IMG/VR virus record: IMGVR_UViG_3300033995_001164 | Coordinates: 245,178-309,177 of that record | Strand: one strand, 5' to 3' | Length of the DNA: 64,000 nucleotides | Shown: one piece after another, positions 1-64,000 of the stretch | Layout of the letters: each line of letters begins with the position of its first letter | How positions within the stretch are numbered: position 1 is the first letter of the stretch | Translations under genes and position numbers: made by a program | The notes under the pieces: model-generated | The model's database searches: none | What the model saw: only the letters and a program-made list of their open reading frames with translations | What the model was told of the DNA's origin: nothing

Positions 1-743
1 TGAACGTAGGACAAGAATTTCAAAATTATTACACAAAACATTTAGGTAAACCATCTTTGGATTTACATAACTTCAACAATCACATTCAAAACTCGATGAC
101 TCCATATATTTTAGAGGAAAGAGAGATGAGAGTAACTCAAATGGATATTTTTTCTCGTTTGATGATGGATAGAATTCTTTGGGCTTCGGGTCCGGTTGAC
201 GATAGAATGGGTGATATTATACAATCACAACTTATCTTCTTAGATAATTTGGATAAGAAAAAAGATATCAATTTATATCTACAAACTCCGGGTGGTAGTG
301 TATTAAGTGGTTTAGGTATTAGAGATACTATGAACTTCATCAATGCCGATGTTGCAACCACAAATATTGGTATGTGTGCGTCCATGGGTTCGGTATTACT
401 ATCTTCAGGGGCAAAAGGTAAAAGGGAATCTTTAATTTTTTCAAAGGTTATGACTCACATGGTGTCTCACGGAACACAAGGGAATGTTCAAGACACTAGA
501 ATTGGTCAACTTGAAGCTGAAAAATATAACTACTTGTTATTTAAAATATTAGCTGAGAATTGTGGTAAAACATTTGAACAAATGTTAGAATCATCAAGAA
601 ATGACAAATGGTTTAATTCAGATGAAGCGTTAGAGTTTGGATTAATTGATAAAATTATCGGTGTTGAGAAAAATCAATCAATGACTGATATGATGATTGG
701 TTTTGATGAGTATTATGAGAAAGAAATTCTTAAAAGAAAATAA
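1..743 (+). CDS. clpP: ClpP protease subunit; frame is open to the window edge (ATG probably 1 nt before position 1)
   Basis: DIFSRLMMDRI, LQTPGGSV, GMCASMGS (catalytic Ser), VMTH (His), DKWF..EALEFGLID. Confidence 0.95.
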   Translation, partial: NVGQEFQNYYTKHLGKPSLDLHNFNNHIQNSMTPYILEEREMRVTQMDIFSRLMMDRILWASGPVDDRMGDIIQSQLIFLDNLDKKKDINLYLQTPGGSVLSGLGIRDTMNFINADVATTNIGMCASMGSVLLSSGAKGKRESLIFSKVMTHMVSHGTQGNVQDTRIGQLEAEKYNYLLFKILAENCGKTFEQMLESSRNDKWFNSDEALEFGLIDKIIGVEKNQSMTDMMIGFDEYYEKEILKRK

Positions 744-855
744 GAATAAGTGTTAAATGAAAAAAGAAGGTATTACTACCTTCTTTTTTTTTTAGATAAG
801 ATAAACACCCCCTTGTTTTTAAAAATCTAATTTATATAATAGAGTTTTATATCTA

Positions 856-1512
856 TTATGTTGTAACCACAGGTTTAATTTTATTATAAACATCTGTCGC
901 TTTTTTGTTAAAACCATTAAACATTCCACAAACTATTCCGGATAATTGATTTTCTAAACTTGAGATAAATGCGGTGTCTTTAACGGCGCCTCCCAAAGCA
1001 TTTCTTAAGAATGAATACCCTTGACCTTCAAGTCCAGCTTTTTCTCCTAACATTTGAACAACCGCCTCAGATAATGATTCAGCAATTAATTTAGTTAATT
1101 CTTTACAATCTTTAAGAGCTAAAGCTAATCTTCTTGGGTCTGAAACTATAAATGATGTTATTGCATTTGTAAAAAAATTACTTAACCCTAACTTTCCAAC
1201 TAAAGATTTAACCATTGGTTCAACAACTGTTTGAGCAATTCCACTCAAAGCATTACTCCCAAATAATTTTCCTAAAACGTCCATCAATTGTTCGTTTAAG
1301 ATTTTATTCTCACTTAAAAAATTAATCTCTTCAAGAAGAGAATAAGCAATTTTTTCTTGTTTCTTTTTAGGTAATTTATTAAAATTTTTAATATTATCTT
1401 CCGATTCAACAATCATTAATATTCTACTTCTAACTAAATTCTCTTCAATTAAAGTTTTTTCTTGATTATCTTTCGCTTCTAATATCGCTCTTTTTATTTG
1501 TTTTTCTAACAT
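856..1512 (-). CDS. hypothetical protein, possibly virion-associated
   Basis: 218-aa ORF in a minus-strand operon; several I/L-x-E motifs in the N-terminal third. Confidence 0.7.
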   Translation of the reverse strand: MLEKQIKRAILEAKDNQEKTLIEENLVRSRILMIVESEDNIKNFNKLPKKKQEKIAYSLLEEINFLSENKILNEQLMDVLGKLFGSNALSGIAQTVVEPMVKSLVGKLGLSNFFTNAITSFIVSDPRRLALALKDCKELTKLIAESLSEAVVQMLGEKAGLEGQGYSFLRNALGGAVKDTAFISSLENQLSGIVCGMFNGFNKKATDVYNKIKPVVTT

Positions 1513-1522
1513 AACTTATTGA

Positions 1523-2446
1523 TTATTTCAATCTCCATTTAGCGTCTTCACCATAAGATAATGGCCCACCCGTTCCACCTCTTAATGTTTTAATATAATT
1601 GTCAACAATACTAAAAACTCCACCCCATTTACCGTTAAATTGGTTGGCACAAGCCTGAACTTGAGATTTTAATGAATCAAATTGACTTTGAGGTATGTCT
1701 TCTCTTTTAGTTTTCCAATAATCATAATATTGTTTCACTTTATCTCGACACACTTTTTTATCTTGTTCTCCGGCAGCTGGTTTATACATGATTAAACCTC
1801 CAGGGAAATATTGTTCACTACCTTGAACATTAACTTTTTGATAAGTCCCAGATGCTAATTGTTCAGGGGTTAGTTTTTCAACATATCCTTCGTTTTTTAT
1901 CCATTGATTGATAAAAGCTTGTTGTTCCGGAGTATAACCACCTTGTTTTGCAGTATTAACCTTTAATTTATATAAATCGTATTTTGGATGTTTTTGGTAT
2001 AATTGAGAAAGTTCTGTATCTGTTACGGCAATGTCAGCTCTTTTTTTCCATCCGTATTGTTCCAATTCTCTTGCAATGTCAGTATCTACTGTTGCTTTTT
2101 GAGATGCTTGTGTCGCTTGTTGAGAATCCATTTGAGCAATCTTATCACATTTCCAATTACCACTTTTACTTCCATCTCTAAATTTATAAGTCATATCACC
2201 ATAAAAGTCGATTTCTTTACCACTTTTAGTAGTTGCACGATAAACAAATTTAGTTTTATCAGGATTTGTAAATAATTGACCATTAATTAAACATCCCGCA
2301 GCTTTAGCCTTTCTTAATATTTCTTCACCCGTGTTTGAAACTGGCGTGACAGGTACAATAGGTTGTATTTGTTCCTTCATCAATGATTTGTGCATTGATA
2401 AAATTTCATTCTTTTCGGATTCTTCTATAATATATCTTTTCTTCAT
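1523..2446 (-). CDS. hypothetical protein with 'IIEESEK..IL.MH' leader
   Basis: 307-aa ORF; leader resembles those of 4248, 5662 and 27909. Confidence 0.7.
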   Translation of the reverse strand: MKKRYIIEESEKNEILSMHKSLMKEQIQPIVPVTPVSNTGEEILRKAKAAGCLINGQLFTNPDKTKFVYRATTKSGKEIDFYGDMTYKFRDGSKSGNWKCDKIAQMDSQQATQASQKATVDTDIARELEQYGWKKRADIAVTDTELSQLYQKHPKYDLYKLKVNTAKQGGYTPEQQAFINQWIKNEGYVEKLTPEQLASGTYQKVNVQGSEQYFPGGLIMYKPAAGEQDKKVCRDKVKQYYDYWKTKREDIPQSQFDSLKSQVQACANQFNGKWGGVFSIVDNYIKTLRGGTGGPLSYGEDAKWRLK

Positions 2447-2454
2447 TTTTAAAA

Positions 2455-3519
2455 TTAAGTATTAATCAATGATAATGAATCGTCCGCATCTGCTTGAACT
2501 GAGAATTCATCTGTTTGTGGTTTAACCGGTTGTTTAGATGCACAGATTTTTGTAACATCAGCATCAGTAAATGAGGTAAACCCTTTAGATGCTAACGCGG
2601 CTTTAGTCTTTTTACCAAATTTTCCGTCAGGAGTTAATCCTAAACATCCTTGAACTTTTGCAATTGTATTTGATTTACATCCATAGGAATAAGTTCCTGA
2701 ACATGGTTTGTAAGTACTTTTACCGGGTGTTTTACCACCTGTTTTATTACCACCTCCGCCACTACTAGTGTCTTTAATAGTTAATAAAGAATCCTCAACA
2801 CAATTTCTAATTGGTCTGTATATTTGTTTCCATTCAGACTCCGAATCAATGTCGATATCTAAATCATCAAATAAATCACCACTATCGGAATGTGCGTTAT
2901 AATATTTAACTAACGCACAGAAATCAGATGCAGTACCGGATTCTAATTTTTTGAATGCTCCAAATAATTTTTCTTCATCAGTTCCTCCTTGAAATCCGTA
3001 ACTATCATTAACAATTGCGTCTTCAATATCATCAGTAATTGAACGTAAATCAGTATCTTGTAATTTTCGTTGTAATTTGGCAATTTTAATACCCTCAGAT
3101 GAACACATTTCAAACATTTTTTTCACTTTGTTCATTCCCGTATCTTTTGTTACAAACCAATAAACTAATGGTAGTAACGCAAGTCCGGCTGCTCCTCCTA
3201 CAATTGCTCCAGCTGCTGTCGCCCCAACCCCAAGAGATGATAACGCACCTACTAATCCCGTACCTTGTGACGCGGCAATTGCAGTTGCACCAGCGATTTT
3301 AGGTAACGCAACCCCCGCAGCCCCTAAAGCACCCGACGCACCTAATCCTGCTCCCGCAGCGGCTCCTAATCCAGCTCCTGCAACGGTTGGTGACACGTAT
3401 TGTTCTTCAATAATTCCAATTTCTTTTTTATTTTCGTTCAGAGTTTTTGACATATCGTAAGACATCATCAATTTAACTCTTTCTAACGCCTCCGCCGGGC
3501 TATATTTTGGTTGTACCAT
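2455..3519 (-). CDS. protein with Gly/Ala-rich hydrophobic segment and C-terminal peptidoglycan-binding-like domain
   Basis: GAGLGAAAGAGLG glycine-zipper stretch; VQGCLGLTPDGKFGKKTKAAL resembles PG_binding_1. Confidence 0.65.
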   Translation of the reverse strand: MVQPKYSPAEALERVKLMMSYDMSKTLNENKKEIGIIEEQYVSPTVAGAGLGAAAGAGLGASGALGAAGVALPKIAGATAIAASQGTGLVGALSSLGVGATAAGAIVGGAAGLALLPLVYWFVTKDTGMNKVKKMFEMCSSEGIKIAKLQRKLQDTDLRSITDDIEDAIVNDSYGFQGGTDEEKLFGAFKKLESGTASDFCALVKYYNAHSDSGDLFDDLDIDIDSESEWKQIYRPIRNCVEDSLLTIKDTSSGGGGNKTGGKTPGKSTYKPCSGTYSYGCKSNTIAKVQGCLGLTPDGKFGKKTKAALASKGFTSFTDADVTKICASKQPVKPQTDEFSVQADADDSLSLINT

Positions 3520-3552
3520 CTTTAAAGTATTTTAATTATAAATATGTTGTTA

Positions 3553-3801
3553 TTACCAAATCTGATTAGCAGCACCTCGGGTTAATCCAGTTTGCCATTT
3601 TTGACCTGATTTCATTAGTGGATTTGCTTTACCTCGAGTTAATGTATATGTATCTTCCCATTTAGGTATTGACCCTCCACCACCTCCAGATGAGGGAGTT
3701 GATGCCGCAGCATCGTCTTGTTCTTCCATTTCTTCCCTTGGTTCACTATCTGAAGTGTATTTTTTAAAGAAGTCGATAAGTGCATTAATATCTCTAACCA
3801 T
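3553..3801 (-). CDS. hypothetical protein
   Basis: 82 aa with a duplicated W-x4-L-TRG-x-AN motif. Confidence 0.65.
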   Translation of the reverse strand: MVRDINALIDFFKKYTSDSEPREEMEEQDDAAASTPSSGGGGGSIPKWEDTYTLTRGKANPLMKSGQKWQTGLTRGAANQIW

Positions 3802-3833
3802 TTTTAATATTTTTTTGTTATTTAAATAAATAG

Positions 3834-4142
3834 TTAATAAAACTCATTTTTTGGTAATTGGAGTGGGTTAATTAAATAATATTCATTTAAGAATATGATT
3901 AGTTCATCTTCATCTAATTCGATTGTCTCATGTTCAAAAATTCCCCCTTCAAAATCGTCCTCATCATCTCCGAAAAAATCGAATGTTTCTGTGACAAGGT
4001 CAAATCCGTATTCCTCAACAATACTATAATCGATTGTGTCATTTCTTAACACATCTTCTTCATCATCTATAGTTCTAAATGATACCTCAATCATATTAGT
4101 CTCTCCGTTCAAATAATATGATATAATTTCTTTAATTTCCAT
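3834..4142 (-). CDS. acidic hypothetical protein
   Basis: ORF track; likely start MEIKEII at 4142. Confidence 0.65.
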   Translation of the reverse strand: MEIKEIISYYLNGETNMIEVSFRTIDDEEDVLRNDTIDYSIVEEYGFDLVTETFDFFGDDEDDFEGGIFEHETIELDEDELIIFLNEYYLINPLQLPKNEFY

Positions 4143-4212
4143 AATAACTTTTATAAACAAATATGTTAAAATATCTCAAAAGACAATATTTTTATCACTA
4201 AATCGCATAAAA

Positions 4213-4234
4213 AACCCCTCCGGTTAGAGGGGTT
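4213..4234 (-). terminator. intrinsic terminator hairpin, identical copy at 5633-5654
   Basis: AACCCCTCCGGTTAGAGGGGTT next to an A-run (U-run on minus strand). Confidence 0.75.
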
Positions 4235-4247
4235 TATTAAATTAGTT

Positions 4248-5603
4248 TTAAAGTTTAATATCACCACCAACATTAATCATTTTTCTTATTTCGTTTTCAT
4301 TATGTTTTTTAGATAATGGTGTTTGCATAATATTTAAATTTTCTCCCACACTTTTTAATTCACCAAAAGTCTTAATTGGGCAATTTTGGATAAATAAATT
4401 TTCTACCGATTCTAATTTCCCCAAAGACTTTAAATTAAGGCAATTCATAATTCTTATATATTTTGCCGATTTTATATTACCCAAAGATTCTAAATTAGGA
4501 CAATGTTGGATATCTATCATTTCGGCGAATGTTACAACACCTAAATTTTCAATTGATGTCTCAGAAATCACTAAAATATTTACATATTTTAACATATTTA
4601 ATGATTTTAAATTAGGACAATTACGAATTTCTAACGATGTAACACTTTTTAAGTTTTCTAAAGATTTAAAATTACAATTATTTAATACAAGTCTTCCATC
4701 AACTGATGTTAAATCACCTAAAGTATTGGTTGAGTTAAGAATTAAATCTCCTTTAGACCCATCTTTAATATATTTTTGTATTTTCTTTTGTTCAGCGATT
4801 TGATGATTTTTAGAACGTTCCCCAGTCGAACGTCTTGTAACAAATATATTATTTAGGTTTAGTATAGATATAAATGTTTGAATATCTTTAGAGTTAATTT
4901 GTAAATCTGACCCATTATAACCATCTATAGTTCCATTACTAAGTACCGCCAATGCCACTACTACCATCTTTTCCCATCGGTTAGGAAATGACTCTTTTAA
5001 CTTTTCAATCATTTGTGGTGATTTTACCTTAATATAGTAAAAAGTTACGTTATTTTTATAGTAATAGTCATTAAAGTGGTCAGGCGATTTAAAAGTTGTA
5101 CACCAAGCCGAATCTTTTTTACCGTTACCACAATCTCTAAAAGAGAAGTGAGATAACCCTAATTTTCTTGACGCCTCGTGTGTATGAGGTGACATAATTA
5201 GTAAATCTTCATTATTTACTACTGTGTCATAATCCGACTCTAAACCTTTATTTGAAACACCTTCACTTGATTGGTTTAAACCATCTACCTCAGAATATAA
5301 ATCTTTAAAAGTTTTAAACTGATTAATATCTTTTGTTTTAGTTTTACCTTTATTTAAAAAAACATCGTATTCCTCAATCGTATTTCTTAATTGGTCTAAA
5401 TCTGGTTGTTCACTCATCCATATTTTAGACATCCATCCAACATATTTATTTGTTTTAGATGGGTCAATAGATATTAGTTTTTCTAATATATCTTTAGGAA
5501 GTAGGTTTAATTCAACGTATTTTCTAGCTTGTTTAACATTTTCGATTAAAATATAGGAAGATAAAATGTCTTTTTTTTCTTGTTCTGTTATAACTATTCT
5601 CAT
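4248..5603 (-). CDS. ITE-leader protein with 'WCTT' domain and C-terminal leucine-rich repeats
   Basis: Repeated NCPNLKSLGxLxxV units; N-terminal part (D.SKTNKY, WCTT) resembles 18613. Confidence 0.8.
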   Translation of the reverse strand: MRIVITEQEKKDILSSYILIENVKQARKYVELNLLPKDILEKLISIDPSKTNKYVGWMSKIWMSEQPDLDQLRNTIEEYDVFLNKGKTKTKDINQFKTFKDLYSEVDGLNQSSEGVSNKGLESDYDTVVNNEDLLIMSPHTHEASRKLGLSHFSFRDCGNGKKDSAWCTTFKSPDHFNDYYYKNNVTFYYIKVKSPQMIEKLKESFPNRWEKMVVVALAVLSNGTIDGYNGSDLQINSKDIQTFISILNLNNIFVTRRSTGERSKNHQIAEQKKIQKYIKDGSKGDLILNSTNTLGDLTSVDGRLVLNNCNFKSLENLKSVTSLEIRNCPNLKSLNMLKYVNILVISETSIENLGVVTFAEMIDIQHCPNLESLGNIKSAKYIRIMNCLNLKSLGKLESVENLFIQNCPIKTFGELKSVGENLNIMQTPLSKKHNENEIRKMINVGGDIKL

Positions 5604-5661
5604 AATTTATAAATATCTTTCAAAAAACAAACAACCCCTCCGGTTAGAGGGGTTGTTTGTT

Positions 5662-6705
5662 TTATTTAAATTTACTCATTCTGTTAAACATCTCCGAGAT
5701 TTTATTTTTTTGTGATGTGAAGTCTTCCATAATGTCTTCATCAATTTCACTCCAATCATCATCACCGGTGTGAGCTTTGATTTCTTCCCATGATTTATCT
5801 CTCGGGTCGAATTTATCAAGGTCTAAGTCAAATGAATCATCATCTTCGTCTTCGTCCTCATCACCATAATTAGCTCCTGGCCAAGTTGATGCATCATCTC
5901 CATCATAATCCATAAATTCATCTTCGTCGTCTTCATTATAACTGAATCTTTGGTATGGCCCCGCTTTACCTGGTCCTTCACTATCAAAGTCGTATGCTCT
6001 GTCCATATCTGCGTAGATTCCTTGGGAACCTGAAACATCTACTTCATCTATTTCTTCATCTGCCCACGCAGACTCCATTTTCTCATATTCAACTTCTTCC
6101 TCATCATCATATTCGTTAACCGGATAAACACTACCTGGCCCATTTGAGTCAAAATCATATGCAGGTTCAACTGAATCAACATTCATATCATCAGCGTTTC
6201 CACCTTGTTCGTCTAATTCATCTGTTTCTAATTCTTCATCTTCAAAACCATCATCATCAATAACATCGTCTTCTTTATATAGATTCTTATTTCTTCCTTT
6301 GAATGTGTCAACATTGTTTGATGAACCTTCAATGTAATCAAACCCTGCAGTTGGATTTAAATCTTCTTCATCATATATGTCATCCAAATGACCTGTTTCT
6401 TCTTCCATGTGTCCATAATTACATTCGGTACACATACCTTCAGTCATCATAGCTCCACATTCATCACAAACTTCTTTAGTTTCAACCTGTTCGTTGATTC
6501 CCATGTTTGTATATCTTTTAACTTCACCTTTATTATTGACAACAAGTCCGTGTTTATCACCTGCCGGGTCAAACACATATAATGGTTGAGTATTTGATAC
6601 TTCAGGTTGCATTGTTTGATAACCGTTGTATAAACTTTTGTGTTGGTCTAGTATGTCAGACTTTTCAGCTGCAGATAATTGACCTATTCCGTAATTTGTT
6701 CTCAT
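5662..6705 (-). CDS. highly acidic protein with zinc ribbon and internal repeats
   Basis: CDECG..CTEC; repeated AYDFDSxGPG. Confidence 0.7.
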   Translation of the reverse strand: MRTNYGIGQLSAAEKSDILDQHKSLYNGYQTMQPEVSNTQPLYVFDPAGDKHGLVVNNKGEVKRYTNMGINEQVETKEVCDECGAMMTEGMCTECNYGHMEEETGHLDDIYDEEDLNPTAGFDYIEGSSNNVDTFKGRNKNLYKEDDVIDDDGFEDEELETDELDEQGGNADDMNVDSVEPAYDFDSNGPGSVYPVNEYDDEEEVEYEKMESAWADEEIDEVDVSGSQGIYADMDRAYDFDSEGPGKAGPYQRFSYNEDDEDEFMDYDGDDASTWPGANYGDEDEDEDDDSFDLDLDKFDPRDKSWEEIKAHTGDDDWSEIDEDIMEDFTSQKNKISEMFNRMSKFK

Positions 6706-6787
6706 AAATTAGTTTTAATATAAATACACAACATTTCCTTTTTTTTATATTTGACATAACGAAAATACATAATTATATTTGTAAGAC

Positions 6788-6870
6788 ACAAGTGAGGGGG
6801 TTAATAATTCATTTGATAGTTCACTGGTAATTTACTTTTCGCCTAACATTAACCCCACTTGTTTTTTTTC
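6788..6870 (+). ncRNA. candidate small RNA or attenuator
   Basis: TATATTTG box at 6774-6781; arms 6788-6805 and 6848-6862 are complementary and followed by a T-run; no ORF. Confidence 0.4.
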
Positions 6871-6901
6871 TTCAAAATTTTTTTATTCCAATTTAATTTA
6901 A

Positions 6902-6909
6902 TATCTTTG
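6902..6909 (+). promoter_or_regulatory. Bacteroidota sigma-A -7 box (TAnnTTTG)
   Basis: TATCTTTG 4 nt before the ATG; the same box occurs at 9804, 22927, 33451, 53058, 54760, 59753, 62160 (+) and before many minus-strand genes. Confidence 0.75.
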
Positions 6910-6913
6910 CCCT

Positions 6914-7576
6914 ATGATTAAGATAGAAAAACATAGAAAAGTTTGGATTGTATCCGACACTCACTTTGGACATAAGAATATATGTCGAGGTGTAACGGCA
7001 TGGAGATTACCTGATGGGTCAATTCCTGAAAGTCAAACAAGAGATTTTGAAACTATTGGACAGATGAACGACATTATTGTGAATAACATTAATAGTGTTG
7101 TTGGTCAAGACGATGTTTTAATTCACTTGGGTGATTGGAGTTTTGGCGGCTTTGAAAATGTAAAAATTTTTAGAGATAGAATTGTATGTAAAGAGATTCA
7201 CCTTATATTAGGGAATCACGACCACCACATTGAGAACAACCGAGAGGATTGTCAAGAAATGTTTGCAAGTGTAAATCACTACACAAAATTGATGTATAAA
7301 TTCGATACTTTGGTTTTAATGCACTACCCTATTGATTCTTGGGATGGATTAAACAAAGGACACATCCACTTACACGGACATTGTCATCTACCTCAACAAA
7401 AAGTATTTGGTAAAGGAAGGAGAATGGATGTTGGAATTGATGGTAATATGTTTTTTATGCCATACTCGTTAGATAATGTTATTAAGATTGTTAAAACGAG
7501 AGAAATTCTTTCTAATATGGATGATGACCACCACACAGATGAAGTAATGACCGATGAAGGTCGAAAAAGAAAGTAA
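6914..7576 (+). CDS. calcineurin-like metallophosphoesterase
   Basis: SDTHFGH, HLGD, GNHD, HGHCH motifs. Confidence 0.9.
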   Translation: MIKIEKHRKVWIVSDTHFGHKNICRGVTAWRLPDGSIPESQTRDFETIGQMNDIIVNNINSVVGQDDVLIHLGDWSFGGFENVKIFRDRIVCKEIHLILGNHDHHIENNREDCQEMFASVNHYTKLMYKFDTLVLMHYPIDSWDGLNKGHIHLHGHCHLPQQKVFGKGRRMDVGIDGNMFFMPYSLDNVIKIVKTREILSNMDDDHHTDEVMTDEGRKRK

Positions 7577-7577
7577 T

Positions 7578-8594
7578 ATGTATAAAACAAGAATAGAAGA
7601 AAATCATTTTGATAAGGAAGGGAATTTAATTCCCAAACGAGTTATTATTGAAGTTCCATTAACTTATGAGATGATTCAGGATTGTTTTCTTTATAATGCC
7701 GTGGACGCCCCTTCAGAAATTAAATCAATGTTAATGGAAATTCTTGGTGAAACAATTGATAAAATTATTTTAGGGGAAAGACCGGATTATGTTAATGAAG
7801 AGTGGTTAATAGATAGATTAGATAAAGTTAAAATAACATGAAAGAAAAAATTTTAGAATTAATTCATAAAGAATTAGAAAATGTAGGTGGAGATAATATC
7901 TTCCACGATTGTGGTTATAGTTGGTATGATGGACCCCCCTATAAAAAAAATACTTTAGAAATTAAAAGTAATTGTGATAGTAAAGAAACAATTGATGTTG
8001 ATTTATTAGATTTTGCGTTAAAATTTGAGGATGGTGAACCAAGTATCAAAATATACACAATAACTAATTACACGGCTAAATTAGAACCATACAAGACCAA
8101 ATATTTTGGGTTTAAGAAATTTACATCAATAATCACGAGTTATATCTTTACAACAAAAATAACTTGTGGTCATATTTCATTTGATTTATCAGATGATGAA
8201 AACGCTGAGTTAATAAAATTAACTAAAGAGTCTTACTCAAAATATCTTTCATTAAAAGACAAAGCGAGAAATAAAGAAGTTTCCAAGAAAATTAAAAAAC
8301 GATTAAAAAAATATCAAAATAAATTAGGCAAGTAAATTTAAATGACTTACCTTTGTCAAACAAAAATAAAAATATATGCAAACATTAGTTTTTAACACAA
8401 ACACCAAAACAGTTAAAGTAACTGAAGGTAGAACATCAGATTCAACAATCTTATATGAATTCGATAAGGTTCCGACAGTTCGAATCGCACCGGAGGGGTA
8501 TTACGAAGTAGTACAATCAATTGAATGGGGAGACACTCGAGTTCCTGTCGCAAGATTTCCAATTGCCAACACAAACATGACAATCATCAAATAA
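7578..8594 (+). CDS. three small hypothetical proteins (7578-7841, 7838-8335, 8376-8594)
   Basis: Consecutive co-oriented ORFs. Confidence 0.6.
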
Positions 8595-8595
8595 C

Positions 8596-8907
8596 ATGAA
8601 GAGAGTCGCAATCAGTATCGGATTAATTTTATTATTTTTAATCCTATGCCAAACAACCATAATGTCATTCCATTTAATCAATCAACCGGATACTTTTTCA
8701 TTGGGGGCTGGGTTAATTTTATTCGGGTCACAAATTTTTGGAATTATCACATTGGTTAATTACACTTACAATTTAATATCAAGTTGGAATAAACAACCTG
8801 AGATTGTACCGGAAGAAATTCCAACTGAAGAGGTTCAGACAGAAACACCTAAAAAAAAGAAAAAAAGTAAAAAAGAAAAAAATTTAAAACCAAAGAAAGA
8901 TGAGTAG
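8596..8907 (+). CDS. two-TM membrane protein, likely partner of the SPFH protein
   Basis: Two hydrophobic helices and a basic tail; overlaps the next start. Confidence 0.65.
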   Translation: MKRVAISIGLILLFLILCQTTIMSFHLINQPDTFSLGAGLILFGSQIFGIITLVNYTYNLISSWNKQPEIVPEEIPTEEVQTETPKKKKKSKKEKNLKPKKDE

Positions 8908-9754
8908 AATTTTAATTATTGTAGGAGTAGTGTTATTGTTTATTGTAGGAGTTAGTTCTTGTAAAATTGCGGACTCAGCGGAAGTCGCATTAGTAGTGAA
9001 TCAGATTGGAAACGACAAGGGGGTTCCAAATATTGAAATGGCGTCGGGTCTTATTATGTATTTCCCACCAACACAAGATGTGTATATGTATCCAACATCA
9101 GTTCAACATAAAGTATGGACATCATCAGTAGATGAAGATTCACCAACAGATGAACATATTGATGTAACTTCGGGTGATGGTGCCACTTTTGGATTGGATG
9201 TTGCAATTAACCTTCAATTAAAACGAGAATCAGCGACAATGTTATTCACAAAATATCGTGTAGGTATGGAAGAATTAATTGAAACAAGAGTTCGTAATAT
9301 TGTAAGAAAAGAATTATTAGATAATGCGGTTAGTTTCGCATCCGATAGTTTACTCCAACATAGAAATGTATATGAAGCAAATGTCACAAGAACTTTGGAA
9401 AAAGCATTAGAAAAAGAAGGGTTCATATTAAATAACATCGCAGTCTTAAAAATGGATATTCCTGCGTCTTATAGAAAGGCAATTGAGACTAAAATTAAAG
9501 TAATCCAAGAAACGGCAACGATTAAATCTCAAACAATTCAAGCAGAACAAACGGCACTTAAGAAAGTTGCGTTGGCGAAAGGTAATTATGAAGCGGCATT
9601 ATACGACGCCAAAACAAAAGAGATATTATCTCAACCTAAATTGTTAGAGTTATACAGAGCAGAAACTGAAAGAGTATGGGCTGAAAAAGGTAAATCTCCT
9701 TACGGACAAAACAATGTTTTTGGTTCTACATCCGGAATACTTCTTAATAGATAA
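8900..9754 (+). CDS. SPFH/Band 7 (prohibitin-like) membrane protein
   Basis: N-terminal TM/lipobox-like segment (VSSC), Band-7-like core, AIETK..AEQ coiled coil. Confidence 0.85.
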   Translation: MSRILIIVGVVLLFIVGVSSCKIADSAEVALVVNQIGNDKGVPNIEMASGLIMYFPPTQDVYMYPTSVQHKVWTSSVDEDSPTDEHIDVTSGDGATFGLDVAINLQLKRESATMLFTKYRVGMEELIETRVRNIVRKELLDNAVSFASDSLLQHRNVYEANVTRTLEKALEKEGFILNNIAVLKMDIPASYRKAIETKIKVIQETATIKSQTIQAEQTALKKVALAKGNYEAALYDAKTKEILSQPKLLELYRAETERVWAEKGKSPYGQNNVFGSTSGILLNR

Positions 9755-9815
9755 AAAAAAAATAAAATATTTTAAAAATCCCCATTTATTGGGGATTTTT
9801 TTTTATATTTGCATC

Positions 9816-10895
9816 ATGAAAATTGATATAGAAATAATAGACAGATACGTGAGTGAAGGATTGATTGAGAAAAACCCTCATCCAACACTTCCAATTGCAA
9901 TATATAATTACTCAAGACAAACTCAGTTTGAGGGTAAATGGGATAATATTACCAAAAATTGTCGAGGACTTGTTTTGGATAATGATGGTAATGTCGTTGC
10001 CAAACCATTTGGTAAATTCTTCAATATGGAAGAACATGACCCAAGTGAAATCCCAAATGAAACTTTTGAAGTGTTTGAGAAAATGGATGGGTCGTTAGGG
10101 ATTTTGTTTTGGTATGAAGGACAATGGATTTTTGCAAGTAAGGGTTCATTCACTTCAGACCAAGCAATTAGAGGTAGAGAAATATTAAAAAAATATGACA
10201 TCCAACCAGTTCCAAAAGGGTACACCACATTAGTAGAAATAATTTACAAAGAGAATCGTATTGTTTGTGATTATGGTGATGATGAAAGTTTGGTAGTACT
10301 TACTATGATTAGTAATGTTTCAGGAAAAGAATTTGATTATTCTTCTTTGATTCAAGTTTGTGAAGTTGTTGGGTTTCCGGTTGTTAAACGATATGATGGG
10401 ATTGATGATTATAAGACCCTCAAATCAATTATCAAGGATAATCAAGAAGGTTTTGTCATAAGATTTAGAAGTGGGTTTAGAATGAAAATAAAGGGAGAAA
10501 ATTATGTTCGTCTCCATAGAATCTTAACTGGGTTTTCGAATATTAATATTTGGGAAGTGTTGAAAGATGGTAAAGATATAAATGAATATTTGGATAGTGT
10601 TCCGGATGAATTTGACAAGTGGGTTAAAAATGTTGTTAAAGATTTAAGATATTCATACTTCCAAATTGGTGAAAGGGTTGGAAAAACATTTGACTACTAT
10701 ATGTATGGTAAATACAACGACAAAGAACCGGTTACCGACAGAAAATCATTCGCCGAATGGGTGATGACACAAGATAAATTTGCTCAACCAATTTTATTTA
10801 AAATGTTTGATAAAAAAGATTATTCTTCCTATATTTGGAATCTAATACGTCCAACATATAGTAAACCATTTTGGCAAAAAGATAGTGAGTCATGA
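9816..10895 (+). CDS. T4 Rnl1-family RNA ligase
   Basis: CRGLVLD, KPFGKFFN, motif I EKMDGSLG, EGFVI, KIKG; true start 9816 follows the TATATTTG box. Confidence 0.9.
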   Translation: MKIDIEIIDRYVSEGLIEKNPHPTLPIAIYNYSRQTQFEGKWDNITKNCRGLVLDNDGNVVAKPFGKFFNMEEHDPSEIPNETFEVFEKMDGSLGILFWYEGQWIFASKGSFTSDQAIRGREILKKYDIQPVPKGYTTLVEIIYKENRIVCDYGDDESLVVLTMISNVSGKEFDYSSLIQVCEVVGFPVVKRYDGIDDYKTLKSIIKDNQEGFVIRFRSGFRMKIKGENYVRLHRILTGFSNINIWEVLKDGKDINEYLDSVPDEFDKWVKNVVKDLRYSYFQIGERVGKTFDYYMYGKYNDKEPVTDRKSFAEWVMTQDKFAQPILFKMFDKKDYSSYIWNLIRPTYSKPFWQKDSES

Positions 10896-13363
10896 AACAA
10901 AAATTAGAAGAAATTTACGAATCAAATATTGTCCATAATTCATTTTTGGACAAAGAATCCATCATTAAATCGATGGTGGATTCTTATAATTTAGGTAAAT
11001 TGAATTCTAATGGATATAATGAGGAGGAAATGATTAAATCATCCAAATATGGATATGAATATCATCAAACAACTTCATTTCCGGAAAAGGACTTTGAATC
11101 AAACTGTATGAATAATTTTAAACAATGGTTACAATCTAAACAACACAAAAAATGACAAACGAAGAATTTATTTTTAATTTACTAATGGAAGCCGAATCAT
11201 TAGGGATTAGAAAAGAGGTTTTGGACTTATCTACCAAAATTAAGGAAGAAAACAGATTAATGGATATTAATACATCCATTGAAAAAGCATTTCATTACAT
11301 GAAATCCAAATTACAAGAATATAATAACGTATGAGCAACCTAAAATTCAATATTAGATTTCTAAAATGGCACTTTCAAGTGACAACTGAATGGAAGTGTT
11401 CTTGGACATATAATGATTATCACAAAAACTTGGACCATGGATGGTTTGACATATGTGAATTTAAACCTTTTAAATAATGGGAAATTTTGAATTAAATGAA
11501 GTAGAAAAAGAGAATCAAAAAACAATAGTTGATTCAATTAAAGTATTATATGGTGATGATGTTGATTATAAAGTTCAATATCTTATCTCTCACACCGGAA
11601 TTGGACTTAATGTTGAGGTTGTAATTACAAGCCCAAAAAAAGTGTTTATGACAATAAGAAAAGACATAACAGATTATAATAGTTGGTAATATGGATATAA
11701 GAGAAAAATATATTGAGTTTATGTTGGACAATATTATTGGTTCCAACATCCGAGTTCAGTTACCTGAACCTCAAAAAGATGGTAAACTTTTTTGGAATAT
11801 GTTAGGACCAACCGTTTATATGAATGTTGAGTTGGAAGTTATTGAAAAATATACCAGGTCAGTAAAATTTAACTTCAAATTTGATAAGTATAATGTTGAG
11901 AAAATTATCTTCATACCAATTGAATCAGCACCAATGAGTATTAAAGAAAAACTTGACAATACTCTTACAAATTTAGTTAGTAAAACTTTCATCGGTGATG
12001 GTAGACAAGATGATTTGAAAAAGATATACGATGAAAGAAGAAAGACAATGTTTTCCGGATTATCTAAAATGGTGGGTAAGGTTGTTGAGATTAAAGATAA
12101 TAACTCAAATAAAATAGTTGAATAATGACATACGATGAATTAGAAATTTGGCAATCAGTCCAATACAGAATGGATGAAGAAGGTTTTGACTACTGCTTTG
12201 AAAGTTATTCCAATTGGGATGAAATTAAAGATGAGGAATTCCACAGATTAAGATTGGGGTTCTTACAACATATGAAAGAACTTCGTGAATACATTGATAA
12301 TAAAGTTGAAGAAGGTGAAAATTTTGAATTAGAGGGGGGATTTGATGATGAGTAATATAGACCCCAATATGGTTGAGACCATAGACCAAGTGTATGAATG
12401 TTATGAAGTAGAACATTCTATGGCAACCGTTCGGTGGCTTCATCCGATGTTTCAAAACGGAACGTTTAGTAAGGATAATTCCTGTCAACCACCTAATCCG
12501 GGTGAACTTCTAACAAAAGAAGAATTCTATAATGAGATGAACACAAATAGTGAATTGTATAAAGAGTGGGAGAAATCTATCACAACCCTTTATTTTTACA
12601 TATCAAAACAAAATAGAAATGAGTAGAGATGAGAGGTTATTGGTGTTAAAAAATGCTCACCAAAAATATGTCGATTGGTGGCACCCAATGGATGTCGCCG
12701 CAGGTTCAATTATGGGTGCGATGTCTTGTCACAGGTTTTGTGAAACACTATTAACGTATAATGATGAATGGTATGATAGATGGATTGAGGATTCAATACC
12801 AAAGGATAAAAAACAACCCTTTAAAGTGGATATTTTAAGATTCATAATAGGGCATTACGGAAATATAATTGATTTAAATAAAAATGAATAATAAGAAAAA
12901 AGAACATATTGAAACAATCTCCGGGGTAGAAACAAACCCATGGTTAAGGTTTGTTGGCGATATACCAATCGACCAATTGATTGAGTTATTAATCAATTCA
13001 AGAAATAATGGGGTAAATTTGGGTTATGAAAACTTAAAAGTCCTTATTAAGGAAGACACTGGGATTATTGATATTGATTTATATGGTGAAAGACCATTTA
13101 ATGATGAAGAACTTCAACAAATGGATGAAATATCAGTTATTTCTCGACAAAAATCGATTAGTAATACCGGATTAAATAGAAATGAATTATTAGAAAGAAA
13201 TACAAAAATTATGGGAAAAAAAAGTAAAAGAATTGTAAAAATACTAACACAACAAGTTAGTGAGAAAATGACAGATGAAAATTATTTAAGAGGATTATTA
13301 GATTCCAATTTAATTTCAATGGAAGAGTTTTTAAAGATTACTATGTCTGAAAATGGAAAATAA
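10892..13363 (+). CDS. run of small hypothetical proteins (10892-11155, 11152-11334, 11477-11689, 11691-12125, 12125-12355, 12342-12626, 12619-12891, 12884-13363)
   Basis: Tightly packed ORFs with overlapping start/stop codons. Confidence 0.6.
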
Positions 13364-13683
13364 TTTAGAAGTAATTGACGATGAATTGTGGGACTATTAC
13401 AGCGGATTACCAAATCCAATGTGGTATCAACAAGTTAAAGAATTAGAAGATGATACTGATGATAGTACTGATACTTCAGTTACTACTGAATAAAATAAAA
13501 CGAAAAAGAAAAAGTATATGGGATTTATAGGCACACTTTATGCGGTGTATGAAAAAGTACCAGCACACGGGAGTAAAGAACATAATGTAATCTTGGGTCC
13601 TTTCAAAACTAAAGAAGAAGCAGAACAAAGCAGAATTAAATATGGTTATAACACCGATAATTATTACGTAGATATTTTGAAAT

Positions 13684-14517
13684 ATGAATAAAGCTGATAA
13701 ATACTATAATGATAACCTCCGTAAAATTCTATCTGAAGGTTGTTTGGATGAAGACCCAAGACCAAAATATGTTGATGGAACACCGGCTCATAGTAAATTC
13801 ATCACCCAAGTTTTTGAGGAATATGATATTTCAAAAGGTGAGTTCCCAATAACAACATTACGAAACACAGCGATTAAGACCGGAATTAAAGAAATATTAT
13901 GGATTTACCAATCACAGGATAGTTCTTTGGTTACAGCAAGAGAAAAAGGTGTTTTATGGTGGGATGAATGGAATATTGGTGATGATACAATAGGTCAAAG
14001 ATATGGTGCGACGGTATCAAAATATAATTTAATGAATGATTTATTGGGTGGATTAAAAAATGACCCATTTTCAAGACGACACATCATAAATTTATATCAA
14101 TATCAAGATTTGAAAGACACCAAAGGATTACATCCTTGTGCGTATGAAACAATTTGGTCGGTTAGAAAAGTTAATGGTGTTATGTTTTTAGATATGACTC
14201 TAATCCAACGAAGTAATGATTATATTACAGCTGGTTTTATAAATAAAATCCAATATGTGTCATTTTTAATGATGGTTGCCGGACATTTGAATTATCAGGT
14301 TGGGAAGTTTTGTCATTTAACACAAAATTTACATATCTACGATAGACATTATGATGCGGCTAACGAGATATTAGATAGGGTTAATTTGGGTATTAACATC
14401 CAACCAAAAATAGAGTTAAAAGAAGTCAAAAACTTCTACAAGTATACAATTGATGATTTTATTATTTACGATAATATAGGTAAAAAAATAAATTCTCCAT
14501 TAGAATTGGCAATTTAA
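13684..14517 (+). CDS. thyA: thymidylate synthase
   Basis: IKEILW, IGQRYG, SRRHII, LHPCA (catalytic Cys), QRSND, NLHIYDRH. Confidence 0.95.
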   Translation: MNKADKYYNDNLRKILSEGCLDEDPRPKYVDGTPAHSKFITQVFEEYDISKGEFPITTLRNTAIKTGIKEILWIYQSQDSSLVTAREKGVLWWDEWNIGDDTIGQRYGATVSKYNLMNDLLGGLKNDPFSRRHIINLYQYQDLKDTKGLHPCAYETIWSVRKVNGVMFLDMTLIQRSNDYITAGFINKIQYVSFLMMVAGHLNYQVGKFCHLTQNLHIYDRHYDAANEILDRVNLGINIQPKIELKEVKNFYKYTIDDFIIYDNIGKKINSPLELAI

Positions 14518-14582
14518 TTAAAAAATATCCGTTGTTTTCTATACATTTACAAATATCGTGATATTTATATGTAAAGGACACG

Positions 14583-15332
14583 ATGGATTATATTAAAATT
14601 TATAATAAGATTACTGATAACGGAAAAGATAGATTATTAACCGGTTATACTGAAACTCATCACATAATACCTAAATGTATGGGTGGAACTAATGATAGTT
14701 GGAATTTAGTTAAATTAACCGCGAAAGAACATTTTATTTGTCATTTATTATTATGTGAGATTTATCCTAAAAACCGAAAATTAAGAATGGCGTTGTGGAA
14801 TATGTCTAATGTTAATAGAGATTATCAGGAAAGATATCAAGTATCGGGTAAATTATATGAAATTATTAGAAAAGAATACTCTGAAAGTATTAGTGGTAAA
14901 AATAATCCAAGATATGGGATAAAACTAACAGATGAGACCAAACAAAAAATAAGTAATAGTCGGATTGGTAAATATGGTGGTGATAAAAATCCATTTTTTG
15001 GTAAAACTCACACAGATGAAACAAAAGATAAATTAAGTGTTAGTAGTTCAAAAAATAAACATTCTGAAGAAACTAAAAAGAAAATGTCTTTAACCCGTAA
15101 AGGGAAACCATCAGGACGAAAAGGTAAAGTTAATTCTGAAGAACATAGAAACAAAATTAAAGAGAGTTTGAAAAAAGTAGGACACTCCAAACCATCTTCC
15201 AAAAAATGTAATATTGATGGGTTAGTTTTTAATTCGGCGGTCGAAGCTTCAAAATTTTTTAATATGCCTGATAGTAGTGTTAGAGATAGAATAAGAAATA
15301 AAAACTTCCCAACTTGGATTTGGTTGGAATAA
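14583..15332 (+). CDS. free-standing HNH homing endonuclease with NUMOD3 repeats
   Basis: ETHHIIPKCMGG..NLVKLTAKEHFICHLLL; KNPFFGKTHTDETK repeats; directly after thyA. Confidence 0.88.
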   Translation: MDYIKIYNKITDNGKDRLLTGYTETHHIIPKCMGGTNDSWNLVKLTAKEHFICHLLLCEIYPKNRKLRMALWNMSNVNRDYQERYQVSGKLYEIIRKEYSESISGKNNPRYGIKLTDETKQKISNSRIGKYGGDKNPFFGKTHTDETKDKLSVSSSKNKHSEETKKKMSLTRKGKPSGRKGKVNSEEHRNKIKESLKKVGHSKPSSKKCNIDGLVFNSAVEASKFFNMPDSSVRDRIRNKNFPTWIWLE

Positions 15333-15351
15333 ATGATATAAGTAATTAAAA

Positions 15352-15770
15352 ATGTTAATACATATTTCAACACAAGAATTAGAAAAAGATTTCATAAACC
15401 CTGTTAGAAATGGATTCGTATCCCAACCATCAATAGATTATCAAACAAATGCCGTCCATGCTCAATACGAAGGAAAAGATATTATCATCTTTAACTTCGA
15501 AAAGTATGGATGGTTAAATGACAACAGATTTAATACCTATAACCTATCATTAGGTTCCGCAGGTATAACAATTGAAATATTATTATGAGAATAGAAAAAG
15601 AAATTAAAGAGAAGTACGAAGAAATGTTGGAACATACTGAATTATTAATGGATAAAGTTAGAAATCCTGATAAATATGATGATGTAACTATTGAAAATAT
15701 TCAAGAACATATCCAAAACGAAAATGAACAACATCAAATGAATTCATTAATTAATTGGATTTTAAATTAA
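15352..15770 (+). CDS. two small hypothetical proteins (15352-15588, 15585-15770)
   Basis: ORF track. Confidence 0.55.
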
Positions 15771-15772
15771 TC

Positions 15773-16030
15773 ATGAAAAGTCCATTAACCGGAAAAGAAA
15801 TGAAACTAATGTCGGAACCATCCACATTGGATTATAAAGGTAAAACATATGATGTAATTCATCATTCTTACCTGTGTGAATTAACAAACGAAAAATTCAC
15901 AACAACAGAGTTGGATGAAATGAATTTATTAGAACTAAACAAACAAGTTAAACTTGATTTTTTAGAACAATTCATAGACACTGAAGGAAAAATTAACATT
16001 GATGCCATATTAGAAGGTAAAGATAGATAA
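15773..16030 (+). CDS. stand-alone MqsA-like antitoxin N-terminal domain
   Basis: MKSPLTGKEMKL...YLCELTNEKFTTTELDEMNL resembles Bacteroidota MqsA-family N-termini as I recall them; no HTH follows. Confidence 0.6.
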   Translation: MKSPLTGKEMKLMSEPSTLDYKGKTYDVIHHSYLCELTNEKFTTTELDEMNLLELNKQVKLDFLEQFIDTEGKINIDAILEGKDR

Positions 16031-16038
16031 ACAATAGA

Positions 16039-16236
16039 ATGAAAGAATCAACAGAATTTGAAATGATGAGGTCTCTCCACACTTTATGGATGAAAGACCT
16101 AATAACTTGGGACCAAGTTGCGGAATTATTAATCGCGAGTACTCAATTAGAACTCACCTATCTAAATGAAGTAAGATTTGAAGCGGAATCGTTAGATGGT
16201 GATGTTATATACAAAATTGAAGGAGTGAGTTTTTAA
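16039..16236 (+). CDS. hypothetical protein
   Basis: ORF track. Confidence 0.55.
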   Translation: MKESTEFEMMRSLHTLWMKDLITWDQVAELLIASTQLELTYLNEVRFEAESLDGDVIYKIEGVSF

Positions 16237-16838
16237 TAAAACTTCATATATAATTCGACTATTTTTGTAGATAATTTACGAATAACCCTATTAACAGTGT
16301 CTAATTCAATTTCCATACCTTTCGATTCCATCCATTTTATGGTTCCTCGAACCATTATGTCTTTAGCTTCTTCAGCACTATCTAACATTTCTTGGAAATT
16401 TTCATTGTCTTCATTATTTTCACCATAATATCGGTCAATCCATTCTTTACCCGAATATAAGAATGGGCCGGCTTGAAACATATTCACAGCACCGGACTTT
16501 TGGACTTTCTTAAGATATTCCCTCAAAAATTTCCAATTAAAATTTTCAAAAATCTCAGGATTTTTACTGAAAAAATCATATTCATTACTTCCGGTTTGTT
16601 CATCAAGTTGTTTTTCTTGTATTTTTTTCCAAGCATCAGTTGCACTAACCAACGATAACTTACTTCCGTTTTCCCAATTAACACTAATAATTAACGCATC
16701 ATCATCTGATTCAAATGGGTCTTTTTGAACTTTAGTTACAACCCCTTTTGTTCCCGGAGGAACACTTGTTTCATGTTCCATATGGAAACATACTATTTCA
16801 TCACCGGCTTTTAATGGCGTATTTAATGGTCCTTTCAT
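16233..16838 (-). CDS. DUF4314-like domain fused to DUF5049-like domain
   Basis: VPPGTKGVV..VNWENGSKLSLV; VQKSGAVNMF; true start MKGPLN at 16838. Confidence 0.6.
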   Translation of the reverse strand: MKGPLNTPLKAGDEIVCFHMEHETSVPPGTKGVVTKVQKDPFESDDDALIISVNWENGSKLSLVSATDAWKKIQEKQLDEQTGSNEYDFFSKNPEIFENFNWKFLREYLKKVQKSGAVNMFQAGPFLYSGKEWIDRYYGENNEDNENFQEMLDSAEEAKDIMVRGTIKWMESKGMEIELDTVNRVIRKLSTKIVELYMKFY

Positions 16839-16869
16839 ATTTATAAATATAATCAATATATTTATTATT
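16839..16869. promoter_or_regulatory. back-to-back TATTTAT boxes driving divergent genes
   Basis: A 31-bp gap holds ATAAATAT (minus sense) and ATATTTAT (plus sense), each a few nt from an ATG. Confidence 0.6.
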
Positions 16870-17490
16870 ATGGAATTTTTAATCACAGAAGCACAGTTAA
16901 AGACAATTTTAACAGAACAAGACAAATCTAAAATGACTAACGACATGAAAGAACTATATTCTTTCACTGAAAACTTAGTTAATCGTGTCAAAGCAATTTA
17001 TGGAATAAACCTTAGGATGTTATTAACTTGGGGAACTTCGGTTGGTGGTCTTATCGCACCATTAGACGAATTTATTAAAACCGGTAATTTTAATTTAACC
17101 GAGGAACAGGGGATTTTAATCCTTGCTGCGGTGGCATCAATGCTCTTTTTTGAAAATAAAAGAGGTGTTAGTAAATTGATTGAAAAAATAAAAGAAGAAG
17201 GAGTTTTACCTCAATTTGAACAAATTTTATCGAAGGGCCATGAATTAAAATCGGCGTTTGTAGGGTTTTTAAGTTCTATTAACATAACAATAGGGTCACT
17301 TATGGAAGTAGCGGCTTATAGTTTTTTAATCCCAATTATTTTTGATATTACGGCAATTGCTGAATCTTCAACAAATTTAAGACAAAGTTCATTACAAATA
17401 GTTGAACGACTATTAGCATCTGGAGTTATTGGATTAAGTGGTCAAGCTTTGACTGTCACAATCAGAAAAATACTAAAAAAACTCAAATAA
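16870..17490 (+). CDS. ITE-leader hypothetical protein with hydrophobic helices
   Basis: MEFLITEAQL leader. Confidence 0.7.
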   Translation: MEFLITEAQLKTILTEQDKSKMTNDMKELYSFTENLVNRVKAIYGINLRMLLTWGTSVGGLIAPLDEFIKTGNFNLTEEQGILILAAVASMLFFENKRGVSKLIEKIKEEGVLPQFEQILSKGHELKSAFVGFLSSINITIGSLMEVAAYSFLIPIIFDITAIAESSTNLRQSSLQIVERLLASGVIGLSGQALTVTIRKILKKLK

Positions 17491-17491
17491 C

Positions 17492-18466
17492 TTATTTTTC
17501 AGAAAGTATTTTTTGAATCACTTTTTCTTCTTGTAATGGTGTTAAATTATGTTTATGAGGATATTTTTTAAACCAATTTCGAACCAAGGTTTCCATACTA
17601 TTTTTTTCTTGCCTTGCTCTTTTTTCAAATCCGGCTCTTTGAGCCCCTATTTCATATTTGTGTGTATAATATTTAAATGGGTTAGATTGTTCTTTAACTG
17701 TTCTTCTTCCACTATCGTATTGTAAAATATGTTCAATTTCGTGTCTAACAACTTCATTCAATTCACTAACCAGTTCATTAATAATCTCATTACCTGAATT
17801 AGGATTTACTATAATTTCAATATCTATCAGATTATCTTTGTAATATAAATCACCATCAACTTCAAAAGTTTTAACATCATCACTTTGTTTAATAGATAAA
17901 TTTAAACTAAATTCAATACCTAATTGCGGGTGATTATAATATGGTTCCGTTTCTCTCAAATCATCAGGTAATTGGTATTCCCCAAATGATTTTGTTTTGT
18001 ATAATGAAATAATATCATTAACTATTCTCCTAACAATATTATCATATTTTTTTTCCATAATTAAACTTTCGTTTATGTTTTTACTTGTTTCATTTACCAC
18101 TTTGGTACACATAGCAGGATTATTTAACCCCCAATACTGTAAAAATTTTTGTAATTGTACCGTAACTCTGTTAGTTAAGATATAAAAAGTTAAGTCCCCA
18201 TTACCCACTACTTTTTCTTTTTTACCGTCCATTAACATATTGGTAAGAGCGTCCATCATAGGATTAGAACCCTTAATGAATAAAGTGTAAGTGACATATA
18301 TCATTTCATCCCCCATTCTTATCATTTTTTTAGTTCCCGTAATTTGAACTTTAACATTGGCAAATACATCAGATGGCAAATAATCCCCCATAGGGTCTTC
18401 AACTATAAAATCATGTTGAGATAAAAATTTATTAAGTCGTTCTATTGGTAATTCTAATTCTTCCAT
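17492..18466 (-). CDS. HExxH zinc-peptidase-like protein
   Basis: RHEIEHILQ..YY...EIGA. Confidence 0.6.
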   Translation of the reverse strand: MEELELPIERLNKFLSQHDFIVEDPMGDYLPSDVFANVKVQITGTKKMIRMGDEMIYVTYTLFIKGSNPMMDALTNMLMDGKKEKVVGNGDLTFYILTNRVTVQLQKFLQYWGLNNPAMCTKVVNETSKNINESLIMEKKYDNIVRRIVNDIISLYKTKSFGEYQLPDDLRETEPYYNHPQLGIEFSLNLSIKQSDDVKTFEVDGDLYYKDNLIDIEIIVNPNSGNEIINELVSELNEVVRHEIEHILQYDSGRRTVKEQSNPFKYYTHKYEIGAQRAGFEKRARQEKNSMETLVRNWFKKYPHKHNLTPLQEEKVIQKILSEK

Positions 18467-18612
18467 AATTTATAAATACTTGGTAAATGAGTTTGGTTCT
18501 TTCGTACAAATATACTATATTTAATCACACGAAAAAAATTAAAACGTTAAAATTTAATTCATTATTTGATTCGATGGAATAAAAAAATTATTATTAAAAA
18601 AAAAAATAACTT

Positions 18613-19785
18613 ATGTCAAAAATCACAGAAATTAAAAACCAATATCCTGAATTAAACATTTCAATAATTGACGTGTTTTTAAAAATGGATAATACAAAAA
18701 CAAATAAATATTTACCATTACTTTGTAAATTATTCTCTCATAGGTTTCAACCGGATAAACTATGGGGTAAAATGGACTATAAATCTGAAATAGAGCATAT
18801 TATAGAAAGAATGGAAAATTTAGGATTTGATTGTGGTAACATGTCAGATAATGAAATATATTCATATTATTTTTATACCGATGTTTTCAACAATGAAGAT
18901 ATTCGTGATGTAATTTCATTCCGTAAATATAATGAAAGAGGTTTAATTAAAAATAACGATATTACAACATATCAAACATTCGATGAAATTAGGTCGGCAG
19001 TAGGGTTGGCGTCGTTAAAAGAGGATGAAAAGATGATGAAATCCCAAATAATTAAGGAGTATGAAGATGATGTTTGGTTAGCATTAAGACCATTAACATT
19101 CGGTGCGTCATCAAAATACGGAGCCGCAACTAAATGGTGTACCACTTATCAAAATGATAAACAATATTTTGAACGATATTGGAATAGAGGTATTTTAGTT
19201 TATTTTATTAACAAAGTTACGGGATTAAAATTTGCATTATTTAAATCTCTTGATAATGAAAAAGAATTAAGTTTTTGGAACGCTGCCGATAGTAGAGTTG
19301 ATTTTTTAGAATTAGAAATTGAGGACTATATGTTTCCGATTGTTAAAAAGATTTTAAAATCGGATAAAACTAATAAAAATTTATGTTCAGTTAAAATTCA
19401 AATACAAGTTGAAATTGAATGTAGTAGGATTAGGTATAAAAAATCTCAAGTTCTTGGGGAAATATCGATGGAGGGCAATGAGGATAATATGGTAGAAGAA
19501 ATACCAATGCAGACAATGGAGATTGAAATGAACGAACCTGAGATAATAGAGAGACAAGTTATTCAATTAAGACCCAGAACGGTAAGAACAAGAGAACAAC
19601 TTGAGGAACAACTTAGAACCGAAGTTGCAATTTTGGGAGAAAATGCAGAAGTATCTCTTAGAAATCTTTATGGTGGAATCGATAGACTTGGAGAATCATT
19701 TGAGTTGGGAGTATCTACTCGAGGTAATATATCCGCCGAACCATATATTGATAATAATGAAGATTGTCAGGCCGGTGAAATATAA
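18613..19785 (+). CDS. hypothetical protein with 'YG..TKWCTT' domain
   Basis: Shares motifs with 4248 and 35227. Confidence 0.7.
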   Translation: MSKITEIKNQYPELNISIIDVFLKMDNTKTNKYLPLLCKLFSHRFQPDKLWGKMDYKSEIEHIIERMENLGFDCGNMSDNEIYSYYFYTDVFNNEDIRDVISFRKYNERGLIKNNDITTYQTFDEIRSAVGLASLKEDEKMMKSQIIKEYEDDVWLALRPLTFGASSKYGAATKWCTTYQNDKQYFERYWNRGILVYFINKVTGLKFALFKSLDNEKELSFWNAADSRVDFLELEIEDYMFPIVKKILKSDKTNKNLCSVKIQIQVEIECSRIRYKKSQVLGEISMEGNEDNMVEEIPMQTMEIEMNEPEIIERQVIQLRPRTVRTREQLEEQLRTEVAILGENAEVSLRNLYGGIDRLGESFELGVSTRGNISAEPYIDNNEDCQAGEI

Positions 19786-19823
19786 AATAAAAATACCCCG
19801 TTTGGGGTATTTTTATTTTATAT

Positions 19824-20087
19824 TTATTCTTCTATTTCGACTATTAAAGTCCCTTCCCCTTTAATTACTCTGTGCCAAGTAAATTTTGGTATGTTAAATT
19901 CTTTAGTTTCAGATAATTTGATTGGTAAAAAATTCTCCATTTGGAATGACCACCCACCGTCTTCAACCACTGTAACTTTTCGGTCTTTAAGGTCTTGATG
20001 CCATTTTAATTCATCAGATTCAATATCAGGTGTGAATACTCTAATCATTTTTCCTGATTTAATGTATTGTTGAAATGGTAAATCCAT
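19824..20087 (-). CDS. small cupin-like protein
   Basis: LKWHQD..., IPKFTWHRVIKG; true start MDLPF. Confidence 0.6.
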   Translation of the reverse strand: MDLPFQQYIKSGKMIRVFTPDIESDELKWHQDLKDRKVTVVEDGGWSFQMENFLPIKLSETKEFNIPKFTWHRVIKGEGTLIVEIEE

Positions 20088-20713
20088 TACCAAGAATTTG
20101 AAGATGAAAGACCTAATTGTTTTGCATACCTTCCGATTGAGCAACTCCAATATCCAGCAGTTGTTCTATCTTTCTTTTGGTCACATTTATGACGAGCCCG
20201 GAATGATTTTGCCGCCACTTTATTACTGTTTTTGACTTTTAAATTAGGGTCACCAAAGGTAACTTTTTTAATACCACCACCAGGTGTTTTAACATAAACC
20301 GCAAATTTCTTAGGGCCTCCGGGAGTTCTTTTAGGTTTATTTAGTTCAACCTTTTTTCCTCTATGTATTGCCTCTTTTAAAATATCCTCTTCAGTCTCAG
20401 TTTCATAGATATAAGGGGCGTCCAAATAAACATATTCTTTACCTATTTTAACTTTAACCCCTAAATCAGATTCAACCATCATTTTATCTTCCTCATTAAG
20501 GTCTATTTTACCTTCATTCCATAAATTTCTAACCTCATTAACCAAATCAAAATATTTTTGAGAATAAGCCCTAAAGACATTGTCAGTTAATGATATTTTT
20601 TCAGTAATATGATAGGATAATGATTCGGAAATCACCACATCTTCTTTCAAAACCAAAGTTTTGTCTAAATGAGACTCCAAAGTCTCTTTTATTAATTCTC
20701 TTAAATTATTCAT
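20087..20713 (-). CDS. phage protein with basic C-terminal domain
   Basis: KKFAVYVK..VTFGD..SFRARHKC..AGYWSC. Confidence 0.7.
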   Translation of the reverse strand: MNNLRELIKETLESHLDKTLVLKEDVVISESLSYHITEKISLTDNVFRAYSQKYFDLVNEVRNLWNEGKIDLNEEDKMMVESDLGVKVKIGKEYVYLDAPYIYETETEEDILKEAIHRGKKVELNKPKRTPGGPKKFAVYVKTPGGGIKKVTFGDPNLKVKNSNKVAAKSFRARHKCDQKKDRTTAGYWSCSIGRYAKQLGLSSSNSW

Positions 20714-20819
20714 ACATTCTATTTTATAATAAATACCCCCATAAAAACTAATAATCGCGCATCATTAAAAACTAATAATCACCCTGATAATATATTTATA
20801 GTTATAAAAGTAAATTATT

Positions 20820-21632
20820 ATGACATTAAAAATTGGGTCAACCGGAGAAGAAGTGAAAAAACTTCAATTAAAATTGGGTACAACAGTTGATGGGTCTTTT
20901 GGTCCCGGTACTAAAAAATTGGTTAAAGAATGGCAAACTAAAAATGGATTAACTTCTGACGGAATTGTTGGTGAAGGAACTTGGAAAAAAATGTTTAATT
21001 CTGTGATTAAAGAAGATGTAGTTATCCCGACAGGGGGGTCAATCAATTTAGAAAAATTAAAAGGACATATTCCTGAATCAATAATTGCACAGATTCCTGA
21101 AGTTATTGAAAAATTCAAAATTAACACACCATTAAGGTTGTCTCATTTCCTTTCTCAGTGTGGTCACGAATCGGGGGGGTTCAAAGTATTCCAAGAAAAT
21201 TTAAATTATTCTGCGGATGGTCTTAAAAAAATATTCCCTAAATATTTCCCTGGTAATTTATCAGAATCTTATTCAAGAAACCCTGAAAAAATTGCATCAA
21301 AAGTATATGGTGGAAGAATGGGTAATGGTGATGAATCAACAAAAGAAGGGTTCAAATTTCGTGGCCGCGGTGGTATCCAGTTGACAGGAAAAGAAAATTA
21401 TATTGCGTTTGGAAAGGCAATTAATGAAGATTTGGTTTCTAACCCTGATTTAGTCGCTACTAAGTACCCAATATTATCAGCATCTTGGTTCTTTACAAGA
21501 TGTTTACCTAAATGTGATAGTGGTTCGTCAAGAGCCGTTGTTGAAAGTGTGACTAAATGTGTAAATGGCGGGTTGAATGGAATTGAGGACCGATATAAGC
21601 ACTTTGTAGAATATTTTAAGTTATTATCATAA
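20820..21632 (+). CDS. endolysin: PG-binding domain plus glycoside hydrolase family 19
   Basis: DGSFGPGT, DGIVGEGTW; FLSQCGHESGG, FRGRGGIQLTG, VNGGLNG. Confidence 0.92.
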   Translation: MTLKIGSTGEEVKKLQLKLGTTVDGSFGPGTKKLVKEWQTKNGLTSDGIVGEGTWKKMFNSVIKEDVVIPTGGSINLEKLKGHIPESIIAQIPEVIEKFKINTPLRLSHFLSQCGHESGGFKVFQENLNYSADGLKKIFPKYFPGNLSESYSRNPEKIASKVYGGRMGNGDESTKEGFKFRGRGGIQLTGKENYIAFGKAINEDLVSNPDLVATKYPILSASWFFTRCLPKCDSGSSRAVVESVTKCVNGGLNGIEDRYKHFVEYFKLLS

Positions 21633-21682
21633 TTTTTTTATACTTTTTTATACTTTTTTACATTTCCATAATATTTATTAAT

Positions 21683-21820
21683 ATGGAAAGAAAAACTTTA
21701 ATAATTAGTAAAGAAACCCACCAAAAATTAAAGGAATATTGTAATAATAATTCTATTAAATTAAATGATTGGGTTGAAAAATTAATACTTAACGAAATAA
21801 AAAAGTATGATGGAAAATAA
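21683..21820 (+). CDS. 45-aa ribbon-helix-helix-like protein (not in the ORF track)
   Basis: MERKTLIISKETHQKLKEYC..IKLNDWVEKLI, after an ATATTTAT box. Confidence 0.6.
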   Translation: MERKTLIISKETHQKLKEYCNNNSIKLNDWVEKLILNEIKKYDGK

Positions 21821-22463
21821 TTGGTATGTTTATAGACACATTAGATTGGACAAAACTGAGCCTTTTTATATCGGTATAGGTAATAAAAAAAATCACGCAA
21901 GAGCATATCAAACCAAACCTAACAGACGTAATGAAATTTGGAGAAAAATATCTAATAAAACCGATATTGAAATTGAGATTTTATTTGAAGGTTTAACTAA
22001 AAATCAAGCGTCTGAAAAAGAAAAAGAATTTATTAAATTATATGGTAGGAAAGATTTAAACACTGGGTGTTTATGTAATATGACGGATGGTGGTGATGGT
22101 ATATGGAATTGTGTTATGTCTGAAAACACTAAAGAAAAAATGAGACAATCCAAATTAGGGGATAAAAACCCCAATTTTGGTAAATCACCATCAAAAGAAA
22201 CCATATTAAAAAGAAGTAAATCTTTAACAGGCCAAAAAAGGTCTGAGGAAGAAAAACATAAACAATCATTAAGAACAATTAAATCAGGACAGGCAAAATC
22301 CACAGATGTTTACAACTTCAATAATAATGAGTATGTTGGGAGATTTCACTCTATTTCAGAAGCGTGTAGAATTTTAGGGTTTCACAAATCAAATAGTAAG
22401 GCTTGTTTAGTGGCTAAAGGTAAACGAAATCAAACTCACGGATATGTGTTTAAGTATGTTTAA
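21807..22463 (+). CDS. GIY-YIG-type homing endonuclease with NUMOD motifs
   Basis: YVYRH..FYIGIG, EKEFIKLYG, NMTDGGDG, KNPNFGK. Confidence 0.85.
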   Translation: MMENNWYVYRHIRLDKTEPFYIGIGNKKNHARAYQTKPNRRNEIWRKISNKTDIEIEILFEGLTKNQASEKEKEFIKLYGRKDLNTGCLCNMTDGGDGIWNCVMSENTKEKMRQSKLGDKNPNFGKSPSKETILKRSKSLTGQKRSEEEKHKQSLRTIKSGQAKSTDVYNFNNNEYVGRFHSISEACRILGFHKSNSKACLVAKGKRNQTHGYVFKYV

Positions 22464-22548
22464 CCCGTTGTGTGTTGGATTAAATAAAGATTTTTAATAA
22501 AGTTAATTTTTTTATAAAAAGAATACTTATCTTTACAAAAAAAATAAA

Positions 22549-22812
22549 ATGGGGATTTCAACTAATTTAACATCAGCACTCAACGACTATAAATGGGTTG
22601 TTAGAATTTTAAATTCTTCTAAAACGAAGGAACATTTAGAATGCACTGAAAAATGTTTTAATCTTTGGGATAATAAATATTTTTCTTCTGATATCGTTGG
22701 TCTTGAAAATCGATTCTTAAGACGATTGAGAAATAATTTTTGGAGTAATTATCACCAAAAAAGAATTTCTATCACATTTAAAAAAAATTTGGTTTCCGTA
22801 GTAAAGAACTGA
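22549..22812 (+). CDS. hypothetical protein
   Basis: ORF track. Confidence 0.55.
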   Translation: MGISTNLTSALNDYKWVVRILNSSKTKEHLECTEKCFNLWDNKYFSSDIVGLENRFLRRLRNNFWSNYHQKRISITFKKNLVSVVKN

Positions 22813-22949
22813 ACTTTTTTTAAAATTTAATGTATTTATTTATTACACACCGCTCTTTGGAGTGTTCTCATATATTTTTTTTCCAAAAGACCCGATGATT
22901 TATTTTGTTGGGTCTTATTTTTTTACTATCTTTGTAAAAAATATTAAAA

Positions 22950-23585
22950 ATGGAACCGGAAAAAGACATATTTGACGAATGGGCGGATGAAAGAGCCAAG
23001 AGACCTTGGATTATTAGAAAACTACAATACATTCCATCATGGTGGTATAATGATGGTAAGTACTTACACACAACTTTCAAAAGAGGAGTTAAAAGTGTTT
23101 GGTATTGGTTACCTATAATTTGGAAAGACCGTCATTGGGATTCTCACTACATCTTTGAGGTAATGAAACATAAAATCTCAGCTCAAGCGGATTATATTGG
23201 TGGTAATGATAGACATACTCGAGCACAATTAGATGCTAAAAGAATGAGATTGTGCGTCAAATTAATGGAATTGATACAGGAGGAATTTTATTCAACTGAA
23301 TACACCGATTATCATAAAACAAAACATTGGTTTGAACCTGTACCGGATAAACCAACATTATCATCTTGGGAATCACGATTATTAGAAGAAAATTTTGATG
23401 ATTATTTCAAAAAATACCCACTTATATACAAAAGAGTAATAAATGGTGAAGGTGTTTTTGGTAGAGACGGTCGTGAGGAAGATAAACAAATAATTGCAAT
23501 GAATATTGGACACATAAATCACGATAGAGCAAGAAAATTGTTATTCAAAATAATGGAGTCGGAAATTGAAAAATGGTGGGATTAA
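22950..23585 (+). CDS. conserved phage hypothetical protein
   Basis: W.PIIWKDR.WD...WWD pattern; TATCTTTG box upstream. Confidence 0.7.
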   Translation: MEPEKDIFDEWADERAKRPWIIRKLQYIPSWWYNDGKYLHTTFKRGVKSVWYWLPIIWKDRHWDSHYIFEVMKHKISAQADYIGGNDRHTRAQLDAKRMRLCVKLMELIQEEFYSTEYTDYHKTKHWFEPVPDKPTLSSWESRLLEENFDDYFKKYPLIYKRVINGEGVFGRDGREEDKQIIAMNIGHINHDRARKLLFKIMESEIEKWWD

Positions 23586-23609
23586 ATTTAAAAAAAAAAA
23601 TAAAAAATT

Positions 23610-24311
23610 ATGAAGATTTCGCTAATCTCTGATACGCATAATAAGCACAAACAAATAACCGGAGATTTACCTGGTGGAGATTTACTACTTCATAGTGGTG
23701 ATATATCATCTATGGGATACGAACATGAAATCAGAGAGTTCTGTAAGTGGTTCAACAACATCGAAGGTTATACTCACAAGATTTTCATTGCTGGAAACCA
23801 CGATTGGGGATTCCAAGACAATGCTGATAAGGTGAAAGAAATTTTGGATTTCTACAGTGGAATTACTTATCTTCAAGATAGTGAAGTTAAAGTTAAAATT
23901 GGGGATGAAAGAGAAGTAAAAATCTATGGTAGTCCTTACCAACCAGAATTTCATGGATGGGCATTTAACTTACCTAAAAATGGAATTGAATTATCGGGTA
24001 AATGGGAAGGAATCCCTGATGACACTGATATCCTATTAACTCACGGACCTGCGTTTGGAATATTAGATACCGTTGAAGGTAGAAGACACGATAATTTGGG
24101 TTGTGAATTATTAGTTGAGAGATTACGAATTATAACCCCTAAAATTCATCTTTGTGGTCATATTCATACAGGTTATGGTTATGTTAGAAAAGGAGATACT
24201 CACCACTTCAATACTGCGGTTTTAAATGAAAGATATACTTATACTCAAAAACCAATGACCATCGATTGGAATCCTGATACTAATGAAGTTGAATTTCCTA
24301 GTATCGACTAA
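23610..24311 (+). CDS. metallophosphoesterase (MPPED-like)
   Basis: SDTH, HSGD, AGNHD, THGP, GHIH. Confidence 0.9.
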   Translation: MKISLISDTHNKHKQITGDLPGGDLLLHSGDISSMGYEHEIREFCKWFNNIEGYTHKIFIAGNHDWGFQDNADKVKEILDFYSGITYLQDSEVKVKIGDEREVKIYGSPYQPEFHGWAFNLPKNGIELSGKWEGIPDDTDILLTHGPAFGILDTVEGRRHDNLGCELLVERLRIITPKIHLCGHIHTGYGYVRKGDTHHFNTAVLNERYTYTQKPMTIDWNPDTNEVEFPSID

Positions 24312-24546
24312 ATAAAACTTGCCAAACAATCTGAGGTATTTTGGTAAATATTTCATCAGAACCTTCCTTACTTAAATTAGGGAGGTCTTTGATGTATTTT
24401 TGAAGATATTTTGGTTCCTGTCTTAATCTCGAAACAATCGAACTTTTTCGATATAATCTATCAGGATTATACTCATATTGTTCTTTTATTACCTTTTTAA
24501 TAATAAGGTTTAAATCATTCTCATTTATTTTTATTATATTTCTCAT
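24298..24546 (-). CDS. INE-leader small protein
   Basis: MRNIIKINENDL; ATAAATAC box upstream. Confidence 0.6.
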   Translation of the reverse strand: MRNIIKINENDLNLIIKKVIKEQYEYNPDRLYRKSSIVSRLRQEPKYLQKYIKDLPNLSKEGSDEIFTKIPQIVWQVLFSRY

Positions 24547-24566
24547 AACAATAAATACCAAACAAA

Positions 24567-25529
24567 ATGAAAAACAAAAAAGATTTACTAATTTGTAGTT
24601 GTCATTCAACTGACCATCAATTAATTATACTATATGAAGAAGACGAATTAGACAATGGTGTAACATATCCTATGTGCTATTTTCACATACATCTAAAGAA
24701 ACGACCATTTTGGGAACGAGTTAAATATGGTGTTCAATACATATTTGGTAGGCAATGTAATTACGGGGCGTTCGATGAATTCATATTTAATCCGGATGAT
24801 GCCGATAAATTACAAGGATTAGTTGATTACTTAAAAAATCAAAAAAGTAGAATTAAAGGTGGTGAATAACCACCTTTTGTTATATTTATTAATATGGCAA
24901 ACCAAAGTAACTTTTCGAGATTCCCAAAAAAACAATTAGTTTTTATCGCTAATAAACTTATTGAAGACGGATTTGAATGGGATGATATCACTCATAATTA
25001 TCAGGACATATATGATGATAATGAAGATATACTTAAACAAGTATCCTCGTATTTTAACGAATCAGTGGTCGAAGAGGATGTTCAGTTTTTTATTAAGTTT
25101 TTAGAAATTAATAGTGGTTTACTTTCTCGAATATCTAATGATGATAAGTCGATGATAGAACATCTTATAATCCCACAACCTAAAGATTATTTAGTTGAAT
25201 ATACCACCCAAGGTAGCTGTACATTTATCGAATATTATGAAACTCGTTTCTCATCTTACGATAAAGATTGGGTGATAGATTCTTTAAATATGCAAAGAAA
25301 CGATGGTAATTGGGATGTTTATTCCGGTGTTCTAAAAAATACCGAATATGATAATTGGGAAATGAATGATTGGGAAGTTGATGAGGTTAAAGAAGCTCCA
25401 AAAAATGTACAAGAATCTCGTAACCCACGAAAATTATTGGAGAATACCGAAAAACTTATCCCTAAATTAGATAAAGATACTCTTGTTAGTCTAAAATTTC
25501 TTATAGACAAACAATTAAGAAACCTTTGA
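24567..25529 (+). CDS. two hypothetical proteins (24567-24869, 24894-25529)
   Basis: ORF track. Confidence 0.6.
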
Positions 25530-25739
25530 TTTCCTTGTTATTTTTTTCGTTTCTTTAGTTAATTCCCCTAATGTTTTTTTCTTTGACGGGTCAGACCATT
25601 CATACCCCTTTTTATATCTAATTTCGACCTCTATGGGACCAAATGTTGATATAGATGAATCGTACTTCCAAATGGTTGTTGTTTCCTCGTCTTCGTAGAC
25701 TATTTGTCTTTTTGTGTTTTTTATAACTTCTATTGCCAT
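25515..25739 (-). CDS. hypothetical protein
   Basis: ORF track; TATATTTG box upstream on the minus strand. Confidence 0.55.
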   Translation of the reverse strand: MAIEVIKNTKRQIVYEDEETTTIWKYDSSISTFGPIEVEIRYKKGYEWSDPSKKKTLGELTKETKKITRKSKVS

Positions 25740-25801
25740 GACGCAAATATATAAAAAATTTTATTAAATAAAAAACCCCTCGTTTAGGAGGGGTAGTTAA
25801 T

Positions 25802-26053
25802 TTACTCTTCAGTTTCTTTACTTTTGTTTTTATTAATCCATTTGTCTACCGAACCGATACCAAATGACCCTAAAACTAACCATGTAAAGGCGTTGAAAAT
25901 GAACTCGTTTATCATTAGGTTTTGACCTAAATAACCTGTGATAATATCCGCAACTGCGAAAGCTATCATCATGATGAAAGCTAAAAAGCCAACAACACTT
26001 TTCTCATTGATTGAGTTATCGTCATTGAATAACTCTCTAAAAAATTTTTTCAT
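25802..26053 (-). CDS. two-TM holin-like membrane protein
   Basis: Two hydrophobic helices with charged termini. Confidence 0.5.
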   Translation of the reverse strand: MKKFFRELFNDDNSINEKSVVGFLAFIMMIAFAVADIITGYLGQNLMINEFIFNAFTWLVLGSFGIGSVDKWINKNKSKETEE

Positions 26054-26118
26054 AGTATTTGGTAATTTACTTAATTATAAATATCAAAAAAACTACTATT
26101 TATTTGAAAAATCATAAC

Positions 26119-26268
26119 ATGGCAAAATCAAATACAAGTTCAAATTCATCTGTTAAATTAACCACTTCAAAAGTTAGTCGTCCGGGTGTTCATTCAAAAA
26201 AATCATCTAATATAAAGTCAAGTAAAAATTACAAAAAGCGTTATGCAGGTCAAGGAAGACGTAGGTAA
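26119..26268 (+). CDS. small very basic protein
   Basis: HSKK..SKNYKKRYAGQGRRR. Confidence 0.6.
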   Translation: MAKSNTSSNSSVKLTTSKVSRPGVHSKKSSNIKSSKNYKKRYAGQGRRR

Positions 26269-26272
26269 CTTT

Positions 26273-26524
26273 TATGTCTATGTACATAAAAGATAGGACA
26301 ATGATAAAATTTTTTATGTAGGTAAAGGTAAAAATAACCCGCAATACGGTAAAAAAAGAGTGCACACTAAAGAAACTTTACGTAAATTAAGACAAAGTAA
26401 TGGTACGTTAGTATGTGATACATATATGGGGATATTTTATAATTCTATGACTGAAATGTCAAATTCATTAGGTATTGAGAGAAAAACTATCGAATTTAAA
26501 AATAGAGTTCAAAGAATTACTTAA
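26273..26524 (+). pseudogene. decayed GIY-YIG/NUMOD homing endonuclease
   Basis: YVYVHKR*DNDKIFYVGKG joined directly to KNNPQYGK; in-frame TAG at 26294; no start codon. Confidence 0.75.
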
Positions 26525-26576
26525 AAAAAAAATTCAAGGGGTGAGATAACATTTTTTTTTTATTATATTTCTTATT

Positions 26577-26864
26577 ATGATAGATAAGAAACGCAGATTC
26601 TTTCGCTTAATCGAAAGTTACATCAATGATTTCCGTGGAGACGCGGTACAAGAGTTCTATGGTGACAAAGCAAGAATTAAAGTTCACTCGATGAATACCG
26701 GTGTGAAAGATAATTCTATTATGTTAGAGGTAGTTATTATTTTAGGGGATTCGATTAATGAAGACGTTATGAATGACGCACTAGCACATGTCCTAATCCA
26801 AGATTCTATGGTATATTTTTTTCCGGAATCTAAAATATTAACTTATACCAGATTCGATGTTTAA
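26577..26864 (+). CDS. hypothetical protein
   Basis: ORF track. Confidence 0.55.
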   Translation: MIDKKRRFFRLIESYINDFRGDAVQEFYGDKARIKVHSMNTGVKDNSIMLEVVIILGDSINEDVMNDALAHVLIQDSMVYFFPESKILTYTRFDV

Positions 26865-27172
26865 TGAATCCTCGCCAATTTTAATGATTCATGAAGTTCA
26901 TTATTCTCTTTTTGTAAAAATTCAACTTTAATCGCTAATTGAGCCACAGATTCGGTTAATTTTAAAATAGTGTCTCTCATTGAGTCTTTTTCTTTACTAC
27001 TTTCCTGTAGTAAAACTTCTAATTTACCAATCCTATCTCTACAATCATGACGAACAAAATCTTCATCTTTTTCTTTTCTTACTGCTCTTTTTTCGTAATA
27101 TCTCCAAGCACTTGCAGAACCTAATACGGTTAATGCTGTGATTATAACTGTCCAAACTGATTCCTGAGGCAT
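26861..27172 (-). CDS. N-terminal TM plus coiled-coil protein
   Basis: WTVIITALTVLGSASAW followed by heptad repeats. Confidence 0.6.
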   Translation of the reverse strand: MPQESVWTVIITALTVLGSASAWRYYEKRAVRKEKDEDFVRHDCRDRIGKLEVLLQESSKEKDSMRDTILKLTESVAQLAIKVEFLQKENNELHESLKLARIH

Positions 27173-27246
27173 ATTTTTAACTATTTTACAATAAATACAT
27201 AATTATTAATAAAATGTTACAAAAAATAAGAATAAAATTAAACTAT

Positions 27247-27483
27247 TTAAAGAAAATCTACACAACATTCAAGTCCTATATACGCTTCTAATGTTGATTG
27301 TATATTTTTTGGGAACTCTGATGTTTTTACTTGAATAAATAAAGTGAACGAATTAGGGACCCATTTAAATAATTCATCATCATATTTAAATGTTGGAGTC
27401 ATATCAAACTCGGTTATGGTCACCCCACTATATGATGTTTCTAATATCGTTTTACACAGTCGTTTTACTCTATCTTTATCCAT
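27247..27483 (-). CDS. hypothetical protein
   Basis: Likely start MDKDRV. Confidence 0.5.
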   Translation of the reverse strand: MDKDRVKRLCKTILETSYSGVTITEFDMTPTFKYDDELFKWVPNSFTLFIQVKTSEFPKNIQSTLEAYIGLECCVDFL

Positions 27484-27848
27484 ATCATATCGGAATTTAA
27501 AGTAACTGAATAGATGTGTTTTTGTTTCCATGAGTTCGGTTCTATTAATGATAAGAACTTTCCACCTTTAATATTCTCATATAGGTGGTAAATTTGACCA
27601 ATAACGGGTTCAAAACGATAAGATGACTCATAGACCTCTTGGTTAATAATAAATGAATTATAAAGGTTCTCTGCGTCTCGCATTAATTCTTTATATTTCG
27701 TGTCATAAATTTTGTTCGCTTTATCAGTCCCATTTCTTTTAAATGATGATAAATCGATTGATTCTATTTTTGGTGACCCGACATGAGATGGATACGAAAG
27801 TAAATTCGCCCTCAATTCTACCTTATCGATGTGTGACTGTGTTGACAT
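27465..27848 (-). CDS. DUF2452-like protein
   Basis: YPSHVGSPKI, FEPVIGQIYHLYE, FLSLIEPNSW. Confidence 0.7.
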   Translation of the reverse strand: MSTQSHIDKVELRANLLSYPSHVGSPKIESIDLSSFKRNGTDKANKIYDTKYKELMRDAENLYNSFIINQEVYESSYRFEPVIGQIYHLYENIKGGKFLSLIEPNSWKQKHIYSVTLNSDMIWIKIE

Positions 27849-27908
27849 AAAAAAAAAAGTGTCCCTAATGGAACACTAATTATAAAAGATATTTTTTAAA
27901 AGTTCAAC

Positions 27909-29625
27909 TTAACGACCTTTAATCATTGAAATCCCGTGTTTTAAGAATTCTTTTGCCCGCGGGGACACATGATTCATTAAATAAACCTTTTCAATGTCTT
28001 TAACTAATTCCTCCCCATGCTCATTTTCTTTATAAAGTTCAATAATTTTATCCATCGCTTTATTACATTCTTTTTTTGTTTCGTCAAAATAGTTGTAAGG
28101 TTTGAATGATTTAAGATGGTTCATGATTTCTGATGCCAGATGTTCACCACCATCAGAAACTTTTGGATGCAATCTAAGTGTTTTCAATAGTTCTAATCTA
28201 TCAACTAAACCATTAATACCGTTTTTCCTAATTGACACTCCCTCAATATAATCTTCCGCGTCGTCATCTCCCATAATCTCGTCTAATGACCTAACATTTC
28301 CACCATGGCAGAATTTTCTATCTTCTTTTTCTTCAGATTGTTCCATCATGTAAAGTTTTTTGATGGATTTAATTTCTGATTCTGTAATTGTAAATCTTTT
28401 AGTTCCCATATCTATAAATATAATGATAAATATATCGTTACTTCGTAAGTTTAAAATTAAAATAAAATAACTCCTTGTTGGAGAGGTTATCTTTTAATAT
28501 AATTTTTGAGAATCATTGAAAAGTCTTTTCATTTTAGATTCAATTAAATTTATTTTTTCTTGGTCCGAGTCGGAAACTTCAAAATTCTCCGCCTTAATTT
28601 GTCTCACTTCTTCTTGCATTCTTTGATATCTCATTATCATATCATTATACAATCTTGCCTTTTCGTCTTGGGTTAAATTTGCCATAGTTTTGTGTTTTTT
28701 TATAAATGTATAATTATTTCTTAAATTGTAATTAGTTATTCTCTTTTTTATGTTTTTTCCATTCTAACCAAAACGCAACCATAACTAAAATATTCATTCC
28801 ACAAGATGCAATAATTTCATAAATGTCTTTATATAGATTCATTGTTAGATGAACGTGACCAACAACCCAAAATGGAACTGCCAAATTGGAACCTACCCAA
28901 ACAATAAGATATTTAAGGAATCTTATATTGTTATTTATCATTTCGTTCAATTATATTAAAGTCAGTATCATACATTCTGTACCTAAAACCAGTATTGTCG
29001 TTATTGATACCAATATAAGGTAATAATTTTCTAATATGATGGTCAATTAAATAATATTGGTCTAATTGAAATTTATCCCAATAATTATCTCTATTTACTT
29101 CAGGGTCATTCAAATAAATGTCTAAAATTAACCAATCACTTGTAATACTACTTTCACTTTCAAAATAATGAACATCTATATTTCCAATAACAGGATATAT
29201 GTTTTTTATAATATCACTATTGAGTAGTTTTTGTAATGATTTTCTTTGATTTATATCTATCATATGTAATATTCTATTGTGTTAACAGGTATCTTGAAAG
29301 TTTCAACAAACCATTCTTTAAATCCTTCTTTCCAATTATCATTAAAATAACCTTCTAATGAGTTAAGAAGTCCTTGGTCTTCAACATACAACATTGGACT
29401 TAATGGTTTTCGGTAATCTGATGCTCCGGTCCAATAGTCTTCACCATATAACCTGAACAATGTTTCATCATCCATATAATCACCTAAATAAAATTCAATT
29501 GCGTCTTGTTCCTGACCCCAATCATCAGTTAAACGAGTCCAATTAATATTTTCAATATCCAAAGTGTTGTTTAGGTAATTTTTAACCGTTTGATTTAATT
29601 TACTTTCTGTTATAATGTATTTCAT
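27909..29625 (-). CDS. five small genes (27909-28409, 28494-28685, 28732-28950 membrane, 28931-29263, 29260-29625); first and last carry ITE leaders
   Basis: ORF track; MGTKRFTITESE and MKYIITESKL. Confidence 0.6.
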
Positions 29626-29634
29626 AATTTACTT

Positions 29635-29852
29635 AATTTGTATTGTTCCTCCACCAGACTTTTTTTTCCGAAATAAATCAATGTGGGTTGTTGTCACCTC
29701 CAATTTGTAATGTTCCTCCACCTTTTTCCTTTTTCGATGTAACGCAAAAGCGTTGTTGTCACCTCCAATTTGTAATGTTCCTCCACCAATAAACACGGCT
29801 CAAATATTCATCAATAGTTGTTGTCACCTCCAATTTGTAATGTTCCTCCACC
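29635..29852 (-). CRISPR. CRISPR-like array beginning inside the 3' end of gene 29759-30106
   Basis: Three identical 36-bp repeats GTTGTTGTCACCTCCAATTTGTAATGTTCCTCCACC (29687-29722, 29752-29787, 29817-29852) plus a partial copy at 29635-29655; unique spacers of 31, 29 and 29 nt. Confidence 0.85.
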
Positions 29853-30106
29853 CACGCTTTCGTTAGGTCTTCTATTTCCTCATTATTTAACTCAAAAAAG
29901 GATTTCAAAAATGACCAAATATGAGTATAAGAGACATGAGCAACCCCATTTTTTTCATTATAGTCAAACATAACTTCACCATCTTTCATAAAGAATATGT
30001 GGTTAGGGTATTCGTCTGTTTTATATGGTTTCAAATCACCATATTCGGTGTTAAGGTATTTGAGAATACCTCGATTTTTTTGACTTTCTGTTATAATGTA
30101 TTTCAT
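29759..30106 (-). CDS. ITE-leader protein whose C-terminus is encoded by repeat plus spacer
   Basis: ...WVEEHYKLEVTTT (repeat) IDEYLSRVY (spacer) WWRNITNWR* (next repeat, shifted frame). Confidence 0.8.
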   Translation of the reverse strand: MKYIITESQKNRGILKYLNTEYGDLKPYKTDEYPNHIFFMKDGEVMFDYNEKNGVAHVSYTHIWSFLKSFFELNNEEIEDLTKAWVEEHYKLEVTTTIDEYLSRVYWWRNITNWR

Positions 30107-30107
30107 T

Positions 30108-30377
30108 TTAATCTTCTAATAATTCCCAAGTCACACCTAACCAATAGTCGCGACCTTCTTTTAATCCGGTATATCCGGTAACCAATTCAATTATATTTTC
30201 CATATCGTATAGGTGGTTATAATTGTTTGCCTCATATACTAATTCAAAATAAGGATAATCACCATCATAGGTTGACCTCATTTCTTTTAAAATTCTAATC
30301 ACGGGATAAGGATGAACTGATGAATGTCCAAAAAAAGCATCTAATAATGATTCAACTTTTTTACTATCCTTATTCAT
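30108..30377 (-). CDS. hypothetical protein
   Basis: ORF track. Confidence 0.55.
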   Translation of the reverse strand: MNKDSKKVESLLDAFFGHSSVHPYPVIRILKEMRSTYDGDYPYFELVYEANNYNHLYDMENIIELVTGYTGLKEGRDYWLGVTWELLED

Positions 30378-30378
30378 A

Positions 30379-31077
30379 TTACGCTAAACCTGTTTGTCCT
30401 TTATCTCCTAATGATGCATAAATTGGTTGGGACATCTGACTAACTTGTGAGGATATTTTTTTAACCATATTTTCGTAGTCTTTACTTGACGCATATCTTT
30501 GACCTTTCACATTCACAAAATTATCAATTAGGTCTGAAGCGTTTTTCCCACCTGATAAATAATTTTTAGCCATTAAATCATAATATGATTGAATCCCACT
30601 TTGAACCGACCCATGACTAATATTAGGGCCTTTGTCTACATTACCAACATTAAATGGATTCTTTGTTCTAATTGGTCTTGCCTTTGGATTATTAGAAAAT
30701 CCTCCTTCCGCAGACAATTGGGATAATGCCAGTTCTGGTGGAACATATGATTTAAATTTATTATATGATTGTTTTGCTGCGTTTGCTAACATTTCACCGT
30801 TAATACCTAATAAGTTTGATGGTCTAGTATTTATAAATTTATCAGAAATATTTTTATATGCTTTAAACCCTTCAGGCGTGTTTAAATTTAATTCTGTGAA
30901 TTTATCACCTGAACTTAAAATAGGGTTTGTTAAGTCCCCATTACTTTTCGAAGTGTCTTTAGGTTTACCGGATAACATACCTTTCAAAATATCCATACTA
31001 TCCTGTCCGGACAATTGTTTTGTAATTAAATCTATTAGTTCTTGTTCGGTTAAACGAACTTTAATTTTCTTTCCCAT
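30379..31077 (-). CDS. lysozyme-fold (glucosaminidase-like) hydrolase with LTE leader
   Basis: LALSQLSAEGG, KNPFNVGN, RYASSKDYE. Confidence 0.65.
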   Translation of the reverse strand: MGKKIKVRLTEQELIDLITKQLSGQDSMDILKGMLSGKPKDTSKSNGDLTNPILSSGDKFTELNLNTPEGFKAYKNISDKFINTRPSNLLGINGEMLANAAKQSYNKFKSYVPPELALSQLSAEGGFSNNPKARPIRTKNPFNVGNVDKGPNISHGSVQSGIQSYYDLMAKNYLSGGKNASDLIDNFVNVKGQRYASSKDYENMVKKISSQVSQMSQPIYASLGDKGQTGLA

Positions 31078-31157
31078 GATGATAAATACTTGTATTAAAT
31101 AAATACAACAAAAAACCCCCATAGATGGGGGTTTATATTACAATCTACACATTATTA

Positions 31158-31592
31158 TTAATCAATTATTGAGATTGAGTTTATTTTATCACCGGCACTG
31201 ATTGCGTCGATTACCTCTAACCCTTCATTAACTTTACCAAAACAAGTGTGATTACCATCTAAATGTTGGGTTCCTTGTCTGTTATGGCAAATGAAGAATT
31301 GTGACCCTCCTGTGTTACGTCCTGCGTGTGCAATTGACAATACCCCTCTATCGTGAAATTGTTTAGGGGCGGTAACTTCACATGGGATATTATATCCCGG
31401 ACCACCGGAACCTGTACCATTTGGACACCCACCTTGAATTACAAAATTAGGAATAACTCTATGAAAATTTAATCCGTCATAGAATTTTTTACCGATTAAG
31501 TCTTTGAAGTTGTTTACTGCGATTGGAGTCTCGTTGTCGTATAGTTCGGCAATCATATCTCCCTTGTCTGTAGAAATTTTTACTTTAGTCAT
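31158..31592 (-). CDS. cyclophilin-type peptidyl-prolyl isomerase
   Basis: FYDGLNFHRVIPNFVIQGGCP, GGSQFFI, HLDGNHTCFGKV. Confidence 0.95.
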   Translation of the reverse strand: MTKVKISTDKGDMIAELYDNETPIAVNNFKDLIGKKFYDGLNFHRVIPNFVIQGGCPNGTGSGGPGYNIPCEVTAPKQFHDRGVLSIAHAGRNTGGSQFFICHNRQGTQHLDGNHTCFGKVNEGLEVIDAISAGDKINSISIID

Positions 31593-31637
31593 ATTTTATC
31601 TTTTGAGAAGTATATGAAAAGTATCTTATATTGTCAA

Positions 31638-32323
31638 TTAAGAATCAATATCTGATTTCTCCATCATTATAACTTCAACATCTAAACCAATATAATTTTT
31701 TATTTTATTACGAATTAACGATTCATATTTTGCCCTTACCTTACTCATTAAATAATTTTTTAATGGAATTAAAACATATGTAGCACCAGTCGATGAAAAT
31801 ACAACATCGACTTTTATTGATAATGGGACTTTAATATCTTCGACTATTTCTTTAATTGCTGATTTTAATCTATCTTCTTGATTTTCACTAATAATTACCT
31901 TCATTCTAATCTGACTTTAATATTGTCAGTCATTTTTTTATTAAACTCAATACCATGTCTTTCCTTGAAATTATTTACAAGTAATTCAATTGGTTTATCA
32001 TATCCTTTATCTTGTAATAAAATATAGGCACCCAAATCAGCTTCTATCTCATCTTGTTCATTTCTTGGTCCATCATGACCTAATAATACATGAGTGACCT
32101 CATGAGCTTCAATAAATTTTAAAATGTCTTTGGCATCTGGCAGCCCAACTAATATTTCTCCATCAATTATAATTAAATTACTACCCGGAACCATAAACCC
32201 AAAACCATACTCATTAAAATAGTCTTTAACTTGTTCATATAGTGGGTCGTCTTCAAATACAACCACAACGGTAACACCATCCAAAAATTCACTTACGTAT
32301 TCTAATTGAGTTTTATTTATCAT
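31638..32323 (-). CDS. ISE-leader protein (31638-31904) and HExxH peptidase-like protein (31901-32323)
   Basis: MKVIISENQ; AHEVTHVLLGH..EIEAD. Confidence 0.6.
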
Positions 32324-32392
32324 AAAAAATTAATTATTGGACAAAGATACGTAAAAAATATTATTTTGGCGACTTATTTTATAAATACTTAA

Positions 32393-33421
32393 TCAATCAA
32401 CATTATTTTTTAAATATTTTTCAACAAATTTTTCTTCATATCTTTTTGTAAAAATAATTTGTTTTGTTTCATACAATTCTTTTAATTTTTTAGACGATAA
32501 ATTAGGTGTATCTCTTAATTTGTATGTAAGATTATTTTCATCACAAAATTTAATTGCCGATATTTTTTTTCTAACCACCGAATCACTATACCAAAGTTTT
32601 TTTGGCTTAATTTCTATTAAATATTTGTTTTTTAATATAAAATCAGCGGTATAAGTTCTGTTATTACCTTTATAATCAGTATAATTTATCTGATACATAT
32701 TAGATTCTGCATTAATCCACTCAATGTTATTTTTTTCAATAACATTAATCATGTATGATAATTCTTTAATACTTCTAAAAAACCAATTATTATACCATCC
32801 TGACCAACCATTACCGGAACCAACAGGACTTGGTTTTCCAAACATTGGGTTATTCTCTCCCGAACTATTTTTAGATTGTTTTATTTTTAATTGTTCTAAT
32901 TTAACATTAGCAATTTCGGTTCCATATTTTTCAACCCAAACATCATAGACAGATTTTCCAAACATAGGGTTATTCTCTCCTGAAGTATTTTTAGATTGTT
33001 TTATTTTTAATTTTTTCATTTTTTCTTCCGCAACTTCAACTCCATATTTATCAACCCAATAATAATAATAAGTAGAGTCCCCAAACATAGTGACATTACT
33101 TAATGATAAAATTCTCATTTTTTCCCTAAATTCTTCTGTTTTATATACTGAAAAATCTTTTTTTTCTCTCATTTTTTGTTTGGTGTCTTCAGTATGTTTT
33201 TTATTAAAAAATGGATTTAACTCACCAAATTTTCCAAACATAGGGTTATTGTCGCCAAGAACTCGTTGTTTCATACGTTCTCTCCTATCTTCGGTTATAG
33301 TTAATTTTAACCCACAACTTTTACAATTACTATTTTTGTTATCCGCTTTTATCATATTGTATTTGTTAGTGTAACTTATTGTTACACCACAAATAGGGCA
33401 TTTTCTTGTGAGATTTGACAT
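32393..33421 (-). CDS. homing endonuclease: zinc finger, NUMOD3 repeats and TnsA-like PD-(D/E)xK nuclease
   Basis: CPICG..CKSC; GENNPMFGK repeats; FRSIKEL, YTADF, IEIKP. Confidence 0.8.
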   Translation of the reverse strand: MSNLTRKCPICGVTISYTNKYNMIKADNKNSNCKSCGLKLTITEDRRERMKQRVLGDNNPMFGKFGELNPFFNKKHTEDTKQKMREKKDFSVYKTEEFREKMRILSLSNVTMFGDSTYYYYWVDKYGVEVAEEKMKKLKIKQSKNTSGENNPMFGKSVYDVWVEKYGTEIANVKLEQLKIKQSKNSSGENNPMFGKPSPVGSGNGWSGWYNNWFFRSIKELSYMINVIEKNNIEWINAESNMYQINYTDYKGNNRTYTADFILKNKYLIEIKPKKLWYSDSVVRKKISAIKFCDENNLTYKLRDTPNLSSKKLKELYETKQIIFTKRYEEKFVEKYLKNNVD

Positions 33422-33521
33422 TATTATTTTTTTTAATTAAAATTAATTATTATATTTGTCCCCTAATTAAGGGGAACCTCTTAATATAAATACACTAAAA
33501 AATAAAAAAAAAACATAAAAT

Positions 33522-33949
33522 ATGGATAATTTAGTTAAAAAAGTGAGCCCCCTGAAGGAACTATTCCTTTTAAGGGGGCTCCCGTAATACCAGGAAGTGG
33601 TAAAACAACATTAGCAGAATCACTAGGTGGAGTTCATTACGAAGCCGATATGTTTTTTATTAATCCGGAGACTGGTGTATATGAGTTTGTTCCATCCAAC
33701 ATTAAACACGCCCACGAGTGGTGTAAAATTAATGTAAGATATGAGATGGCTCACGACACGGAAAGAATTGTTATTTCCAATACATTCACCCAAGAGTGGG
33801 AAATGACGGAATATAATGAGATGGCGGAATACTTCGGATATAGAGTTTACTCTTTAGTTGTTGAAAATAGACACGGGGGAGTCAATGAACACGGAGTTCC
33901 TGAAGATAAATTGGAAATAATGAAGAATCGTTTTGAAATTTCACTTTAA
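33522..33949 (+). CDS. P-loop (polynucleotide-kinase-like, AAA_33) protein interrupted inside Walker A; recoded gene or pseudogene
   Basis: 33522-33587 encodes ...LFLLRGLP*; the 33590 frame continues PGSGKTTLAESLGG..EADMFF..SNTFTQEWE..HGVPEDK. Confidence 0.75.
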
Positions 33950-33966
33950 TTCCATACTTTTGTAGT

Positions 33967-34326
33967 ATGAAATTATTTTTAGACGACAATAGAACCCCTT
34001 ATGATGTATTTAAGAACACAATTGACCCCATTTATGAGGAAAATGATACTTGGGTAGTTGTAAGGGATTTTTATCAGTTTATTAACCTTATTCAACGATT
34101 TGGTATCCCGAAACTAGTGTCCTTTGACCATGACTTATCTCAAAACCACTATTTAACTGAAAATCAATCAAATATTGACTATAAAATGTTAAATGGTAAC
34201 ACCGGTTATGATGCTGCTCAATGGTTAATTAATTATTGTGAGAATAAAGAGGTAAAATTACCCGAAATTAGGGTACATTCATTAAATTTAGAAGGAAAAC
34301 AGAATATTGAGGAATTATTTCTCTGA
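33967..34326 (+). CDS. cyclic-phosphate-processing Receiver-like domain protein
   Basis: LFLDDNR, SFDHDL, TGYDAAQWL, VHSLN. Confidence 0.75.
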   Translation: MKLFLDDNRTPYDVFKNTIDPIYEENDTWVVVRDFYQFINLIQRFGIPKLVSFDHDLSQNHYLTENQSNIDYKMLNGNTGYDAAQWLINYCENKEVKLPEIRVHSLNLEGKQNIEELFL

Positions 34327-34902
34327 AACAAAAGCCCTAATCTTAACTTTATCCCAATTTTTGAGGTCTTCACCGTTATCACCAAGTTTTAATGATGACA
34401 TAGTTCTATGCCAACCTTCAACTAATTCATATTTACCATTTTTATGTTTAATTACGATAATTGGTTCATTTTTACCTGTTGAAGAGGCTAATTCTCGTTG
34501 AATATCCATTCTTTCCTTATCATTAGGAACCATATAGGCATCAACATTCCCAAATTCTCTTTCAATAAAAGCATTTATCGTATTTTCGGTAAAATCTTCG
34601 GGATTTACTTGAATTATTTGTAGTTTCCATGGACCTTTCAGGTAATTATATAACATTTTTCCAAGAAATGGTATTGGGTCACCAAAAAATTGATTCATTA
34701 CATCGTGAAATACTTCTTTATTACCACATAAAATATTTGTAGTAAATTCTCTTAAAATATATTCAGGAGTTTTTGGGAATTCACGTTTAAGCCTATCGTA
34801 GAATTTCTTACATTGTGACGATTTTGGGTTTGAAATTGGTATTGAGGTCACTATTTCATTTAAATAGTTTTTTAGTATGTTCCTAATTTGTTCTTTCATC
34901 AT
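34315..34902 (-). CDS. ParB/Srx-like domain protein
   Basis: EPIIVI..KYELVEGWHRT. Confidence 0.65.
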   Translation of the reverse strand: MMKEQIRNILKNYLNEIVTSIPISNPKSSQCKKFYDRLKREFPKTPEYILREFTTNILCGNKEVFHDVMNQFFGDPIPFLGKMLYNYLKGPWKLQIIQVNPEDFTENTINAFIEREFGNVDAYMVPNDKERMDIQRELASSTGKNEPIIVIKHKNGKYELVEGWHRTMSSLKLGDNGEDLKNWDKVKIRAFVSEK

Positions 34903-37816
34903 TACATTATTGCTATCCCCACTTGAGAGGTAAATCCAAAATATGGAAGATATTGTTCTAAATCTTTTTCAATATCTTGTTTCTTTGGTTGGTTTTTCCA
35001 ACTCACCATTACAGTGGAATTAAACGGATGACCAATTTTAATGAAAATATTATATTTCCCTCCTGCGTATAAACTTTCACCGGCACCGGTAATTGTTTGG
35101 ATATCATCTAACTTAAACCAAATATCGTCTGAATATCGATGAGCAATCTCGAGACCTTTATCGGATTGTAGAAATTTCTCAAACATTTTGAGTGATTGGT
35201 TTACTTCTTCTCTTGTCATAAACGTATTATTTTAATGTATTATATTCTAAATAATCATCCATTATTTTAATAATTTTGGGTGTCATATTGGGAACATTAC
35301 TAATATCGTACCCAAAACTTCGTAAGTAGTTATCACCTGAATCATAAATGTCGTTATCATTCCCGTAATATACGGAGTTCAAACCAAAATTATTTATATC
35401 ATTAATTAATTCCTCGTAATACTCCAAAGCAATCTCATCAGATTCAAAATTATAATTCAAAACATCATTAACATATTCCAAATCATCGTATTCGTTTCTT
35501 AATCTATGTAATGAATATATTTCATAAAAAGTTGGATTACCTGTAATACCTTTTTTAATTGGTATTGGGTGTCTTTGAACAATCACCATAGATGTTCCCT
35601 GATGATGTTGTTCCCACTCATGGACATCTCTAATAATACACCATTGACAATATGTGGCGTATTTACGTAACGCTCGATGTGTTAATGGGATAACGACCAC
35701 AACGTCCTCATTTCTATATAACTCAATTCGTTCTTCTCTTGGAACTCTAACTTCCATTAACAACTTATTTTGTTTTTCTGTAATAATATATTTCATAATA
35801 ATAAATATGATGATGAACAAAAAACCCACCTGTCGGTGGGTTCTATTATTTTTCAGGATAATACTTTTTACCTTCAAATAAGATAAATTTGGTTCCAATG
35901 GTGTTTATCAAAGATTTGGATTCTTCCCAAATTTCTTCTTCACCCTCAAAAGGTTTTAATATAATCTTGTCTACTTCTACTAAAATTGTTCCTACAGTAT
36001 CTTTCATATGTAATTATAAACATTCTTATAGAATAATGAATGGTTGATTATCGAATTCCTCTCATAACTCTATTAGTTTGTTGTTTATAAGTTTCATTAA
36101 ACCATTGTAGTAATTCTTCTTTAAAATTCCCTATATAATTTTCTAATGACTCATATAAACTTGAATTGACATATAATCTAATACCTTCGTAAAGAGGTTT
36201 TGTTTCACCACCTTTCACATGATAAACCGGACCACCACTAACAACATGGAATAACACATCATTAGTTTTTGGGTTGAAAAATTTATATCCGTGGCCTAAA
36301 GTCATATTTCTAGTTTGTCTTTTTCTTAGTCTACCCATTTCAGGGAATTTTGTCTCCATGAAGGTTTGAACCAAATTTTTTCGTTGTTCAATTAATTTAC
36401 CATATTGAGATTCTGTTATAATATATTTCATATTTATTCCATCACCTTTTTAAGAACAGAATTTACATTTTCATTATAAGTTCTGTTAAACCACCCCATT
36501 AAATCATATTCAAAATTCATCCCGTATTTTTTAATATATGCGTATATTTTTGGGGATACATATAGACGAATAAACTCATCTGAGTCAGAAGCACCAACAC
36601 CCGATTCCCAACTTGGTACTGTTTTAAAAACAACTCTAAAATAAAGTTCATTATTTTCCGGATTAATATATCTACGATGTGGACCTGAAACTACATTATT
36701 ACTTCTTTCCATTTTTAAATCGTTAATCTTTGGGAATCGTTTTGTTAGATAAGATTCAAAATCATTATCTTTATCTTCCGTCAATCTTTTGAATTGAGAT
36801 TCTGTTATTACATATTTCATATTTATAAATAGATTTATAATGAAAAAACCCTCATTCGTGAGGGTTATTTTTTGGTTTGATTAAATTTTGGTTTTTCTGA
36901 TTTTTTTTCTTTCGGTAATTCAATCTCAGAACAAAGATTAGATTCCATTATAACCCCTAACGCTCTACGTAGATAATCGTCATACATTGAAGTATTATAA
37001 TAATTTGATAACTCTTCAACCAATTCTGCGAAATTTTCTTCTCTCATATTTATTTTTTTTTGTTATTATTAATTTACCAAAAAATTGGTGTTATTTCTTC
37101 TCTATTTTCTGTCAATTCTAAAATAAGTTCATGTTCCATCGTATATGTCATATATTCCCAATATATCCCACAAAAATCTGAAATTGTTTTTATATCCTCA
37201 AAAAATTCACTACCCCTACTAATTTCAAGTCTCCAAATACATTTGTTGTCCCGAATATATTGTGAATACGCAAAATTATTACTTTCTACGGTTAAAGATA
37301 ATCTTGACCTTTGTTTATATGACGGTACAAGACATTTTAAAATATATTCAAATTGTTCCCACTTATTCATATTTAAATGTTTTCAATCATTACAAATCCA
37401 ACAAGACCTTCAATGTATTTTACAATTTCTTCGTTCGTGCAGGAAATAAGGGGTTTGAATTCGATTGTATTTTCATCGTCATTTGTGAATGGAATAAATC
37501 TTAAATCTTCTAATGACTTTCTATTGTTTATTTCGATTCGGTCTTTTTCCATCGTCGGGTCCAAGATAACATCAATATTACTAATAAGTTTTTTTCTATG
37601 GTCATCATAAGAATCAGGATGTAATAATATCTCAAGGTCGGGATGAAGAATTATTGTATCAGCACCACCTCGTCTTGATGATTGATGTATTTTATTTGAT
37701 ATCAACATTATTTTACTAAGGAGAGTCTTATTCCACTCTCGTTGTGCGTACGGTGTTGGTTCCTCAACTCCCATCCACCCTCTTAAATCCCATTCTACAA
37801 TATGTGAGTTTTCCAT
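34902..37816 (-). CDS. seven small genes (34902-35219, 35227-35796, 36048-36431, 36434-36820, 36865-37047, 37074-37370, 37373-37816); three carry MKYIITE/MKYVITE leaders
   Basis: ORF track; 36048 and 36434 are tandem paralogues. Confidence 0.65.
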
Positions 37817-37891
37817 GAATTATCTTTTGGGTAAAGATATAAAATATTTTTCAAATAAAAAACCCTTCGAGGTGAAGGGTTATATTTTTTT

Positions 37892-39307
37892 TTAACATTC
37901 TGATTTTACTCTGTGGATTGCTGTCGAGACTTCGAACATATTATAAATCTCATCCCATGTATCATCAACTAAATCATCTGAATCATCTTGAGTGTGAGGT
38001 TCATTTTGATTAACCCAAATTCTAATTAAGTATTCATCGTTATTTACAAGTCGAACAACTTGTGCTTTACAAATAAGTTTATTTCCCGGAACTAATACAT
38101 TATCTAAATATTTTTGAATTAATTTAACTTTTCTCCCATCGTCATCGGTGTTAAGTTCACTCTCAATTACAATTGGTGTATTTTTTATTTTATGATATAA
38201 ATCCCAATTAATTATTGATTCATTTGTTTCTTTGTTCTTATCCAAAATAGAGTATAGTTTATGAATTTTTTTTATTAAATCATATGATGTTCGTTTAAAC
38301 ATTTTTTCTTCGTTTCTAAAGAAGTCATCAGTATTATCATATTTTTGAATTTTTTTAACGTAATTTCTAAATACTTCTTCTTTTTTACCTGAAAATCCCA
38401 TCATCTCCTCAAAAAAATTAGTGGTCAAATCTTGTTTTAATACGGTTCCTTTACCATTTACCAAATTAATCCTAAGTAAATCTAAAACAGTGTTAACTAA
38501 TTCTTCATTATCCTCCGGAATAATATCTATTCCACTTTGTTCTAATCTCTCTCGAATTATATTCACATGATTTAGTAATTCTTTTTTGAGTCCCTCATAT
38601 GTAAAACTATTAATCTCTTTTAATTTTTTATAAACTCGATTATTTTTTAAAAACACTAAAAATCCTTCTTTGTTAATACTACCTGATTTTAAATCCGCAG
38701 CAATTTCACTTGGTCTCACAATATTCTCAATTGAATGAATAAAATATAAATTATGTAAAAAGTCGTCAATTGGGTCAATACCAAATCTAATATTTTTATA
38801 AGCTTCATAATCAGCTCTTTGTGATGGATTTGATATCGGTTTTTTAAATTTATCATAAGAGTGCATTAACTCATGACTAAGAGAACTAATAGACATTTCT
38901 TTTTCGTTTTCGAGTTCCTGAACCACGGAATTTAAATCCCCATCTTCCGGAATAGCAACTGATACTGATAATTCAATTTTCTTTTTAGTTGGTTGGTGAA
39001 TTACTTTAAAGGTATTATTATCCAATCTCGATTTAAAGTTAAACGACATTCCCACAAGCGTTCCTTTATCTACTTGGTCTGTTCGTATAATTTCTAAGGT
39101 TAAATCGATTTTTTTAAATTTGTAATCTGATATTTGATAATCACCATTTAAACGAAAATGAAGTTTCTCATCGTCTTCACTTATCGAATTGAGAGACTTA
39201 AGTTCACTCATTAATTGACCGTAAACCAATTCAGCAGTTTCAACAATCCCTTCAGGAATGCCAACAGCCTCCCTTAATACTTTCTTTATGATTTTATTTA
39301 ATTCCAT
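37892..39307 (-). CDS. HExxH-containing protein, possibly virion-associated
   Basis: SHELMHSYD; GTATTTAT box upstream. Confidence 0.65.
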   Translation of the reverse strand: MELNKIIKKVLREAVGIPEGIVETAELVYGQLMSELKSLNSISEDDEKLHFRLNGDYQISDYKFKKIDLTLEIIRTDQVDKGTLVGMSFNFKSRLDNNTFKVIHQPTKKKIELSVSVAIPEDGDLNSVVQELENEKEMSISSLSHELMHSYDKFKKPISNPSQRADYEAYKNIRFGIDPIDDFLHNLYFIHSIENIVRPSEIAADLKSGSINKEGFLVFLKNNRVYKKLKEINSFTYEGLKKELLNHVNIIRERLEQSGIDIIPEDNEELVNTVLDLLRINLVNGKGTVLKQDLTTNFFEEMMGFSGKKEEVFRNYVKKIQKYDNTDDFFRNEEKMFKRTSYDLIKKIHKLYSILDKNKETNESIINWDLYHKIKNTPIVIESELNTDDDGRKVKLIQKYLDNVLVPGNKLICKAQVVRLVNNDEYLIRIWVNQNEPHTQDDSDDLVDDTWDEIYNMFEVSTAIHRVKSEC

Positions 39308-39327
39308 ATGTTATAAATACCAAGAAA

Positions 39328-42300
39328 TTAAATAACTTCCTTTACATTATATTTGTTACTAATCTTAAACCATTTTGAAATAAGATTGAAATAATTATTC
39401 TCAATAAATTTTGCGCCGAACCGTTTCCCTAATTCAAGTTTAACTTTATCCGAACTATAAATTGTTTCTGTCTTAATATCAAACAGAAAATAATTATTAG
39501 TCCAAGTTTGCTCCGCCTTATCGTATGTCATGTAGGGATAACCATATTTATCCTCAATCATTTTTACAATTTCTTTTTCAATTTTTGTCATCTAATATGA
39601 ATGAATTTATTTTTACTTGTCTAAACTCTCCTTTGGTTAACGTGCTATTAAATTGATATTCATCAGTTATTACATCATAAAACATTTTCCCTAAACTTCT
39701 TATCTCTTCAACAAGTAAATCTTCGGGGTCCGGGTTGGGATAAAATAAATTACCAAGTCTCCAAAATTCATTCCAATTATTATCTACTTTTTGTTTAAAA
39801 CATTTTTCAAGTTTTAACTTACTCATTATCAATTTAATTGTAAATAATGTTGAATATTCTTCAAAATCTCCAATATTAGGAGACGCTCCGATAATATAAG
39901 GGTATTCTTTACTTAAAATTTTAACCATCATATCTAACCCTTTTTGTTGGTCTTCAGTTAATCCCATTATTATTTATTTTTCACAAAGATATGGAATTGA
40001 ATTATTATTTACAAAAAAAAATAGGAAATAATGTGGTATTTATTATTATGGAACAAGAATTAAAAATCGTGCGTAAATTATTAGATAACTTCATACTTCC
40101 CAAATTTGAAGATGTTGTTGAATACGAATTAAAACATCGAAAAGACATTAACGGAGATAAAGTTCAAATTGAATTTTTAATGGACGGAACCGAACAAGAT
40201 ATTGAAGAGGAAATAGTTGAGGAATGTTATAACCTTTTAAAATATTATGATTTACCAAATCTCCGACTCGGTCTTAGATTTACAACCGATGGTGAGAATT
40301 TTTACGAATACAATTAAAAAAACCCTATCAATTATGATAAGGTTTTTTTATTAAAGTTCTTTTTTTAAACGACTAAGAATTTCATTGTTCTTATTCATTC
40401 TTTTTAAATCTTTTAGAGTGTTTGCTCTGTTCTTTTTTGGTTTCCCGGGTTTTCTTGATTTTGACATGATTAGTATTTGACAATAAATACCATTAAGGTA
40501 CAATTAATTCTCTACTTCCCATATCTTCATGAATCTCACGACAAATACTAATAATCTCTTTTGTATTGAGTCCCAAATAAGTAAATAGGTTAAACATTTT
40601 ATCGGAGGTACCCATAACACGAGAATAATAACCATATTCTCTATCTATTAAAAGTCTGATGGGTAATTTATCCATAAATTTGTTCCTCTCCGTGGGGTTC
40701 AATATTAACTGAATTTTATCGATGTTTCGGTATTTAATACCAATAATGGTGGCACTCTCCACTTCAAAAAAGGTTAAAAATAATTCTTTATTTGTCATAT
40801 CCAATTTCTTTACCGAATCTTTTGATAAACCAATCATGTATGACCCGATAATAATTACCAGGGCCAAACCAAGCAAATAAATCCGACTCAACATCAATAT
40901 ACCATCTTAATTCTTTTTCCAATATATTATAATCAAATAAATCATTAAGGATATAATCATTTCGTTTCTTAGTTAGAGATAAACTACCATACTTATCTTC
41001 CAAATATTTTTCTATTAAATCTATATTCATGGGACAAAGATAGAAAAAAAAATCCCACCGGCAATGGGTGGGATGAATATTTTTTTATTAATATTGTTGG
41101 GGGTCGTAAAAAAAAGTGTTTTCTAACCATTCATTTTTACCTAAAACATATTTTGATAAATTCTTAATTTTATCTTTTAATATGTTTTCGTCAGTTTTAT
41201 TAAGATTTAGTAAATCGTTATGTTTCATACCAATACCTACCCGATATACAATAAAATCACCAAGGTCAGATGGTTCTACTACAATATCTTTAATCTGAGG
41301 ATATTCATCCTTCAACATTGTAAGTAATAATTTTTTTAACGAAGTTTCAATCATATATATAAATACCGTTAATTGGATTAATCTTCATCAATTGTCAAGC
41401 AAAGTATTACAAATAGATATCCTAAAAATAATAATCTAAAAAACATTTTTGTTGGTCCATCTATTGGACTATCATTTCCTTTAGGAACACTCCAAGTCAC
41501 AAAAATAGTGCCTAAATAAAGAATTAGTAATAGAAACCCAATGATTAAGAACCCTCCAATAAAATTACGGATGTATCGATACATGAAAGTTTCCTTTATA
41601 TTTTCAAATGATATATTATCAAATGGGAACATTGAGGACGTTACCGATTCAAATACGGTTTTTACAGTTTTTTTACTGGTGTCAATCACTTTTTTTTCCT
41701 CAGGAGTCCATCCTTTTTTATAAGTCGCCATAGATTATTTTTTGACAAATATATGAAAAAGTTTTTATATAAAAAAATTCAATCAATATTTATCAGTATG
41801 ACAGTAGAAGAAGCAAAATATTATTTAAGTAATATGGGTTTATCATCTTGTTCCTGTGGATATGGTGGAGTTCAAGAGATGATTGAAGTTGCTATTCTAT
41901 TGAGAGATGGGGATAAAAAAACCCACCTTTAATGGGTGGGATTTAGATTATTTTTTCTTAGATTTTTCTTCCACTAATGGTTTTGAATCTCCAAGTTTTG
42001 AATTAATCAATTTAGAGAAATTCTCGGTCATGACTTTCATTCCTCCGGTGTGTTGTTCAAGGATACTATTTTTCTCCTCAGCAGATAAATTATTTAATAT
42101 GTGTTTCATTTGTTATTTTATTATAAGTATCTTGTTATAATGGAAAATATTTGCTCAGTGTCTGGTTATAATAGAAAATAAAGGACAATTATACTTAATT
42201 TTCTCTTTTTAGTGGAAAATATAGACTTATGAGAAACGCTCAATTCTAAATCGAATAACTTTTTGATTATATTTTTCATTAAACCATTTCATCACAAGAC

Positions 42301-44321
42301 CACTAATTATTCCTTCTTTTTCTATTCCAAATAAATCTATCATAGAATTAAAAAGTTTCTCAGTCATAATTAGATTCTCCGAATTTGGGCTGACAGAAAA
42401 AATAACGGTTATGTCGTCTTCAGATGGGACATATAATCTATATCCACCCATAACCGCACTTACCAAATTACCGTAATTATCACTCAACCAATTTTCAATT
42501 ATTGAGGTTAATCTACTTTCAGTTATAATGTATCTCATGATTCACAAGGTAATGGACTTACATAATGTCCAACAAACATATAAATTCCCAAATAATTGTT
42601 TATTTTTTCTTTAAGTTCCTTTGCATATTTACGAATTTTAGCGTTTTTTAAATCTTTTTCAATAGGGTTTTTAGTATACCAATCCTTATCGATAATTAAA
42701 TAACAATGAAAATTGTTATCTTCCTCGTCATATCCAACATCTAACTCACAAATACCTTCCATATCCATGGAATTATAGAATTTTCGCACCATTCTGATAA
42801 TGGAACCGGGGTTATTTGTCTGAATTGTGGAGAATTGAGACTCTGTTATAATATATTCCATAATTATTTATTTTTTAATGAATTATAAATTGGTGACCTC
42901 AATATGACTGTTGAATCAAATTTATCCGCGGCATATTCTTTACATATGTTTGCAAACTCTGAAGTAGTGAATCCTAACATATTCAATGCAGTATAAAAAT
43001 CCTTATTATTAAAATTTAATATTTGAGTAGAAGTATCGAATTTAAATGCGACATTACCATCCTCATTTTTATATTCAAATAAAACATTTGGTGACTCCAT
43101 GGTTACCGGTCTACGCATGTGTTTTTTATAATCGGAATATATCATATCAAAATATTTAAATACCAATCGTTTCTTTTTATTCATAATGATAAATACTTAA
43201 AAGGTTAAAAAGAGTAATTATAAAACCATCGAAACCGGTAATTGATACCGGTGTTCAAACCACTCACCCAAAAGTTCTCTAAATTCAGTTCTACCAACAC
43301 TAAACATCGAATAGATGTTATGTTGTAGTAATTCGTTATAAAAAATCTGATTACACTCTGTTGAATACCCGAAAGCGTCCGAAAGGTTATCGGGTTTAAG
43401 CCAATTTTTGTGTTCTACATCCTCACACAGTTCCCCGTAACAAAAAGTATCAAAATATTTAAATACCAAATTTTTCATCCAACAAAGATAATAAAAAAAC
43501 CCTACCGATTAGAGTAGGGTTGTTATTTTATTAAGTTAATATAGTAAAAATTAAAGAAACCAATAAACCCGAAAGAAATCCAACTAATACCCCAACAAAA
43601 AAACCATAATTTTTAGTCGGTTCCGGTATAATCTCAATAGTTTTTGGTTTATTATATTTCTTTCGATAGTAAGGTTTTTTCTTTTTAACCGGTTTAGGTT
43701 CAACATTTTCTTGTAATTTTACTCTTTGTTCAGGAAACACAGTTGGTATATCCCTTTTTTCTTTATCGAAGAGCTCATCTTCGATGTGTTTGCTTAATTT
43801 TCTTGTCATCATTTATTTTAATTTCTTTTTATTTTTCACATTTACACACACCATCACCACCTTTATCGGGGTCACATACACATTCCTGTTTTGGGGTTCC
43901 AGTTTTTAAAGTGTAATCGGGGAATAATGACATTATTGATTTAATCTCATCAACTTTACCCGCACTATCAAAAATTGTAATAGTTTTTTCTTCTTTATTA
44001 ATTTTATATTCCATAATATTTTTTTTTTATTTAACCAATAATGAATAGTCTATTAAATTCTTTATCGTGTATTGACATGTAATATTTTATAAAGTCTTTT
44101 AATGTTTCTTCATTTAAACCAAATAGTGAAACAAGATAATCTATCATTATTGAACTAACTCGTAGTTCACCATTAGGAATTAATCTCATTCTTGCGGCAT
44201 ATCCATCATACCAGACCCAATGATTATCATTGGTATATTCAATACTGTATTTGTCATCCAAGAGATTTGAAATTATCTTAAATAATCTTTCTTGTTGGGT
44301 TTCTGTTATTATTATCTTCAT
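39328..44321 (-). CDS. cluster of small accessory genes (39328, 39578, 40493, 40788, 41088, 41378, 41948-42109, 42227, 42535, 42864, 43218, 43531, 43829, 44031 on minus; 40048-40317 on plus)
   Basis: Many share a ~90-aa domain ending in 'FG/FS...WF...Y/F'; several have their own promoter and terminator. Confidence 0.6.
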
Positions 44322-44361
44322 TCCAATAAATATTCATGAATCGGAGTTTCCTTAGGTAGGT

Positions 44362-45315
44362 CTAATTAATTTTAACACCCTTCTCAAGTGTTTCCTCAAG
44401 ATAATCTATAAAAGCTTTTGTTCTATCTTCTTTACCGTGATAATAATTACCATAACCTATTAGTTCTCCACTTTGGTCTGGTAATGGTTTTATTTCTTTT
44501 ACACCATTCTCAATTATATCACCAATCCAATCAACAACGACCTCATTCAATTTTTTTGTTTTTTTAACTCCATTTTTAATCACACCATCAATTCTTCCTT
44601 TGTGTTGATATACATCATAGTAAGTTTCATTAACACCCTTGTCAATCACCTTATCAATTATGTCTTCTCCCACATATTGTCGTGGGTTAGAACTTTTAAC
44701 ACCATTTTCAAGTGCATCATCAATGTCTCCGGTATATTCACGAGATTCTAATTTTGAAGTCATTTTCACTCCATCTTGTATGACAATTTCAATAACACAA
44801 GAACCATCCATTTGTAATGATTTGTTGGTTAGTTTCACCCCTTTAGTTTTCTTCACACCATCTTGTATGATGTCATCAACCTCACCTTCAGTAATGTTCA
44901 TTTCCAAACAGGTTTCTTTTACTCCGCCTTTAATAACATTTTCAACCCAACTTGTATTATCTTCCGGGTTCCAACAAGTTTCTTTAATCCCATTCTCAAA
45001 AACCTCCATCAGATTATATGATGGTGTTTGAGATGGTGACGCGGTATTCTTAGAACCATTCATTACATTATCTTCTACCCATTTTGTGATGAGGTGTTGG
45101 TTTTGAACAACCTCCAATGAGGCATACCCAAAAAGATTTTTAAAGAAATTAAAATTATACCACAGGGTTTTACTTTCAGTTAATTCTATCACCCATTGTT
45201 TGGACTCCGTAAAGATTAACCAAGTGGAACCATTATGATTATATGTGTCAACACCTTGGACAGAAGAATTAATTAAGGTGTTTATTATTTTTCCCATAAT
45301 CTTTTTATTAGACAT
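44362..45315 (-). CDS. homologue of the 62683 family with about 9 degenerate ~22-aa C-terminal repeats
   Basis: N-terminal WLIF..KQWVIEL..LWYN domain, then [V/I]xxxxxxG[V/I]KxT plus ~10 variable residues. Confidence 0.75.
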   Translation of the reverse strand: MSNKKIMGKIINTLINSSVQGVDTYNHNGSTWLIFTESKQWVIELTESKTLWYNFNFFKNLFGYASLEVVQNQHLITKWVEDNVMNGSKNTASPSQTPSYNLMEVFENGIKETCWNPEDNTSWVENVIKGGVKETCLEMNITEGEVDDIIQDGVKKTKGVKLTNKSLQMDGSCVIEIVIQDGVKMTSKLESREYTGDIDDALENGVKSSNPRQYVGEDIIDKVIDKGVNETYYDVYQHKGRIDGVIKNGVKKTKKLNEVVVDWIGDIIENGVKEIKPLPDQSGELIGYGNYYHGKEDRTKAFIDYLEETLEKGVKIN

Positions 45316-46127
45316 TATTTTTAAATATATTTGGTTGAATCTCAGCATCTTCAAAAGATTCTGTGGATACAAACTCACTTTTCAAATAATTAATTACATG
45401 TTCCATCATCTCGTAATCTTTAAAATCTCCGTTTTTATGTCCAGCCTTCATTAATAAAGACATACCCGCAGCCAACATCATTGTTGATTCCTTAACAGAT
45501 AATGCCTCTTGGTCTTTTGGGAATCCAATGTCAAAGTAGTTTCTATCGTTTTCACGTCTCCACGTTACACCAATTGTTAATCCATCCATTTGTTTCTTTT
45601 TTATTTGACAAAGATACGAATATTATTTTATATTTCCAAAAAAGTATGAGCAATAAAAAACCCACTGATTTGTGATAGGATTAATAATCCAATAAGATTC
45701 TTTGTATTCATAGCACACAAATCCCTCAATGGAATTATTTAGAACTTTATTAATTAACTTTTTCAAACAGTTCAAAGAATTTATCCTTATTGTTTTTTTC
45801 AGGGGGGAATATAAATGACTGAACATGGAATGATACAAATCCCATCTCACTACCGTAAGTCATTTTAAAATAATCATTAATCTCCGTACTATATTCATGT
45901 TTACTTTTCTTCATTCCATTGTGGTTATCAAAATGGATGTCAACTCCAACCAAATATTTATATATCGGGGAGAAGTTTATTGGGTCATATATAATTTGTT
46001 CCCTATATCCTGTGGAAACAACATCAATAATCTCGGGGCACATCTTCAGTATGACAACCTTTAATGTATCGGGGACTTCAATTTTCTTATCGTTCGGGGA
46101 TGGAAATAAAGTATCTTCATTTTTCAT
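45308..46127 (-). CDS. three hypothetical proteins (45308-45589, 45623-45850, 45750-46127)
   Basis: ORF track. Confidence 0.5.
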
Positions 46128-46177
46128 ATACTACTTTTTTACAAAGATATAACAAAGATTCCACATAACCAAAAAAA

Positions 46178-46240
46178 GGGTTGGGATTCCATCGAACGAA
46201 GTGAGTGACCGGACGAAGTGAGTGACCGGACGAAGTGAGA
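46178..46240 (-). repeat. dispersed intergenic element, copy 1 of 5, with an internal 17-bp tandem repeat
   Basis: GGGATTCCATCGAACGAAGTGAG core; other copies at 48545-48585, 49996-50030, 50579-50620, 51362-51402. Confidence 0.9.
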
Positions 46241-46648
46241 CTACTCCCGCCCCCACCCATAATGAACCACCTCCCCATCAATATATTCCTTCCAAGTTTT
46301 ATTCCATGGACCGGAAAACAATACGGTCATACATCCGTTACTATTAGAAATCCGGTGATATGAATCCCGGGGAAAATAAACCAAGACTTTCTCCCTACGA
46401 ACAATACGATATTCTCCACTAACCTCATCATCCAAGATTTGTTCATCATACTCACCAAACAGTTTCACAGACCACGCATTAAAAGCGTGGGTATGAAACC
46501 GGTCCTGACTACCAAGAGATTTATGAAAATAAAAAAAGATGATGGAGAATAACCACTTACACTCAAAGACCACGAATTGACTAACGACCTGTTCCCCGAA
46601 CTCGAACTTATTGTATTTTAGAAATGAAATTGTTTTTGTTTTTACCAT
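46241..46648 (-). CDS. cupin-like protein
   Basis: RFHTHAFNAWS..GEYDE..YHRI. Confidence 0.6.
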   Translation of the reverse strand: MVKTKTISFLKYNKFEFGEQVVSQFVVFECKWLFSIIFFYFHKSLGSQDRFHTHAFNAWSVKLFGEYDEQILDDEVSGEYRIVRREKVLVYFPRDSYHRISNSNGCMTVLFSGPWNKTWKEYIDGEVVHYGWGRE

Positions 46649-46773
46649 AATGAATATACCTTATGGAATAAAAGTATAATTCTAATTTATGGTTATGTCA
46701 AATAAAAAACCCCAAATCTAATTAAAGAAATGGGGTATGTTTAAAAACATATTGGTAACATTTTTTTTTTGTG

Positions 46774-47058
46774 TTTAAATTGTAATGATTCCCAACTTGC
46801 TCCCCTGTTAGAGTTAAAATGTTATGTTGTGACTATCTTTCAAATTGTGATGATTCCCAACTTTGAATTTCGTTGAGGCTAACTTACAGCGGTTGCGACT
46901 ACCTTTCAAATTGTGATGATTCCCAACTCAAAATGTTATTCAATTGGGGATTTTATGTTGTAACTACCTTTCAAATTGTGATGATTCCCAACCCTATTAA
47001 CGAGGTTTATATCGGTGTCCTCGTTGTGACTACCTTTAAAATCGAGACACATCCCAAT
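46774..47058 (-). CRISPR. CRISPR array associated with the TnpB/Cas12-like gene
   Basis: Consensus (+) GTTGTGACTACCTTTCAAATTGTGATGATTCCCAAC at 46826-46861, 46892-46927, 46957-46992; half-degenerate copies at 47023-47058 and 46774-46796; spacers 29, 30, 29 and 30 nt. Confidence 0.92.
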
Positions 47059-47255
47059 AATGGCTTTTCAAATGAAATTGTGATAGTCTATCCGTTCTCG
47101 GATAATGAGGTTTTGAGACCCCTAGCCGCCTAACCGTTCCGGCAATCACACGTTGACCGTGTTCTTTTACCCGGGTTATATCTGCATACAGTGTTTTAAC
47201 CTTTTAACGTGTTACACACACGCGAGTTACCAATATGTTTAAGAACTTTTTTATT
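47059..47255 (-). ncRNA. putative omegaRNA/tracrRNA-like scaffold
   Basis: Non-coding and GC-richer; hairpin 47089-47104; 47141-47150 reads UGUGAUUGCC on minus and can pair with repeat GGUAGUCACA. Confidence 0.7.
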
Positions 47256-47261
47256 ATGATA

Positions 47262-47269
47262 CAAAGATA
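47262..47269 (-). promoter_or_regulatory. TATCTTTG box driving the scaffold and array
   Basis: 5 nt after the nuclease stop codon, pointing into the non-coding region. Confidence 0.7.
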
Positions 47270-47274
47270 AGTAA

Positions 47275-48477
47275 TTATTCTCTAACTAACAAACTTTCTC
47301 TGATATTTTTTGCTGCGTTTATATCTCTATCGTGGTGTTCCTCACAAGACTTACAGGTCCATTCCCTTTGGGATAACTTTAACTCAGTATTTATATCCCC
47401 ACAGTTAGAACAAGTCTTACTTGTATTACGGGGGTCAATCCTATTAAATTCAATTCCTTTTGAATTACAAACACTTCCCAAATAATCGACAAATGAACGA
47501 ATCCCGATTCTTGCAGTGGATTTAGCCATATGTTTATTCTGTAACATAAATGACAAACGAATATCCTCAACTTGTATTTTAGAAAACTTACCTTTAGTTA
47601 AAACACCAACAACATATCTGTGATATTCTTTTCTAATATTATTTAATTCATTCTGTAATCTACCCTTCTTCTCAATTACTCTCCAATAATTTTTGGATTT
47701 AGGTTTACCCTTGTTTAATCTGTTCTTACGAGATATACTCTTTTGAATAATTGAAATCTTATCTTCCAATTTTTTAATCCTCTCAATTGGTACCTGATAT
47801 TTAAGTCCTTCGGATGTAATTGCCATATCTTTAATACCTACATCAATTCCCAATGATTTACCCGAACTATTAATCTTAACAATTTCAGTATCCTTTAAAT
47901 CCAATGTTAAAGATAAATACCAATTACCATCAGACTTCCTATGGATTGACATTAACTTTGGTGTAGACCCTTTGAATTGTTTATGAAACTTACATTTTAT
48001 AATTGGATTTATCCCAACTTTTTTAAGTAAAGTAGGAGCAAACCTAATTTCATTATTATCCCAATCCAAACTTAAACTTCCACGACTAATACTATTTGAA
48101 TTAGTCGTTAATTTCAATATATTCGTTTTTTTCTTATACGAAGGTTTTCTTGATTTTGGTTTTTTTCTGAAATTTTTAATTGATGTGACCAAAGATTCAG
48201 AAACATATTCCCTAAATATTGATGGAACATTATCAAACCAATTAATCGTTGAAAGATAATTAGAGAAAAGAGATTTACTCTTTAAGTTCGGAGCAGGAAA
48301 GTCCTTAAAATCTTTCCCATCAATAAATTCACTAACCAAAAGATTATATCCCCCTCTTAATTTATTACCAATATCAAATAACCATCTCTTTTGTTTATCA
48401 TCCGGGTATATCCTATACTCAACTGATACTCCAACATAAGATGGACCCTTTTTTCTTTCAACCAAAAAATGATTCAT
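47275..48477 (-). CDS. tnpB: TnpB/Cas12f-like RNA-guided nuclease, 400 aa
   Basis: YRIYP N-terminus, RuvC-I GIDVG, RuvC-II VED, zinc finger CSNC/CKSC, RuvC-III DRDINAAKNI; start 48477 follows TATATTTG at 48497-48504. Confidence 0.93.
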   Translation of the reverse strand: MNHFLVERKKGPSYVGVSVEYRIYPDDKQKRWLFDIGNKLRGGYNLLVSEFIDGKDFKDFPAPNLKSKSLFSNYLSTINWFDNVPSIFREYVSESLVTSIKNFRKKPKSRKPSYKKKTNILKLTTNSNSISRGSLSLDWDNNEIRFAPTLLKKVGINPIIKCKFHKQFKGSTPKLMSIHRKSDGNWYLSLTLDLKDTEIVKINSSGKSLGIDVGIKDMAITSEGLKYQVPIERIKKLEDKISIIQKSISRKNRLNKGKPKSKNYWRVIEKKGRLQNELNNIRKEYHRYVVGVLTKGKFSKIQVEDIRLSFMLQNKHMAKSTARIGIRSFVDYLGSVCNSKGIEFNRIDPRNTSKTCSNCGDINTELKLSQREWTCKSCEEHHDRDINAAKNIRESLLVRE

Positions 48478-48598
48478 ATATAATTTATTTAGAAAGCAAA
48501 TATAAAACAAAGAATTCAAATCACCAAATATATAATGAAAAAAAGGAATGGGATTCCCTCGAACGAAGTGAGAAACCGGACGAAGAGCACTATACGAA

Positions 48599-49929
48599 TT
48601 ACTCATCAGCAGGGATATTATTTAACCAATTATTAAAATATTGTGAAGTATCCACATGATTTAATCCAAATAGTTTTCTTATACTATTGTATAACTCAGA
48701 CTTCATAGATATTTTACTAACACTATGTGGTCTCGAACCAACCTTAACTCCATTCACAATATAATAATAACTAAACATCTTAAACGCCCTCTCAAAATGG
48801 TTACTCTCTTTCGATACCGATAAGGTGGGGTTATCACCAACAATAGAATTAAGATATTCATGAACCAATTTTTCCATTATGTTGTTTCATTAATATCGGA
48901 CATCACATAACCTTCAGGTGGAAAATGAACCAAACATCTTCCACTCTCTTTATAACAAGTACAATCCAATTCATCATCAATCTCAAATGAAGCACTGCTC
49001 ACCTTATCTTCGTAATTTGTGAAGAAATCATTAAAGATTCCCGTAATGGTCATTTTCTTTTTCACCTTACTTATTTTTTGAATAGTGAAACCCTTTGAGG
49101 GTCTATTGTTATCACAATGTTATTACTTGAATCCGCATACGAAGCAATGTCATCATCCAATAACATTTTATGGATATTATCATCATAATAAATCACCACA
49201 TCATTGTATGAGTAATGTGGGTAATGATTTTTGATTGGTTCCAATAGAACAACATCAGTACATTGACTAATGGCACCGTCCATAATGGATTTAATTAGTT
49301 CATAATAATATTGATTTCGGTTTTTCTTATACTCGTTCAATATATCAATTCGAGATAAGGGTTCAGTTGTTTTTGGTTTGGAGTTCCACATCATTTTTTA
49401 CTATTTCTATTAATTTTTTAAGACATTACATATTAAAGCTAACAATGGTAATGATAAGAGTAATAATGAAATTACTAACCCCCAATAATCTTTTATTTTT
49501 TGCATATTTCTATTAATTTTTTAAGTTTTGCTTCTTAACAATTTCTATCAACTTGACCAAACATTCAAGTTCTGCTTCTTCGTAAGTTTGAAAAAAAGTA
49601 TCCCATATTAATCCGCCTATTCTAAAATCACTATTATATTCAGTGATATTATCTTGGATATACCAACAATAAGGTTGTTGATATTTGTTTTCTTTAGTAA
49701 TCCAACTATCTAAATTATACTTCTCTCTAAACCATCTAAATGCTTGTTGGTAAAGTGGTGCTACAAATGTTGTTTTAGATTCTAATCTAAATTGAAAAGG
49801 AGCAGATATAGTTTCATTTGATATATAAACCTCTCTATCTTTACCTACATAATATCCTAAACAAGGTTCATCAAATCCTAATTCTTTTAAAGCTAATGCT
49901 TGTTCGTAAGGTATAAATTCTTTTTCCAT
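48599..49929 (-). CDS. four hypothetical proteins (48599-48877, 48877-49065, 49071-49394, 49513-49929)
   Basis: ORF track; 49513 has LKELGFDEPC..APLYQQAFRWFREKY..YEEAE. Confidence 0.6.
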
Positions 49930-50081
49930 AATTTTTTATTTAGAAAGCAAAGATATAATAAATTTTTTATTCCACCAAATATATAATAAAAAAAAGGGTT
50001 GGGATTCCATCGAACGAAGTGAGTCCGAACTGGGAGAGACCATAATTTGTTAATCCCAAAATTATTCCATATATTTAACCC

Positions 50082-50564
50082 ATGAATTTATATGAACAAT
50101 ACGAGAACTCGAAAACGGAGGGGATAGATGATAAAATTAAAACTATCACTAACCTTATAACCGAATATCCAAAAATCACGGATTACCTTTATAATAGAAT
50201 TGACACTTGTTTCGGGAAACACATCGTATATGTTGTTCATATGAAAGTGGATGGTATAGACATGATTAAAATTGGTTATACCAAAAACTCAGTAACCGGA
50301 AGATTCTCAGAAAAAAGATGGACCGACCACCATAAGATAGAAATAATCGAAGTTCTAAGAGGAAACACATTACAAGCAAAAGGAGCGGTGGATTTCGAAA
50401 AACAACTTAAATCAGTATGTTCAATCTTTACAATAGAGTCCAACCTAAAACTCCCGGGAAAAAATGAATTTATGAATATCAAGAATCTTAATGAGATACT
50501 AATCCAATACGATACCTTATTCCCAAAATATCAAAACATCATAGGTCTTAAATCACCTAATTAG
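50082..50564 (+). CDS. GIY-YIG/T5orf172-like nuclease domain protein
   Basis: VYVV..IKIGYTK..R..E...GKNEF. Confidence 0.6.
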   Translation: MNLYEQYENSKTEGIDDKIKTITNLITEYPKITDYLYNRIDTCFGKHIVYVVHMKVDGIDMIKIGYTKNSVTGRFSEKRWTDHHKIEIIEVLRGNTLQAKGAVDFEKQLKSVCSIFTIESNLKLPGKNEFMNIKNLNEILIQYDTLFPKYQNIIGLKSPN

Positions 50565-50738
50565 ATTCTAAAAAAAAAGGGGATGGGATTCCATCGAACG
50601 AAGTGAGTCCGGACTGGAAGGTATACGAATATCCCCTCCAATTAAAATATTAATCAAATCACCTTCAGTAAGTCTAACAATATTCCCCATATTAAATTTA
50701 TTTATTATAAATACTCAACAATTAGGGTATTTATTAAT

Positions 50739-51050
50739 ATGGAAATAATATTAACAGAGATTCAATATAAAAAATTACTATCAAATAAACCTCCAATAGA
50801 TTTATTACGAAGATTTGATTTAATAAAATCAACAATACCAAAAGTTATTAAGTATTATGATGTTGATGAATACAATAGAGAGGATTTTATTGATGAGGTT
50901 CTTCATCAACTATACGACGAAATTGATTATTATGGTATCGACAATTTTTTTGATTATGTTAAACCATTATTCTATGATGATATTGGGAACATATATGATA
51001 GGAAAGTGGGTTATAGATTAAAAAGAAGAAAACAAAAAACCCCACCTTAA
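50739..51050 (+). CDS. LTE-leader small protein
   Basis: MEIILTEIQY after a GTATTTAT box. Confidence 0.6.
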   Translation: MEIILTEIQYKKLLSNKPPIDLLRRFDLIKSTIPKVIKYYDVDEYNREDFIDEVLHQLYDEIDYYGIDNFFDYVKPLFYDDIGNIYDRKVGYRLKRRKQKTPP

Positions 51051-51061
51051 GGGTGGGGGTC

Positions 51062-51334
51062 TTATTCTATTCCGTCAATTCTTATATCAGGAAATTTCTC
51101 CCTTAAATAAGAAAGTAATAATTCATCAGTAAGTTCCCCAAACATTTGATTCAAAGTATACTCCGTTGAATAATCAACATAGTCAAATTGATAATATAAT
51201 ATCATAAACCCAAATATATCCCCGTTCTTATCCACAAACTCCCGAGGTGAACTATCATATGTTAAATCATATTGGGAGTCCATATAATTATTAAACATTC
51301 TTTCTAATCTACTTTCACTTATAACATATCTCAT
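51062..51334 (-). CDS. ISE-leader small protein
   Basis: MRYVISESRL. Confidence 0.6.
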   Translation of the reverse strand: MRYVISESRLERMFNNYMDSQYDLTYDSSPREFVDKNGDIFGFMILYYQFDYVDYSTEYTLNQMFGELTDELLLSYLREKFPDIRIDGIE

Positions 51335-51431
51335 ATTGATAAATACTTGACTATCAAAAAAGGGCTGGGATTCCATCGAACGAAGTGAGTCCGGACTGGA
51401 AGGTATATGAATAACCCCGCCCATTATAATA

Positions 51432-52052
51432 TTAATCAAATCGAATTATTCGATATTCATTAGTGTTAGGATAGAATTCCACATTCTCATCATATTGTTC
51501 CTGAGTCAATTCCCGACACTTATCCAATATGTCCTTTATCCCACCATTACAGATGGTATATCCTTTCTGTATATATTTCTGAACTCTTCTCAAAGAATCA
51601 AAGACAAATAATGGTTCAAGATGATTTATAATAATCCTCTTATGGTAAACATCCAATAAACCGGAGGGGTTACATATAACCTTCTCCCCATCAAACATAA
51701 ACTGACATACCGTAAAATCAAATGAATCAATAATATCCGTTAATTTATCATATTCCCTATATATAATCTGAACCTTAATCTTACCCTTTCTATAAGTCCT
51801 CAAGTTCTCATTGAAATAAACCAATTTATAACCATTACCCTTAGATAGATTCAACTTAACAAATAAATCCAAATCCTCTTTAGTTAATCCAAAGATGTCT
51901 ATATCACTATACTCATCCCCAAATAAACTATCCCGGACGGCTCCACCGGCAATTACAACATTCATCCTGTCCTTTTTCTCATCATCCCTAATAAAATTGA
52001 AATTAGGTAATTTAGTTAATAAAGAATCTTTCGGTAATTCACAATACTCCAT
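51432..52052 (-). CDS. nucleotidyltransferase (CCA-adding/poly(A) polymerase head-like)
   Basis: IAGGAVRD..SDIDIF, FDFTVCQ. Confidence 0.8.
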   Translation of the reverse strand: MEYCELPKDSLLTKLPNFNFIRDDEKKDRMNVVIAGGAVRDSLFGDEYSDIDIFGLTKEDLDLFVKLNLSKGNGYKLVYFNENLRTYRKGKIKVQIIYREYDKLTDIIDSFDFTVCQFMFDGEKVICNPSGLLDVYHKRIIINHLEPLFVFDSLRRVQKYIQKGYTICNGGIKDILDKCRELTQEQYDENVEFYPNTNEYRIIRFD

Positions 52053-52524
52053 AAGTTATTTTTCTACAAAGATATAACATTTCCTAATTCCTCACAAATT
52101 TTCCAAAAATTTTTTTTATCGTTGAAGGGACATTTAAAAAAGAAGGGGTCGTGTTTACGGAACGATAGTGTAGTACGTGTTCCCCCGTCAATACCCCACC
52201 CATTAGGTAGGGTTAAGATAAGTTCTAATTTCCGGACAGAGTTATTCCCCCATTAAAGGGTGGGGGATTTATTCCCCCGACCATCTAACCGGAGGGGTAA
52301 ATTTTTCCCCAAAAATTATTTTATTTGATTTAGGGGATTATCCCCCCTATATGACATTCTGACAGTATAGTAAGGGGGGATACCGCAGGGAGGGGGGGTG
52401 TACCCCGCCCCACGAGGGAGTATGGACCCCACCCATAAGTTATTAACATGACACCTCCCCTCCTTGTTAATAAAAAACCCCCACCATTCATAACAGTATG
52501 TTATGGTGATGTGAGGGTTATATG

Positions 52525-52977
52525 TTAGTAAGTATCTTCTTCAATGTCTTCATCCGGTTCAGGTTCCGGGACAGTCAAACCTTTTACAGTAAAAAAACTT
52601 CCTACCGTGAATCTTGCTTCAGGCATTCTCATCTCGGGTGGAATGGCGGGGGACTGTTGTACATCTTCAATGGTTGTGTTAACATCATTCTTTAGTTCCC
52701 TCATATCTTCAGTTGACCCCACAAAGAATAATGATAAGGACGTGGACTCATATTGTTCCCCTTGTTCTACTGACCTATCAATCCACCGGGCCACATCCCA
52801 CTCCTGTTCTTTCCCCAACTCATATGGGTCAATGAATATGTCCAAGAAGATAACATAAGTAAAGTTCTCTAATCTTGGGACATCTAATTGGACATCCTTT
52901 ATCCATGGGTACTCTCTCATTAGTACCTTCCTAACTATCTTGTAGGTATAATTGTTTTCTACTTCTTCCTGTGTCAT
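52525..52977 (-). CDS. hypothetical protein, paralogue of 39578 (EYP.I family)
   Basis: LMREYPWIKDV; ATATTTAT box upstream. Confidence 0.65.
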   Translation of the reverse strand: MTQEEVENNYTYKIVRKVLMREYPWIKDVQLDVPRLENFTYVIFLDIFIDPYELGKEQEWDVARWIDRSVEQGEQYESTSLSLFFVGSTEDMRELKNDVNTTIEDVQQSPAIPPEMRMPEARFTVGSFFTVKGLTVPEPEPDEDIEEDTY

Positions 52978-53069
52978 GATAATAAATATATAATCTTATG
53001 TTAAATACGTCAGAGAATATTTTTAATATTCCGTTTGGCGGGGTTATTATAATGTTGTATCTTTGTACC

Positions 53070-53382
53070 ACTGAATCGGTAATCAACCCGACAGGGGGCG
53101 CAACAAGGGTTGGGGAGAGTGGACGGAGCAGCGCTCATACTTGACCTTTAGGTTAAGTTATATTTTTATATAAACCCCGCCCATTTGGTGATGACCGGAA
53201 ACAAAAAATTCCCACACGTAATGGACACGACAGAGAAGATTTTTAATCTTCCATTTGGTCCGGGTGTCGTAGACCGACACGCTAGTGGAGTAGGATAATG
53301 AATAGTTATATGTGGTTGTCTATAATTCCAAACTTTACGTCCCTAAGGTACTGAGTGGTTAATCCCCTACTGTGGGGGACAA
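53070..53382 (+). ncRNA. candidate ~310-nt structured RNA
   Basis: TATCTTTG at 53058-53065; no ORF; several perfect hairpins; terminal TCCCC..GGGGA stem. Confidence 0.45.
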
Positions 53383-53519
53383 TCATATTCCATTATAAAT
53401 ATAGTTGATTATATGTAAAATCAAATATTAATCATTATCTTTGTGGTTAATTAAATAATCATATGAGAACATTACTAAAATTCTTATTCCTTGGGTGGTT
53501 AGTCACCATAATATATAAC

Positions 53520-53786
53520 CTATTTACCGGTGGGGACAAACGAAGATATTAGTTCCTGACACTTGTTTAAGATGTCGAGTGAGGAATAATCCCCTCCCAT
53601 CTCATATAGTCCTTCTATCTTGGCGTCCACACACGCCCAAGAGTTCATGCTTATTGGTTTCCTATTAAACCCCGCCTTTACCTTCTCGAAGTATAGAACC
53701 CCTTTCTGATTCACATTGTTGTCTGAGATGACCACTCGAATCACCTTCTCATCTATATAATCTATGTTGAATATTAAATCTTCCAT
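53520..53786 (-). CDS. hypothetical protein
   Basis: ORF track. Confidence 0.5.
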   Translation of the reverse strand: MEDLIFNIDYIDEKVIRVVISDNNVNQKGVLYFEKVKAGFNRKPISMNSWACVDAKIEGLYEMGGDYSSLDILNKCQELISSFVPTGK

Positions 53787-54772
53787 TGTTTTCTTGTCCG
53801 GATAATACCGTATACAGTTAAATATAGTTATGGAACATATAAAAATAAAGTTATTAACAGGCGGGGAATGGTCCTGACGCTATGTCAGTTGATAAAAAAA
53901 AGTGTAGTTGTTGATAAGTTTGGGGGTAAATTATTAGGATTTGTCAAAATGTCAGTCGAGGTTTCGATAAGGGATAATCCCTTTCCCCGCCTTTGAGGTG
54001 TTAACAAGTGGGTAGTCCTCCCACATTTTACCACCATATCCTGTGTGGTTATAGTGTAAAGACCACTTTTTCCCCTCTCACGACCCCTACAGGACCAGTT
54101 TTTTACTATATATAAAACCTGGCAAAAACAGTAGTGAGTAGTACAAGAGGCGGGGAGTTCCCTTTAGGGAACCTATAATAGGACATTTATAACCTCAACG
54201 AGGGAACCGATACCCCTTAGTGAACCATTCTACGCCCCTGTCGGTAGACCGACCAAAGGGAGTTCGAAGGAAGACAAGTCGTAGGTGGTTATGTAATAAC
54301 CCCGACCATCGGGAGGTGGTAAGTCGTTAAAAGTTACTATTCATATCACTCATGTGAGTTTTAAACTGACTACACTGATACAAAACATAACTTATTATAC
54401 GGTTATGGATGGATTATACCTTAAGGGGTGTAATTGTTTACCGAAGGTATTGTCTTATACCCTAATAGGTATAATCCCCTCATTAACTACTAATACCACC
54501 TCATCATTGTCTTGTCGTTAGGTGGGGACAATACATTCAGGCGGGGAATTGTATATATTGTGAGTAAAACAATTATTATCGGGTTATTGGTAGTAATAAG
54601 GTTATGGACCGATAATGATTATAAGAAATAGTGAAGAATGAAACTATGAGTGAATCCGGAGTGGAGAGAGAACTGACCGACAGGGAAGTGGAACGGAACA
54701 TAGGTATGAACGAATGGTTTTAGTCTTTAGTATTTCTTTGTTATGTAAATCTTTATTATTATCTTTGTGATT

Positions 54773-55825
54773 ATGAATAAACCCACCCATCCTGAAATTA
54801 TTGAGAAAGTATTGCTTCGTCTTATTAGAACGGAGTATCCTTCCGTGGAGGGAACAAGGATTGTTCATATATTTGGTAAGGGCTACAGTAAATATCATGT
54901 TTATGTTGGGGTGAGTTATACGGATGTTATTAGAAATAATTACTCTGAGTTTATACCATATGTTAATAACTTAGGTAAATACATTTTACCTCATCCGGAT
55001 ATTATTAAAGTCGTGGGATTTTATACTATATCTGAGTAATCTATTATATGGTCCGGGGCGTTAATCCCCAACCCCTTATATTTATTTAGTATGAAATATA
55101 TTATACCCGAAGAAAAACTTAAGAAACTAATTAAGTCATACATTATGTCTCGTTACAATTCAGTTAGTAAGGTTTACTTTACAAAAAGAAATGTTCATAC
55201 ACCGAGTTTTTTTGAAGGTAATCCCGTTCGAAACATTACTTTAACAATTATTAATATTGAGTTTAATTCCGGTGAGATGGTTCACGGTTATTTAAGTGCA
55301 TCACCATCCCGAACTTTAAGAACAATTCAAAACGATATTAATTCCATGTTTAATCTTGGTATTGGTGACGGCCCCTATTCTTTATGGGATGTTGATGGAA
55401 CTGTGGTTCATTAATCTATTATATGGTCCGAGGCGTTAATCCCCAACCCCTTATATTTATTTAGTATGAAATACATTATAACAGAAAACCAATTAGATAG
55501 ATTCATTAGTAAATGGTTATCCAAGGAATATGCAGATTTGGAAATTTATGACCACGATAATCAACTTTGGTGTTTATATGTTGATAAAGATGGTGAGGTA
55601 ATATTTCTTTATCATACCAAAGACAATGAGTTGTATGTCTCAAAGGATGTTATGAAATTTTTAATCGATATGTTTTCCATTGATGTCGAACAGACTAAGG
55701 ACATACTTAGAGAATGGTTTGAAAAGTACACCGGTTTGAATTCTTATAAGGTTTTATCTTGGGATTTTTTTGATGCGGATTGGAAAAAAATTGTTAGATG
55801 GGAAACAAAAAAACGATTATCTTAA
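54773..55825 (+). CDS. three small genes (54773-55039, 55091-55414, 55466-55825); last two with MKYII leaders
   Basis: ORF track and promoter boxes. Confidence 0.65.
55037..55098 (+). repeat. 62-bp promoter module duplicated at 55412-55473; related copy at 59697-59725
   Basis: TAATCTATTATATGGTCCGRGGCGTTAATCCCCAACCCCTTATATTTATTTAGTATGAAATA, one mismatch between copies. Confidence 0.9.
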
Positions 55826-55864
55826 ATTAAAAACCCCCACCGTTAAGTGAGGATTTTCTTTTTG

Positions 55865-57486
55865 TTACAAACAATCTTTACAATATTTCCATTCTATAAC
55901 TCTCTCACCATCCTCAAAAGTTTTACTACCATTATATGAACACCATTTGTCGTCAGCATAATAAACAACCTCATACCATTCAGAAACACCTAAATCATTT
56001 ATATGAGTTATTTTAGCCAAAACAGAATCTAATTCAGTAGGTGTTTCTTGTTTCCCAACGTGAGTAATTGTAATACCTCTTTCAAGCTCTTGTTTAGGTT
56101 CTTCTTTTGGAATGATGATTTTGTATATCCAAGTGTGATATATGGTTTTATAACTATCAATCTTAACCATCTCACAACTTGGATTTTTAACAAACCATTC
56201 TAAAAACTCATTATCAATAGCTTGTACACCATCATTGATTAATTCTTGGTCTGTTGTTAGGATGATTTTTTTGGCACCATTAAATTTTGTAAAAATTTTA
56301 TCAGTTTCTTGTTTATAAACAACATTATGTTTATCAATACACCAATCTCCATATTTAATATCTTCATCAGAAGTGATGTAGATGTGTTGTCTATTAGATA
56401 AATTATAAATATCAGAACAAAATGTTAGTTCTTCTTTTGATGTAGATTTTGATAACCTACTTGGTTTATCTGTTGGTATTACGTGTATGTTTTTCATAAC
56501 TTTATTTTCTTTTTAAATTGTTCAAACCATTTTTTCAAAGTTACAAATGTCATAATACTTTTTTCATCTTCTTTGATATATTCCATTGCATTTTGATTGA
56601 AATTTTGTAGTAATTCTAATACTTCTTCCTCACTATAACTTCTTTTTTCAAGTTCAGAAATATATCTCAATACACTGATTGGAACTTTCATATAATCTTC
56701 TTCGGCATTAGCTCTGTAATATGTTAAATCTTTAGTTTCTTCAAAATCTTCCAAATTCCATTTAGAAGTGTTAATTACAAATTCTCTTTTAACTCCAATA
56801 CCTTTTTTTAAAGATTTATTTAAGAAATCAACTTCTGTTAATTGTTGCATATCCTTAAAAGGTTTAGGTTCTTGTTTAGGTTTCACTAACTTGTTTGCAG
56901 TTTCTCTTACTTTTTGTTTAATAGATTCAGGTGTTTCATAAAGGATTCTATCTTTAGTTGATTGTTTAGGTTTACCAACTACCATATCTATTTTACCTTT
57001 AGGTATTCCTCTTAATTCCTTTTTATGTTCGCATTTATCACAACCATAGAAGGCACCACAACATTTCCATTCTTCTTTTGGAATGATGATTTTGTAATCA
57101 TATAATTCTGAAGTAAAATGTTTGTATTCTTTTTCAATTTCAACCTCCTCACAATTTGGATTCTTAACAAACCATTCTAAAAAATCATTTGGAATAGGTT
57201 GTACACCATCTTTAATAAGGTCTTGGTCTGTTGTAAGAATGATTGAAAAATAATTAGTATATACAGGAGTTCTCATTTTCATAAATTCTCTGTATTTGTA
57301 AACTTTACCTTCCCAAAAAACATAACCTTCTTCTTTAATTTCTTCATCAGAAGTGATGTAGATGTTTACATTATTTCCTAATGCTTCTTTGATAGGTTTT
57401 ATATCGTGACATCTTGTTAGATTACCTAATTTAGTCATCCAAAACCTACTTGGTTTATCTGTTGGTATTAAGTGTATGTTTTTCAT
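55865..57486 (-). CDS. two tandem mosaic paralogues (55865-56497, 56494-57486)
   Basis: Shared blocks MKNIHxIPTDKPSR, IYITSDE, IILTTDQ..DGVQ..FLEWFVKNP, YKIIIPKEE. Confidence 0.75.
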
Positions 57487-57589
57487 AACCTTATTTTTTT
57501 TACAAAGATACAATTATTTTTCACCCCACCAAACAATTAATAACTTTTTTATAATTAAAAACCCCCACCGTTAAGTGAGGGTTGTTATA

Positions 57590-58153
57590 TTAATAGAATG
57601 TTTTTAATTTCATGTATGGTTCCAAATTATATTTGTCTATAATCTGCTTGAAGATTTGTTGTCTGTTTCTTAAACCCAATATGTTTTTTTTACTAATAAA
57701 TCCATAACCGAATCCTGAATCACCACTTAACCCCACAACTTTATAATATGTTTGGTCATGAAGGTTTGTCGGATATAATCTTGCTGTAAACTTGTAAATC
57801 ATATTGTCTTTTGACCCGAATCTAAAATCCCCTAATTCTTTTTCATCACGATGTAGTGGTCGTGAATTATTGTTTAGTCCAAGTTTTTCAACCAACGCGT
57901 CATGTATATATAACGCCATTTTGTCTGTCGACATATAAACAAGTGGTGTGTGAGTATCCTCACTAAACCCCATAATATCACCATCATAAAGAACCTTTAT
58001 TAAATTATCAATCCCGCCCATTAGTTTGGATGTAACCGCCATCCCTGATTGTTTTAACATGGATTTTAGCGCATCTTTTTTTAATTCGGACTGTTCGTTA
58101 ATAACCCCGCCCATTATCTCGTGTATCCTATGTATGTTCTCTTGTAAGTTCAT
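57590..58153 (-). CDS. 'LQENIHRI' leader protein
   Basis: MNLQENIHRIHEIMGGVINE. Confidence 0.65.
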   Translation of the reverse strand: MNLQENIHRIHEIMGGVINEQSELKKDALKSMLKQSGMAVTSKLMGGIDNLIKVLYDGDIMGFSEDTHTPLVYMSTDKMALYIHDALVEKLGLNNNSRPLHRDEKELGDFRFGSKDNMIYKFTARLYPTNLHDQTYYKVVGLSGDSGFGYGFISKKNILGLRNRQQIFKQIIDKYNLEPYMKLKTFY

Positions 58154-58159
58154 ATTATC

Positions 58160-58247
58160 TTAATTTGTAATGTTCCTCCACCTAATTAAAACGGTATAAA
58201 ATCCATAGTTTGTTTCCGTTACCCTTAAATTATAATGTTCCTCTATC
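58160..58247 (-). CRISPR. single-spacer CRISPR-like unit at a gene 3' end
   Basis: 36-bp repeat 58212-58247, 29-nt spacer 58183-58211, partial repeat 58160-58182 matching the 29.7-kb repeat. Confidence 0.65.
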
Positions 58248-59515
58248 CATTCCTTTGTTAGGTCCCGAATTTGTTTCCATTCCATACCAAACATTGATTG
58301 TAAATATGACCAAATCTCATCATAACTAACATAAACCTCCCCATTTTTTTTATTGTAGTCAAAAACTACTTCATCACCTTTTCTATAATAAATAAAATTG
58401 CGATGTTTTTTAGTTTCAAATGGTATTAAATCACCATACTTATCGTTTAACCATTTCTTGGCAATGTTATTTAATTTACTTTCGTTAATAACCCCCATCA
58501 TCGATTGGATTCTATGTATATTCTCTTGTAAACCCGGTTGTTTTAAATGATTGAATTTAAACTCTATCTTCGCCCCTTTTGGGTCTTGTGGTGTCCATCT
58601 AAATCTCTTACCGATATAATCTTTTAATTCACCCCTCATTTTGATTTTGATTGCGTCTTCCACCTTGGTTGGATTAAGATTAGGGATTTCCCCCTTTAAG
58701 TAGTTCTGTGGTGTATATACCTGTGTGTTGTTTTCTCTTTTAAATACATCATACACATCTATATTAACAATGGCGTTATCATCACCCACCTCTATATTCC
58801 TTACTTTGAACTTTATGTTTGTGTTTGGAACCATTTGTTCCGGGTCTTGATTCCAATAATTGTATGTCTTGGCTGTCTTCTTTCTCTTTGTTAAATCAGG
58901 TTCGATTGTTTTTAATTTCTTTACCTTATTCTTCATTATATCATCATGACTATATCCCCGCTCCAATAGTTTCATCTCATCAGGAGTTAATGTATATACA
59001 CTATCGAATGTATCATCACCCCATCCCACAGGATTGGCATTACTTATTTGTCTACTTGTGGATGAAGAATAATTTTTTGTTACCTCATACCATTTATCAT
59101 CTTTGAATATGTAAATAGGGTACCACCCGTATGATACAACTTTATAGTATGGAGTTCCTTTTGGGTCTTCGGACCAATATCCCTCTAAATTTGAACCTCT
59201 GAATGGTAATTGAGCTATTGTGTATAGTTTCGCCTTTGGATTTGATATAACCTTCCCACTTTGTTTTCTTGGGTCAACAAAGTTTTCCTTCGTTAAGTTT
59301 GAGTAGTCCCCATCTTTTCTAAAGTTTAATACATACAACTCCAAAATATATTGCTCGAATCCTTTAGGTATTCCCATATATGGCGCAAAATTCTTGATGG
59401 CTTCTAATAAAGATGCTCTTGTTCTATTCTTTTTCTTCTCCACATCTAACAACTTGAATAATTTGGAAATTACTCTTAGTGATGGCTCATTGGATTGTTC
59501 TGCTAATCTTATCAT
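58160..59515 (-). CDS. fusion protein ending in a 29759-like domain with one repeat-spacer unit
   Basis: Internal LQENIHRIQSMMGVINES; C-terminus WIEEHYNLRVTET-NYGFYTVLI-RWRNITN*. Confidence 0.75.
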   Translation of the reverse strand: MIRLAEQSNEPSLRVISKLFKLLDVEKKKNRTRASLLEAIKNFAPYMGIPKGFEQYILELYVLNFRKDGDYSNLTKENFVDPRKQSGKVISNPKAKLYTIAQLPFRGSNLEGYWSEDPKGTPYYKVVSYGWYPIYIFKDDKWYEVTKNYSSSTSRQISNANPVGWGDDTFDSVYTLTPDEMKLLERGYSHDDIMKNKVKKLKTIEPDLTKRKKTAKTYNYWNQDPEQMVPNTNIKFKVRNIEVGDDNAIVNIDVYDVFKRENNTQVYTPQNYLKGEIPNLNPTKVEDAIKIKMRGELKDYIGKRFRWTPQDPKGAKIEFKFNHLKQPGLQENIHRIQSMMGVINESKLNNIAKKWLNDKYGDLIPFETKKHRNFIYYRKGDEVVFDYNKKNGEVYVSYDEIWSYLQSMFGMEWKQIRDLTKEWIEEHYNLRVTETNYGFYTVLIRWRNITN

Positions 59516-59777
59516 TATTGATAAATATATGGTCAATAGAAAACCTCCTCGTCGATAATAAGGTTCCGGACTTATATTGTGGGTTTATAAGTCTCAGGAC
59601 TTATATGGTTTTTATCATATAATGAGGAATATATGTCTTTTATCATATATTACACATTTTGGTAATATTATGAAGAACACTTATTATAATCTATCATATG
59701 GTCCGGGGCGTCAATCCCCTACCCCTTTTTTTGTTTATTCATTTCTTTTTTATATCTTTGCCGACAAATATAATACT

Positions 59778-60080
59778 ATGGATGACGTCTCTATTGATAA
59801 AATGATGAAACCTTATTGGGATAGTAAGTTTAATGATACATATATCGGTAGTAAGATATTAGGCGATATTCCTTGGAGTGGTCTTATGATGGATTACGGT
59901 AATGGTAATAAAGATATAGTCATTGGCCATACTGATAATGATAGATATGATTGGTATTATGATGGTGAAGTGTTTGATAATCATTTTAGTTACTTTAATG
60001 TTACTCTTTCGGAATTTAATCATTCCATGAAACGATATTTGATTAAAACATATCATCTTGAGATTGAATCCATTATTTAA
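59778..60080 (+). CDS. hypothetical protein
   Basis: Start MDDVSID after the TATCTTTG box. Confidence 0.6.
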   Translation: MDDVSIDKMMKPYWDSKFNDTYIGSKILGDIPWSGLMMDYGNGNKDIVIGHTDNDRYDWYYDGEVFDNHFSYFNVTLSEFNHSMKRYLIKTYHLEIESII

Positions 60081-60092
60081 TCTCACCCACTT

Positions 60093-60641
60093 ATGACAGA
60101 TAAACTAAAGCATAGAATCATTAACTACCTAAATAAAGAATATTCCGGGATTGTTGATTATGAAACGGATGATTGGAAAGAGCATATATTCTTTATGAAA
60201 GACGGGAAAGTTCTTAATTATTACAGTAAAATAAATGGGGTTGTTTATATCTCTTATTCTAAAATTTGGTCATTATTAGAAACCTTTTTTGGATTAAATT
60301 ATCAGGAAGTACAAGACCTAACAAAAATATGGGTGGAGGGGCATCACAGATTTAAGGTAACAACAACGGTCGAAGAAAGAGGAGAATTGATTGACTTGGT
60401 GGAGGAACATCACAGATTAAACGTAACAACAATCGTGCCGAATTGCTTTGTTCACTGGGACAAGGTGGAGGAACATCACAGATTAAACGTAACAACAACA
60501 AGACATGACCGTTATGGAAATGTTACACCGGAGGAACTTCACAAATTAAAGTCAACAACAACCTTCGGTTGTTTTATCGTTGATTTACCTTTGGTAGAAA
60601 ACCATTACAAATTAAACTACCCCGCTAACGGTGAAATATGA
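60093..60641 (+). CDS. 29759-family protein with a translated repeat-spacer tail
   Basis: Units VEEHHRLNVTTT plus 9-10 variable residues. Confidence 0.8.
   Translation: MTDKLKHRIINYLNKEYSGIVDYETDDWKEHIFFMKDGKVLNYYSKINGVVYISYSKIWSLLETFFGLNYQEVQDLTKIWVEGHHRFKVTTTVEERGELIDLVEEHHRLNVTTIVPNCFVHWDKVEEHHRLNVTTTRHDRYGNVTPEELHKLKSTTTFGCFIVDLPLVENHYKLNYPANGEI
60332..60617 (+). CRISPR. in-frame CRISPR-like array
   Basis: 36-bp repeats at 60332, 60398, 60464, 60527 and a partial at 60593; spacers 30, 30, 27 and 30 nt. Confidence 0.75.
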
Positions 60642-60725
60642 TTATTAAGTGAGTAAATCTTTGCCATTAGTACCTTTTAATGGTACTTTGAGCATAAATT
60701 TACTCTTAATGATTTCTTTGTATTT

Positions 60726-61430
60726 ATGGATATGATAAAAAACAAATTAACTATTGTAATCCCCTCTAAGAATGAGAGTGAGATTATAGACAAAACACTT
60801 ACATTAATTAATAAACAATTTGGTATTTATAAAACTCGTGTGATTATTGCTGATTGTTCTGATGATAATACCCGGGACATTATACTATCAGGTAAATACC
60901 CAAGATTAAGGATTGAAATCATTGATGGTGGACTACCGAGTGTTGCAAGGAATAACGGAGCTGAATTAGTTAAAACTCCTTATGTTTTATTCTTGGATGC
61001 TGATATCTTTTTAATGTCCCCATTCATAATATCTAACACATTTAACACCATTAAAAGTAAAGACCTATATCTTCTTACCACTAAGTTTAGAGTTGAAGGA
61101 GTTTATTCATTTGTCTTCCCGGTGTTTGAGTTCTTTAGGGATTTAACAATTAAGACATCCCCTTGCGCTATTGGTGGATTTATGTTATTTAAAATGTCTG
61201 AATTTAATCTTCTTGGTGGTTTTAATAATGATGATAAGTTTGCTGAAGATTTTCATCTTAGTATGAAAGTTAATCCCCTCCGGTTTGGCGTGTCTAATGA
61301 GAAAGTATATACAACCGATAGACGATTTAAAAAGAAAGGATTATGGTATATGATTAAAATGGCGTATCTCTCTAATAAAAATAAACATAACCCCGACTTC
61401 TTTAAAGATGACCACAACTATTGGATATAA
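60726..61430 (+). CDS. family 2 glycosyltransferase
   Basis: IVIPSKNE, SDDNT, ARNNGA, LFLDAD, AEDF. Confidence 0.9.
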   Translation: MDMIKNKLTIVIPSKNESEIIDKTLTLINKQFGIYKTRVIIADCSDDNTRDIILSGKYPRLRIEIIDGGLPSVARNNGAELVKTPYVLFLDADIFLMSPFIISNTFNTIKSKDLYLLTTKFRVEGVYSFVFPVFEFFRDLTIKTSPCAIGGFMLFKMSEFNLLGGFNNDDKFAEDFHLSMKVNPLRFGVSNEKVYTTDRRFKKKGLWYMIKMAYLSNKNKHNPDFFKDDHNYWI

Positions 61431-62127
61431 ATGCGTTGTACTATCCGACTTACATTTAGGTATGGTCGATAGTAAACCTAAAAAGATTCTTGAGTTCCTT
61501 GAGTCTATTGAAACTGACCTTCTTATCCTTAACGGAGATATTGTTGATATTGATGCCATTAATCGTGGGAGTAAATGGAAGAATAAACATATGAAGGTAA
61601 TCATTAAACTATTGGATATGTCCCGCAATACCGAGATTATCTATATTAGAGGGAACCACGATAATGATGTAAAAGACCTATATTCTTCCGGACTTGGGAA
61701 CATTAAGTTTATGGATGAATATATCTATAGTGTTGAAGATAAAAAGTATCTTGTCTTTCACGGTGATAAAATTGATATCACAACCAAATATAAATTTCTT
61801 ACACAGATTGGTTCCATTGGATATGACTTCGCTCTTCGTCTTAATACTTGGTACAACAAGTATAGAGAACTCACCGGAAAACCATACTATAGTATCTCTA
61901 AAGTAATTAAAGAAAACTTTAAGAAAGCTCTGTCATTTATAAATGACTTTGAGATTAATGCCTGTGATTATGCAAGTACTCTTAATTGTGATGGTGTCAT
62001 CTGTGGTCATATTCATATCCCGGGCATTAAAGAAATAAACGGAATCAAATATTATAACTCCGGTGATTGGGTTGAGAACTTCTCCGCTCTTGTTCTTACT
62101 AAGGACAATGAATGGAAATTAATCTAA
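61408..62127 (+). CDS. LpxH-like (UDP-2,3-diacylglucosamine hydrolase family) metallophosphoesterase
   Basis: SDLHLG, NGDIVD, GNHD, FHGD, CGHIH, NSGDWVE. Confidence 0.85.
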   Translation: MTTTIGYKCVVLSDLHLGMVDSKPKKILEFLESIETDLLILNGDIVDIDAINRGSKWKNKHMKVIIKLLDMSRNTEIIYIRGNHDNDVKDLYSSGLGNIKFMDEYIYSVEDKKYLVFHGDKIDITTKYKFLTQIGSIGYDFALRLNTWYNKYRELTGKPYYSISKVIKENFKKALSFINDFEINACDYASTLNCDGVICGHIHIPGIKEINGIKYYNSGDWVENFSALVLTKDNEWKLI

Positions 62128-62171
62128 TAGTATTTCTTTGTATTATAAATTATTCTTTATATCTTTGCCTC

Positions 62172-62696
62172 ATGGAAATAGATTTATCAAAATATAGTAT
62201 TGGGGAACTTATTGAATTACAGGACAAGATTGATAATACAATACATAACTACAAGGATGGTTATTTGTATATCTGTAATGTTCGTTCATATGGTCACAAT
62301 TGGAGAGACAATTGTATTCATAACATTCATACTCTTCAGCGACTTTGTCATAAGTATGGTGGTGAGGATGGTATTGTTGATGTCTATTCTAATAACCCCG
62401 ACCTTTCTATGATTGAGAACTATGGTGACCTTATGTATATCGTCTCCGAGTCCGACTATACTAAGTGGAAAGATTATGAATATCTTAAAGGTTTTATCCC
62501 CACCATTTCTAAACGATTGGATGAATGGGAGAATAGAGATAATATTCCTTTTCACTCTCGACCATCGTTTGCTCCGATGTATAGTAGAGAAGAGTTAAAT
62601 AATATGGTGGAAAAACTTGCTCACTATGATATGTCTTTTGTTGCTCCCACCCCTTATAAACCGAATGAAAATTTAGACACAGATGATTACAGATAA
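62172..62696 (+). CDS. hypothetical protein
   Basis: Start MEIDLS after the TATCTTTG box. Confidence 0.6.
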   Translation: MEIDLSKYSIGELIELQDKIDNTIHNYKDGYLYICNVRSYGHNWRDNCIHNIHTLQRLCHKYGGEDGIVDVYSNNPDLSMIENYGDLMYIVSESDYTKWKDYEYLKGFIPTISKRLDEWENRDNIPFHSRPSFAPMYSREELNNMVEKLAHYDMSFVAPTPYKPNENLDTDDYR

Positions 62697-63207
62697 ATTT
62701 AAAAGAACAATTTTTGATAAATTAACCGATGACCTATCTCATGTGGAATTGATTTTCTACAATGACTCCCTTTGGTTTATTAACCGAGAAAAGAAGTATT
62801 GGTATTTGGAATTAGAAAAATCAGGTAAATTATATTGGAGATGGCAATTCTTTACTAATTTTTTCTCTCCATTCACAATGGAACGAAATGAATATGAACC
62901 ACTTATAAAAGAATGGGTAGAGTCAGCATTAAATTGCGGGGTTACAACAACAGTAAACAAGGATTCAATCGCCGGATGGACGGTAGAGTCAGCATTAAAT
63001 TGCGGGGTCACAACAACTCAAATAGGCACCATCAAAAAACTGAAATGGGTAGAGTCAGCATTAAATTGTGGGGTGACAACAACGTTGTTGATGAAATTCC
63101 ACCAAAAACTATTGGTAGAGTCAGCATTAAATTGTGGGGTGACAACAACAGTACCATCTAAGTTATCCGTTGCAATAAAGGTGGAGTCAGTATTAAATGG
63201 ATTATAA
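62683..63207 (+). CDS. protein with a translated repeat-spacer tail
   Basis: Four units of VESALNCGVTTT plus 10 variable residues. Confidence 0.85.
   Translation: MITDKFKRTIFDKLTDDLSHVELIFYNDSLWFINREKKYWYLELEKSGKLYWRWQFFTNFFSPFTMERNEYEPLIKEWVESALNCGVTTTVNKDSIAGWTVESALNCGVTTTQIGTIKKLKWVESALNCGVTTTLLMKFHQKLLVESALNCGVTTTVPSKLSVAIKVESVLNGL
62916..63200 (+). CRISPR. in-frame CRISPR-like array
   Basis: GGTAGAGTCAGCATTAAATTGYGGGGTBACAACAAC at 62916, 62982, 63048, 63114 and a partial at 63180; four unique 30-nt spacers. Confidence 0.85.
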
Positions 63208-63272
63208 TCTCTTATTTATCCCGAGGAGTTATATCCCCACCCCTTATAAACCGAATGAAAATTTAGATACAG

Positions 63273-63734
63273 ATGATTACAGATAAATTTAAAAGAACAA
63301 TTTTTGATAAATTGAGTGAAGATTTATCCCATGTTGAGATAATATCATACCGTGATTCCTTTTGGTTTATTAACCGAGAGAAAAAATATTGGTATTTGGA
63401 ATTTAAATCTTCAGGCGAACTATATTGGAGATGGCAATTCTTTATTGAATTTTTTGAATTATTCACGATGGAGAGAAACCAATTCGAGCCAATCATATTA
63501 GAATGGGTAGAGAAAGTATTAAACCATGAGTTAATAACAACTGAAATCAATATTGGTAATCATGTAGGTATCGAAGAAGTCCTAAATGGCGGAGTGAAAA
63601 CATCGTATAGAGCAAATAAAGACGGATTTTTGGTGAGTTATATATTAAAGAAAGGTGTCACGGCAACCATTAGTAATCATATACGTGGTCTCAAATGTGT
63701 GGAGGAAATATTAAATAATGGAACAACAATATGA
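63273..63734 (+). CDS. paralogue of 62683 with decayed 21-22-aa repeats
   Basis: Near-identical N-terminus; VEKVLNHELITT, IEEVLNGGVKTS, VSYILKKGVTAT, VEEILNNG. Confidence 0.8.
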   Translation: MITDKFKRTIFDKLSEDLSHVEIISYRDSFWFINREKKYWYLEFKSSGELYWRWQFFIEFFELFTMERNQFEPIILEWVEKVLNHELITTEINIGNHVGIEEVLNGGVKTSYRANKDGFLVSYILKKGVTATISNHIRGLKCVEEILNNGTTI

Positions 63735-64000
63735 TTACAGATAAACTAAAACAATTTATTTTTAATAAATTAACCGATGACCTATCTCATGTGGAATTGA
63801 TTTCATATGAAGATTCCTTTTGGTTCATAGATAGAGAAAACAAATATTGGTATTTGGAATTTCAAAAGTCCGGCAGATTATATTGGAGATGGGGATTTTT
63901 TTCCAATTTTTTCCAATTATTTTGTATGGAAAGAGATGAATATGAACCACTTATCACCGAATGGGTGGAGTCAGTCCTAAATGGTGGGGTAACAACAACA
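63731..64000 (+). CDS. third paralogue, truncated by the window end; first repeat at 63964-63999
   Basis: MITDKLKQFIFNKL...EWVESVLNGGVTTT. Confidence 0.8.
   Translation, partial: MITDKLKQFIFNKLTDDLSHVELISYEDSFWFIDRENKYWYLEFQKSGRLYWRWGFFSNFFQLFCMERDEYEPLITEWVESVLNGGVTTT

What the first reader, a model, noticed from the sequence alone, without database searches (positions are those of the whole stretch)
58160..58247. Minimal stage: one spacer inserted at the end of a fusion gene
Seen: repeat, 29-nt spacer, then a partial repeat, giving the same frameshifted tail (WRNITN) as gene 29759. In all five clear arrays, including the TnpB one, the transcript-distal repeat keeps only its first ~21-25 nt. 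This shared polarity points to a common mechanism.
Basis: seen in the sequence. Interest (0 to 1): 0.6.

Follow-up and report, generated by a model that had tools for sequence, protein, structure and literature searches.

The report
One-spacer CRISPR-like array ending a phage gene
The 88 bases are a real one-spacer, CRISPR-like unit whose first repeat is also the last 12 codons of a jumbo-phage gene; it belongs to a widespread, fast-changing family of such gene-end arrays, which is unusual because CRISPR arrays are normally non-coding.

Summary
Observation confirmed. On the minus strand, 58247-58212 is a 36-nt repeat, 58211-58183 a 29-nt spacer and 58182-58160 a 23-nt partial repeat. These end the 458-aa ORF with the tail WRNITN*. 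The window is the end of a 309-kb lake-water jumbo phage that carries six such arrays plus one behind a TnpB/TranC-like nuclease, and has no Cas1/Cas2.

The "fusion gene" is real: relatives keep the 330-aa N-terminal part as a separate gene. The fusion has nothing to do with the spacer.

"Minimal stage" holds as a description of the anatomy, not as a nascent insertion:
- Repeat, 29-nt spacer, truncated repeat and WRNITN* is the commonest natural form of this gene family (57 of 99 homologues).
- No spacer-less allele was found.
- This copy's first repeat has drifted.
- The locus is identical in four lake runs from 2020-2024.

The shared mechanism is supported. Near-identical alleles of sister array A share the distal spacer and differ by independent 29+36-bp units at the gene-proximal end. 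One-spacer alleles with 95-100% identical domains carry unrelated spacers.

Spacers are depleted of stop codons (17% against about 50% expected). The truncated repeat gives stops in all three frames at the next gene's ATG, which suggests translational coupling.

Who integrates the spacers, and which effector (if any) uses them, remains inferred. No protospacers were found.

The parts
58212..58247 (-). First repeat (36 nt). It also codes the last 12 residues, IEEHYNLRVTET, of the family domain. It is a drifted copy of the array repeat.
   Evidence: 25/36 identical to the array A repeat, 30/36 to the L055 repeat. It has no predicted RNA hairpin. In the AF2 model of a paralogue, the first 5 repeat-coded residues belong to the last helix of the domain.
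58183..58211 (-). 29-nt spacer (21% GC), unique and free of stops in the reading frame.
   Evidence: No match was found elsewhere in the phage genome, in GenBank phages, in IMG/VR or in about 0.5 Mb of related loci.
58160..58182 (-). Truncated terminal repeat (23 nt). Read in the +2 frame it gives WRNITN and the ORF's stop (58160-58162). The other two frames also reach stops here or just downstream (down to 58150), at or next to the next gene's ATG.
   Evidence: 21/21 identical to the array A repeat; the three frames stop 6 nt before, 1 nt before, or overlapping (ATGA) the ATG at 58153.
57590..58153 (-). Downstream gene (187 aa) whose ATG lies 6 nt after the array ORF's stop.
   Evidence: An orthologue is present in relatives L013/L016.
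58160..59536 (-). Fusion ORF (458 aa). It joins an N-terminal protein of ~333 aa (separate in relatives) to a family domain carrying the MNLQENIHRI-type tag (about 58212-58531).
   Evidence: No Pfam or PHROG family matched.
29635..29852 (-). Array A: 3 identical repeats, spacers of 29, 29 and 31 nt, and a truncated repeat. It follows gene 29759..30106 of the same family.
   Evidence: The allele series with 1, 2 and 3 spacers is.
46774..47058 (-). Array B: a first repeat degenerate in its 5' half, 3 full repeats, 4 spacers (30, 29, 30, 29 nt) and a truncated repeat. The repeats resemble type VI-B repeats.
   Evidence: The repeat is 27-28/36 identical to the repeat of a Cas13b-linked array in Sphingobacterium hungaricum.
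47059..48606 (-). TnpB/TranC-like nuclease gene (ORF 47275..48606, with the true start probably near 48477), followed by a ~215-nt conserved non-coding scaffold (47059-47274).
   Evidence: Pfam PF07282 at 2.5e-20 and phrog_506. PDB relatives are TnpB and LaTranC. The RuvC motifs are kept. The scaffold is over 90% conserved against L048.
60332..60628 (+). Array C, lying inside ORF 60093..60641. It has 4 spacers (30, 30, 27, 30 nt), all in frame and free of stops.
   Evidence: Alleles P0065 and P0066 lack one or two units. Run X24 skips exactly 66 bp, 60398-60463.
62916..63198 (+). Array D, lying inside ORF 62683..63207. It has 4 spacers of 30 nt, all in frame.
   Evidence: The 63 homologues have lengths of 108+22n aa.
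63506..63999 (+). A decayed in-frame array in ORF 63273..63734, and the first repeat (63964-63999) of a further array that is cut by the record's end.
   Evidence: The full array, with 6 more in-frame units, is seen in contig G006 (L051/L060).
44362..45378 (-). ORF made of a family-like domain plus about 10 decayed 22-aa units with the motif VE..I..GVK.T.

Best explanation
The feature is a single-slot member of a phage-borne, CRISPR-like array system.

Shown:
- In this system the 3' end of a small paralogous gene (at least 24 copies in this 309-kb lake phage) plays the part of leader and first repeat. The 36-nt repeat is the gene's last 12 codons. It is followed by one or more unique 29-31-nt spacers and a terminal repeat truncated after ~21-24 nt.
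- In sister loci the arrays change by polarised addition of spacer-plus-repeat units at the gene-proximal repeat and by unit loss.
- One-spacer alleles swap their spacer wholesale.
- Spacers with stop codons are counter-selected.
- The truncated repeat places stops in all three frames at the next gene's start.

Inferred:
- Integration is done in trans, by a host Cas1-Cas2-type integrase or an unknown phage factor. The phage itself has no Cas1, Cas2, TnpA or reverse transcriptase.
- The stop-free requirement reflects translational coupling, or protection of a polycistronic mRNA.
- The transcript supplies a repeat-then-guide RNA. The only intact configuration in one-spacer forms is full repeat followed by spacer, which fits a type V/TnpB-like effector such as the phage's own TnpB/TranC-like nuclease.

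This particular copy has a drifted first repeat and is invariant in nature. It is probably an old, slow or inactive slot that was carried into the fusion gene by cassette recombination at the conserved N-terminal tag.
For: Anatomy and non-randomness.

Same architecture in other phage contigs with different spacers: L023, L032, L033, L041, L055, L075.

Polarised growth by 29 nt + 36 bp in near-identical backgrounds. A 66-bp unit present or absent between lake runs. Protein allele series sharing distal units and differing in proximal units.

Wholesale spacer replacement: 21 of 22 pairs of one-spacer alleles with at least 90% identical domains have unrelated spacers.

Stop depletion: 17/99 against an expected 47-55%, binomial p <= 7e-10. 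In the in-frame arrays seen at DNA level, 19 of 19 spacers are multiples of 3 and open.

Stops in three frames at the next ATG.

No Cas1/Cas2, TnpA, serine recombinase, RT or Cas13b in the phage.

One TnpB-like gene with intact RuvC motifs, a conserved scaffold and its own array; a second phage lineage (G009) has both this module and a gene-end array.

Huge phages with arrays but no adaptation genes are known: PMC7162821.
Against: - No protospacer was found for any spacer tested, so guide function is unproven.
- There is no RNA data: all 24 runs that hold the locus are DNA.
- There is no significant anti-repeat complementarity between the TnpB scaffold and any repeat.
- A 34-nt indel separates scaffold and array in the two phages.
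- Gene-end repeats are only 15-19/36 identical (ungapped) to the TnpB-linked or Cas13b-type repeats. Use by the same effector is therefore a guess.
- Other array-bearing contigs lack TnpB, but they are fragments.
- The locus itself shows no variation and its first repeat has lost the conserved 3' end.
- Clustering of the protein database at 90% identity removes same-spacer pairs and inflates the apparent turnover.
Confidence: 0.55

Rival explanations
1. The repeats are decoys or hijackers of a host type VI-B (Cas13b) system. Repeat-bearing mRNAs would be bound or processed by host Cas13b, titrating it (as RNA anti-CRISPRs or extraneous crRNAs do) or loading it with phage-chosen guides.
For: - Array B's repeat is 27-28/36 identical to a repeat next to a bona fide Cas13b gene in Sphingobacterium hungaricum, in the same orientation. 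Both arrays start with a first repeat degenerate in its 5' half.
- The B repeat folds like the bacterial repeat.
- Jumbo phages are expected to face RNA-targeting defence.
- Repeat mimics and extraneous crRNAs that sequester Cas proteins are documented (PMC10651486, PMC13187072).
Against: - Cas13b recognises a hairpin formed by the whole repeat and uses a guide-then-repeat order (PMC13187072).
- The gene-end repeats, including this one, do not fold into that hairpin. They are only 17-19/36 identical to the Cas13b repeat.
- In one-spacer forms the spacer is followed only by a 23-nt stump, so no guide-then-repeat crRNA can form.
- A decoy would not need rapid spacer turnover.
Confidence: 0.12
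2. The arrays matter as protein. The repeat-spacer units encode a tandem 22-residue repeat (12 constant + 10 variable residues), possibly a beta-solenoid. This would give the phage hypervariable C-terminal tails. The DNA-level process would then be a protein-diversification device, and the one-spacer unit would simply be a variable tail.
For: - In the D and C subfamilies every spacer is in frame and open.
- Protein lengths step by 22 aa.
- Old arrays have lost DNA identity but keep the peptide motif: ORF 63273..63734, ORF 44362..45378, P0019 and P0053.
- AF2 models the tail as stacked beta-hairpins, with weak matches to beta-helix and LRR folds at Z 5-6.
Against: - Tail pLDDT is below 55 and Z is below 8, so the fold is not established.
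- Variable peptides look like random translation.
- Array B is non-coding.
- Array A and most A-type alleles, including this locus, leave the frame after the first spacer and end in WRNITN*. No repeat protein is made there.
- Translational coupling explains stop depletion without any protein function.
Confidence: 0.15
3. The units are functionless scars. The gene end happens to resemble a host CRISPR leader-repeat junction, and the host adaptation complex mis-integrates spacers into phage DNA (neo-CRISPR formation). Only insertions that do not disturb downstream expression survive.
For: - Exact 36-bp duplication plus 29-31 nt per event.
- No adaptation genes in the phage.
- No targets found.
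- The stop-codon filter is what tolerance, rather than function, would give.
- Off-target integration creating new arrays is described in the literature listed.
Against: - Every one of about 190 homologues keeps at least one spacer, and none is empty.
- The truncated terminal repeat is conserved (21/21) across diverged phages.
- Arrays sit at several paralogues and persist in many lineages.
- Two phage lineages link such arrays with a TnpB-like nuclease module.
- Mis-integration into a virulent phage genome would have to be frequent to give the observed turnover.
Confidence: 0.15
4. There is no array. Two conserved blocks (a constrained protein C-terminus and the translation start region of the next gene) flank a freely drifting linker, and the resemblance to the array A repeat is chance or gene conversion.
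For: The locus shows no polymorphism. Its first repeat is constrained by the protein. The stump overlaps the next gene's start region.
Against: - The 21-mer is identical to the array A repeat, with zero chance expectation.
- Alleles with 95-100% identical domains have unrelated 29-nt spacers, which drift cannot produce.
- Sister loci differ by whole units.
Confidence: 0.03

Closest known systems
Orphan or mini CRISPR arrays and solitary repeat units carried by phages and other mobile elements (huge-phage arrays lacking Cas1/Cas2/Cas4, PMC7162821; viral mini-arrays and RNA anti-CRISPRs, PMC10651486, PMC11656645)
   Same: - Phage-encoded.
- One to a few spacers.
- No adaptation genes in the element.
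- Repeats related to those of a host-type system (array B against a Bacteroidota VI-B repeat).
- Terminal repeat degenerate.
   Different: - The first repeat is the last 12 codons of a protein gene, and that gene takes the place of the leader.
- Many arrays are translated in frame and spacers are filtered against stops.
- Arrays sit at several paralogues.
- The gene-end repeats do not fold like the host-type repeat.
TnpB omega-RNA systems and TranC (transposon-CRISPR intermediate) / miniature type V systems (PDB 8exa, 8h1j, 9jfo; bioRxiv 10.1101/2025.09.28.678669)
   Same: - A ~400-aa TnpB-like RuvC nuclease.
- A conserved ~215-nt non-coding scaffold directly after the gene.
- A repeat-spacer array where the guide would lie.
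- The repeat-then-guide order fits the one-spacer anatomy.
- In TnpB the guide RNA likewise overlaps the 3' end of a coding sequence.
   Different: - The unit studied is 11 kb away from the nuclease and follows an unrelated small gene.
- No scaffold or anti-repeat pairing was detected.
- Array B's repeats are VI-B-like.
- There is no TnpA, and no evidence that the nuclease uses these RNAs.
Type VI-B (Cas13b) CRISPR arrays of Bacteroidota
   Same: - 36-nt repeats with 30-nt spacers.
- G-TG... start and ...ACAAC end.
- Same transcriptional orientation.
- First repeat of array B degenerate in its 5' half, as in the S. hungaricum array.
   Different: - No Cas13b in the phage.
- The gene-end repeats lack the whole-repeat hairpin.
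- The last spacer is not followed by a full repeat, which the guide-then-repeat order needs.
Non-canonical (off-target) spacer integration creating neo-CRISPR loci
   Same: Insertion of one spacer with duplication of a repeat-length stretch at a site outside a canonical array. The one-spacer state is the smallest array.
   Different: No empty site is known here. The distal copy is only 21-24 nt, not a full duplicate. The architecture is conserved and recurrent, not sporadic.
Multi-core precursor peptides and hypervariable tandem-repeat proteins (my own knowledge, not tested)
   Same: Constant flanks that are identical at the DNA level around hypervariable short cassettes inside one ORF.
   Different: Units are added in a polarised, CRISPR-like manner. 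Spacer lengths of 29 and 31 nt also occur. Non-coding and out-of-frame arrays exist.

Membership tests
CRISPR array (generic definition) | Direct repeats of 23-55 nt separated by unique spacers of similar, fixed length | tested here: met
   A 36-nt repeat, a 29-nt spacer and a 23-nt partial repeat. Sister arrays have 3-6 identical repeats with 27-31-nt spacers.
CRISPR array (generic definition) | Repeats within one array nearly identical | tested here: inconclusive
   At this locus the two copies are 20/24 identical. In arrays A, D, D3 and L055 the full repeats are 100% identical.
CRISPR array (generic definition) | Polarised gain of spacer plus repeat duplication at one end | tested here: met
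   Shown for sister array A and by protein allele series. It is not shown for this locus itself, which is invariant in 4 runs.
CRISPR array (generic definition) | Non-coding, preceded by an AT-rich leader | tested here: not met
   The first repeat is inside ORF 58160..59536 and the whole unit is translated.
CRISPR array (generic definition) | Spacers match foreign genetic elements (protospacers) | tested here: not met
   No matches in the phage's own genome, GenBank phages, IMG/VR (exact 21-mers of 3 spacers) or related loci. Sensitivity was limited.
CRISPR-Cas locus | Adjacent cas genes including Cas1/Cas2 | tested here: not met
   No Cas1 above cut-off and no Cas2 in the 309-kb genome. The only effector-like gene is the TnpB-like ORF 11 kb away.
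Type VI-B direct repeat | 36-nt repeat forming an end-paired hairpin (GUUG...CAAC) recognised as a whole by Cas13b | tested here: not met
   The repeat at 58212-58247 has no predicted structure (0 kcal/mol). The A, C and L055 repeats lack the closing stem. Only array B and the bacterial repeat fold so. Identity to the S. hungaricum repeat is 17/36.
Type VI-B direct repeat | Each spacer followed by a full repeat (guide-then-repeat crRNA) | tested here: not met
   The only spacer is followed by a 23-nt stump.
TnpB omega-RNA / TranC guide module | RuvC nuclease of the TnpB family with catalytic motifs | tested here: met
   PF07282 and PF01385. Aligned to ISDra2 TnpB with the GIDVG, VED and HDRD motifs kept. 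This applies to ORF 47275..48606, not to the locus studied.
TnpB omega-RNA / TranC guide module | Guide lies directly 3' of a conserved structured scaffold encoded after the nuclease gene | tested here: not met
   This is true for array B. The studied unit follows an unrelated protein gene, and no scaffold or anti-repeat pairing was found.
TnpB omega-RNA / TranC guide module | RNA bound by the nuclease and directing cleavage next to a TAM/PAM | not testable with these tools
   Needs RIP-seq and a TAM depletion assay.
RNA anti-CRISPR (solitary repeat unit) | Phage-encoded repeat that mimics the host's repeat closely enough to bind its Cas proteins | tested here: inconclusive
   The host is unknown. 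Array B mimics a VI-B repeat at 75-78%. The studied repeat does not (17/36, unstructured).
Tandem-repeat protein | Repeat units read in one frame and conserved at the protein level | tested here: not met
   At this locus the 29-nt spacer shifts the frame (WRNITN*). The feature is met for arrays C, D, D2, D3 and ORF 44362..45378.

The most novel reading that the evidence does not exclude
A CRISPR-type integration process operates inside phage open reading frames. A small gene acts as the leader and its last 12 codons are the repeat, so the phage writes new 29-30-nt inserts into translated mRNA. The repeat either arose from coding sequence or has been reshaped by it. The products would be dual-use: guide RNAs embedded in mRNAs for a TnpB/TranC-like nuclease, and hypervariable 22-residue protein repeats that are later fixed as protein domains. 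This would be a new route both for CRISPR-array birth and for protein diversification.
Probability: 0.3. Interest if true: 0.9.

Novelty: new variant of a known kind. Interest (0 to 1): 0.78.

Why it matters
CRISPR arrays are taken to be non-coding, with a dedicated leader. Here more than 150 natural gene variants from lake phages carry arrays whose first repeat is coding sequence. Their spacers turn over faster than point mutations accumulate, yet the spacers are filtered to stay translatable.

If integration is host-driven, the system shows how arrays can be seeded and kept on virulent phage genomes. If the RNAs feed the phage's TnpB-like nuclease, it is a natural case of guides embedded in mRNAs and of a transposon-derived nuclease served by dispersed arrays. 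That bears on how type V systems arose.

The in-frame arrays, and their decayed descendants that keep only the peptide motif, suggest that array DNA can be turned into protein repeats.

For the finding itself the practical lesson is this: the one-spacer unit is the ground state of the system, not a rare first step.

Tried and rejected
- **Rfam.** A scan of the whole window gave no family.
- **Protein families.** Pfam and PHROGs found nothing for the fusion protein, the family domain or the neighbouring genes.
- **Spacer-less or closer alleles of this locus.** IMG/VR held only an identical copy and a 63% relative that has 4 spacers. JGI metagenome contigs gave nothing closer; most hits matched only the N-terminal tag. 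GenBank phages gave no match to the region.
- **Protospacers.** None in the phage's own genome, GenBank phages (only chance-level E of about 1-3), IMG/VR exact 21-mers of spacers E1, B1 and B3 (self copies only), or all fetched loci.
- **A-type repeat 3' half in bacteria.** In 400 sampled Bacteroidota genomes only scattered single hits appeared, at the level of the reversed-pattern control. No arrays were found.
- **tracrRNA-like pairing.** Scaffold against repeats gave z of about 0 against shuffles. The scaffold fold is not better than shuffles (z -0.47).
- **Distant TnpB relatives.** At 32% identity they have no arrays.
- **TnpB in five other array-bearing contigs.** None found, but these contigs are 4-39% complete.
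- **The 316-kb NCBI genome.** It carries family genes but could not be searched.
- **Fold search.** The domain gave no convincing match (Z <= 4.8). The repeat tail matched beta-helix and LRR folds only at Z 5-6, on a low-confidence model.
- **Spacer GC as a sign of foreign origin.** Overall 36.4% against 31.6% for the genome. The excess lies mainly in the in-frame arrays, so it may reflect stop avoidance.
- **RNA evidence.** None of the 24 runs that hold the locus is RNA.
- It was re-run from coordinates.

Full report
**What is there**

The window is the last 64 kb of a 309,177-bp IMG/VR virus record (about 31% GC; CheckV completeness 100%). The phage is abundant in lake-water metagenomes from 2020-2024.

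The finding lies on the minus strand:
- 58247-58212 is a 36-nt repeat that codes IEEHYNLRVTET.
- 58211-58183 is a 29-nt spacer.
- 58182-58160 is a 23-nt partial repeat.
- ORF 58160..59536 (458 aa) reads this partial repeat in a shifted frame as WRNITN*.

The first 21 nt of the partial repeat are identical to the repeat of array A (29687-29852). That 21-mer occurs seven times in the window, only in arrays, against zero expected.

**Context in the genome**

The repeat is the 3' end of a paralogous gene family:
- The family has at least 24 members in this genome.
- Each member is a domain of about 90 aa with an MKYIITES, MITDK or MNLQENIHRI type N-terminus and a C-terminal W-x-E-x-x-Y-x-L-x-V motif.

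The arrays, all with 36-nt repeats and 27-31-nt spacers, are:
- Array A follows gene 29759.
- Arrays C, D, D2, D3 and one near genome position 3,900 lie inside ORFs.
- Array B follows a TnpB-like gene.

An HMM of the repeats finds no further copies in the genome.

The phage has no Cas1 above cut-off, and no Cas2, Y1 or serine transposase, reverse transcriptase or Cas13b. It has a single TnpB-like gene.

**The fusion**

Ten relatives in IMG/VR carry the N-terminal ~330 aa as a separate gene ending FNHLKQ*. It is followed by various genes, many of which start MNLQENIxRI. In the window the stop and start are replaced, giving HLKQPGLQENIHRIQSMMG, and a family-domain gene is joined on. The fusion is therefore real. 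It sits at the 5' end of the family domain and is unrelated to the spacer.

Only an identical copy of this locus exists elsewhere (L011/L022/L036). The nearest relatives are 58-63% identical, and they carry four spacers (L023) or one (L075).

**Is one spacer a "minimal stage"?**

Protein searches recovered 63 D-type and about 110 A/C-type homologues. Of the 99 classifiable A/C-type proteins:

| Class | Count |
|---|---|
| Full repeat, 29-nt spacer, stump read as (R/W/G)WRNITN* (exactly the architecture of the finding) | 57 |
| Read through in frame 0 | 24 |
| Read through in the third frame | 1 |
| Stop inside the first spacer | 17 |

None lacks a spacer. The architecture survives even in ~50%-identical homologues with decayed repeats, such as P0170. 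The one-spacer unit is thus the ground state of the family, not a rare first step.

At this locus the first repeat has drifted. It is 30/36 identical to the closest active repeat (L055), and the conserved ...ACAACAAC end has become ...ACGGAAAC. It is only 20/24 identical to its own stump. The locus is identical in contigs of four lake runs from 2020 to 2024. A fresh integration would give two identical 36-bp copies, and that is not what is seen.

**Evidence for a common, CRISPR-like process**

1. Three near-identical versions of the array A locus share the distal spacer and all flanks but differ at the gene-proximal end.
   - L158 has only the distal spacer.
   - L159 has one other 29-nt spacer.
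   - The window has two different ones.
   - Each step equals 29 nt plus an exact 36-bp repeat duplication.
   - Deletion alone cannot explain this. These are independent insertions.
2. Run X24 carries a 3.4-kb contig that skips exactly 66 bp (60398-60463), one unit of array C. This matches protein allele P0065.
3. D-type alleles share distal units and differ in proximal ones. Examples are P0006, P0008 and P0002; P0011, P0013, P0017 and P0007; and P0047, P0039, P0025 and P0030.
4. Among the 57 one-spacer alleles, 21 of 22 pairs with at least 90% identical domains have unrelated spacers. Two of those pairs have 100% identical domains. Clustering of the database at 90% hides same-spacer pairs. 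Even so, the many pairs with unrelated spacers show wholesale replacement rather than drift.

It cannot be done for this locus because no empty allele exists.

**Translation constraint**

In arrays C, D, D2, D3 and the one at the genome start, all 19 spacers seen at DNA level are 30 or 27 nt and contain no stops. D-type proteins have lengths of 108+22n aa.

Across the A/C type, only 17% of first spacers contain a stop, against 47-55% expected from composition (p <= 7e-10, ignoring relatedness).

At this locus the stump and the bases after it give stops in all three frames: 6 nt before, 1 nt before, or overlapping the ATG of the next gene. The same layout holds at array A, L023, L055 and L075.

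I infer that ribosomes must traverse the array to reach the next start, through translational coupling or protection of the polycistronic mRNA. This would explain both the stop filter and the conservation of the stump.

A protein-level role is also possible for the in-frame arrays:
- Decayed arrays keep the peptide motif (ORF 63273..63734; ORF 44362..45378 with about 10 units; P0019, P0053).
- AlphaFold models the tail as stacked hairpins, but pLDDT is below 55 and fold matches reach only Z 5-6.
- The N-terminal 85 residues fold confidently (pLDDT about 90) without a recognisable relative. The first five repeat-coded residues complete the last helix of that domain.

**Which effector, and who integrates?**

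The TnpB-like module:
- ORF 47275..48606 is a TnpB-family nuclease (PF07282; PDB relatives are TnpB and LaTranC) with RuvC motifs intact.
- It is followed by a ~215-nt segment that is over 90% conserved in a second phage (L048, protein 83% identical).
- An array follows, with wholly different spacers and a different repeat 5' half. Conserved flank follows again after that.
- That second phage also has a gene-end array with five spacers (L055).

Array B's relation to type VI-B:
- Its repeat is 27-28/36 identical to the repeat of a Sphingobacterium hungaricum array that lies next to Cas13b (NF038190, E 4e-243).
- Both arrays begin with a first repeat degenerate in its 5' half.
- The B repeat and the bacterial repeat fold into the end-paired hairpin. 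The gene-end repeats do not, and the one studied has no predicted structure.
- Gene-end repeats are only 15-19/36 identical (ungapped) to B or to the bacterial repeat. They do share length, spacer size, termini and the form of the truncated last repeat. Kinship is plausible but not shown.

Repeat-guide order:
- Cas13b needs a whole-repeat hairpin after each guide (PMC13187072).
- One-spacer forms have a full repeat only before the spacer.
- A repeat-then-guide (type V/TnpB-like) reading therefore fits the anatomy better than a Cas13b reading.

The case for this reading stays weak. No anti-repeat pairing, no protospacers and no RNA data support it.

Integration in trans by a host adaptation complex is an inference. 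It rests on the exact repeat-length duplication and on the known lack of adaptation genes in huge-phage CRISPR loci (PMC7162821).

**Verdict**

- The sequence feature is real and not chance.
- It is a single-slot member of a phage system of gene-terminal, CRISPR-like arrays.
The "early stage, inserted into a fusion gene" reading is not supported.
- The system lies outside canonical CRISPR definitions: coding first repeat, gene as leader, translated stop-free spacers, no cas neighbourhood. I did not find it described in the papers searched.
- I rate it a new variant of a known kind (phage-borne orphan mini-arrays), with high interest. Function remains open.

Noticed in passing
window 46761-48606 (minus strand); L048:1501-3330: A TnpB/TranC-like nuclease gene is followed by a conserved ~215-nt non-coding segment and then by a CRISPR array. 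The array's repeats are 75-78% identical to a Cas13b-linked repeat of Sphingobacterium hungaricum. A second phage has the same module with different spacers, a different repeat 5' half and a 34-nt indel at the scaffold-array junction.
   Followed up: partly
window 60398-60463: In lake run X24 the dominant contig lacks exactly this 66-bp repeat+spacer unit of array C. The other three runs have it. This is natural unit-level polymorphism.
   Followed up: yes
window 58157 / 58486: All four lake runs show a joint that skips 328 bases between the two MNLQENIHRI-coding stretches, with only 30 letters on one side. It could be a relative or variant lacking the whole family-domain-plus-array cassette, or an alignment effect of the two similar tags. 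It was not resolved.
   Followed up: no
window 58486-58531, 58125-58153 and many loci: Unrelated phage genes share near-identical N-terminal tags (MNLQENIHRIxxMMG; MKYIITES). Most of the 80 metagenome hits matched only the first ~20 residues. The tags look like recombination or expression modules that let gene cassettes be swapped. The fusion gene seems to have arisen at such a tag.
   Followed up: partly
window 44362-45378 (minus strand): A 338-aa ORF consists of a family-like domain followed by about 10 units of 22 residues with the motif VE..I..GVK.T. DNA identity between the units is lost. It looks like an old in-frame array now kept as a protein repeat.
   Followed up: partly
window 63964-64000; L051/L060: The record ends inside an array. 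In a longer contig of the same phage the last gene continues through six more in-frame units (spacers 30, 30, 30, 30, 27 and ~30 nt). Allele P0008 lacks the most gene-proximal unit.
   Followed up: yes
window 46165-46218, 48532-48585, 49983-50076, 50567-50660, 51349-51442: There are five copies of a 54-87-nt element with a conserved core (GGGATTCCATCGAACGAAGTGAG). One copy overlaps the annotated 5' end of the TnpB-like ORF. Its function is unknown.
   Followed up: no
window 55037-55082, 55412-55457, 59687-59732, 63205-63250: There are four copies of a 46-nt intergenic element with a G/C hairpin (GGGG...CCCC) directly upstream of family genes. One sits right after array D. It is probably a terminator/promoter cassette.
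   Followed up: no
window 55865-57513 (minus strand): Two adjacent paralogous genes (210 and 339 aa, both starting MKNIH(V/L)IPTDKPSR) share 84-92% identical DNA blocks (56157/57134, 56454/57443). This is a recent tandem duplication.
   Followed up: no
A/C-type homologues: Among alleles that read through the first spacer, 29-nt spacers (the +2 frame, tail WRNITN*) outnumber 30-nt ones 57 to 24. In multi-spacer arrays 30 nt is as common as 29. Either the WRNITN tail or the stop position is favoured, or the integrase prefers 29 nt.
   Followed up: no

What the first reader, a model, noticed from the sequence alone, without database searches (positions are those of the whole stretch)
60332..60617. 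Second in-frame array in a different paralogue family
Seen: repeats GGTGGAGGAACATCACAGATTAAACGTAACAACAAC, sharing CATCACA with the TnpB-array repeat. Spacers are 30, 30, 27 and 30 nt, all multiples of three and stop-free. With the 62.9-kb array that makes 8 of 8 frame-preserving spacers, against 2 of 8 in the other arrays (29, 30, 29, 30; 31, 29, 29; 29). A rough random-composition estimate for eight stop-free 10-codon inserts is about 1e-3. This suggests selection on the translated product.
Basis: partly seen in the sequence, partly recalled or inferred. Interest (0 to 1): 0.75.

Follow-up and report, generated by a model that had tools for sequence, protein, structure and literature searches.

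The report
Translated CRISPR-like arrays in phage genes
The 3' end of a small gene of a 309-kb lake phage is a CRISPR-type array (36-nt repeat, 30-nt spacers copied from other DNA, probably added by the host's spacer-integration enzymes) that is also kept open as part of the protein, a dual use I found no description of.

Summary
Window 60332-60628 holds five copies of a 36-nt repeat separated by 30, 30, 27 and 30 nt, all inside ORF 60093..60641 (182 aa).

The repeat encodes the last 12 codons of a ~98-aa domain. That domain defines a large family of proteins in aquatic phages, with at least 12 paralogues in this phage.

Across 45 arrays from 40 metagenomic loci and this genome, three things hold:
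- **Growth is polar.** New units appear next to the domain, while distal spacers are shared between relatives.
- **Spacers are mostly 30 nt**, with 29 nt next most common.
- **The frame is kept open.** 60 of 65 unique 30-nt spacers are stop-free in the gene's frame, against 57% in the other five frames (P = 5e-10).

So there is real selection for an open frame. The units themselves, however, are CRISPR-type insertions:
- Three spacers of this phage occur in non-array contexts in a lake metagenome, one inside a bacterial-type topoisomerase IV/gyrase A gene.
- Two of those three carry the Flavobacterium type II-C/VI-B acquisition motif TTTANNNNN on the leader-facing side.
- A sister array's repeat is 25/36 identical to the F. 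columnare VI-B repeat.
- The phage has no Cas1.

Best reading: host adaptation machinery extends integration-competent pseudo-CRISPR arrays embedded in phage genes. Function is unresolved. I rate it a new variant of a known kind, with high interest.

The parts
60093..60641 (+). Family gene of 182 aa: N-terminal domain followed by the in-frame array
   Evidence: ORF listing. An identical protein is seen on 42 contigs, and 160-aa and 138-aa variants lack one or two units.
60093..60386 (+). N-terminal alpha/beta domain (about residues 1-98); its last helix and strand are encoded by repeat 1
   Evidence: AlphaFold2 pLDDT is 93-98 for residues 1-110. There is no PDB fold match and only uncharacterised relatives in AFDB. 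There is no Pfam or PHROG hit. 264 representative clusters are related.
60332..60628 (+). The array of the finding. Repeats R1-R5 start at 60332, 60398, 60464, 60527 and 60593. Spacers are S1 60368-60397, S2 60434-60463, S3 60500-60526 and S4 60563-60592. The distal repeats are degenerate.
   Evidence: S2 is found in a non-array context in run X23, with TTTANNNNN upstream. The unit R2-S2 is absent in L007-L009 and in run X23.
62683..63207 (+). Paralogue of 174 aa with an in-frame array: repeats from 62916, four 30-nt spacers, terminal half repeat at 63180
   Evidence: The differences between repeat copies are all synonymous third positions. Spacers S2 (63018-63047) and S3 (63084-63113) are found in non-array contexts in X23. 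The S2 context aligns with bacterial topoisomerase IV/gyrase subunit A.
29622..30106 (-). Paralogue ORF 29759..30106 plus an array of three identical repeats and a terminal half repeat; spacers are 29, 29 and 31 nt, and the frame is lost after repeat 1
   Evidence: Repeat 2 is read as WRNITNWR followed by a stop.
58144..59536 (-). 458-aa ORF whose C-terminal part is a family domain, followed by one 29-nt spacer and a terminal half repeat
46761..47059 (-). The 'TnpB array': five repeats (37/36 nt) with 28-30-nt spacers, out of frame and followed by a terminator-like hairpin. Its repeat is the most similar to Flavobacterium VI-B repeats.
   Evidence: It is 25/36 identical to the F. columnare CRISPR-2 repeat, reached by 0 of 20,000 shuffles.
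47060..48606 (-). TnpB-only IS-like insertion (TnpB ORF 47275..48606, G+C-rich structured 3' region 47060-47275) that separates a family domain from its array
   Evidence: PHROG transposase hit at 1.7e-68. See also the sequence.
48599..48877 (-). Probable truncated family domain that ends at the conserved W just before the place of repeat 1
   Evidence: Weak profile match of 8-9 bits, aligned up to profile position 80. Inference.
44362..45381 (-). Diverged paralogue with ten degenerate 22-aa repeats (motif hh..[ND]GVKxT)
   Evidence: The motif is conserved with synonymous codon variation.
63273..64000 (+). Two further tandem paralogues: 63273..63734 with degenerate repeats, and 63731..64000, which runs off the contig

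Best explanation
The array is a CRISPR-type array that sits inside a coding sequence.

**Anatomy.** The last 36 nt of the domain-coding part of a phage gene (read as V-E-E-H-H-R-L-N-V-T-T-T) serve as the repeat. The coding sequence upstream of it plays the part of the leader.

**Growth.** New 66-bp units (one repeat copy plus a spacer of about 30 nt) are inserted at the domain-proximal end. The phage has no Cas1. The ruler (36 + 30), the repeat ends, the polarity and the acquisition motif all match the type II-C/VI-B adaptation module of Flavobacteriia. I therefore infer that the host's Cas1-Cas2 complex (with Cas9) does the inserting during infection, using fragments of whatever DNA is in the cell, the host chromosome included.

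**Why it stays in frame.** Since 36 + 30 = 66 = 22 codons, most insertions keep the frame. Insertions that introduce a stop or a 29-nt spacer are removed by selection, or tolerated mainly at the last position. The array is therefore translated as a tail of alternating constant 12-aa helices and arbitrary decapeptides.

**Shown and inferred.** Shown: the anatomy, the polarity, unit gain and loss between strains, frame selection, the foreign origin of three spacers, and absence of Cas1. Inferred: that the host adaptation complex is the inserting enzyme, and the benefit to the phage.

**Most likely benefit.** My preferred guess is an integration decoy. Many copies of an integration-competent leader-repeat on the replicating phage genome would draw spacer integration away from the host's own arrays. 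The repeats have lost the crRNA hairpin, so they are unlikely to work as guides.
For: **Regular 36+30 structure and degenerate distal repeats:**

**Polarity**
- The distal spacer CAGGAGTTCGG... is shared by eight loci, while the proximal spacers are unique.
- L049 equals L044 plus two proximal units; L052 equals L050 plus one.
- P0157, P0158 and P0018 share the last spacer.

**Strain variants of this very array**
- Forms of 182, 160 and 138 aa occur with flanks 99-100% identical (L007 and L008 identical over 1.2-3.3 kb on each side; the shorter L006 and L009 at 99.1-99.6% upstream).
- The 160-aa form also shows up as a 66-nt joint in run X23.

**Foreign origin**
- In X23, contigs contain exactly A60-S2, A62-S2 and A62-S3 (31-32 nt) between unrelated, mutually dissimilar flanks.
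- The open frames of those contexts are +2, +1 and -1 relative to the array.
- The A62-S2 context aligns ungapped with bacterial topoisomerase IV/gyrase subunit A, 15/30 identical and 23/30 similar. The phage has no such gene.

**Match to Flavobacterium adaptation**
- PMC8092290 reports 36-bp repeats, new spacers of 28-32 bp (mostly 30), GTTGT at the leader-distal repeat end, PAM TTTANNNNN facing the leader, and many self-derived spacers.
- Here the repeat ends in ...ACAAC, which is GTTGT on the other strand.
- Two of three protospacers have TTTA at positions -9 to -6 on the domain side, P = 4e-4 to 1e-3.
- The sister array's repeat is 25/36 identical to the F. columnare CRISPR-2 repeat (PMC5395568, Table 4), reached by 0 of 20,000 shuffles; for the 62.9-kb array it is 20/36.

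**Other support**
- No Cas1 and no reverse transcriptase in the phage.
- Spacer G+C is 0.39 against 0.32 in the flanking phage DNA.
- Frame selection.
- Protein-level constraint on old repeats.
Against: - No prokaryotic genome among 185,579 species holds an array with the family's invariant 11-mer at this spacing. No host array with the same repeat is therefore known, and the host itself is not identified.
- The finding's own repeat is only 18/36 identical to the Flavobacterium VI-B repeat.
- Only three protospacers were seen, each as one contig in one run, and they could not be fetched. Four spacer cores had no second match in IMG/VR, and there were none in cultured phages.
- The topoisomerase assignment rests on a 30-aa match with database E-values of 0.1-1.
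- Subfamilies with quite different repeats (ending in ...VTP...GVKxT) also form 22-aa arrays. That fits a mechanism tied to the family itself at least as well as one tied to a particular host.
- Long-term amino-acid conservation of the repeats is not explained by a pure DNA decoy.
Confidence: 0.62

Rival explanations
1. A purely protein-level feature. The tail is a tandem 22-aa repeat whose constant segments form a scaffold or recognition sites, and whose variable decapeptides are the functional, diversifying part. This would be a displayed peptide library or a multi-core precursor like cyanobactin or other RiPP precursors. CRISPR machinery plays no part.
For: - Open-frame selection.
- Amino-acid motif conserved with synonymous changes in old paralogues.
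- Hundreds of relatives have 2-7 in-frame units ending in a half repeat plus stop.
- Each constant segment is predicted helical.
- From my own knowledge: a conserved ~90-aa leader-like domain with many paralogues per genome recalls Nif11/NHLP-type precursors.
Against: - Neighbouring spacers between identical repeats are unrelated.
- Spacers are copied from other DNA in any frame or strand.
- 19% of spacers are 29 nt, and arrays persist out of frame with perfect repeats.
- Growth is polar and unit by unit.
- No modifying enzymes are consistently adjacent; this was looked at only in this window.
- The tail is modelled with low confidence, pLDDT 45-64.
Confidence: 0.12
2. Working RNA guides or RNA decoys. 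The mRNA tail is processed by the host's Cas13b (type VI-B) into crRNAs. These either re-aim the host effector or, like RNA anti-CRISPRs (Racrs), soak it up.
For: - In the gene's sense orientation the repeats read like VI-B repeats (G[GT]TGG...ACAAC). The 46.8-kb array is 25/36 identical to the F. columnare VI-B repeat.
- Viral repeat mimics and mini-arrays are known (PMC10651486; bioRxiv 10.1101/2024.10.29.618823).
Against: - The phage repeats lack the repeat hairpin. Host repeats fold at -10.9 and -12.2 kcal/mol (z -2.5 and -3.7). Phage repeats fold at -1.6 to -4.9 kcal/mol, no better than shuffles.
- Paralogues in one phage carry very different repeats.
- The three protospacers show no consistent antisense orientation to their genes.
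- No Rfam CRISPR-DR match.
- No RNA data could be obtained.
Confidence: 0.15
3. Accidental off-target ('neo-CRISPR') integration that is merely tolerated. The gene's 3' end happens to resemble a leader-repeat junction, and the units are neutral or slightly harmful scars with no use to the phage.
For: - The same evidence as for the best explanation regarding how units arise.
- A fifth of units break the frame.
- From my own knowledge: non-canonical integration that creates new arrays has been reported for E. coli Cas1-Cas2.
Against: - The trait is ancient, recurrent and widespread. 49 of 150 representative relatives show 22-aa periodicity, in several subfamilies and in both marine and freshwater samples.
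- At least six arrays occur in this one genome.
- Old repeats are kept at the protein level.
- A harmful mimic would be expected to be lost by synonymous changes.
Confidence: 0.1
4. Guide arrays of the neighbouring TnpB / a miniature type V system.
For: A 443-aa TnpB gene lies 215 nt upstream of the 46.8-kb array on the same strand.
Against: - Only one of at least six arrays is near TnpB.
- That array is preceded, beyond the TnpB element, by a truncated family domain ending exactly where repeat 1 should start. TnpB therefore looks like an IS inserted into a family gene.
- All other arrays start inside family genes.
Confidence: 0.01

Closest known systems
Type II-C / VI-B CRISPR arrays of Flavobacteriia (F. 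columnare; PMC8092290, PMC5395568)
   Same: - 36-bp repeat and spacers of 28-32 bp, mostly 30.
- Leader-distal repeat end GTTGT.
- Growth at the leader end and a degenerate terminal repeat.
- PAM TTTANNNNN facing the leader (2 of 3 protospacers here).
- Frequent host-derived spacers.
- The repeat of the 46.8-kb array is 25/36 identical to the VI-B repeat.
   Different: - The arrays lie on a phage, inside protein-coding genes and in frame.
- The 'leader' is coding sequence.
- There are no cas genes.
- The repeats have no hairpin and differ between paralogues.
- No identical repeat was found in any of 185,579 prokaryotic species genomes.
- Stop codons are selected against in one frame.
Virus-borne mini-CRISPR arrays and solitary repeat units, including RNA anti-CRISPRs (Racrs; PMC10651486) and viral crRNA-like RNAs (bioRxiv 10.1101/2024.10.29.618823)
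   Same: - Repeat-like elements without cas genes on viral genomes.
- They resemble host repeats and probably interfere with or exploit host CRISPR-Cas.
   Different: - The known elements are non-coding RNAs that keep the structure Cas proteins recognise.
- Here the repeats are codons of a conserved protein domain and lack that structure.
- Here the arrays keep growing and are translated.
Multi-core peptide precursors with hypervariable cassettes between conserved flanks (cyanobactin PatE-type; from my own knowledge)
   Same: A conserved N-terminal part is followed by repeated units. In these units the constant flanks are nearly identical in DNA, while the short cores are unrelated to each other.
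   Different: - Cassettes here come from foreign DNA in arbitrary frames.
- They often break the frame and are added in a polar way.
- No processing enzymes were identified.
Diversity-generating retroelements
   Same: They produce targeted hypervariation in the C-terminal part of a phage protein.
   Different: - No reverse transcriptase and no template repeat.
- Whole segments are replaced, rather than adenines being mutated.

Membership tests
CRISPR array (as a substrate of Cas1-Cas2 adaptation) | Direct repeats of fixed length separated by unique spacers of nearly fixed length | tested here: met
   36-nt repeats. Spacer lengths among 95 unique spacers: 30 nt (65), 29 (18), 27 (5), the rest 24-39 nt. 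Neighbouring spacers are unrelated.
CRISPR array (as a substrate of Cas1-Cas2 adaptation) | Polar growth at a leader end; old spacers shared at the trailer end; degenerate terminal repeat | tested here: met
   Unit gain and loss between near-identical strains.
CRISPR array (as a substrate of Cas1-Cas2 adaptation) | Spacers match sequences in other replicons (protospacers) | tested here: met
   Three spacers of this phage lie in non-array contexts in run X23, one in a bacterial-type topoisomerase IV/gyrase A gene. The sample is small, and the contigs were seen only as 30-nt flank consensus.
CRISPR array (as a substrate of Cas1-Cas2 adaptation) | Protospacer-adjacent motif of the acquiring system | tested here: inconclusive
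   TTTANNNNN sits on the leader-facing side in 2 of 3 protospacers, P = 4e-4 to 1e-3. The motif is taken from PMC8092290. Three protospacers are too few for a logo.
CRISPR array (as a substrate of Cas1-Cas2 adaptation) | cas1/cas2 in the same genome, or a host array with the same repeat | tested here: not met
   No Cas1 in the phage; the best match is 13 bits, below the cut-off. No related array among 185,579 species genomes. The host was not identified.
Type VI-B crRNA array / Racr-type repeat mimic | Repeat sequence close to a host repeat | tested here: inconclusive
   Identity to the F. columnare VI-B repeat: 25/36 for the 46.8-kb array, 20/36 for the 62.9-kb array, 18/36 for the finding's array, 17/36 (below the 18-match listing threshold) for the 29.7-kb array.
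Type VI-B crRNA array / Racr-type repeat mimic | Repeat folds into the hairpin bound by the effector | tested here: not met
   host repeats fold at -10.9 and -12.2 kcal/mol; phage repeats at -1.6 to -4.9 kcal/mol, no better than shuffles.
Type VI-B crRNA array / Racr-type repeat mimic | Transcribed and processed into small RNAs | not testable with these tools
   No RNA run was listed for this gene.
Translated protein tandem repeat | Open reading frame maintained through the repeats beyond chance | tested here: met
   60/65 against 57.5% expected, P = 5e-10. First spacers only: 26/29, P = 2e-4.
Translated protein tandem repeat | Amino-acid motif conserved while codons drift | tested here: met
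   The paralogue 44362..45381 has ten repeats of hh..[ND]GVKxT with varying codons for G, V, K and T. In the 62.9-kb array all differences between repeats are synonymous.
Translated protein tandem repeat | Units arise by duplication and divergence | tested here: not met
   Spacers next to identical repeats share no similarity and have foreign counterparts.
TnpB / type V guide array | Array functionally linked to the nuclease gene | tested here: not met
   Five other arrays have no TnpB. The element interrupts a family gene.
Diversity-generating retroelement | Reverse transcriptase and a template repeat | tested here: not met
   No RVT_1 match in the genome.

The most novel reading that the evidence does not exclude
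A family of phage proteins uses the host's CRISPR spacer-integration machinery as a diversity generator. Each integration event appends a new 22-residue module (a constant helix plus an arbitrary decapeptide) to the protein. CRISPR 'spacers' are thus routinely translated and selected as protein, and the same 36 nt serve both as a CRISPR repeat and as codons of a folded domain.
Probability: 0.25. Interest if true: 0.95.

Novelty: new variant of a known kind. Interest (0 to 1): 0.85.

Why it matters
If the reading holds, three things follow.

1. CRISPR adaptation complexes insert spacers into phage genomes in nature, at sites that are codons of a conserved phage protein. This happens often enough that strains differing by nothing else over kilobases differ in their arrays.
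2. It would give a candidate anti-adaptation strategy (integration decoys) that differs from the known protein and RNA anti-CRISPRs.
3. It would give a natural case in which spacer-sized pieces of foreign DNA are translated under selection for an open frame.

It also gives practical handles. The spacers record which DNA the phage met, so they link uncultured aquatic jumbo phages to hosts. The family is abundant in lake and marine metagenomes, so array turnover can be followed in time series.

For annotation, these loci will be called either 'CRISPR' or 'hypothetical repeat protein'. Both labels are half right.

Tried and rejected
- **Family and RNA databases.** Pfam and PHROGs gave nothing for the family. 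Rfam showed no family at gathering threshold and only a chance-level CRISPR-DR50 match, E = 9.4. No tRNAs.
- **Spacers against the phage's own genome and all fetched loci.** No second copies.
- **Spacers against cultured phages.** Nothing.
- **Spacer cores against IMG/VR.** Four scans returned only the phage's own record, so the protospacer-bearing contigs could not be fetched.
- **Scan of 185,579 species genomes** for arrays with the invariant 11-mer. Ten chance hits, none related.
- **IMG/VR relatives.** Mostly identical copies of this phage, so uninformative about turnover.
- **Broad domain alignment.** Too diverse for the locus finder.
- **Synonymous-site conservation of the repeat against the domain.** Not decisive, because the domain's codons are also conserved or biased in the sampled subfamily.
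- **Fold searches.** No known fold.
- **RNA runs.** None was listed.
- **Second protospacer context against phages.** No match.
- **Ideas considered and dropped:**
  - Giant-virus origin: no NCLDV capsid, and the record is a phage.
  - Ribosome-footprint or RNA origin of spacers: no reverse transcriptase.
  - In-frame capture from genes: only 1 of 3 spacers is in the source's frame.
  - Programmed frameshifting at 29-nt spacers: no slip site seen.

Full report
**What is there**

The window is the last 64 kb of a single 309,177-bp contig with 31.6% G+C. It is an IMG/VR virus record rated complete.

At 60332-60628 there are five copies of a 36-nt repeat, with spacers of 30, 30, 27 and 30 nt. The two distal copies are degenerate, at 70% and 60% identity. 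Everything lies in frame in ORF 60093..60641 of 182 aa.

**One family, not several**

The repeat is the DNA for the last 12 residues (V-E-E-H-H-R-L-N-V-T-T-T) of an N-terminal domain of about 98 aa.

- The genome has at least 12 paralogues of this domain.
- At least six of them carry arrays. These are the finding's array at 60.3 kb, the ones at 29.7, 46.8, 58.2 and 62.9 kb of the window, and one near the contig start.
- In the arrays with 29-nt spacers, the second repeat is read out of frame as W-R-N-I-T-N followed by a stop.
- The 'TnpB array' is preceded, beyond a 1.5-kb TnpB-only element, by a truncated domain that ends at the conserved tryptophan just before repeat 1 would start. TnpB is therefore an insertion into a family gene.

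**The family elsewhere**

- An exhaustive profile-free search finds 264 representative clusters.
- 49 of the best 150 show a 22-residue period.
- None has a Pfam or PHROG name.
- Many relatives end in the same out-of-frame W-R-N-I-T-N reading.
- AlphaFold2 models residues 1-110 with pLDDT 93-98 and the rest at 45-64, with a short helix at each constant segment.
- No solved fold matches. AFDB returns only uncharacterised relatives.

**How the arrays behave**

I collected 40 loci through the domain, not through the tail, from viral and metagenomic contigs. I walked their arrays together with those of this genome. This gave four results.

1. **Spacer lengths.** Among 95 unique spacers: 30 nt (65), 29 (18), 27 (5), a few others.
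2. **Polar growth.**
   - Trailer-side spacers are shared between loci; one spacer is shared by eight loci. Domain-side spacers are unique.
   - L049 equals L044 plus two proximal units. L052 equals L050 plus one.
   - The same holds for the proteins P0157, P0158 and P0018.
3. **Variation of the finding's own array between strains.**
   - Forms of 182, 160 and 138 aa exist, and their flanks are 99-100% identical: L007 and L008 are identical over 1.2-3.3 kb on each side, and the shorter L006 and L009 show 3-4 mismatches upstream.
   - The 138-aa form cannot be an assembly collapse, because its junction repeats share no 21-mer.
   - The 160-aa form is the only one in run X23.
4. **Persistence out of frame.** Arrays with perfect repeats continue for 2-5 units after a frame-breaking spacer or a stop (L051, L040, L010, window 29.7 kb).

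**Is the frame selected?**

Yes.

- In 65 unique 30-nt spacers the ORF frame holds 5 stop codons. Each of the other five frames holds 34-36.
- 60/65 are stop-free against 57.5% elsewhere, P = 5e-10.
- Taking only first spacers, which are always reached by the ORF, 26/29 are stop-free, P = 2e-4.
- The ORF-frame translation is compositionally closest to the phage proteome. Aspartate, for example, is 5.1% against 0.9% and 1.8% in the other frames.
- In the diverged paralogue 44362..45381, ten repeats keep the motif hh..[ND]GVKxT at 22-residue spacing with synonymous codon variation.
- In the 62.9-kb array all differences between repeats are synonymous.

The window alone gives only P of about 0.012.

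**Where the spacers come from**

- The spacers have no second copy in the phage.
- Their G+C is 0.39, against 0.32 for flanking phage DNA.
- Logan contigs of four lake runs were laid on the region. In run X23, contigs appeared that contain exactly A60-S2 (60432-60463), A62-S2 (63018-63049) and A62-S3 (63084-63114), between flanks that are neither repeats nor similar to each other.
- The only fully open frames of these contexts are +2, +1 and -1 relative to the array. Capture is therefore not in frame, and the open frame must come from later selection.
- The A62-S2 context aligns without gaps across flank, spacer and flank to a bacterial DNA gyrase/topoisomerase IV subunit A (NCBIfam NF009397), with 15/30 identical and 23/30 similar residues.
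- The phage has no such gene. The source is therefore probably the host chromosome.

**Link to a known adaptation system**

PMC8092290 reports the following for F. columnare:
- 36-bp repeats in both the II-C and the VI-B array.
- New spacers of 28-32 bp, mostly 30.
- GTTGT at the leader-distal repeat end.
- The motif NNNNNTAAA, which reads TTTANNNNN upstream in VI-B orientation, with the motif end of the spacer facing the leader.
- Many self-derived spacers in the VI-B array.

The arrays here compare as follows:
- The repeats are 36 nt and end in ...ACAAC.
- The growing end is the domain side.
- The nine bases on that side of the three protospacers are TTTATGGAT, TTTATTGCG and AAAAAAGCT. Two of three match at the exact position, P = 4e-4 to 1e-3.
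- The repeat of the 46.8-kb array is 25/36 identical, in the same orientation, to the F. columnare CRISPR-2 repeat listed in PMC5395568. None of 20,000 shuffles reached this.
- The 62.9-kb repeat reaches 20/36 and the finding's repeat 18/36.

Two observations limit the link:
- The phage repeats lack the hairpin of the host repeats.
- No array with the family's invariant 11-mer exists in 185,579 prokaryotic species genomes.

The phage has no Cas1 and no reverse transcriptase.

**Interpretation**

The simplest account is that the 3' end of these phage genes is an integration-competent leader-repeat for a Flavobacteriia-type adaptation complex.

- The complex adds 66-bp units from DNA present in the infected cell.
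- Because 66 is 22 codons, the gene stays open.
- Selection removes most units that close the frame.

Unit origin, polarity and frame selection are shown. The enzyme and the benefit are inferred.

Loss of the crRNA hairpin, together with retention of the repeat ends, points to a role at the integration step (a decoy for adaptation) rather than as guides. The long-term protein-level conservation of old repeats leaves room for a real function of the translated tail, including the bolder idea that the phage uses integration to diversify the protein.

**Limits**

- There are only three protospacers, from one run. They were seen only as 30-nt flank consensus and were not retrievable.
- The topoisomerase match is weak at database level.
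- The host is unidentified.
- There are no RNA or protein data.
- The literature searches were keyword-based. They found virus-borne mini-arrays, Racrs and crRNA-like RNAs, but no description of translated, in-frame arrays. That does not prove none exists.

Noticed in passing
window 47060-48606 (-): A TnpB-only IS-like element: a 443-aa ORF whose real start is probably near residue 44, plus a G+C-rich structured 215-nt 3' region that could be its omega RNA. It is inserted exactly at the junction between a family domain and its first repeat, so its guide-adjacent flank would be the array's first repeat.
   Followed up: partly
window 62878-63900: In all four lake runs, contigs join about 63864/63900 back to about 62880 ('goes back 980/1023'). 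The tandem paralogues at 62.7, 63.3 and 63.7 kb may therefore be arranged or recombined differently in part of the population, or this contig end may be mis-assembled. The last gene runs off the contig, and a further paralogue with an array lies at genome positions 3690-4049.
   Followed up: no
window 58160-59536 (-) and 57590-58153 (-): A recurring linker motif (Q-E-N-I-H-R-I-x-x-M-M-G) joins a larger N-terminal part to the family domain in the 458-aa ORF. It also opens the next ORF. Relatives such as P0022 chain several domains with the same linker, which suggests a modular multi-gene family.
   Followed up: no
window 59726-59762 and 62133-62169; also 60655-60670: A conserved upstream element ending in TATATCTTTGCC precedes several genes. 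It resembles the Bacteroidota -7 promoter motif TAnnTTTG (my own knowledge) and fits a Bacteroidota host.
   Followed up: no
window 46196-46239: A perfect 17-nt tandem repeat (2.6 copies, ACGAAGTGAGTGACCGG) in an unusually G+C-rich spot, just downstream of the 46.8-kb array and its terminator.
   Followed up: no
window 32834-33059: A 120-nt tandem duplication (1.9 copies, 83% identity).
   Followed up: no
window 60726-62127 (+): A family-2 glycosyltransferase and a calcineurin-like metallophosphoesterase with overlapping ends sit between the two in-frame arrays. No link to the arrays was seen.
   Followed up: no
arrays in general (e.g. window 58144-58179, 29622-29657; L010, L012, L024): The terminal half repeat runs straight into the start codon of the next gene (...AAATTAAGATAATATG...). 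Both the normal and the -1 reading stop within 1-8 nt of that ATG. Translational coupling to the downstream gene may be part of why the frame is kept.
   Followed up: partly
run X23 versus X1, X20, X24: The run in which the phage lacks unit R2-S2 is also the one where the S2 protospacer contig is prominent, at a depth above that of the phage. This is a single observation, and 121 loose ends were not shown.
   Followed up: no

What the first reader, a model, noticed from the sequence alone, without database searches (positions are those of the whole stretch)
62916..63200. Translated CRISPR-like array: 36-bp repeats plus 30-bp spacers add hypervariable 22-aa units to a protein
Seen: four 36-bp repeats ending in ACAACAAC, separated by four unrelated spacers of exactly 30 nt, plus a truncated last repeat, all inside one ORF. 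Differences among the four full repeats are all synonymous (TGC/TGT, GTT/GTC/GTG), and no spacer has an in-frame stop. Known: 36+30 is the geometry of type II and VI-B arrays. It also matches the TnpB-linked array at 46.8 kb, whose repeat shares the GGT-x4-ACAAC end. Inference: a Cas1-Cas2-type integrase inserts foreign 30-mers at a repeat that doubles as coding sequence, and selection keeps the in-frame products. That would be protein diversification by spacer acquisition, or a dual mRNA/pre-crRNA. I know of no described system like this.
Basis: partly seen in the sequence, partly recalled or inferred. Interest (0 to 1): 0.95.

Follow-up and report, generated by a model that had tools for sequence, protein, structure and literature searches.

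The report
Translated CRISPR-like array in phage gene
A jumbo-phage gene family carries, inside its reading frame, a repeat-spacer array that looks and evolves like a CRISPR array but is translated into hypervariable 10-residue peptides kept by selection, which appears to be an undescribed way of diversifying a protein.

Summary
ORF 62683-63207 encodes a 78-aa folded domain followed by four units of 36-nt repeat plus exactly 30-nt unrelated spacer, then a truncated repeat.

Across 127 arrays (690 units) from about 120 lake-metagenome and phage contigs:
- The repeat/spacer boundary is sharp to the nucleotide and lies one base off the codon frame.
- Synonymous sites in the repeats are homogenised (0.77 against 0.31 expected).
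- Spacers are either the same or unrelated, with nothing in between.
- Arrays are colinear, with novel units concentrated next to the N-domain and decaying repeats at the stop end.
- Two strains identical over 8.6 kb differ by one 66-nt unit at the first position.

The array is translated and the peptides matter: 0 stops in 3570 spacer codons, and pN/pS of 0.19.

The coding repeats are related, in register and in sense orientation, to the 36-nt repeat of a genuine non-coding array beside a Cas12f-like gene in the same phage.

Not shown:
- the source of the spacers (no protospacers found, though the control array also found none);
- the inserting enzyme (no Cas1 or Cas2 in the window);
- the protein's function.

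Main rival: ancient cassettes shuffled by recombination.

I found no description of such a system in six literature searches. Interest is high.

The parts
62683..63207 (+). Gene with the translated array (174 aa): N-domain, four repeat+spacer units, truncated repeat and stop
   Evidence: ORF. There are 63 close homologues whose lengths step by 22 aa. Identical copies occur on independent contigs.
62683..62915 (+). N-terminal domain (aa 1-78), the 'leader-equivalent' upstream of the first repeat. The last base of its final Trp codon (62916) is the first base of repeat 1.
   Evidence: AF2 pLDDT is 75-92 with a helix, 4-strand sheet, 2-helix fold. pN/pS is 0.26. No Pfam, PHROG or PDB relative was found.
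62916..62951 (+). Repeat 1 (36 nt; encodes VESALNCGVTT plus the first two bases of the last Thr codon)
62952..62981 (+). Spacer 1 (30 nt; peptide VNKDSIAGWT), N-proximal and therefore youngest
   Evidence: In IMG/VR only the phage's own contigs match.
62982..63017 (+). Repeat 2
63018..63047 (+). Spacer 2 (QIGTIKKLKW)
63048..63083 (+). Repeat 3
63084..63113 (+). Spacer 3 (LLMKFHQKLL)
63114..63149 (+). Repeat 4
63150..63179 (+). Spacer 4 (VPSKLSVAIK), at the trailer end. It is shared with the diverged strain variant P0004/L144, whose N-proximal spacers differ.
63180..63207 (+). Terminal truncated repeat (VESVLNGL then stop). Its 5' part is kept and its 3' part is lost.
   Evidence: The Cas12f-linked array has the same kind of 3'-degenerate last repeat.
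63273..63734 (+). Tandem paralogue (153 aa) with a degenerate, old-looking array
63731..64000 (+). Third tandem paralogue (223 aa, P0006), cut by the window end, with its first repeat at 63964-63999. Its first unit is the one that is present or absent between otherwise identical strains.
60093..60641 (+). More distant paralogue (182 aa) with its own array. Repeats lie at 60332-60367, 60398-60433, 60464-60499 and 60527-60562 (VEEHHRLNVTTT). This repeat is the closest to the CRISPR repeat.
   Evidence: z = 6-7, sense orientation only
44362..45378 (-). Distant family member (338 aa) with the N-domain plus irregular, diverged repeats (VENVIKGGVKET type)
   Evidence: N-domain HMM hit. It belongs to the same branch as the 500-611 aa members.
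47275..48606 (-). TnpB/Cas12f-like RNA-guided nuclease gene (443 aa)
   Evidence: Pfam Cas12f1-like_TNB 2.5e-20; PADLOC Cas12f/Cas14c 1.7e-31
46774..47058 (-). Non-coding repeat-spacer array downstream of the Cas12f-like gene. The 36-nt repeat is GTTGGGAATCATCACAATTTGAAAGGTAGTCACAAC and spacers are 29-30 nt. It is related in sequence, length and register to the coding repeats.
   Evidence: All three frames contain stops. The linkage is conserved in the 83%-identical homologue L138. Similarity to coding repeats.

Best explanation
The region is a repeat-spacer array of CRISPR geometry (36-nt repeat, 30-nt spacer) embedded in frame in a phage gene and translated.

Shown:
- The unit is defined at the DNA level, one base out of register with the codons.
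- Repeats are copies of one another down to their synonymous sites.
- Spacers are mutually unrelated whole cassettes.
- Arrays differ mainly by whole 66-nt units.
- Novelty is concentrated at the end next to the N-terminal domain, and decay at the stop-codon end.
- The reading frame is always open.
- Once present, each 10-residue spacer peptide is conserved as protein.
- The coding repeat is related to the repeat of a Cas12f-linked guide array in the same phage.

Inferred:
- New units arise when an integrase of the CRISPR-adaptation kind duplicates the first repeat and inserts a 30-nt fragment of less AT-rich, probably foreign, DNA. The integrase could come from the host or be encoded elsewhere in the 309-kb genome.
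- Insertions carrying stops or frameshifts are lost.
- Units are later deleted or exchanged by recombination between repeats.
- The product is a protein with a constant domain and a growing string of constant 12-residue and variable 10-residue segments. It probably serves as a variable binding or decoy surface in phage-host or phage-phage conflict.
For: 1. Nucleotide-level unit. Within-array identity is 0.69-1.00 at unit positions 1-35 and 0.87-0.96 at position 66, but 0.23-0.33 (random level) at positions 36-65. The conserved G at -1 is not a protein constraint: K/E/Q/L codons at that site end in G 93-100% of the time, against about 30% in the N-domain.
2. Repeat copying. Identical-codon frequency at synonymous sites is 0.77 against 0.31 expected. 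The exception is the last codon (0.28), whose third base belongs to the spacer.
3. Cassette nature. Spacer identity within arrays is 0.283, equal to random (0.285). Only 1 of 1113 pairs reaches 60% identity. Pairwise mismatches are bimodal (0-6 or at least 10). There is no hypermutation: spacer pS is 0.177 against 0.157 in the N-domain.
4. Polarity and age. The fraction of units shared with another array rises from 0.24 (unit 1) to 0.68 (unit 6). 78 of 79 array pairs are colinear. Repeat divergence from the array consensus rises from 1.9 nt to 6.4-7.1 nt toward the stop. Shared repeat variants form single contiguous blocks at 32% of sites against 11% expected (0 of 500 permutations).
5. Microevolution. 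L141 and L002 are 100% identical over 4270 + 4374 nt and differ only by one 66-nt unit at the first array position.
6. Translation and selection. There are 0 stops in 3570 in-frame spacer codons (6.4% expected) against 4-8% in other frames. pN/pS is 0.19, p = 1.8e-12.
7. Kinship with a real guide array. Coding repeats match it at 20.1 of 36 positions in register, against 9.8 +/- 2.7 for shuffles. The match is stronger in sense than antisense and is concentrated at positions conserved between two Cas12f-linked repeats. The 60.1-kb paralogue gives z = 6-7. Both arrays have the same 36-nt length and the same 3'-degenerate terminal repeat.
8. Non-resident composition. Spacer GC is 0.405 against 0.317 for the loci, and a stop filter alone gives only 0.335. 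GC at 4-fold sites is 0.333 against 0.265 (N-domain) and 0.200 (other ORFs), with young spacers above old ones.
Against: - No protospacer was found: none in 0.6 Mb of related phage DNA, none in INPHARED for about 50 spacers, and none in IMG/VR for the two youngest spacers. The genuine array's spacers also found nothing, so database coverage is poor.
- No Cas1, Cas2, Cas4 or RT is present in the window, and no enzyme consistently neighbours the arrays.
- Polarity is a gradient, not absolute: 17 array pairs differ only at the stop end, and there are many internal differences.
- The single-unit polymorphism could be a loss rather than a gain.
- The window gene's own repeat matches the CRISPR repeat only weakly (P = 0.08).
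- An older branch of the family consists of irregular, ordinary-looking repeat proteins, so the amino-acid motif may predate any DNA-level mechanism.
- The composition differences are modest.
- AF2 gives no confident model of the array part, so the protein's mode of action is unknown.
Confidence: 0.6

Rival explanations
1. Ancient cassette pool with concerted evolution. The family is an old 22-residue repeat protein. Its spacers diverged to saturation long ago, while repeats are kept alike by gene conversion and selection. N-proximal units turn over faster because exchanges between paralogues or co-infecting phages are anchored in the long N-domain homology. No new sequence is ever inserted.
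For: An older family branch has irregular, diverged repeats. Units appear in mosaic contexts and there are internal differences. Several paralogous arrays per genome can act as partners. No protospacers and no integrase were found.
Against: - The conserved G at -1 and the free base at +36 are both at the extreme edges of the homology block. Conversion should treat the two alike, yet one is 92% fixed and the other is random.
- Spacer synonymous sites are not equilibrated to the phage's usage (0.333 against 0.265 and 0.200), although they mutate at the normal rate.
- 60% of spacer clusters are singletons, and the youngest are found nowhere else in IMG/VR.
- Spacer length is exactly 30 nt in 91% of cases, whereas the old branch shows drifting lengths.
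- The kinship with a non-coding guide-array repeat is left unexplained.
Confidence: 0.2
2. Dual mRNA and pre-crRNA. The transcript is processed at the repeats into guides for the phage's Cas12f-like nuclease or a host effector. The open frame serves expression or stability rather than a protein function.
For: Coding repeats share the 3' half (AAGGTA..CACAAC) and the register with the Cas12f-linked repeat, in sense orientation. Every spacer is preceded by a repeat, as type V guides require.
Against: - Differences between orthologous spacers are mainly synonymous (pN/pS 0.19), and synonymous sites drift at the neutral rate of the gene. A guide should constrain all 30 positions equally.
- No anti-repeat or tracrRNA-like partner was found.
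- No Rfam CRISPR-DR match was found.
- No targets were found.
Confidence: 0.12
3. Ordinary structural repeat protein (solenoid or LRR-like) whose loops diverged by point mutation under diversifying selection. The CRISPR resemblance is coincidental.
For: The 22-residue period with a conserved hydrophobic pattern recalls solenoid repeats. Short strands are predicted at each GVTTT.
Against: There are no intermediate spacer similarities. Selection on spacers is purifying rather than diversifying. The boundary lies off the codon frame and synonymous sites are homogenised. AF2 pLDDT is about 30-50 in arrays.
Confidence: 0.03
4. A reading of function that is compatible with either generator: the protein is a multi-core peptide precursor, cyanobactin/RiPP-like. 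It has a leader domain and constant 12-residue recognition sequences flanking hypervariable 10-residue cores that are released or modified.
For: The architecture of leader plus conserved flanks plus hypervariable cassettes matches. The array part is not predicted to fold. Cassette peptides are individually conserved. The window encodes a ClpP-like protease.
Against: No maturation enzymes lie next to the arrays in about 120 loci. The N-domain is a folded globular domain. The top PDB hit, a lasso-peptide RRE, is not significant (E = 1.1).
Confidence: 0.1
5. Cassette gene conversion from silent donors, as in antigenic variation. Each spacer is copied from an unexpressed library elsewhere in the genome.
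For: Only about 74 kb of the 309-kb genome could be examined. Repeats would provide the flanking homology.
Against: No second copy of any spacer outside arrays was found in the window, in L002 or in 0.6 Mb of related loci. Arrays are inherited colinearly rather than reshuffled.
Confidence: 0.05

Closest known systems
CRISPR arrays, especially those of TnpB-derived type V-F/V-U (Cas12f-like) systems and phage-borne mini-arrays without adaptation genes
   Same: - 36-nt near-identical direct repeats and unique 30-nt spacers of fixed length.
- Growth biased to one end, a conserved trailer end and a 3'-degenerate terminal repeat.
- Unit loss by repeat recombination.
- Sequence kinship with a Cas12f-linked repeat in the same genome.
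- PMC10691335 notes that small TnpBs have multiple CRISPR associations, largely lacking adaptation modules.
   Different: - The array lies inside an ORF, fused to a protein domain, and is always stop-free.
- Its spacers are conserved as amino-acid sequence, not as nucleotide sequence.
- There is no adjacent cas gene, no known targets and no evidence of processing.
Diversity-generating retroelements (DGRs)
   Same: A phage-encoded, DNA-level mechanism that diversifies a defined part of a protein.
   Different: - DGRs rewrite one variable region from a template repeat by adenine-specific mutagenesis with a reverse transcriptase.
- Here whole unrelated 30-nt cassettes accumulate serially and are then stably inherited.
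- There is no RT or template repeat in the window.
Cyanobactin-type precursor genes with hypervariable core cassettes between conserved recognition sequences (recalled from the literature, not tested here)
   Same: Nearly identical flanking DNA with abruptly hypervariable short cassettes. The layout is leader plus repeated recognition sequence plus core.
   Different: Cassette number is small and there is no polar growth. Dedicated protease and cyclase genes are adjacent, and none are found here.
Assembly of lamprey variable lymphocyte receptors and bacterial antigenic-variation cassettes
   Same: Constant framework repeats carry variable inserts that are exchanged as cassettes through short homology.
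   Different: Those systems copy from genomic donor libraries. No donors were found here, and new units appear at one end.
MIMIVIRE of mimiviruses (recalled; its interpretation is disputed in the literature)
   Same: Short repeated inserts inside a viral ORF were proposed as a nucleic-acid-based memory.
   Different: There the same 15-nt insert is repeated and matches a virophage. Here the spacers are all different, of fixed length, flanked by true repeats, and have no known source.

Membership tests
CRISPR array | Near-identical direct repeats of 23-47 nt separated by unique spacers of similar length | tested here: met
   Repeats are 36 nt and 88% identical within arrays. Spacers are 30 nt in 91% of cases, with identity at random level.
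CRISPR array | Polar (leader-end) addition of units, conserved trailer end, degenerate terminal repeat | tested here: met
   There is a sharing gradient from 0.24 to 0.68, and 78 of 79 pairs are colinear. An age gradient, a first-position unit polymorphism, block-wise repeat variants and a truncated last repeat are all present. The polarity is a bias, not absolute.
CRISPR array | Non-coding; transcribed and processed into guide RNAs | tested here: not met
   The array lies in a conserved ORF with 0 stops in 3570 codons and amino-acid-level purifying selection, while synonymous sites drift freely. Processing itself cannot be tested with these tools.
CRISPR array | Associated cas genes, including an adaptation module (Cas1-Cas2) | tested here: not met
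   A Cas12f-like effector lies 14 kb away. No Cas1, Cas2 or Cas4 is present among 83 window ORFs or in the flanks of about 120 loci. The other 245 kb of the genome and the host were not examined.
CRISPR array | Spacers derived from foreign DNA (protospacer matches, PAM) | tested here: inconclusive
   No matches were found, but the bona fide array's spacers found none either. Composition suggests a non-resident origin.
CRISPR array | Repeat sequence related to repeats of a recognised CRISPR-Cas system | tested here: met
   The register-locked match is 20.1 of 36 against 9.8 for shuffles. Gapped alignment gives z = 6-7 for the 60.1-kb paralogue. The match is weak for the window gene itself (P = 0.08). 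There is no Rfam CRISPR-DR hit.
Ordinary tandem-repeat (solenoid/LRR-like) protein | Whole repeat units alignable, variation graded, unit boundaries following structural or codon units | tested here: not met
   Spacer similarity is bimodal and the boundary is one base off the codon frame.
Ordinary tandem-repeat (solenoid/LRR-like) protein | Confidently predicted regular repeat fold | tested here: not met
   AF2 pLDDT is 43-54 for the 4-unit array and about 30 for the 10-unit array. A weak alignment may contribute to this.
Diversity-generating retroelement target | Reverse transcriptase plus template repeat; variation confined to adenine positions of the template | tested here: not met
   There is no RT in the window. 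Spacers differ at all positions and no template copy exists.
RiPP / cyanobactin-type multi-core precursor | Leader plus repeated recognition sequences flanking variable cores | tested here: met
   This holds for architecture only.
RiPP / cyanobactin-type multi-core precursor | Cognate maturation enzymes encoded alongside | tested here: not met
   Neighbours are small orphan families, a GT2 glycosyltransferase and a metallophosphoesterase.
Type V-F/V-U CRISPR-Cas (for the neighbouring 46.8-kb locus) | TnpB-derived RuvC nuclease next to a repeat-spacer array, with the linkage conserved among homologues | tested here: met
   PADLOC Cas12f 1.7e-31. The array is 215 nt downstream. The 83%-identical homologue L138 has its own 36-nt-repeat array. 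Nuclease activity and guide use are untested.

The most novel reading that the evidence does not exclude
Freshwater jumbo phages run CRISPR-type spacer acquisition on a repeat that is also a codon string, so captured 30-mers become heritable, selectable 10-residue peptides. This would be an adaptive, serially recorded protein repertoire in a virus. The coding arrays and the Cas12f-linked guide array would then be two states of one element: in the family's reading register the guide repeat differs mainly by one in-repeat stop codon. One acquisition machinery would feed both an RNA-guided and a protein-based arm.
Probability: 0.35. Interest if true: 0.97.

Novelty: categorically new. Interest (0 to 1): 0.9.

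Why it matters
If the mechanism holds, CRISPR adaptation, or an analogue with the same 36/30 ruler, has been co-opted to write new coding sequence. That would be a third natural route to programmed protein hypervariation, besides DGRs and cassette recombination, and the first in which a chronological repeat-spacer record is translated.

It would make several questions testable:
- how arrays without adaptation genes acquire spacers;
- how TnpB-linked arrays originate;
- whether short peptides encoded by arbitrary DNA can be recruited to function quickly.

It would also point to a natural scaffold for displaying peptide libraries.

Even under the main rival, the family shows unusually sharp nucleotide-level concerted evolution. 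It is also a systematic source of false positives, or missed positives, for CRISPR finders in phage genomes.

Tried and rejected
- Pfam and PHROGs on the repeat proteins gave no family.
- tblastn of the protein against INPHARED gave no match.
- Tandem Repeats Finder misses the array, because the units are only about 66% alike.
- Rfam found nothing for the coding arrays, in gathering or E-value mode. For the true array it gave only a sub-threshold CRISPR-DR50 hit.
- There are no tRNA genes in the window.
- Fold search of the AF2 model found nothing significant in the PDB. BFVD returned only uncharacterised family members.
- Protospacer searches were all negative:
  - 357 unique spacers against 0.6 Mb of loci gave only truncated arrays and noise equal to the shuffled control.
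  - Three INPHARED blastn queries covering about 50 spacers gave chance-level hits only.
  - Two exact IMG/VR scans of the youngest spacers matched only the phage's own contigs.
- Host search with the CRISPR repeat in GTDB genomes found nothing. The consensus I used does not occur exactly in any copy of the phage's array, so that scan was a weak test.
- An IMG/VR scan for non-coding arrays with the shared termini returned only mutated coding units and chance singletons.
- The search for an anti-repeat near the Cas12f-like gene found nothing above shuffle level.
- Young and old spacers show no difference in amino-acid composition or hydropathy.
- The idea that a stop-codon filter explains the higher GC of spacers is rejected: survivors reach 0.335 against 0.405 observed.
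- The idea that spacers arise by duplication and divergence is rejected: adjacent spacers reach at most 50% identity, and no similarity class lies between 'same' and 'unrelated'.
- From memory, the repeats resemble 36-nt repeats of Bacteroidota CRISPR systems. This was not tested and is not used as evidence.
Full report
**Observation.** ORF 62683-63207 encodes 174 residues: a 78-residue N-terminal part, four units of 36-nt repeat plus exactly 30-nt spacer, and a truncated fifth repeat that runs into the stop codon.
- Repeats: 62916-62951, 62982-63017, 63048-63083 and 63114-63149.
- Spacers: 62952-62981, 63018-63047, 63084-63113 and 63150-63179.
- Truncated repeat: 63180-63207.

The three variable repeat positions are synonymous. 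A second array with a different repeat (VEEHHRLNVTTT) sits in the paralogue 60093-60641. Two further paralogues follow in tandem, at 63273-63734 and from 63731 to the window end. Tandem Repeats Finder misses all of them, because the units are only about two-thirds alike.

**Context.** The window has about 30% GC. It is part of a 309-kb IMG/VR viral contig, and identical copies occur on several other contigs. Recognisable genes include ClpP, thymidylate synthase, a T4-type RNA ligase and homing endonucleases. Most ORFs are orphans. This is an accessory region of a jumbo phage from lake metagenomes. The host is unknown. Scans for the phage's CRISPR repeat in bacterial genomes found nothing, though the first scan was a weak test. 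Comparable freshwater huge phages have been assigned to Bacteroidetes hosts (PMC9723584), but I did not test whether this phage belongs to them.

**The family.**
- The protein has no Pfam, PHROG or PDB relative. BFVD returns only uncharacterised proteins of uncultured phages.
- It has 63 close homologues whose lengths step by 22 residues. A profile search finds 821 representatives at 50% identity.
- I collected 123 loci and found every member with an HMM of the N-domain. That gave 138 complete distinct genes.
- I parsed them into 127 arrays with 690 units. Internal spacers are exactly 10 codons in 514 of 563 cases.

**The unit is defined at the nucleotide level.**
- Within arrays, repeats are 88% identical and spacers 28%, which is the random value. 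Only 1 of 1113 spacer pairs reaches 60% identity, and adjacent spacers never exceed 50%.
- Codon choice at synonymous sites of the repeats is identical in 77% of comparisons, against 31% expected from the codon usage of the same genes. The exception is the last codon, at 28%.
- The per-nucleotide profile is razor-sharp. Unit positions 1-35 and position 66 are conserved, and positions 36-65 are at random level. The DNA repeat is therefore a 36-mer that starts with the third base of the codon before the first Val, and the DNA spacer is exactly 30 nt.
- That leading G is not a protein constraint. Lys, Glu, Gln and Leu codons at this site end in G in 93-100% of cases, against about 30% elsewhere in the gene.
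- Protein-level selection cannot produce a boundary that is out of frame. Gene conversion should treat the two edges of the homology block alike, yet one edge base is fixed and the other is free.

**The arrays evolve like CRISPR arrays.**
- Pairwise spacer mismatches are bimodal, 0-6 or at least 10 out of 30, with nothing between. Spacers are either the same cassette or unrelated.
- Arrays that share cassettes are colinear in 78 of 79 pairs. The fraction of units shared with another distinct array rises from 0.24 next to the N-domain to 0.68 six units in. Pairs that differ only at the N-proximal end outnumber those that differ only at the stop end, 36 to 17.
- Repeats diverge from the array consensus by 1.9 nt at the N-proximal end and by 6-7 nt at the stop end.
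- Shared repeat variants split arrays into two contiguous blocks three times more often than expected (32% against 11%; 0 of 500 permutations reach the observed total). This is what copying from the first repeat predicts. The window gene shows it: repeats 1-2 carry TGC and repeats 3-4 carry TGT.
- Two independently assembled strains are identical over 4270 and 4374 nt on either side of a single 66-nt unit. That unit is the first unit of the third paralogue's array.
- A more diverged strain variant of the window gene keeps the stop-proximal spacer and has different N-proximal ones.
- The polarity is a bias, not a rule. Internal differences and mosaic contexts show that loss and exchange by recombination between repeats also occur.

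**The array is translated and the peptides matter.**
- The 357 distinct spacers contain no stop in 3570 in-frame codons, where 6.4% is expected. The other five frames have 4-8% stops.
- Variants of the same spacer in different arrays differ mainly at synonymous sites. pN/pS is 0.19, p = 1.8e-12 against neutrality. This is as strong as in the N-domain (0.26) and the repeats (0.38).
- Their synonymous divergence (0.177) equals that of the N-domain (0.157). Spacers are therefore not hypermutated, and they carry no extra nucleotide-level constraint. The second point argues against a guide-RNA role for established spacers.
- AF2 models the N-domain confidently (pLDDT 75-92) but not the array part (43-54 for four units, about 30 for ten units). 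An ordered solenoid is not supported, and the mode of action of the protein is open.

**What the spacers are made of.**
- Spacer GC is 0.405, against 0.317 for the loci and about 0.28 for the N-domain. A stop-codon filter applied to phage 30-mers gives only 0.335.
- GC at four-fold sites is 0.333 (CI 0.309-0.360) in spacers, 0.265 in the N-domains of the same genes and 0.200 in other phage ORFs. Young spacers stand at 0.352 and old ones at 0.317.
- Young spacers have flat GC over the three codon positions. Older ones show coding-like periodicity.
- Amino-acid usage follows random-codon expectation (r = 0.81) slightly better than the proteome (r = 0.71), with mild enrichment of Gly, Asn, Asp and Glu.
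- This fits import of arbitrary DNA from a less AT-rich source followed by filtering and slow amelioration. The effect sizes are modest.

**Kinship with a genuine guide array.**
- The 443-residue ORF 47275-48606 is a TnpB/Cas12f-like nuclease.
- 215 nt downstream lies an array of 36-nt repeats with 29-30-nt spacers. It has stops in every frame and a spacing that breaks frame.
- An 83%-identical homologue on another contig has its own downstream array with a diverged 36-nt repeat, so the linkage is conserved.
- Small TnpBs with CRISPR associations that lack adaptation modules are documented (PMC10691335).
- The coding repeats are related to this repeat:
  - The 60.1-kb paralogue aligns with z = 6-7, in sense orientation only.
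  - The commonest family repeat matches at 21 of 36 positions (0 of 5000 shuffles).
  - Over 80 distinct coding repeats the register-locked match averages 20.1 of 36, against 9.8 +/- 2.7 for shuffles.
  - Matches concentrate at positions conserved between the two Cas12f-linked repeats (0.66 against 0.38).
- In the family's reading register the guide repeat reads L-G-I-I-T-I-stop-K-V-V-T-T. Its last 14 nt encode the same KVxTT as the coding repeat.
- Both kinds of array end in a repeat whose 3' part has decayed.
- The window gene's own repeat is the weakest match (16 of 36, P = 0.08).
- The coding repeats are one homologous family, so this amounts to one strong comparison, not eighty.

**What is missing.**
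- No spacer matches anything outside arrays in 0.6 Mb of related phage DNA, in INPHARED or, for the two youngest spacers, in IMG/VR. The Cas12f-linked array's own spacers also match nothing, so the negative result mostly reflects database coverage.
- No Cas1, Cas2, Cas4 or reverse transcriptase is present among 83 window ORFs. No enzyme is a consistent neighbour of arrays in other phages.
- Four-fifths of the genome and the host remain unexamined.
- There is no anti-repeat near the nuclease gene.

**Interpretation.** The best-supported reading is a translated repeat-spacer array that grows mainly at the N-domain end. Growth occurs by duplication of the first repeat with insertion of a new 30-nt cassette. 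Units are lost and exchanged by repeat recombination. Insertions are filtered for open frame, and their peptides are then conserved.
- The DNA-level unit, the cassette nature, the polarity, the translation, the selection and the kinship with a guide array are shown.
- The use of a CRISPR-adaptation-type integrase and the foreign origin of spacers are inferred.
- The strongest rival is an ancient cassette pool kept in register by concerted evolution and reshuffled by exchanges anchored in the N-domain. An older, irregular branch of the family and the missing protospacers support it. The asymmetric edge conservation, the strict 30-nt length, the non-equilibrated synonymous composition and the link to a non-coding array argue against it.
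- A dual mRNA/pre-crRNA role is possible for new spacers, but the free drift of synonymous sites disfavours it.

**Novelty.** Six literature searches, plus targeted look-ups within three papers, found no description of a translated repeat-spacer array. The nearest known systems are CRISPR arrays, DGRs, cyanobactin-type hypervariable cassettes and cassette-based receptor assembly. Each shares only part of the picture.

Noticed in passing
window 46774-48606 (-); L138:2525-4245: A compact Cas12f/TnpB-like nuclease with a downstream 36-nt-repeat array and no adaptation genes sits in a jumbo phage. In both homologues the first repeat copy keeps only its 3' half and follows a roughly 215-nt spacer region that could be an omega-RNA or tracr-like scaffold. 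The last copy decays into a poly-A run. It looks like an intermediate between a TnpB guide and a CRISPR array.
   Followed up: partly
window 46745-46759 and 47226-47240: A perfect 15-nt inverted repeat (AAACATATTGGTAAC / GTTACCAATATGTTT) brackets the whole array plus the putative scaffold region. It may be a long-range processing stem or an element boundary.
   Followed up: no
window 46174-46243: A fragment resembling the 5' part of the CRISPR repeat, in the opposite orientation (GGGTTGGGATTC), is followed by a perfect 17-nt tandem repeat of 2.6 copies (ACGAAGTGAGTGACCGG). Both lie on the far side of the cupin/cysteine-dioxygenase-like gene.
   Followed up: no
window 62646, 63236, 63694 (starts of a 300-nt repeat family): The duplication unit of the tandem paralogues begins 37 nt upstream of each start codon, with a conserved CCCACCCCTTATAAACCGAATGAAAATTTAGA element. 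At the first copy this element forms the 3' end of the preceding ORF. It may be a shared promoter or translation signal.
   Followed up: no
window, ORFs not localised: PADLOC hits among window ORFs include a Csx1-like protein (8.7e-26), two PDC-S10 proteins (4.7e-73) and a weak CARF hit. Pfam finds a cREC_REC cyclic-phosphate-processing receiver domain (2e-20). These may be cyclic-oligonucleotide signalling or counter-defence genes.
   Followed up: no
L002:11763-20438 and the flanks of many loci: The arrays sit among other multi-copy families of small orphan proteins with stereotyped N-termini (MKYLITESQL..., MNLQENI.RI..., MKNIHIIGTDKPSRL...). One of them ends in a WVEETL motif like the junction of the N-domain and the first repeat.
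   Followed up: partly
window 32834-33059: A 120-nt tandem repeat (1.9 copies, 83% matches) lies inside the NUMOD3 homing-endonuclease-like ORF 32393-33421.
   Followed up: no
window about 52980-54760: This stretch has the highest GC in the window (0.39) and no ORF of 90 aa or more. No tRNA or Rfam match explains it.
   Followed up: no
window 44362-45378 (-); P0147, P0151, P0165 and others: A branch of the same family reaches 500-611 aa, with a diverged VEDTIQNGVKET motif and irregular 8-14-residue linkers. These are either fossil arrays or the ancestral ordinary repeat protein.
   Followed up: partly
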